From an uncultured virus (IMG/VR IMGVR_UViG_3300044825_003205) (lineage: Duplodnaviria; Heunggongvirae; Uroviricota; Caudoviricetes): a stretch of 20,000 nt of DNA. Shown here one piece after another: positions 1-20,000 of the stretch (position 1 is its first letter; every line of letters starts with the position of its first letter). The notes under the pieces are model-generated. The model made no database searches. It was not told where the DNA came from and worked only from the letters and a program-made list of their open reading frames with translations. The stretch spans positions 114,631-134,630 of the IMG/VR virus record IMGVR_UViG_3300044825_003205. The stretch is one strand, 5' to 3'. The translations under genes and the position numbers were made by a program.

Positions 1-444
1 GGATTCTCCTAATTTTATAAGATACTCTGCATCTTGTTCGTTGTCTTTGAGATGAACCATTTCATCATCTTTTTTTACAATGATTCCATCGTCTTCACCC
101 ATAGCTTTAAATACTCTAAGTATTTCTTCGTCAGATGCAGATGTCAAATCAATTGGTTCTTCCATGTCAGAATCTCCACTTGCGTCAAAATCAACTTCAA
201 CATCTTCTTCACCCTCTTCATCATCGGATGACATGTCTAAGTCAACATCAACTTCCTCCTCGGAATCAACATTGTCAGTGTCTAACTCATCTTCGTCTTG
301 TTCAGATAAAGACTCTTTTACTAATTGGCTGATTTCTTCCTTCATAGTAGAAGCAAGTATTCCTTTTGCATTTTCGGCAATAACATCTTCAACATTTTTC
401 ATTTGGATGAGTGCCTCTTCAACAAGATTTTTGTTTTCTTGCAT
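1..444 (-). CDS. Probable prohead core scaffold protein (T4 gp22-like position), 5' part only; runs off the window edge
   Basis: Not in the ORF track. I translated it from the ATG at 444 (minus): MQENKNLVEEALIQMKNVEDVIAENAKGILASTMKEEISQLVKESLSEQDEDELDTDNVDSEEEVDVD...EYLIKLGES, open for 148 codons to position 1. Very acidic, downstream of the prohead protease, preceded by TATTTAT. The function is inferred from position and composition. Confidence 0.7.
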   Translation of the reverse strand, partial: MQENKNLVEEALIQMKNVEDVIAENAKGILASTMKEEISQLVKESLSEQDEDELDTDNVDSEEEVDVDLDMSSDDEEGEEDVEVDFDASGDSDMEEPIDLTSASDEEILRVFKAMGEDDGIIVKKDDEMVHLKDNEQDAEYLIKLGES

Positions 445-531
445 AATTTTGATAATTTTATTCAATAAATAGTATCAAATAGAAAAAAAGTTTTGATTAT
501 CTATCAGAAATTCAAACTTTTATGTTTATGC

Positions 532-561
532 AAAAAAAAAGTGGTCGAATTTGACCACTTT
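532..561 (-). terminator. Rho-independent terminator after the 571..783 gene
   Basis: Minus strand reads AAAGTGGTC-AAATTC-GACCAC followed by T9. Confidence 0.8.
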
Positions 562-570
562 AAAATTTTT

Positions 571-783
571 TTAATCTTCTACAACCTCGTCTATTTTACT
601 TTCGGAAACTGAAGTTATTCTCCAATCGTATGAAAAATTTTTATAAAGTTTTGTAACCTTAGCTTCAATATCAGTGACAGTATATCCTTTCACTAATTTT
701 TCTTCTCTGATTTTTTTAATTTTACCACTATTCTCATCAGGTAAATCATAAGTGACTTTTGCCACAAAATATTTTTCGTTCAT
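571..783 (-). CDS. Small protein resembling a single DUF4494-like unit
   Basis: 70 aa. The pattern YFVAKVTY...ENSGKIKKIREEKLVKGYTVTDIEAKV...WRITSVSESKIDEV resembles Bacteroidota DUF4494 proteins as I recall them. Starts 6 nt after the protease stop. Confidence 0.55.
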   Translation of the reverse strand: MNEKYFVAKVTYDLPDENSGKIKKIREEKLVKGYTVTDIEAKVTKLYKNFSYDWRITSVSESKIDEVVED

Positions 784-789
784 GTTTAA

Positions 790-1512
790 TTATTTTGATA
801 AATAATCGGATAATTTTTTCATTAAATCAATAGACTGGTTTACACTTGGAGCCGAAGCAATTTTATTCTTTTTTTCCTCCTCCAAATTTTCTTCATACTT
901 TTCTCTCTCAGTTACGTCGTCAAAGAGGTAAGCTCCTGGTGTGGAAGGTGATGAAACCAAATCGAAACAAATTAATTCAAAATCTTCTTGCACTTCATTT
1001 CTTTCACCTACTTTTTTTAAAGACCCTACTCCTCTTGAGGAAATTCCTAAAGTCACCCCTTGTCTTAATAGATTTGCTGCAATGTCTCCTTTGGTTGTTA
1101 CTACACCTCTTTCATGAAACCCTGGTGAAGTAAGTAATTTTAGTTTACCCATTAGGATATTTCTATCCCACCATATGTCTGTGATTAAATGCGATACTCT
1201 ATCTAAGTCTATCAAAGAAGATTCAGGATGATTAAGTTCAGAAGTTGAAAGTCCTTTCTTAATTATTTGTTTATACTTCTCGGCTTCTCTTTTGAGTATT
1301 GGTTCAGGATATGTTCTACCATTTCTATTTGGTGTATTATATTTCTGTAATACTGCATAAAATTCAAAAGGGTTTCTATAATCTACATTCTTAGACTCAT
1401 TCATAAACTTGAGGTTTATATCATCCAACGGAGATATATAACCTGCGTCCATTTCAACCAAAATTCCAAACCCTTGTTCGTGTGCTTCTAATATTCTGAG
1501 TTTTTTTTCCAT
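790..1512 (-). CDS. Prohead core protease (T4 gp21-like)
   Basis: Family motifs NRNGRTYP, ELNHP, IDLDRVSHLIT, LGISSRGVGS and FDLVSSPSTPGAY; lies in the portal/terminase module. Confidence 0.95.
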   Translation of the reverse strand: MEKKLRILEAHEQGFGILVEMDAGYISPLDDINLKFMNESKNVDYRNPFEFYAVLQKYNTPNRNGRTYPEPILKREAEKYKQIIKKGLSTSELNHPESSLIDLDRVSHLITDIWWDRNILMGKLKLLTSPGFHERGVVTTKGDIAANLLRQGVTLGISSRGVGSLKKVGERNEVQEDFELICFDLVSSPSTPGAYLFDDVTEREKYEENLEEEKKNKIASAPSVNQSIDLMKKLSDYLSK

Positions 1513-1548
1513 TAACTTTTTTAAATAAATATTTGTTTTAAGTAATAC

Positions 1549-1977
1549 TTACTTTTTCGTCAAAGAAAAATCGAAATACTGATTGTCCAAGATATTAGTT
1601 TTTTGAATGCTACGAACAATTCTTTTTACAGAATCTTTGATTTCATTAGACTTAAAATCAAGTTCTTTATCCAAATAAAGATTAATTTCTAAATTGAAAA
1701 ATGACTTTTTACCCGAAAAAATACCACTTGTTCTTAAGTCTAAATCTACAATTGAATTTTTACTAAATAAATTCGTATTGATTGAATCGAATACTGTGTG
1801 TTTGAGTTCTCTACTTAAATTGCCAACAACTCTATTCCAATTTTCTAAGTCTTGTTTGGGTGAAACCCATGATTGTATGTTAATGTAAAGTGATTTTAAG
1901 TTTTTGGAGTCTACCGTGCCATATGAAGATTTGAACGAGTTTGATAAATTCATCTTCACATTTTTTCCTTTTTTCAT
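1549..1977 (-). CDS. Hypothetical protein (142 aa)
   Basis: Intact ORF filling the gap between bS21 and the protease; no motif recognised. Confidence 0.75.
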   Translation of the reverse strand: MKKGKNVKMNLSNSFKSSYGTVDSKNLKSLYINIQSWVSPKQDLENWNRVVGNLSRELKHTVFDSINTNLFSKNSIVDLDLRTSGIFSGKKSFFNLEINLYLDKELDFKSNEIKDSVKRIVRSIQKTNILDNQYFDFSLTKK

Positions 1978-2008
1978 CTATGAACCATATTTCCAAAGTT
2001 TATTTTTA

Positions 2009-2040
2009 AAAAGATAACATATAACTTTATCTATGTCAAA
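2009..2040 (-). promoter_or_regulatory. Bacteroidota sigma70-like promoter for the 1549..1977 gene
   Basis: TTTG (2040-2037), 20-nt spacer, TATCTTTT (2016-2009); one mismatch to TAnnTTTG. Confidence 0.45.
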
Positions 2041-2057
2041 ATTTTAAGAATAAACTA

Positions 2058-2066
2058 TATATTTGT
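2058..2066 (+). promoter_or_regulatory. Candidate promoter element for bS21
   Basis: TATATTTG (2058-2065) matches the Bacteroidota -7 element TAnnTTTG and overlaps TATTTGT, a one-mismatch variant of TATTTAT. No clear -33 TTTG. Confidence 0.4.
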
Positions 2067-2071
2067 AATAT

Positions 2072-2257
2072 ATGTTGATAATAGAAATTAAAAATAATGG
2101 AGGGATAGAAAAAGCCCTGAAAACTTTGAAGTCCAAAGTAATTAAGACGAAGCAACAAAAATTACTCACGGAGAGAAAGGAGTATACTAAAAAGTCAGTC
2201 AAAGAAAGAAGTGAAAGACTCAAAGCGATATATGTTCAGAAAAAAAGAAACAATTAA
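2072..2257 (+). CDS. rpsU: Phage-encoded 30S ribosomal protein bS21 (Bacteroidota type)
   Basis: 61-aa basic protein MLIIEIK..IEKALK.LK.K..KT....L..RKEYTKKSV..R...LKAIYVQ follows the bS21 pattern, with the MLII start typical of Flavobacteriia. Confidence 0.9.
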   Translation: MLIIEIKNNGGIEKALKTLKSKVIKTKQQKLLTERKEYTKKSVKERSERLKAIYVQKKRNN

Positions 2258-2958
2258 ATTGATTCTTCAAGTTTTTTCAATCTCAAAAAATTAATTTGAT
2301 TGAACTTGTCATTCTGGATTTTGTCTATTGTTTCTTGAATCTTTTGTTTAGTCTCCAAATCTGTCTCGTTTTCTAAAACAGGGGAAAGTTTTTGTAAAGT
2401 TTTTTCTTTTAATGAATTGAACCTACTTTCTAAAGATTCACTATCTTCTTTGATTAATTCAAAAAATTCCTTTTTTGTATTTTCATCTAAAGATTCAATG
2501 TAATTTTGTACTGTTTGATTAGCAACTCTAACCATCGTACTCAAAGGGATGTTGATTGGTTTCTGATTTTTAATCTCGGATTCGCTGAGTGTTTTGTAAA
2601 GTTTTTTCTTCAAATTAACTCTTTCAGTTAAGTCTATTTTCTTATTCAAATATACTAAGTCATCAATATCCTGATACCTATTTTGAATTTTGGTTTCGGT
2701 CATCAACTTAGGTAGTTTAATATGTTGTAGAAGTGATTGTATCATTTGTATTCCTTCGTTCACAAATTCTTTAGCGTCTTGTTCATTCAAACCTTTTGGA
2801 TTCGACAACTCGTCATATAAAGAATATACTTTGGACAAATCTTTATTATTGAGAATATTCTGTTTGAATTCCATCAAACTTTTCTTGAAAGATTTTTCAT
2901 CTTTATAAGATTCTATCAAACTATTTTCTATTACCGATTTAATGAGCCCAAAAGTCAT
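2254..2958 (-). CDS. Hypothetical helical protein in the head module (234 aa)
   Basis: Intact K/E/L-rich ORF directly downstream of the portal gene, with its own TATTTAT element. Confidence 0.8.
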   Translation of the reverse strand: MTFGLIKSVIENSLIESYKDEKSFKKSLMEFKQNILNNKDLSKVYSLYDELSNPKGLNEQDAKEFVNEGIQMIQSLLQHIKLPKLMTETKIQNRYQDIDDLVYLNKKIDLTERVNLKKKLYKTLSESEIKNQKPINIPLSTMVRVANQTVQNYIESLDENTKKEFFELIKEDSESLESRFNSLKEKTLQKLSPVLENETDLETKQKIQETIDKIQNDKFNQINFLRLKKLEESI

Positions 2959-2982
2959 ATATTTGTGATTTGAATATAAATA

Positions 2983-4812
2983 TTACGAATTTAATAACTT
3001 ATCTAATTCTTTTTCGATTTCACCTAAAGAATCTTGTCCTTGGTTAAGTTCAAGGTAAGTATCACCCTTGAAAATGTTATTTTCTACTAAAATATTCATT
3101 CTCTCATCTTGTCCCTCAGGTGTCACCCCAGCAGGAGCGGTAATCTCGCCTTCAGGTTGTGGTTCAGGTGCTGGTGGTATAGTTGGTTCTTCCGTTCCCG
3201 CAAATGCCCCACCTAATTCAGGTGCCGCACCTGCAGTTGCCGCGGTTGATGTATTTCCACTTGATTGTGAATACAACTTATCAATAGTGTCAAATAATCC
3301 AGTTTTACTTATTACTGTTGGTGTTTGTTTGAGTTCTTCACCAATAGCTCTTTCCAATCTTTGTTGCATCAAATCTACTTTGATTTCTTCGTCAGACCAA
3401 CCAAATATATGTTTTTTTGCCCATGTACTAGATGTTGGCTGAATTCCATTTCCTGGGTCTAAAACCAAGTCTTTATACAAAAGAACTTTTTCTTTCCAAA
3501 CATCTATCTTTAATAAATCAGCTTGTGTAGAAGGATTAGTCAATCCAAGTGTAAAATTAGAAATTTCATCTTCGAACCCCAAAAGAAACAAATGAATGAT
3601 TGCAATCTTGTTCAATTCCTGAATCATGCATTTTTGAATTCTGTTGATTGTTCTTGCAAAACGAATGTCTTGAAGTGACAAGTTTTTACCATCACCCACT
3701 ACTTGTTCAAATCCCAAGAAAGCCTTTGGAACACGAAGAGCTGTCAAAAGTTTTTTCTGAATATATTCAATATCGGCAATTTCTGACAGGTTTTGTGCAC
3801 CAGCCAAAGTTTCAATTGGACTTGGGGATGCAGGGTCTCTTACAGGGACAAAATAATCTTGGTCTACCGCCATTTGATTAAACCTTAAATCTACGTTACC
3901 TGTTTTGGAATCAACGATTTGTTGTCTTTTGAATTTATCAGCAACACGATTTACATATGCCTCAACATCATTATCATCCATATTTCCCACAAAAATCTTA
4001 AAAATTCTTCTTTCAGGTGCTCGTGATGTTCTATAAATCATCATTGCGTCTTCAGATAAAAGCAGTTGTTTCCAAATTCTCCTAGCCTTCTCTAACATCG
4101 ATGTTCCGTAGGGAAGTTTCCTATCATCACCAAGTAATCTAAAGTGACCAACTTCCCACGTTTGAAAAACCATATTTTTAGATTTCCATTCAAAAGTCAA
4201 AGCTTTCTTTGCTTCGGACTTTCCTAAATTGACAGCATTTTTATCGGTAACCCCGATTTCATGTCTTTCAATTTCTATGTTTGGTAATTGTTGACATCCT
4301 ACAATACCCTTTTCAGGGTCTAATTTAAGATAAATAAAATTATCACCGAACTTACAAGTATTTCTTGTCCACATCGGTAAATTTGTGTTGATATCGAGTG
4401 TATTATTGAACAAATCTGCCAAAACCGCTTTTATTCTTTTCGATTCAGAATAAATTTGTAACATAAACCCATCTTCATTTACCGTAGTAGATTCCTCGGC
4501 ATATATGTCCAAAGCCGCAGATATTTCTGGCGTATACTCCATGGACTCATAATCATACGTAGCCGAAAGTCTTGAAGGTTCGTAAAATATTGCTTGAGTA
4601 TATAGATTGTTTTCAACTTTAGCCCATTGATTTGCAATATAATAAGTTTGTTGAGCTTGTAGTTTTTCTCTTTCGTATTCTCCTCTATCTTGTGTTCTTA
4701 ATAATTCTTTTTTGTCGAATTTAAAAGTTGGGTAATCCTGGCCCAAAAGAGAATTTGGACCAAACGCTTTACCTAATCTTTGCCAAATCGTCAGATTGTT
4801 ATTTTCCGCCAT
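2983..4812 (-). CDS. Portal protein (T4 gp20-like)
   Basis: Motifs PEISAALDIYAEE, WKQLLLSEDAMMIYRTSRAPERRIFKIFVGN, DYFVPVR, IETLAGAQNLSEIADIEYIQKKLLTALRVPK and DIRFARTINRIQ. Confidence 0.95.
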   Translation of the reverse strand: MAENNNLTIWQRLGKAFGPNSLLGQDYPTFKFDKKELLRTQDRGEYEREKLQAQQTYYIANQWAKVENNLYTQAIFYEPSRLSATYDYESMEYTPEISAALDIYAEESTTVNEDGFMLQIYSESKRIKAVLADLFNNTLDINTNLPMWTRNTCKFGDNFIYLKLDPEKGIVGCQQLPNIEIERHEIGVTDKNAVNLGKSEAKKALTFEWKSKNMVFQTWEVGHFRLLGDDRKLPYGTSMLEKARRIWKQLLLSEDAMMIYRTSRAPERRIFKIFVGNMDDNDVEAYVNRVADKFKRQQIVDSKTGNVDLRFNQMAVDQDYFVPVRDPASPSPIETLAGAQNLSEIADIEYIQKKLLTALRVPKAFLGFEQVVGDGKNLSLQDIRFARTINRIQKCMIQELNKIAIIHLFLLGFEDEISNFTLGLTNPSTQADLLKIDVWKEKVLLYKDLVLDPGNGIQPTSSTWAKKHIFGWSDEEIKVDLMQQRLERAIGEELKQTPTVISKTGLFDTIDKLYSQSSGNTSTAATAGAAPELGGAFAGTEEPTIPPAPEPQPEGEITAPAGVTPEGQDERMNILVENNIFKGDTYLELNQGQDSLGEIEKELDKLLNS

Positions 4813-4852
4813 TTTACAATTTTAGTTTTACCTATTGATAATATAAATAGTT

Positions 4853-6610
4853 CTAATTAGTAAACAACCATCTATATTTCTCATAGTCATCTCTCGACGG
4901 TCCTTGGTTTGGAAAATGTTGTCTTTTTTGGTCTGTTTGAGGCATCATTGGATTGAAAAATTGTGATGAGTTTTTGTTCTCATTTATCGAAGTTGCCCAA
5001 GAATCAATCATTGCCTTTGTATGATTCAAATTTTTTGTAAGTTTTTGAAAAGATTTTTCTGCAACATATGTTGCCATAGATATGCCCATAATACAATCGT
5101 CATGATGTCCCTTTTGATGGTCAGGTCTTCCATTAATATAAACAAAAGTATTCATTTCGTTATATAATCTGTGAGACCTAACTTTAAATCCATGTCGAAC
5201 ATTTTCTTCGAATGACGCAATAATTTGTACTCTTTTACTATTGAAATTTATTCCAGGAATTTTCTCATTTATCTTTGGGTCCCATTTCCACTTGTTTGCG
5301 GTATCCACCGTATCAACATACAGTCCTTTGTAGTTCAATTCTTGTAATTTTCTTGCCGTTGCCACTCCCATACCACCTGTAAGGTCAACAACACAAAATG
5401 CGTCATACATGGTTCCCCACTTATACGCTATTTCAGCAACAACATCTGGTGGTACTTTAGCAACGTATTCTAAAACTTGTTCATTCTCATCAAAATCGAT
5501 AATTTCTATACAAGAAAAATCTTCTGAGTCCCCTCTCGATACATCTACACCCATAATGTACTTGTGTCCGACAACAGGTTCTTTCCAAATCCATAGAGCT
5601 CCACCCATCAGTTTAGCTCCGGGTTCTTGGAGTGTATTTTGTGCAATATTTTGAAGTATTTCAGATTCAAAGACGTTATCACCTGAACCCAAAAAGTTAC
5701 ACTCTAATTCCTGAGCAACTTTTCTTCTATCATACTTCAATTTTTTTACCATCCCCTCAAACCAAGAAGAACATGGTTTATATCCTTGTTTAATGTAATC
5801 TGTGACAACAGAATGGTCACGTTCATAAGGGTTTGCAACTGAAAGACTTATGACAGCATCTGTTGAATATTCTTCTTTGTTTAGTAAAAAATGAACCAAA
5901 TCATTCGTTTTGACCATGTACAAATCTTTTGTATACCTTGGGTCACGATACCAAAACATCTCAGATATTTTGAAATCGTTCATACTTCTCAAGGCTTGGT
6001 CATATATTTCATAGTAAATCGGGTCATACCCGTTTGGTGTAGAAACAACAATAACTTTACCACCTGTAGAAAGTGATGCCATACATGCCGACCAAAAATC
6101 ACCGTCAGCGTCTATGAACGCAGCTTCATCAAAAATAAGAATTGTTGGAGTATAACCTCTTAAAGCATCCTTTGATGTTGCGACCGCTTTTACCTCACAA
6201 TCATTTGTTAGTTTGAAATGTCTTTGAGAATTTTTTTCTTGTGAAAAACCAACACCAACCCAATTAGGCCACTGTTCTGTAAATGACCTAATTTTGTTAG
6301 CCATTTCCATAGAAGTATCCAACTTGTTTGCAATTATGAGAACCTTTTCAGGTTTTTGTTTTTTTGCAAAAACTAATTTTTTTGATGCCCAAGCAGCAGT
6401 AACTGTAGAAACGCCTGCCTGTCTATATTTGAGGGCAATGTTTTCGTTAAAATTTTCGTAGTCTTCTATTAATGAAACTTGGTCAGGAAATAAATCTAAA
6501 GGGACATACTTAGAAACCGTGTTATCATAGGTTTGTAAGTATGTCCTTAATGCGTATGGCGTATTTCTGATACATTTAGTAACCTCAATAATTAATTGTT
6601 CTTTGGTCAC
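4853..6610 (-). CDS. terL: Terminase large subunit (T4 gp17-like)
   Basis: GTG start. Walker A region KYRQAGVST, Walker B ILIFDEAAF, coupling motif VVSTPNG, QELEC, and RNase H-like nuclease acids GVDVSRG..D and HHDDCIM. Confidence 0.95.
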   Translation of the reverse strand: MTKEQLIIEVTKCIRNTPYALRTYLQTYDNTVSKYVPLDLFPDQVSLIEDYENFNENIALKYRQAGVSTVTAAWASKKLVFAKKQKPEKVLIIANKLDTSMEMANKIRSFTEQWPNWVGVGFSQEKNSQRHFKLTNDCEVKAVATSKDALRGYTPTILIFDEAAFIDADGDFWSACMASLSTGGKVIVVSTPNGYDPIYYEIYDQALRSMNDFKISEMFWYRDPRYTKDLYMVKTNDLVHFLLNKEEYSTDAVISLSVANPYERDHSVVTDYIKQGYKPCSSWFEGMVKKLKYDRRKVAQELECNFLGSGDNVFESEILQNIAQNTLQEPGAKLMGGALWIWKEPVVGHKYIMGVDVSRGDSEDFSCIEIIDFDENEQVLEYVAKVPPDVVAEIAYKWGTMYDAFCVVDLTGGMGVATARKLQELNYKGLYVDTVDTANKWKWDPKINEKIPGINFNSKRVQIIASFEENVRHGFKVRSHRLYNEMNTFVYINGRPDHQKGHHDDCIMGISMATYVAEKSFQKLTKNLNHTKAMIDSWATSINENKNSSQFFNPMMPQTDQKRQHFPNQGPSRDDYEKYRWLFTN

Positions 6611-6619
6611 AATTTTTTT

Positions 6620-7924
6620 TTAAGTTAGGGATATTCCCAATCCACCCAAGAAATCTTTTAAGTCGTCATCGTCAACGTCATCAGAGTTAGGTTCTTCTCC
6701 CTTACTTTTTTTATAAGAATCATACTCTTCTTTCATTTTCATAGCCTCTTTCATCAACTCTTCAAATCTTCTTGTGGCTTTTTTATTTTTTGATTCATCA
6801 GCAGAAATTACGTCACCAATTAAATTCAAGAATTCCTTAGCATTTATTTTGTATAATTCTACCTTGAACCAATTTATTAATCCTTTATTTGAATCATTGA
6901 ACATCTCATCAGGTAACACCATTCTAAGTTTTTCAACTATTTCTGGACCTATCCTGAGTTGCATTGGTTCGTTCGATAATAAATCTGTCTGACCCATTAC
7001 TTTTTGTGCCAACTCGGTATCTTGAGGTAAACCATGTCTTCCTGCAGACTCTTCAATACCTTTGATAATCTCATGACAAAGAATAGGGAAAATTAAACCA
7101 TCTGCAACAATTTTTGTATCAGGTTTTTCCTCACCTTCATCACCACCGCCTTCTTCATCATCTGAATCATTGTCTTGTAGTTCAACTTTACCAGCAACAC
7201 CATTTCCAGTTTGGCTCATCATTTCAATCATTTGTTCCATAGTGAAATAAAGGAAATCATTGATTGCCATAATACCCAAATAAGCAGGATATAATCTTGT
7301 ATCAATTCTATCTAATTCTGCTCTTATTTCAGGTTTTTGAAATATATAATGACCTTTTTTAGCTGCTCCTTGGATGATGGCATTTATTATATTTCTTTTG
7401 TGTTTTTCTAATTCAAATATTTCTTCGTCTGTCAAATCCTCAACCTCAAATGAAGGAATTTGTAATTTATTTTCTTCATCATCATCTTCATCTTCCTTTT
7501 CTTCTTCAGGTTGGTATCTGAAGTTAGAAACATCAATTGGTTGCCTATTCAACCTTGCAACTATCTCATACCAATCACTTGGGACTTCAGTTTCTTCTAA
7601 ACACGCCTCTATCGCCAAGTTTTCCAATTCTTCCCTATGTCTGCCCTCAATTTGCATTATCGTTGGTACTTTAGACATCATCTCTCTATAAATCATTGCT
7701 TGGACCTGTTGCGAACTAATATTTTGATTTCCTGTAACCTCTTTCAACTTATCAGCAACTTTACCAAATCTTGAACTTACTAATCTTTGTACATCATCGG
7801 AACCCTTTTTGAATGAAGGATTGTCCGAATAAATGTTTTCACCTGACCTCAACTTTCTTTCTAAATTAGGGTCCATTCTTTCAGGTCTATTTCCGTAATC
7901 TATTTGTTCTTTTATTTTAGCCAT
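6620..7924 (-). CDS. Hypothetical acidic protein (434 aa), probably virion or head related
   Basis: Long ORF with D/E tracts, tightly packed upstream of terL. Confidence 0.8.
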   Translation of the reverse strand: MAKIKEQIDYGNRPERMDPNLERKLRSGENIYSDNPSFKKGSDDVQRLVSSRFGKVADKLKEVTGNQNISSQQVQAMIYREMMSKVPTIMQIEGRHREELENLAIEACLEETEVPSDWYEIVARLNRQPIDVSNFRYQPEEEKEDEDDDEENKLQIPSFEVEDLTDEEIFELEKHKRNIINAIIQGAAKKGHYIFQKPEIRAELDRIDTRLYPAYLGIMAINDFLYFTMEQMIEMMSQTGNGVAGKVELQDNDSDDEEGGGDEGEEKPDTKIVADGLIFPILCHEIIKGIEESAGRHGLPQDTELAQKVMGQTDLLSNEPMQLRIGPEIVEKLRMVLPDEMFNDSNKGLINWFKVELYKINAKEFLNLIGDVISADESKNKKATRRFEELMKEAMKMKEEYDSYKKSKGEEPNSDDVDDDDLKDFLGGLGISLT

Positions 7925-8762
7925 TTTTCAAAATTTTTACTATAGCATCTATCACTGCAGATTTAGCTTCCTCAGGATTTTTAGCCTTTGGAGCAGGATT
8001 AACTTTTGGATTAGGATTTCTGCCTGGGTGACCAGGTTTTATTTTTGGTGGATTTTTGGTGCCAGGTTTGGGTTCCTTAACACCTGGTTTTGGCGCGACT
8101 TTTGGTTCCGCTTCAACCAAATAGTTCATCAAATCCTTCTTTGTAATTTTAGGTGGTAAGTGAGATTCTACAAGTTTCATAATTTTTTCCTCCAAGAACA
8201 AAGATACGGGATTTTTTCCTTCTCCTAATTGTTTTTTTACTTGCTTAACACATCTTTCCCATTTTCTCGATTTTTTTGGTCCCACTTGAGAATGACAAAT
8301 AGCCCATGCATTATTTTCTTTTTTTGATTCTGTCATACCAACAGAACTCAAATTTTTGTTTTTCTCGTTAGTATCGTCATCCATACCATCATTAGCTTCG
8401 TCGCTTTGGTCTTCGGGTGGCAATTGACCATTAACTTTTTGAGTCAAATCTTGTTGTACCAAATCATCATCGTCATCTTCATTTACTTCTTCAGTTGGAG
8501 TAGCCTTAATTCCTGTTGCTGTTTTTTGTATTGATAACTTTTTTCCTGCTTCCGTGGGTGGTAATGTTACACCTTTCTCGGCATCTGCCGTCGGAATATT
8601 ATAAGAAGTTGTTGTTGTTTGTGTAATCGCTTCTCCTAATAATTTTGAATGTAAAATAGAAATTTGCCCTTCATTAAGTTTTGAAACTGTTTTGGAGGAC
8701 AACCCTTTTTCAATTAGTTCTAAGGCTTTTTTATTAACTTTCATATACAACCTTTTTTTCAA
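7917..8762 (-). CDS. Hypothetical protein with acidic middle and Pro/Lys-rich C-terminus
   Basis: Intact ORF; the real start is probably the ATG at 8744 (MKVNKK). Contains the small motif NAWAICHSQVG...WERCVKQVK. Overlaps the next gene by 8 nt. Confidence 0.75.
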   Translation of the reverse strand: MKKRLYMKVNKKALELIEKGLSSKTVSKLNEGQISILHSKLLGEAITQTTTTSYNIPTADAEKGVTLPPTEAGKKLSIQKTATGIKATPTEEVNEDDDDDLVQQDLTQKVNGQLPPEDQSDEANDGMDDDTNEKNKNLSSVGMTESKKENNAWAICHSQVGPKKSRKWERCVKQVKKQLGEGKNPVSLFLEEKIMKLVESHLPPKITKKDLMNYLVEAEPKVAPKPGVKEPKPGTKNPPKIKPGHPGRNPNPKVNPAPKAKNPEEAKSAVIDAIVKILKNG

Positions 8763-9129
8763 ACTCGAGAATTAAATCATTCTCGTATAATTTATCTTTG
8801 ATATCTTTTTCGGTTTCTCCGAAACGAAACACTAGTCTTTTTTTGTGAGTTTCATCTTCCTTTTCCCAAGCCATTGCAACAACATCGTCCATTGCATCGA
8901 CCATCGAAAAATAATCGGAGTTCTGAATCAACTCCAATTTTAACTCGGTGTTTTTCAGAACTCCTACTCTTTTAATATATTTCAACTCAGGTGGATGTGG
9001 ATATGAATTTGATGGTTTACTTTCCCAAGATTCTCCCCAAACATCCGTAGTATCAGAAAAAATAAATTCGTATAAATTATCTCCTTTATAATCAGGACCA
9101 AGTCCATTTATAAAAATTAAATAACTCAT
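8734..9129 (-). CDS. Hypothetical protein (131 aa)
   Basis: ATGA start/stop overlap with the upstream gene at 9126-9129; globular-looking sequence. Confidence 0.8.
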   Translation of the reverse strand: MSYLIFINGLGPDYKGDNLYEFIFSDTTDVWGESWESKPSNSYPHPPELKYIKRVGVLKNTELKLELIQNSDYFSMVDAMDDVVAMAWEKEDETHKKRLVFRFGETEKDIKDKLYENDLILEFEKKVVYES

Positions 9130-10355
9130 ATAACAAATCCCTCAGGAGAAATTTTCACTTGTCCTGATTTATTTTCAAATACTAAGTTTTTCTTGTTAGT
9201 TTTACCTAAGAAAATATATGATTTATTTTCTTGTAAAAATTTTTTAGAAGAAAGTTCTTGTTCTATTGTTTCACTTAAGTTCTCAATTGATTTAACTTTC
9301 TTGGCAAACTCAGATTTTCTTTTAATTTCTTCATTTACCATCTTTTCTTTTTTGTCTTTCTTTTCAGAATCAGACATTTCGAAATACTTTGAAATAACCT
9401 TGTCGATTTTTGATTCACTGAAGATACTATCTAAAATTGTATCATGAATAGATGATTCACCCATTTCTTGGTCGACTGCAACATCCATATCTGCTTGTAC
9501 ATCTTCTACTTCAGAATCTCCCGTGATATCTTCTGAACCCATATCTTCCATGTCCATATCCATTTCATCACTTTCCTCATCACTTTCAAACTTAGAAAGA
9601 ACGTCTTCTTTATCTTCATCACTGAGTTGGTTCAAATCAACAGCAGAAATTACCATGTTCAAAACATATTTGATATTTTCCGAAGTCAAACCTTTTTCTT
9701 GTTCATACTCTCTGATTTTCTGAGTTAACTTTCCTGTCAATTTTTGAATTGATTTAAAAGTTATAATATCAGCGTTCTCAGACCCTTGACCCATATCATC
9801 CGCAGGCATTTCTTCAGCACTCATGTCATCTGCCGGCATTTCTTCTGCCGGTAAACCAGCATCATCAGATGGTGGTAAAGCTTCGGGTGAATCTGGAAGT
9901 TGTGGTTCAGGAACTGCAGGTGGTTCCGCTGGTGGGGCCGCTGGCTCATCCATCATCGGTTCATCCATTGCTGGTTGTGGTGTTTTCAAAACAAACTTTT
10001 TTTGTTCACCAAAAAGACTAATCTCTTCATCCTGTCCGTTCAATCTATTTGATTCTTTGATAATTAAGTTTAGTCTTTTCAGAGCTTGAGAATATGAATT
10101 ATAATATTTTCTATTTCTCATCGGTTCAATATAATCAACCTCTGATTCTGAAATATTTTTTTTGATAACATATCCCATTTTCTCCTTAACAATTTGATAC
10201 TCATTACCATCAGATACATTTATTGAATATTCTGTAGTACTGAAAGTATTTGTTTCTGATTTAGGAACTTCATTATATCTGGCAATCTCCATAATTCTGT
10301 TCAACTTCTCTTGTCCAGTCAATTTTTCACTTCCTAACGGTTTTAATTTTCCCAT
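9126..10355 (-). CDS. Hypothetical acidic low-complexity protein (409 aa), candidate prohead core or internal protein
   Basis: Long ORF with Pro/Asp/Glu/Met-rich linkers (EEMPADDM twice). Confidence 0.8.
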   Translation of the reverse strand: MGKLKPLGSEKLTGQEKLNRIMEIARYNEVPKSETNTFSTTEYSINVSDGNEYQIVKEKMGYVIKKNISESEVDYIEPMRNRKYYNSYSQALKRLNLIIKESNRLNGQDEEISLFGEQKKFVLKTPQPAMDEPMMDEPAAPPAEPPAVPEPQLPDSPEALPPSDDAGLPAEEMPADDMSAEEMPADDMGQGSENADIITFKSIQKLTGKLTQKIREYEQEKGLTSENIKYVLNMVISAVDLNQLSDEDKEDVLSKFESDEESDEMDMDMEDMGSEDITGDSEVEDVQADMDVAVDQEMGESSIHDTILDSIFSESKIDKVISKYFEMSDSEKKDKKEKMVNEEIKRKSEFAKKVKSIENLSETIEQELSSKKFLQENKSYIFLGKTNKKNLVFENKSGQVKISPEGFVI

Positions 10356-10380
10356 TTTATAGTGTTATTTTTTTTTATTT

Positions 10381-11289
10381 TTAGTTATTTAATCCGTTAA
10401 ATCCTCCCAATTTTACCGCACTTAAATCAATTACCCAACCTCTTGTTCCTTCAACATAAGCTTGAGGATGTGGAACATCTCCCAAACTCGCATCCCATGT
10501 ACCACCGCTAAAACTACCTTCCATCTGATTTGTATATTCATACTGTACGTTAACGTAGGTTGTACCTATACTAGTTTGGGATGGGGTTATCGTTGGTGTT
10601 GGTGTGGGTGATGATGTTTTGGTTGGAGTAATACTTGGTGTTATTGTGGGTGTGGCAGTTCTTGTCGGTGTTATTGTGGGTGTGGCAGTTCTTGTCGGTG
10701 TTATTGTGGGTGTGGCAGTTATCGTTGGTGTTACTGTTCTTGTTGGAGTGATACTTGGTGTAATTGTAGGTGTTGCAGTTATTGTAGGTGTCACTGTTCT
10801 TGTTGGTGTTATACTTGGTGTAGGGGTAAGTGTTCTTGTTGGTGTTATACTTGGTGTAGGGGTAAGTGTTCTTGTTGGTGTTATACTTGGTGTTATACTT
10901 GGTGTAGGAGTTACTGTTCTTGTTGGAGTTATACTCGGTGTTGGTGTGCGAGTTGTAGTTACAGTGGGTGTTGGAGTTCTTGTTGTCGTAGGAGTAACCG
11001 TAGGAGTTACTGTCGGAGTTATTGTTGGAGTAGGAGTAGGAGTAGGTGTTGGATTTGCACTCAAACATGTTTGACAGTCTCCATAATTAGTACCCAAAGG
11101 ACCTGAAACTTGGTCAACACCTGTTGCAGGTTCTGCTGAATCCACAATTTCATAACAACCCCTAGCAGTTGCACCTGTGAAAATAAGATAATAATTCCCC
11201 CCAACCACAGGTAACGTGGTTGAACTGAATTCAACATTCAATGCTGACCCTCCAGCACACGGGGCTACGAGATATGTGACTAAAGCCAT
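10381..11289 (-). CDS. Thr/Pro-repeat protein with Cys-containing N-terminal domain
   Basis: About 79-aa N-domain (4 Cys including DCQTC), about 157 aa of TPTPSITPTRT-like repeats, about 65-aa C-domain; TATTTAT upstream. Confidence 0.85.
   Translation of the reverse strand: MALVTYLVAPCAGGSALNVEFSSTTLPVVGGNYYLIFTGATARGCYEIVDSAEPATGVDQVSGPLGTNYGDCQTCLSANPTPTPTPTPTITPTVTPTVTPTTTRTPTPTVTTTRTPTPSITPTRTVTPTPSITPSITPTRTLTPTPSITPTRTLTPTPSITPTRTVTPTITATPTITPSITPTRTVTPTITATPTITPTRTATPTITPTRTATPTITPSITPTKTSSPTPTPTITPSQTSIGTTYVNVQYEYTNQMEGSFSGGTWDASLGDVPHPQAYVEGTRGWVIDLSAVKLGGFNGLNN
10580..11052. repeat. Coding tandem repeats (Thr-Pro linker)
   Basis: Exact 30-bp unit GGTGTTATTGTGGGTGTGGCAGTTCTTGTC at 10637, 10667 and 10697 (partial). 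Exact 36-bp unit TGTTCTTGTTGGTGTTATACTTGGTGTAGGGGTAAG at 10795, 10831 and 10867 (partial). Degenerate 6/12-bp periodicity elsewhere. Confidence 0.9.
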
Positions 11290-11338
11290 TTAATTTTTTC
11301 TTTATAAATATACGAAACCACGAAATAAGTAGAAAATA

Positions 11339-12964
11339 TTATGCAAGATTCGAAGAACCTAACTTAGATTTGGATAAGACCATGTCACTTATGTTAGATA
11401 CAGATGAAACTATACTCCTTAATTTGGGTTCATATTCACCCGATGCATATCTATTTCCGTTAACATTTACGAAGTTTCTAAGTAAATCACCCGCTCTTTT
11501 TCCACCAGTCAAATATCTTCTAACCATCAAATCATAATATGCACAAACACCTTCCTGAACTGTTGAAAAATATTTGTTTTTCCCTGAGTCGGTGTTACCA
11601 ACATTGAACGGATTTTTAGTCCTTCTTGGTCTAACTGTTTGATTTTTTGACAGTCCTCCCTCTAACGCTAATTGAGCTAGTGCTAACTCAGGTGGCACGT
11701 ATCCTTGTGAAAAGTATCTTTTAGAACATTCGGCCATCATTTGTCCGTCGACACCAGCATTAGGATTTCGTTTATCAATGAAGTTTTGACAAATCTCAGC
11801 ATAAAGTTTGAAAGCTTCAGGGTCGTTCATATCCAAATAGGTAAAATTACCTTCCTTACCAAATTCTCCTGTAAATTTATTCAATTTAGATTCTGAAAAT
11901 TTGTTCAAAACTAACAAAGCTAAAAGATGTTTTAAATCTTCGGTTTTCATGACTCCATCTTTAATAAGACCTACCGAGTCTTGGAATTTTTCTATTGCTG
12001 CTTTAGTTTCTGGACCAAGTTTACCATCAATTCCCCATTTGGGTAATTTGAAATTCAGAAATTCAAGTCCATCTTGAATCATTCTTACGTCATCATCAAA
12101 TGGGATTTTCATTCCTGGCGTGTATTCAAAAGTTTTTTTAGAATTAACTAATTCTTTCAATTTCTTTAAAAAAGATGAATTCTCAACGGAGTCGATTATT
12201 TCTTTATTTTCCTTTTTGGTGTCTTGTTCATTCAAATGTTGTTCGACAGATAATTCTTTATCTTTGAGTTGATTAATTTTATCAAAAAGATTTTCGATGT
12301 GTTTTGACCTTCTCAAAAACTTGAATACTAAGTTTTCGTAAGACAACTCACCCCCTTTTTCTAAACCACACTTTCTATATTCTTTGAGTTTATCTTTAAT
12401 TGTTTCCAATTTTTCAATACCATCAGTTTCAGAATCTTTAATTGCCGTTTCTATTTTTTCAACCCAACTATCAATTTTATTCACCAAAACATTCTTGTCA
12501 ATTTTTTTAAAATCTTTCTTTGGAACATTAATCCACTCATCATTCGCAACAGAATAAACTGCACTACTCACATGGGATTCTTCTTTATCTTGAGCATAAA
12601 GTTCAACATCATATCCTAATATTTTAATATCGTGAGAATCGTTGAATATTCTCTTTTTCAAATCATATAATTCTTTATATGTTTCAGATTCTTTCTCGTA
12701 TTGTTGTAAATCTATTAAGATGTGTAAATCAAAGTCCGAAAAATTAGACCAGTTATAGTTTGCTAATGAACCAGTCAAGATAATATCTTCAACCACTACA
12801 TCCTCACCCAAATAATCAATAAATTCTTCGGCAATTCTTTCTAAAGCTTTTCTCACTTTAGGTTTCATTTTTGCATCCTTTGGGTCATCGTAGTTATCCC
12901 ATATCTTTGGATTCAATGTTTCTTGGAGAGAGAAACTTTTCAATATTTCTGTAAATTTTCCCAT
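11339..12964 (-). CDS. Fusion protein: Pol-beta-superfamily nucleotidyltransferase + peptidoglycan-binding domain + GH73/lysozyme-like hydrolase
   Basis: NTase motif IILTGS65-66...SD77FD79LHI...VE121LY. PG_binding_1-like DVRMIQDGL...GIDGKLGPETKAAIEKFQ...GL..DG (aa ~291-348). Hydrolase motifs ALAQLALE435GG, NPFNVG, FSTVQEGVCAYY and RYAS. Confidence 0.8.
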   Translation of the reverse strand: MGKFTEILKSFSLQETLNPKIWDNYDDPKDAKMKPKVRKALERIAEEFIDYLGEDVVVEDIILTGSLANYNWSNFSDFDLHILIDLQQYEKESETYKELYDLKKRIFNDSHDIKILGYDVELYAQDKEESHVSSAVYSVANDEWINVPKKDFKKIDKNVLVNKIDSWVEKIETAIKDSETDGIEKLETIKDKLKEYRKCGLEKGGELSYENLVFKFLRRSKHIENLFDKINQLKDKELSVEQHLNEQDTKKENKEIIDSVENSSFLKKLKELVNSKKTFEYTPGMKIPFDDDVRMIQDGLEFLNFKLPKWGIDGKLGPETKAAIEKFQDSVGLIKDGVMKTEDLKHLLALLVLNKFSESKLNKFTGEFGKEGNFTYLDMNDPEAFKLYAEICQNFIDKRNPNAGVDGQMMAECSKRYFSQGYVPPELALAQLALEGGLSKNQTVRPRRTKNPFNVGNTDSGKNKYFSTVQEGVCAYYDLMVRRYLTGGKRAGDLLRNFVNVNGNRYASGEYEPKLRSIVSSVSNISDMVLSKSKLGSSNLA

Positions 12965-12985
12965 ACCAAATAAATAGGCTAATTA

Positions 12986-13228
12986 TTATAGTTTTTTATA
13001 TTTGTGGTTCTTTGCAATTTCTGAAACGAAAAATTTACCCTGTGATTCTGCCATTCTGAATTGTGTGTATAATTTATGTGGTACTTCATCATACTCATAC
13101 TTAAGACCATTATTAAACTCCACAATCAGTTTTTTTGTTTCAGTATCGTATTCTGTTTTTTTTATGTTGGATGATTTGATTTCATTTATAATTTTTGTTC
13201 CAACGATTTCTTCTTTAATAACTCCCAT
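12986..13228 (-). CDS. KTSC domain protein
   Basis: SSNI...YD...KKLIVEFNNG..YEY..VP...Y..F..AESQGKFF...I is the KTSC signature. Confidence 0.9.
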   Translation of the reverse strand: MGVIKEEIVGTKIINEIKSSNIKKTEYDTETKKLIVEFNNGLKYEYDEVPHKLYTQFRMAESQGKFFVSEIAKNHKYKKL

Positions 13229-13286
13229 AATATTTTTTTTTAAATCTATTAATTAATCATATTAAGTATATCTAATAATTATTATC

Positions 13287-13835
13287 ATGGAACTAGAAGA
13301 AATTGGTAGGGAGAAACAACCATTCGGTCAAGGTATCGAGCACCAAATATTCTCATCTCCTAACAAACCTGATGTCATTTTCAAGGTTGGAGAGTGGGAT
13401 GTTATTAATGAATGGTATGATGTATTTAAATCAGACCCTAATATCTTTCCAAGAGTTTATAGACTTGGTAGATTACCAAACAAACAATATTATTACGTGG
13501 AGTTAGAAAAGTTGGACACTCAAAAGTTTGAAGATAATTGGGACGATTTGGAACTCGATTTAGAAGAATTAGGTATATTAGATGTTGATAGAGGAGAAAG
13601 TTTCACTGATTTATATACTTATGAAGGTTCTTCTGCATCAGTTTTTACTGAGATTGGTAAAAAACTATCGAAACATAATCCTGAATTATACAAATTTTAT
13701 ATTGAGTTGTTAACCGTAATAAAAAAGGCGGAAAAAATCCAAAATAAAATTCTTAAAAAAGATACTTTAGTAGATGCTCACAAATATAATTTTGGTTATT
13801 CCAAAGACGGAAAACTTAAATGTTTAGATATATAA
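13287..13835 (+). CDS. Minimal protein-kinase-like (PKL) fold protein
   Basis: Gly loop FGQGIEH, VIFK lysine, FPRVY, VELEKL hinge, catalytic-loop-like DAHKYNF, and LKCLD at the extreme C-terminus. Confidence 0.7.
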   Translation: MELEEIGREKQPFGQGIEHQIFSSPNKPDVIFKVGEWDVINEWYDVFKSDPNIFPRVYRLGRLPNKQYYYVELEKLDTQKFEDNWDDLELDLEELGILDVDRGESFTDLYTYEGSSASVFTEIGKKLSKHNPELYKFYIELLTVIKKAEKIQNKILKKDTLVDAHKYNFGYSKDGKLKCLDI

Positions 13836-13860
13836 AAAACCCTCCGATTTGGAGGGTTTT
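13834..13860. terminator. Bidirectional terminator between the convergent kinase-like and Hsp20 genes
   Basis: AAAAAACCCTCC-GATTT-GGAGGGTTTT. Confidence 0.85.
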
Positions 13861-13863
13861 AAT

Positions 13864-14283
13864 TTAGATGATGTTAATCTTATTTTTTCTTTTTTCAGTG
13901 TCCTTATTGTATTTCGGAATATAAACCGTAAGGATACCGTCAGAAATTGTTGCTTCAATTGTTGAAGAGTTATATGTGTTATTCAATTTAACTCTTTTAC
14001 TTATTGTTTTTTGTTTTTCAACTCCATTAACTTTATATTTTCTTAGTCCTTCCAACACTAATTCAGAACCCTCTACAGTAATTTCTAAATTTTCTTTGTT
14101 AAAACCTGGTACTTCAAAATGAAGATATGCTCCATCTTTTACGTGATTTATTTCATAATCCTCATCTTTTACATACTCTGTTTGCTCGTCAACTGGAACT
14201 AAGCGATAAGTACTTGTGTAATAAGTTGATGGAGAGTTGAAGAACTTGTCAAACATTTTGTTTAAATCATTTCCGTAAATCAT
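13864..14283 (-). CDS. Hsp20 / alpha-crystallin small heat-shock protein
   Basis: EVPGFNKENLEITVEGSELVLEG...IEATISDGILTVYIPK...KINI. Confidence 0.92.
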   Translation of the reverse strand: MIYGNDLNKMFDKFFNSPSTYYTSTYRLVPVDEQTEYVKDEDYEINHVKDGAYLHFEVPGFNKENLEITVEGSELVLEGLRKYKVNGVEKQKTISKRVKLNNTYNSSTIEATISDGILTVYIPKYNKDTEKRKNKINII

Positions 14284-14325
14284 AGTTTTTAATTTTTTTT
14301 AAATTTATTTATTTTCACTGATATA

Positions 14326-14342
14326 TTCAAACAATATACCAA
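14326..14342 (-). promoter_or_regulatory. Sigma54-like (-24/-12) promoter upstream of hsp20
   Basis: TTGGTATATTGTTTGAA has GG-N10-GA spacing, against the consensus TGGCAC-N5-TTGC. Confidence 0.45.
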
Positions 14343-14353
14343 CTCAGTCGATA

Positions 14354-14428
14354 TGACATAATGTCTCATTAATTTTTTATTTAATGACAAGTTGTCTGTT
14401 TCATATTTTTCATCCTGTTTATTTGTCA
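14354..14428. promoter_or_regulatory. Three TGACA-N3-TGTCA-like boxes at 31-bp spacing
   Basis: TGACAtaaTGTCT (14354), TGACAagtTGTCT (14385), TGTTTattTGTCA (14416). Confidence 0.55.
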
Positions 14429-14433
14429 ATAAA

Positions 14434-14465
14434 TTTGTTTGTGTCCGATAATTGATGGATATTTG
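14434..14465 (+). promoter_or_regulatory. Bacteroidota sigma70-like promoter for the Clp ATPase
   Basis: TTTG (14434-14437), 20-nt spacer, GATATTTG (14458-14465); one mismatch. Confidence 0.5.
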
Positions 14466-14493
14466 TAAAAACTAAACATAAAATCTAAAAATT

Positions 14494-16500
14494 ATGAATG
14501 AATTAATGGATGATGATGATAAGCAAACGAGTAAGAAAAAGAATACAGATAGTTCTACTCCCGTTTTAGATAATTTCAGTCGAGATTTAATCAAACTTGC
14601 TGAGATGGGTAAACTCGACCCCGTTATTGGTCGAGAAAAAGAAATTTTGAGAATTGCCCAAATTCTTTCAAGAAGAAAGAAAAATAATCCTGTAATAATT
14701 GGAGAACCTGGTTGTGGTAAAACCGCTATCGTAGAAGGATTGGCCATTAAGATTTATAATGGGGAGTGTCCGAGAAATTTAGTCGATAAAAGGATAGTCG
14801 CTTTAGACCTAACTTCAGTTGTTGCCGGTACAAAGTATCGTGGACAATTTGAAGAAAGGATGAAAGTCATCATGGAAGAACTACAACAAAACCCTAACAT
14901 TATTGTATTCATTGATGAAATACATACATTGGTTGGTTCAGGAAATGCTGCGGGGTCAATGGACGGTTCGAATATATTCAAACCCGCGTTAGCTCGTGGC
15001 GAACTCCAATGCATCGGAGCAACAACCTCTGATGAGTTCCGTAAATCATTCGAGAAAGATGGTGCATTGGAGAGAAGATTTCAAAAAGTTGTGGTTGACT
15101 CTGCAACTGTCGCTGAAACAATAGAAATATTGAAAAATGTTCGCGATAAGTATGAAACCTTCCATAAAGTAACCTACACTGATGAAATAATCGAAACTTG
15201 TGTAAAACTTGCTGACAAGTATATTACAGACAGAGAGTTTCCTGATAAGGCCTTCGATATTTTGGATGAAGTTGGTGCTAGAATGCAAACTGAACTCAAG
15301 GTTCCTGAAGTAATTGATGATTTGAAGAAGAAAGCAGCAGAACTCAGACAAATGAAGATGGACGTGGTTAAAAAACAAAACTACGAACAAGCCGCAGAAC
15401 TGAGGGATAAAGAAAAGAAACTTATCACAAAACTTGAAAGTGAAAAGAAGAAGTTTGAAGAACAACTTCAAAAGGAAAAACAACCAATCACTTTAGAAGA
15501 TGTTTATGATGTTGTTTCCACAATAACCAAAATTCCTGTTTCTAAAATGTCTGTAGACGATGTCAAAACTCTTGTCAACTTGGATAAAGAACTTGTGGGT
15601 AAAGTTATTGGTCAAGACGATGCTGTTCTCAAAATTGTCAAATCAATCAAAAGAAACAGACTTGGAATCAAAGACCCGAATAGACCTATTGGAACATTTG
15701 TATTCTTGGGCTCTACTGGTGTTGGTAAGACCTATTTGGCAAAACAACTCGCTAAAGAAATGTTTGGTAGTGAGGAATCTCTGATTAGGGTTGATATGAG
15801 TGAATACCAAGAGAAACACACTATTTCAAAATTGGTAGGTGCTCCTCCCGGATATGTTGGATATGACGAAGGTGGTCAACTCACTGAGAAGGTGAAAAAT
15901 AAACCTTACGCAGTAATACTTTTCGATGAGGTAGAAAAAGCTCATAAAGATATTTTCTCAATCCTCCTTCAAATCATGGATGATGGTTATGTTACCGATA
16001 GTTTGGGGCGTAAGATTAATTTTAAAAATACCCTCATCATCCTCACATCAAATTTGGGTGTAAAGAAATTTCAAGAATTCGGTGCAGGTATCGGGTTTGG
16101 AACTAACTCATATTCAAATGAGGAAGCGAAGAAACAAATCTTGATGAAAGAAATGAAAAATTTCTTCTCACCAGAATTTCTCAACAGAATAGATGATACC
16201 ATTATGTTTAATACACTATCTGAGGAAGATATCAAGAAAATAACCCGAATAGAGTTAGACAAATTGGTCAATAGATTGTCGGAAATGAAATACAAAATCA
16301 AATACAACGAGTCAGTGGTTGAGTATATTGCAAAAATTGGGTACGATAGTACCTATGGTGCTCGTCCAATGAAAAGAGCAATTCAGGATAAAGTCGAAGA
16401 CTTTTTATCTGAAGAAGTTCTTCTTGGTAAACTTAAAGAGAATACACAATATGTTCTCAAAGTGGAAGAAGAAACAGTTAAGATTACAAAGGGTAAGTAG
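14494..16500 (+). CDS. clpC: ClpC-like Hsp100 AAA+ ATPase lacking the N-terminal Clp-repeat domain
   Basis: NBD1 GEPGCGKT / IIVFIDEIH / AGTKYRGQFEE; short UVR-type middle domain KQNYEQAAELRD; NBD2 GSTGVGKT / VILFDEVEKAH / PPGYVG; ClpP-docking loop GIGF. Confidence 0.92.
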   Translation: MNELMDDDDKQTSKKKNTDSSTPVLDNFSRDLIKLAEMGKLDPVIGREKEILRIAQILSRRKKNNPVIIGEPGCGKTAIVEGLAIKIYNGECPRNLVDKRIVALDLTSVVAGTKYRGQFEERMKVIMEELQQNPNIIVFIDEIHTLVGSGNAAGSMDGSNIFKPALARGELQCIGATTSDEFRKSFEKDGALERRFQKVVVDSATVAETIEILKNVRDKYETFHKVTYTDEIIETCVKLADKYITDREFPDKAFDILDEVGARMQTELKVPEVIDDLKKKAAELRQMKMDVVKKQNYEQAAELRDKEKKLITKLESEKKKFEEQLQKEKQPITLEDVYDVVSTITKIPVSKMSVDDVKTLVNLDKELVGKVIGQDDAVLKIVKSIKRNRLGIKDPNRPIGTFVFLGSTGVGKTYLAKQLAKEMFGSEESLIRVDMSEYQEKHTISKLVGAPPGYVGYDEGGQLTEKVKNKPYAVILFDEVEKAHKDIFSILLQIMDDGYVTDSLGRKINFKNTLIILTSNLGVKKFQEFGAGIGFGTNSYSNEEAKKQILMKEMKNFFSPEFLNRIDDTIMFNTLSEEDIKKITRIELDKLVNRLSEMKYKIKYNESVVEYIAKIGYDSTYGARPMKRAIQDKVEDFLSEEVLLGKLKENTQYVLKVEEETVKITKGK

Positions 16501-16529
16501 AAAAGGGAGGATTTAATCCTCCTTTTTTT
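16501..16529 (+). terminator. Rho-independent terminator after clpC
   Basis: AAAAGGGAGGA-TTTAA-TCCTCCTTTTTTT immediately after the TAG. Confidence 0.85.
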
Positions 16530-16543
16530 ATATTTATCATAGA

Positions 16544-17194
16544 ATGAAAACAAACCTCAGAAAAATTATAAGGGAAGAACTTACGGTTTTGTCAAACTTT
16601 GATAAACTCATCAATTCTTTTAGAAGTGATTTCCCTCAAGACCTTCAAAATAAAGTTGACGGCATATCCTTATATGTAAAAAACTATGTCAGAGAGAATG
16701 GGTTCAATATAAAATTTCTTAATAGTTGCAGGACGGGATTCAAAGGAGTTAGAACTAATAATTTCATAATAATTTGTTCACCGATGCAAATTGAAAACAT
16801 TGGTGATTTTCTTTATACCATTTTTCATGAAATAAGACACGAAGAACAAATGGGTAAATTAAAAATTGATAACCCTTTAACAGGACAATTGGAAGATTTT
16901 GAAAAATTATTCGAAGATTATTGGAAATTAGAGTTGGATGCAGATGAATTTGCTAAGAAAAAAATATCAGAACTTGTTTTAAAATTTGGTATACCAATCG
17001 GCACCGCTAAACAAAATTTCAGACTATCTCCTTATGTCGAAAATTACCCAAGCACTTCTAAAATGGTGAAAAACTATATGAAAACGATAGTTGACGATAT
17101 TAAGAATATGAGAAAATCAGGGATGGAATACAATGATATTGCTGACCATCCTGTTGTCAAAAATCACTTGGAAAAATTAGAAGATTTCTTTTAA
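16544..17194 (+). CDS. Putative zincin-like metalloprotein (HExxH)
   Basis: TIFHEIRHEEQ followed about 27 aa later by LELDADEFA (ExxA third-ligand pattern); TATTTAT 6 nt upstream. Confidence 0.65.
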   Translation: MKTNLRKIIREELTVLSNFDKLINSFRSDFPQDLQNKVDGISLYVKNYVRENGFNIKFLNSCRTGFKGVRTNNFIIICSPMQIENIGDFLYTIFHEIRHEEQMGKLKIDNPLTGQLEDFEKLFEDYWKLELDADEFAKKKISELVLKFGIPIGTAKQNFRLSPYVENYPSTSKMVKNYMKTIVDDIKNMRKSGMEYNDIADHPVVKNHLEKLEDFF

Positions 17195-18048
17195 TCCCAA
17201 AGAGAGTAATTTTTCGAAGTATCTTTTTTCTCTTTGTAATGTAAATTGTAACCCAACAATTCTATCATTTTCTTACCAATCTCAATTCCATTATATACGT
17301 CTTCTATTACAACATATTCATTTCTGGTGTGATAGTTGTAATATCCTATTGAAAAATTGATACAAGAAAAATCAAAAGATTTTCTCAAAGCATAAACATC
17401 TGTATATGGGTGAACCATGTATTCCATAAAGTTTTGATTCATAGATTCTGTAAGAACCTTATCGCAAACTTTGAAAAAATCAGAATCTCTGTCAAATAGA
17501 ACTTGTCCAAAACATTTTTCTGTGACCATCCAATTTTCAGGTGCATCGAACTGAATTGCATAACCTACGTTAGCAAAAAATCCTGTGTTAGCTTTCAATG
17601 AACCATGACACCCTGTTTCTTCGGAAACGAAAAATGCCGCTTTCAAATTCGGTAATTCTTTTAATAGAGTTAGACACGCAAAAACACCACACTTATCGTC
17701 TCCACCAATTCCTGTTGGTTTACCATTACCATCTAATGCAAATAGAGAACTTTTTAATTCATCCTGAGCATTTGGAAGTTCAGATTCTTGAATGAAAATT
17801 TCATTTATTTCGTGTACGGTATCAGTGTGGGAGACCACGCAAGGATAGAAAAAATTTTCATCTTTCACGACGTTATCTGTCTTTGTTGCATAAACGTTTT
17901 TGTATGCATCAACAAAAAATTCTATATTGTTTTCAGTCAACCAAGTCGTCAAGTATTCAACCATTCTATCTTCTTTATAAGTTTTGGTGGGAACACTCAA
18001 AACTTCTTTGAGAAGTTGTAAATTATAGTTCATATCTAATATTTTCAC
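17191..18048 (-). CDS. M20/M28/M42-clan zinc peptidase or hydrolase
   Basis: SHTDTVH, GGDDKCG, SEETGCHGS, QFD and YYNYHT..E metal-ligand motifs. The real start is probably the ATG at 18033, because the GTG at 18048 overlaps a -7 element. Confidence 0.88.
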   Translation of the reverse strand: MKILDMNYNLQLLKEVLSVPTKTYKEDRMVEYLTTWLTENNIEFFVDAYKNVYATKTDNVVKDENFFYPCVVSHTDTVHEINEIFIQESELPNAQDELKSSLFALDGNGKPTGIGGDDKCGVFACLTLLKELPNLKAAFFVSEETGCHGSLKANTGFFANVGYAIQFDAPENWMVTEKCFGQVLFDRDSDFFKVCDKVLTESMNQNFMEYMVHPYTDVYALRKSFDFSCINFSIGYYNYHTRNEYVVIEDVYNGIEIGKKMIELLGYNLHYKEKKDTSKNYSLWD

Positions 18049-18055
18049 AAAGATA
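18048..18055 (-). promoter_or_regulatory. Bacteroidota -7 element for the peptidase gene
   Basis: TATCTTTG is an exact TAnnTTTG match 14 nt before the ATG at 18033; the -33 element is weak. Confidence 0.55.
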
Positions 18056-18067
18056 TGAAAAAAAATT

Positions 18068-19429
18068 TTATTTTTCGTCTAAAATGTTGAAAAGTTCCGG
18101 TTGATTTAAAAATAAGTTGAAGTGTTGTTCGTCAAACTCGTGTATTTTGTCACGGTCAAATCTTCCATCTTTGTCTTTAGTAAGAATCTGAACTTGTATC
18201 TTACCTGTAGAATTATCAATTCCAAGAACCTGAAAAAATAAATTTGGGTCTTTGGGTGTTTTATGAACTTTACGAAAATCATACTTGTTTTTGATTTTCC
18301 AATATAACTCATAAATTCTTTTATATTCTTCACCTTCTTCCTCCAATTTTTCGATAATCGTATCCAAAGTATCACCCCATTTTCTATTCAATTGTTCCAT
18401 ATCTAACAATCTACTGTTTTCGTAATCATATTGGTTATCATACCAACCCCCCAAATTACCTTTTTTATTTTCAAAATAATCTTCGAGTAATTCTTTTAAA
18501 GTTGCTCGGCTATCTCCAACTTCAGAATATATTTTCAAAATTTCTGAAATTGGTAATTTTACTATTTCACGAGTTAAATCCACATCCAATCCAACCTTTT
18601 TGAAATACTCAACAAGTTCTTCGTTTACATCCACGTATGCACTGTCATTCATTTGCTCATTTACCGCATCAGTCCATGTTGATATAATATCATCCATGTA
18701 TCTACCAAACTCATCGTATAATAATCTAAAAATTTGTCGAAAGTAATCTTCTGACTTTTCATATTTTACCTTAGGCATCAAAAAAGAAGAAATGTATTCC
18801 AACTTTTTTTCATTTTCTTCATCGAAATGCCAAAAAGGACCATAACCTTCTTTCATATCTTCGTAATCAGAATCATAAGTTCTAAACTCCCACCTACGAC
18901 TGGATACCCAATTGTAGAAAGAAATATCGTCTTCGTCTAAACCAATTCTTTCTAAAAATTCATCGAAGTCATTAAAGTCCAAAGAAATTTTTGGTTCTTC
19001 ATCATCGTTGTTTACCACACGAAGTATTAAAGAGTCGGCATTTTCTAACGTCCTTGCAGTTATTTCACCTCTCATGAAACTTCTAAGTTGATTAAAAAAG
19101 TTCGACCCTAAAAGTTTTTTGGTCATTTGTTCTTCTACTCCAAAATAGTCTTTCAAATTTTTCTGAACATCAGATAATGAAACTTCGTTCTCGTTGGAAT
19201 CTAAAATATCGTTATTGATTAGTCTTCTGAATGACTCTACTCTACCATTGATTTTATCTATAAAAACATATGTTACAGTACCTTTATCGTTGAATCTTTC
19301 AGACATATAACGGTTTCCACAAAAATAATGGTTTTTATCATAATGACAGAGTGCGTCCATGGTCAATGGTCTAATAATTGTTAAATCATCATCATCAAAT
19401 ATCACTTTAATTTTATCTTCCATACTCAT
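18068..19429 (-). CDS. Hypothetical acidic protein (453 aa)
   Basis: Long D/E/Y/F-rich ORF with TATTTAT 6 nt upstream; no family confidently recognised. Confidence 0.8.
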   Translation of the reverse strand: MSMEDKIKVIFDDDDLTIIRPLTMDALCHYDKNHYFCGNRYMSERFNDKGTVTYVFIDKINGRVESFRRLINNDILDSNENEVSLSDVQKNLKDYFGVEEQMTKKLLGSNFFNQLRSFMRGEITARTLENADSLILRVVNNDDEEPKISLDFNDFDEFLERIGLDEDDISFYNWVSSRRWEFRTYDSDYEDMKEGYGPFWHFDEENEKKLEYISSFLMPKVKYEKSEDYFRQIFRLLYDEFGRYMDDIISTWTDAVNEQMNDSAYVDVNEELVEYFKKVGLDVDLTREIVKLPISEILKIYSEVGDSRATLKELLEDYFENKKGNLGGWYDNQYDYENSRLLDMEQLNRKWGDTLDTIIEKLEEEGEEYKRIYELYWKIKNKYDFRKVHKTPKDPNLFFQVLGIDNSTGKIQVQILTKDKDGRFDRDKIHEFDEQHFNLFLNQPELFNILDEK

Positions 19430-19448
19430 AATGATATAAATATTTTTG

Positions 19449-19480
19449 TTTGGTGAATAATATATTTATTCTTACCTTTG
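19449..19480 (+). promoter_or_regulatory. Consensus Bacteroidota sigma70 promoter for tmRNA/tRNA, with an embedded TATTTAT
   Basis: TTTG (19449-19452), 20-nt spacer, TACCTTTG (19473-19480); TATTTAT at 19463-19469. Confidence 0.75.
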
Positions 19481-19499
19481 TAAGGTTCTTTGAAAATAT

Positions 19500-19922
19500 G
19501 GGGAAGACATGGAATCGACTGCAATATGTAGGTACAAGTGGCATGTCGGAGCTGAATTAACTCCGTAAAAACTGATTTGAAAAACAAATGGCAATACTTT
19601 TGCTAAGATGTCTGCTCTCGGTTTGATGAGAGAAGCATCTGTTGTTGCTGCGTAATCGTAGAGAACAACACTCGGGTCGGTAAGGACATATACCTAGGAA
19701 CAGAAGTCCATGAGGTTTAACAAATACCGCGTGATTCAGTTCAGGAAATTTGTTTGGTGGTGTTTTCGGTTCAAACCAACTCAATAGGAACCGACCACGG
19801 TTGTTAGTTCTAATGGAAAAATAAGAACTATCTATTTGTTGATTGAGAACTAATCAAATAAACATGTAGTCATTTGTGGTTGCTATTGCAAGACGAGGGT
19901 TCGAGTCCCTCCTTCTCCACCA
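19500..19922 (+). ncRNA. ssrA: tmRNA (one-piece, 423 nt)
   Basis: 5' GGGGAAG pairs with 3' CTTCTCC-ACCA and has the G3:U Ala identity pair. Also GGAATCGAC D-loop region, T arm GAGGG-TTCGAGT-CCCTC, long-range helices TGCAATA/TATTGCA and ACAAGTGGC/GTCATTTGT, and a tag ORF 19590-19655 ending VVAA-TAA with the stop in a hairpin loop. Confidence 0.95.
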
Positions 19923-19930
19923 TTTTTTTT

Positions 19931-20000
19931 GGCCTCGTCGTCTAATGGTTAGGACGCTACCCTTTCACGGTAGAGATTTCAGTTCGACTCTGTGCGAGGC
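19931..20000 (+). tRNA. tRNA-Glu (UUC), 3' end cut by the window edge
   Basis: Acceptor GGCCTCG / CGAGGC.., D arm CGTC-TAATGGTTAG-GACG, anticodon arm CTACC-CTTTCAC-GGTAG, T loop TTCGACT. Confidence 0.9.

Follow-up and report, generated by a model that had tools for sequence, protein, structure and literature searches.

This analysis revealed that a 541-aa open reading frame (ORF) of a freshwater T4-like jumbo phage encodes a genuine, conserved two-enzyme protein. In the window, by which we mean the whole stretch of 20,000 nucleotides that was analyzed, the ORF (P0001; ATG start, plus stop) is read from the minus strand, which the sequence-only reading had not specified. Three parts were recognized in it: a Pol-beta nucleotidyltransferase (NTase; aa 1-241), a disordered linker, and a PG_binding_1 domain followed by a GH73-type glycosidase (Table 1). 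We tentatively favor, at somewhat less than an even chance, the interpretation that the protein is a late-made and probably packaged precursor, which would be cut by the T4-type prohead protease after Glu246.

The translation contains every string quoted previously, namely SLQE (aa 12-15), GS (aa 65-66), DFD (aa 77-79), LSVEQHLNEQ (aa 238-247) and RYAS (aa 505-508). Residues G65, S66, D77, D79, E121, E435, Y506 and A507 are invariant in all 36 full-length relatives (46-97% identity). The earlier assignment of an NTase, a peptidoglycan (PG)-binding domain and a GH73/lysozyme-like domain with intact catalytic residues is borne out by Pfam, by this conservation and by fold searches, which recovered the Pol-beta NTase core, the PG-binding domain and the GH73 fold from the respective domains. 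No hydrophobic segment was detected in the protein by a Kyte-Doolittle scan, which indicates that it has no membrane anchor and, as had been claimed, no signal peptide. Other assemblies supply fifteen 541-aa proteins that are 92-97% identical to the fusion, and the whole fusion ORF is present on five IMG/VR contigs (73-100% identity). The region 12200-12260, where a misassembly had been considered, is bridged by contigs of three other studies (X5 record 13, 12181-12921; X6 record 20, 11881-12248; X4 record 4, 12185-12338), and the junction motif is common to 160 of the 164 long relatives examined. These independent metagenome contigs and the shared motif exclude an assembly artefact. A contig joint from 11315 to 12588 in X6 was distrusted, having only 22 letters on one side.

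Table 1. Features of the fusion ORF and of its surroundings, in window positions
Feature	Position	Strand	Basis
Whole ORF, P0001	11339..12964	-	ORF listing, translation, full-length relatives
Predicted Pol-beta-type NTase domain, aa 1-241	12242..12964	-	phrog_36119, Pfam, AF2, Foldseek, VIA
hG[GS]...DxD nucleotide/metal motif, G65-S66 to D77-F-D79	12728..12772	-	invariant in 36/36 and 53/53
E121, predicted third catalytic carboxylate	12602..12604	-	invariant in 36/36; on strand 118-126 of the model
Linker, aa 242-262	12179..12241	-	indels in alignment; pLDDT <50 for aa 242-250
L244-N245-E246, hydrophobic-x-Glu, candidate prohead-protease site	12227..12235	-	conservation; ends of free forms; likeness to capsid site
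PG-binding domain, structural span aa 263-356 (Pfam core 291-339)	11897..12178	-	Pfam, VIA
GH73-type (lysozyme-like) glycosidase domain, aa 371-530	11375..11854	-	VIA folds; Pfam below cut-off
E435, candidate catalytic Glu in PPELALAQLALEGG	11660..11662	-	invariant in 36/36; aligns with Glu of FlgJ AQAALESGWG
Y506-A507 of RYAS motif	11444..11449	-	invariant in 36/36; aligns with FlgJ GYATD
C-terminal tail, aa 531-541	11342..11374	-	similar tails in P0246, P0247, P0251 and G007/G008 lysins
TATTTAT gene-start element, 5 nt upstream of ATG	12970..12976	-	28/71 contig copies near ORF starts
g80, 80-aa KTSC-domain protein, upstream gene	12986..13228	-	Pfam KTSC E 9.7e-17
T4-type prohead protease (gp21-like), candidate processing enzyme	790..1512	-	Peptidase_S77 E 1.7e-22; phrog_207 E 1.4e-43

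The N-terminal half represents a Pol-beta NTase found only in viruses, with an intact catalytic triad and predicted activity. It comprises a core (aa ~12-150) followed by a helical bundle (aa ~154-241), modelled by AlphaFold with a pLDDT of 88.6, and the helical lobe is lined by many invariant basic residues. The segment D77-F-D79-L corresponds to the [DE]h[DE]h of the Pol-beta superfamily and follows the hG[GS] motif. The domain matches phrog_36119 (E 1.2e-38), which is annotated as 'unknown function'; its match to Pfam NTP_transf_2 (aa 46-114, E 8.1e-4, 20.2 bits) falls just below the cut-off of 21, which is passed by the relatives P0095 (28.0), P0117 (25.1) and P0123 (25.3). With regard to known structures, the N part resembles ANT, CD-NTase, MNT and TENT5 folds in Foldseek and VIA. 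The Foldseek matches are weak (AAD(9), E 1.5e-4; CdnE, E 2.1e-4; TM about 0.25) and the VIA scores for the minimal NTase alpha/beta fold are moderate (minimal NTase 2rff, Z 7.4, rmsd 4.3 over 105 aligned residues; 1ylq, Z 6.8). The hG[GS] motif, the DxD motif, the third carboxylate and the combination of an NTase core with a helical lobe are all shared with the two-lobed Pol-beta NTases (AAD(9), ANT(6), LinB, KNTase, CdnE, MNT and TENT5). In contrast to these, which are matched at best with a Foldseek E of 1.5e-4 and a VIA Z of 7.4, the family is virus-only, with conserved residues of its own, and it forms unnamed clusters in the Atlas. No named subfamily was found for this half in NCBIfam, the PADLOC search returned only weak minimal-NTase matches (E 1e-5 to 0.02), and the PDB sequence-profile search returned only DrrA (E 0.038). 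The fold matches point to no particular substrate of the NTase.

The C-terminal half is a predicted wall-cutting module, in which a PG-binding domain precedes a GH73-type glycosidase with Glu435 as candidate catalytic residue. PG_binding_1 (PF01471) was matched with an E of 9.4e-8 (32.6 bits, cut-off 23), and in VIA this domain, which has the three-helix fold, resembles CtpB (Z 12.9), SleB (Z 11.8), SleC (within 11.4-12.9) and phiKZ gp144 (Z 11.4). The Glucosaminidase family (GH73, PF01832) was matched over aa 421-521 with an E of 6.2e-4 and 20.9 bits; as this is below the cut-off of 30.2, the domain is called GH73-type rather than a scored member of GH73. Two relatives do pass this cut-off (P0095, 30.8; P0072, 31.0). 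The model of the C part has a pLDDT of 90.7, and its glycosidase domain shares the fold of GH73 N-acetylglucosaminidases, including LytB (7pj3; Z 11.2, rmsd 3.3 A, 139 residues aligned), Ecd09610 (Z 10.4), TM0633 (Z 8.3) and FlgJ (Z 6.8). The fusion aligns with FlgJ both at the YA(T/S) motif and at the Glu within the AQxxLE(S/G)G motif; since the FlgJ alignment itself is weak (E 0.44), the correspondences of E435 and Y506-A507 hold at motif level only. Unlike in the GH73 enzymes, no second catalytic carboxylate was identified in this domain. The tail of the protein (aa 531-541) recurs in free-standing lysins of the same family.

The family that includes the NTase half is large, confined to viruses and without assigned function. 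Its members are usually free-standing enzymes of about 243 aa: the searched collection holds 4178 short homologues, and a free-standing NTase used as query retrieved 530 long proteins (at least 434 aa), both counted as cluster representatives. PG_binding_1 is present in all 120 of the long forms that were listed from these 530, some of which add M23 or GH73, and some fusions have no PG-binding domain. The catalytic modules of the long forms are interchangeable (GH73, M23 or VanY), and some relatives carry three catalytic domains (M23+GH73+VanY). The N domain of the 541-aa ORF is 90% identical to P0068, which bears an M23 module instead. In a quick tree, nine changes between the fused and the free state were counted by parsimony, at least three of them forced by well-supported branches, and all six members of one deep, well-supported clade are fused. 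In this lineage, and repeatedly elsewhere in the family, the NTase gene has gained an interchangeable, predicted lysin module at its 3' end. A free-standing NTase of 240-273 aa is encoded in 76 of the 80 best viral loci, with conserved synteny, and occupies the same genomic slot as the fusion. The C module was found within 5 kb of the NTase in only four of these 80 loci, all of which are fusions, and a lysin gene adjoining free-standing NTase genes was rejected for these loci; in most of the family the NTase stands alone, at a distance from lysin genes.

The sequence-only reading had asked whether homologues stop near aa 240, and thousands of free forms do so; among the 120 best free-standing homologues, 101 have as their last residue precisely the one that corresponds to E246. 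This residue closes the motif L244-N245-E246, which lies in an exposed segment with a pLDDT below 50. The N-terminal part of the linker differs among relatives in both its length and its sequence, and it is modelled with low confidence. The hydrophobic-x-Glu pattern at 244-246 is kept in 33 of the 36 aligned fusions and in 144 of 160 long (fused) relatives; the protein contains nine motifs of this type, and no other is kept in more than 23 of the 36. The phage's own capsid protein aligns I-N-E/A with L-T-E/A of T4 gp23, the site at which T4 cuts (slash). The proposal that LSVEQHLNEQ resembles a gp21 site is supported by this conservation and by the likeness to the capsid site. The second proposed site did not fare as well: hydrophobic-x-Glu is kept at the N-terminal SLQE (L13-Q-E15) in only 7 of 36 relatives, and the N-terminus is confidently folded (residues 3-9 helical; mean pLDDT 83 for aa 1-10). 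SLQE was accordingly rejected as a protease site, and no N-terminal capsid-targeting peptide ending in a cleavage site is evident.

Fused and free forms differ in the residue at the junction. The position of E246 is occupied by Glu in 145 and by Asp in 3 of 160 fused proteins, and by Asp in 56 and Glu in 53 of the 120 free forms. Counted by distinct junction strings, Glu is present in 86 of 95 fused and 24 of 41 free sequences (Fisher p 6e-5), a contrast that ignores relatedness and is drawn from the matches most similar to the queries, with no account taken of phylogeny. As the hydrophobic-x-acidic tail is also present in free forms, which need no cut, its conservation could instead serve the NTase itself.

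According to the favored reading, the fusion protein would be made late, together with the structural genes, and taken into the particle, where the T4-type prohead protease would cut after Glu246 within the disordered linker. This cut would free an NTase as long as the free-standing enzyme and a separate PG-binding/GH73 lysin. In the next infection, the lysin might open the murein locally and the NTase might nucleotidylylate some host target. Late expression is suggested by the TATTTAT element. This element, which the sequence-only reading had noted at the gene, proved to be a genuine gene-start motif: the contig has 71 copies, of which 28 are located 4-36 nt ahead of an ORF start on the same strand, against about 1.3 expected. 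Most of these start-linked copies precede structural genes (sheath, tube, gp25-like, portal, protease, fibre), and the occurrence of the same element 5 nt before the ATG of the fusion was counted for the precursor model. The gap of 21 nt that separates the ORF from g80 suggests co-transcription. The KTSC protein encoded by g80 was rejected as a general partner of the NTase, as it has no likeness to the genes upstream of the NTase homologues in Maribacter phage Molly or S-CRM01. The neighbors of the NTase in the 80 related loci are g80 (78 loci), g409 (76), g131 (75), a ClpB-like gene (75), g281 (74), g434 (74) and g302 (57).

Association of the NTase family with virions is indicated by Synechococcus phage S-CREM2, whose gp156 is 31% identical to aa 4-241 of the fusion (E 7e-36) and, by matched coordinates, is the ORF156 of the published virion proteome. 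There, ORF156 is listed as detected in CsCl-purified virions by mass spectrometry, where 6 unique peptides gave a coverage of 15.2% (PMC10665884, Table 3). Both the modest detection and the low identity of this homologue were counted against the precursor model. Unlike the fusion, gp156 is free-standing (237 aa), ends in ...DKDLSLK without the acidic tail and has GG in place of GS; its gene is not adjacent to head genes.

The other evidence against the precursor model concerns the protein's N-terminus, architecture and destination. The N-terminus is folded and offers neither a conserved protease site nor a targeting peptide. The order of a PG-binding domain and a catalytic domain is that of jumbo-phage endolysins such as phiKZ gp144, and the NTase homologues of S-CRM01 and Molly are found among non-structural genes, without the tail. 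A Lak phage also has a homologue, which translation table 11 does not read through. T4-like phages deliver their head-internal proteins to the cytoplasm, which makes it difficult to see by what route a lysin packaged in the head would get to the murein. T4 Alt and the internal proteins are head-packaged cargo that carries an N-terminal targeting peptide and is trimmed by gp21. The fusion is comparable to them in its exposed hydrophobic-x-Glu motif, in the T4-type prohead protease encoded nearby and in that its enzyme could have its effect on the host as infection begins; in contrast, it has no evident N-terminal targeting peptide, and we know of no T4 cargo that carries a wall hydrolase. In the virion-borne lysins T7 gp16, PRD1 P15 and phi6 P5, a wall hydrolase in the particle does share its polypeptide with non-lytic parts. 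However, these belong to unrelated folds and phage types, and none is known to be joined to a nucleotidyltransferase.

A strong rival, which we regard as possible rather than probable, is that the protein is an uncleaved, holin-dependent endolysin in the style of phiKZ gp144, with an accessory NTase. It would accumulate late in the cytoplasm and meet the murein once a holin-type lesion opens, while the NTase would act in the cytoplasm on a target of its own or merely ride along. The sequence-only reading had considered a cytoplasmic NTase and a wall hydrolase incompatible; this premise does not hold, as canonical endolysins also have no signal peptide and wait in the cytoplasm. The absence of a signal peptide or membrane segment fits an endolysin, as does the PG_binding_1 domain placed N-terminal to the catalytic domain. 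The lack of a signal peptide, this domain order and the large-myovirus origin are shared with endolysins of the phiKZ gp144 / EL gp188 type, and 3bkh (phiKZ gp144) heads the Foldseek matches to the C part. The likeness has its limits, since the catalytic domain of gp144 is a lytic transglycosylase, whereas that of the fusion is GH73-like and its module is preceded by a 246-aa NTase. To our knowledge, gp144 is not released by proteolysis. Free lysins with 47-50% identical catalytic domains are encoded among small non-structural genes in the complete genomes G007 and G008, and no other muralytic match was found in the contig by Pfam on its 116 other ORFs or by PHROG scans. The argument that this is the phage's only lysin, and hence its endolysin, nevertheless fails: the completeness of the contig is only about 41%, and in complete relatives several genes for wall hydrolases are present, their kinds and numbers differing among G006-G008. 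Nor was a holin-like or membrane-protein neighbor found at the ORF, or any lysis-category match in the contig. An endolysin would not account for the strict Glu at the junction of the fused forms, nor for the virion detection of a family member in S-CREM2. Finally, relatives with three catalytic domains look more like virion-borne lysins, of which such an arrangement is more typical.

No paper describing the combination of an NTase with a wall hydrolase was found in the literature searched, which lay outside most subscription journals. Both domains have already been named by automatic JGI annotations, so the architecture has been seen by annotation pipelines and has not been studied. Through its wall-module partners, its capsid-protease-like junction and the one relative detected in virions, the fusion provides a first functional handle on the NTase family. 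If the precursor reading is true, a nucleotidyltransferase would join the short list of enzymes injected by tailed phages, and processing by the capsid protease would be shown to yield a wall hydrolase. If the endolysin reading is true, the lysin architecture is unusual and of practical interest for enzyme engineering. With either reading, a cut after Glu246 provides a simple testable prediction. In an extension of the precursor reading, which we regard as possible rather than probable, the ~243-aa NTase might represent a widespread, hitherto unrecognized class of nucleotidylating effector that aquatic T4-like and giant phages deliver from the virion, comparable in function to T4 Alt. In about one lineage in ten, the NTase and a wall-cutting module would form a single precursor that the capsid protease splits after the conserved Glu, so that one gene would provide the means to breach the wall as well as the first enzyme to modify the host.

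The remaining explanations are all improbable. The fusion could be incidental, with the 3' end of the NTase gene serving as a landing site for mobile lysin modules and the two halves functionally unconnected, sharing only late expression. Lysin modules are indeed highly mobile, as seen from their varying kinds and numbers in G006-G008, and closely related N domains bear different C modules. The fusion is, however, old and maintained, as in the deep clade of six fused proteins; the catalytic residues of both halves are invariant, and the partner in the 120 long forms listed is always wall-binding and nothing else.

The same exclusive partnership with wall modules would suit a self-controlled lysin, which corresponds to the nucleotide-controlled lysin proposed earlier and which we consider highly improbable. 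As long as ATP lasts, the NTase would nucleotidylylate (e.g. AMPylate) either a partner or the lysin module itself and so keep it inactive, until the energy of the cell collapses. This is consistent with the invariant Tyr506 in the glycosidase motif, with the fold likeness to MNT antitoxins, which AMPylate their toxins, and with a weak likeness to protein AMPylases (DrrA; SidM_N in P0068, E 0.0013). Yet these AMPylase matches are all marginal, the linker is variable and disordered, the partner domains have unrelated folds with no evident common acceptor surface, some fusions have no PG-binding domain, and most family members stand far from lysin genes.

The least probable explanation is a saboteur of wall synthesis, in which the NTase would modify a murein precursor or amino-sugar within the cytoplasm, aided in its capture by the PG-binding domain, and the glycosidase would cut the weakened wall: the exclusive association with PG-binding modules in the 120 long forms listed, the invariant basic residues of the helical lobe and the best Foldseek rows (AAD(9), ANT(6), LinB and KNTase, which nucleotidylylate hydroxyls of amino-sugar antibiotics) point to it, but these fold matches are weak and equally include RNA- and nucleotide-directed NTases, free-standing NTases have no PG-binding domain, and we know of no precedent. 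A role of the NTase in tRNA or tmRNA repair, proposed in the sequence-only reading, was rejected. Nothing was found that links the NTase to the tmRNA, whose CCA end is encoded, or to the tRNA-Glu, both 6.5 kb away, and the only fusion partners seen in the 120 long forms listed are wall-binding or wall-cutting modules.

The 541-aa ORF called on the window (11339..12964, minus strand, ATG start) joins a nucleotidyltransferase (NTase) to a wall-lytic module, an architecture that is conserved in relatives with the catalytic residues intact in both halves. All strings quoted in the sequence-only reading were found in its translation. In Pfam, PG_binding_1 (aa 291-339) scored 32.6 bits, above its cut-off of 23; Glucosaminidase (aa 421-521, 20.9 bits vs 30.2) and NTP_transf_2 (aa 46-114, 20.2 bits vs 21) were sub-threshold in the ORF, and relatives pass both. 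In PHROGs, aa 12-239 matched phrog_36119, annotated "unknown function" (E 1.2e-38). AlphaFold models, for which alignments of relatives served as input and the N and C parts were modelled apart, reached a pLDDT of 88.6 for aa 1-250 and 90.7 for aa 251-541. The N part is predicted to be a two-lobed Pol-beta NTase. Its best Foldseek rows were AAD(9) (E 1.5e-4), CdnE (2.1e-4) and ANT(6), followed by TENT5, LinB and KNTase, and global TM values were low throughout, at about 0.25. A Foldseek-independent fold search matched the NTase core to the minimal NTases 2rff (Z 7.4) and 1ylq (Z 6.8), and the second lobe to generic helical bundles only. In the C part, the PG-binding domain matched CtpB, SleC, SleB and phiKZ gp144 (Z 11.4-12.9), and is followed by a GH73 fold (LytB Z 11.2, Ecd09610 Z 10.4, TM0633 Z 8.3, FlgJ Z 6.8). 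In a weak sequence alignment with FlgJ, E435 falls on the Glu of AQAALESGWG and RYAS on GYATD. G65, S66, D77, D79, E121, E435, Y506 and A507 are invariant in 36 full-length relatives (46-97% identity). The three domain calls of the sequence-only reading, two of them sub-threshold in Pfam, are thus backed by models and fold searches, and its intact catalytic residues hold across the family; a hydropathy scan of the 541-aa protein revealed no membrane or signal segment, in line with the absence of a signal peptide that it had noted.

An assembly artefact is ruled out as the source of the fusion. Fifteen 541-aa proteins from other assemblies share 92-97% identity with it, the complete ORF lies on five IMG/VR contigs (73-100% identity), and the linker region 12200-12260, whose continuity had been left to confirm, is bridged by contigs of three further studies.

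The NTase is far more often found alone. A length-restricted search with aa 1-245 yielded 4178 homologues among short proteins, the best 120 of which have 241-291 aa and 64-70% identity; homologues that stop near aa 240, which the sequence-only reading had proposed to look for, thus exist. The best 80 viral loci, searched with an alignment of free-standing NTase proteins, comprise 76 that encode a 240-273-aa protein and 4 that encode a fusion. They share the gene order of the window, with g409 in 76 loci, g131 in 75, g281 and g434 in 74 each and g302 in 57, besides g80 and the ClpB-like gene (table). The KTSC protein g80 showed no likeness to the genes upstream of the NTase in Molly or S-CRM01. 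Distant free homologues occur in Lak megaphages, other huge phages, Maribacter phages, Caulobacter phage Cr30 and cluster C cyanophages, surrounded by non-structural genes, and an Atlas look-up of the NTase gave virus-only clusters.

Features of the window that accompany the NTase-lysin ORF
Feature	Window position	Strand	Remarks
g80, 80-aa KTSC-domain protein	12986-13228	-	Pfam KTSC E 9.7e-17; directly upstream of NTase; 78/80 loci
Hsp20	13864-14283	-	just upstream of head module
ClpB-like double AAA+ ATPase	14494-16500	+	just upstream of head module; 75/80 related loci
M20-family peptidase	17191-18048	-	just upstream of head module; 54/80 related loci
TATTTAT copies	798, 1525, 2976, 4843, 11304, 12970, 19436	-	gene-start element
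TATTTAT copy	16531	+	gene-start element

The architecture arose through the fusion of mobile lysin modules to a free-standing NTase gene. When the free-standing NTase was used as query and only proteins of at least 434 aa were admitted, 530 matched; PG_binding_1 was present in all 120 of the long matches listed, some of which also carry M23 or GH73. Among these listed matches, the predicted partner of a fused NTase is always a wall module. Chosen variants have the Pfam architectures NTase-PGB-GH73, NTase-GH73, NTase-M23-PGB, NTase-PGB-M23-GH73, NTase-PGB-M23-GH73-VanY, and NTase-PGB with C-terminal parts outside any Pfam family. P0068 has an N domain 90% identical to that of the window, yet an M23 module is attached. 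A quick maximum-likelihood tree built on 53 N domains intermingles fused with free forms; parsimony counts nine changes of state, at least three of them forced by well-supported branches, and one deep clade of six is wholly fused. Without the NTase, the C module occurs as a small free lysin, downstream of a 60-90-aa leader in proteins that also have M23 or M15 domains, and inside 1000-1900-aa proteins.

In the NTase-PG-binding fusions P0076 (504 aa), P0099/P0117 (567-568 aa) and P0398 (595 aa), the C-terminal 150-250 residues have no Pfam match and may be unrecognised wall-hydrolase domains. Free-standing lysins of the C-module family (P0246-P0388; loci L104:6557-7300 and L105:6315-7061) show two recurring N-terminal motifs, MKxxLKEELxRIHEITYGK-like and MxKKxKVRLTEQELxDL-like; a hydrophobic-x-Glu lies within residues 3-16 in 31 of 60, which may recall short protease-trimmed targeting peptides. 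The complete relatives with a free NTase encode a 47-50% identical glycosidase at another place on the record, in a small gene that adjoins one we take from its sequence to be cyclophilin-like, as well as further PG-binding, M23 and lysozyme genes. Because these relatives carry several wall-hydrolase genes, an earlier view of the ORF as necessarily the phage's only lysin was abandoned.

With regard to the joint, the alignments point to a conserved protease-like motif. In the model, the NTase domain closes with a helix (aa 222-238), and aa 242-250 have a pLDDT below 50. L238, S239 and E241 are invariant, after which conservation resumes with a hydrophobic-x-Glu at 244-246 (L-N-E in the ORF). 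Of the 36 aligned fusions, 33 retain it, more than retain any other of the protein's nine such motifs (runner-up 23/36). The candidate protease site proposed in the linker is thus conserved, and the one proposed at the N-terminus (L-Q-E, 7/36) is not. Among 164 fused proteins of at least 400 aa, the junction motif was found in 160, and 144 of these have the hydrophobic-x-Glu at exactly this spacing; in several of the remaining 16 it is offset by a few residues. The equivalent of residue 246 is the exact C-terminal end in 101 of the best 120 free forms, so a cut after E246 would yield an NTase of exactly free-standing length. Position 246 is Glu in 145 and Asp in 3 of the 160 fusions; of the 120 free forms, 56 have Asp there and 53 Glu. 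Glu thus appears to be needed only where something follows, the pattern that a Glu-specific protease would impose. Among distinct junction strings, Glu occurs in 86/95 fused vs 24/41 free forms (Fisher p 6e-5); with kinship ignored and both samples being top-hit lists, this enrichment is suggestive only. T4 gp21 prefers Leu/Ile-x-Glu and cuts gp23 at L-T-E|A, after Glu65; the 599-aa capsid protein encoded outside the window (111676-113475 of the whole record G000:C1; locus L008:3676-5475, minus strand) aligns an I-N-E|A with this site.

The ORF is probably a late gene, since TATTTAT precedes mostly structural genes (fibres, sheath, tube, a gp25-like protein, adaptor, portal and protease). The element, already assigned to this gene, lies 5 nt before its ATG; across the record, 28 of its 71 copies are found 4-36 nt ahead of the start of an ORF on the same strand, where about 1.3 would be expected by area, and no other arrangement of its seven bases exceeds 10% at ORF starts. 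TATTTAT is often just 4-18 nt from the ATG; as a promoter box, it would leave almost no leader.

The virion protein list of CsCl-purified S-CREM2 particles (PMC10665884) includes ORF156 (126012-126725; 6 unique peptides, 15.2% coverage) and its neighbours ORF154 and ORF155. ORF156, listed in the GenBank record as gp156, can be aligned to aa 4-241 of the window protein (31% identity, E 7e-36). Its detection, in a distant, free-standing member, is the only experimental datum on the NTase family. Table 3 of the same source places ORF208 and ORF209, giant annotated endolysins whose genes measure 4.7 and 4.4 kb, immediately ahead of the baseplate spike; both are abundant in virions (73 and 71 peptides). 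In tblastn with the whole ORF protein, the Synechococcus phage records among the matches listed were hit in the N half only.

We tentatively propose that the product would be made late, incorporated into the particle and cleaved after E246 by the prohead protease encoded at 790-1512, the NTase and lysin then both being used at entry. The main alternative, only a little less likely, is that an endolysin built like phiKZ gp144 but with an additional NTase stays uncleaved and depends on a holin. This reading requires no new assumption on how a head-packaged lysin would reach murein, but explains neither the junction pattern nor the S-CREM2 virion datum. It is less probable still that the NTase controls the lysin to which it is joined, that it acts on precursors of murein, or that the fusion has no functional meaning. 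Full-text literature searches found no description of an NTase-wall-lysin combination, and the passages of a jumbo-phage survey on other NTases (RlaP) and the KTSC domain do not take up this family (PMC7824862). The known kinds drawn on are the modular lysin and the protease-processed phage cargo, and the finding places an abundant family of orphan enzymes in a context that can be tested.

By its gene content, the source is a T4-like myovirus. Domain scans of the Pfam/PHROG type on the 117 ORFs called on the 134,630-base record identified a gp23-type capsid protein, T4 portal, Peptidase_S77 prohead protease, large terminase, sheath, tube, gp25- and gp6-like baseplate proteins, gp32 and a family B polymerase, together with many glycosyltransferases, collagen-like fibres, a ClpB-like ATPase, Hsp20 and ribosomal protein S21. 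As the record is estimated to be only about 41% complete and related records with the same gene order, rated complete, measure 309-326 kb, it is a jumbo-phage fragment. Sequencing runs that contain the sequence are mostly freshwater metagenomes.

Hsp20, the ClpB-like ATPase and the M20-family peptidase form a cluster conserved in relatives. The S21 gene (2072-2257, plus strand, Pfam E 5.5e-9) lies between the portal and prohead-protease genes on the opposite strand. About 3 kb at the record start (G000:C1 ~1050-4200, locus L002) contain only tiny ORFs (49-57 aa), and neither a tRNA nor an Rfam match at gathering score was found there. A phage-encoded tmRNA (19500-19922, plus strand, Rfam 106.4 bits) has the tag peptide GNTFAKMSALGLMREASVVAA and an encoded CCA end. 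It is directly followed by a tRNA-Glu(UUC) (19931-20000, plus strand) that runs into the record end, past which a tRNA array may continue.
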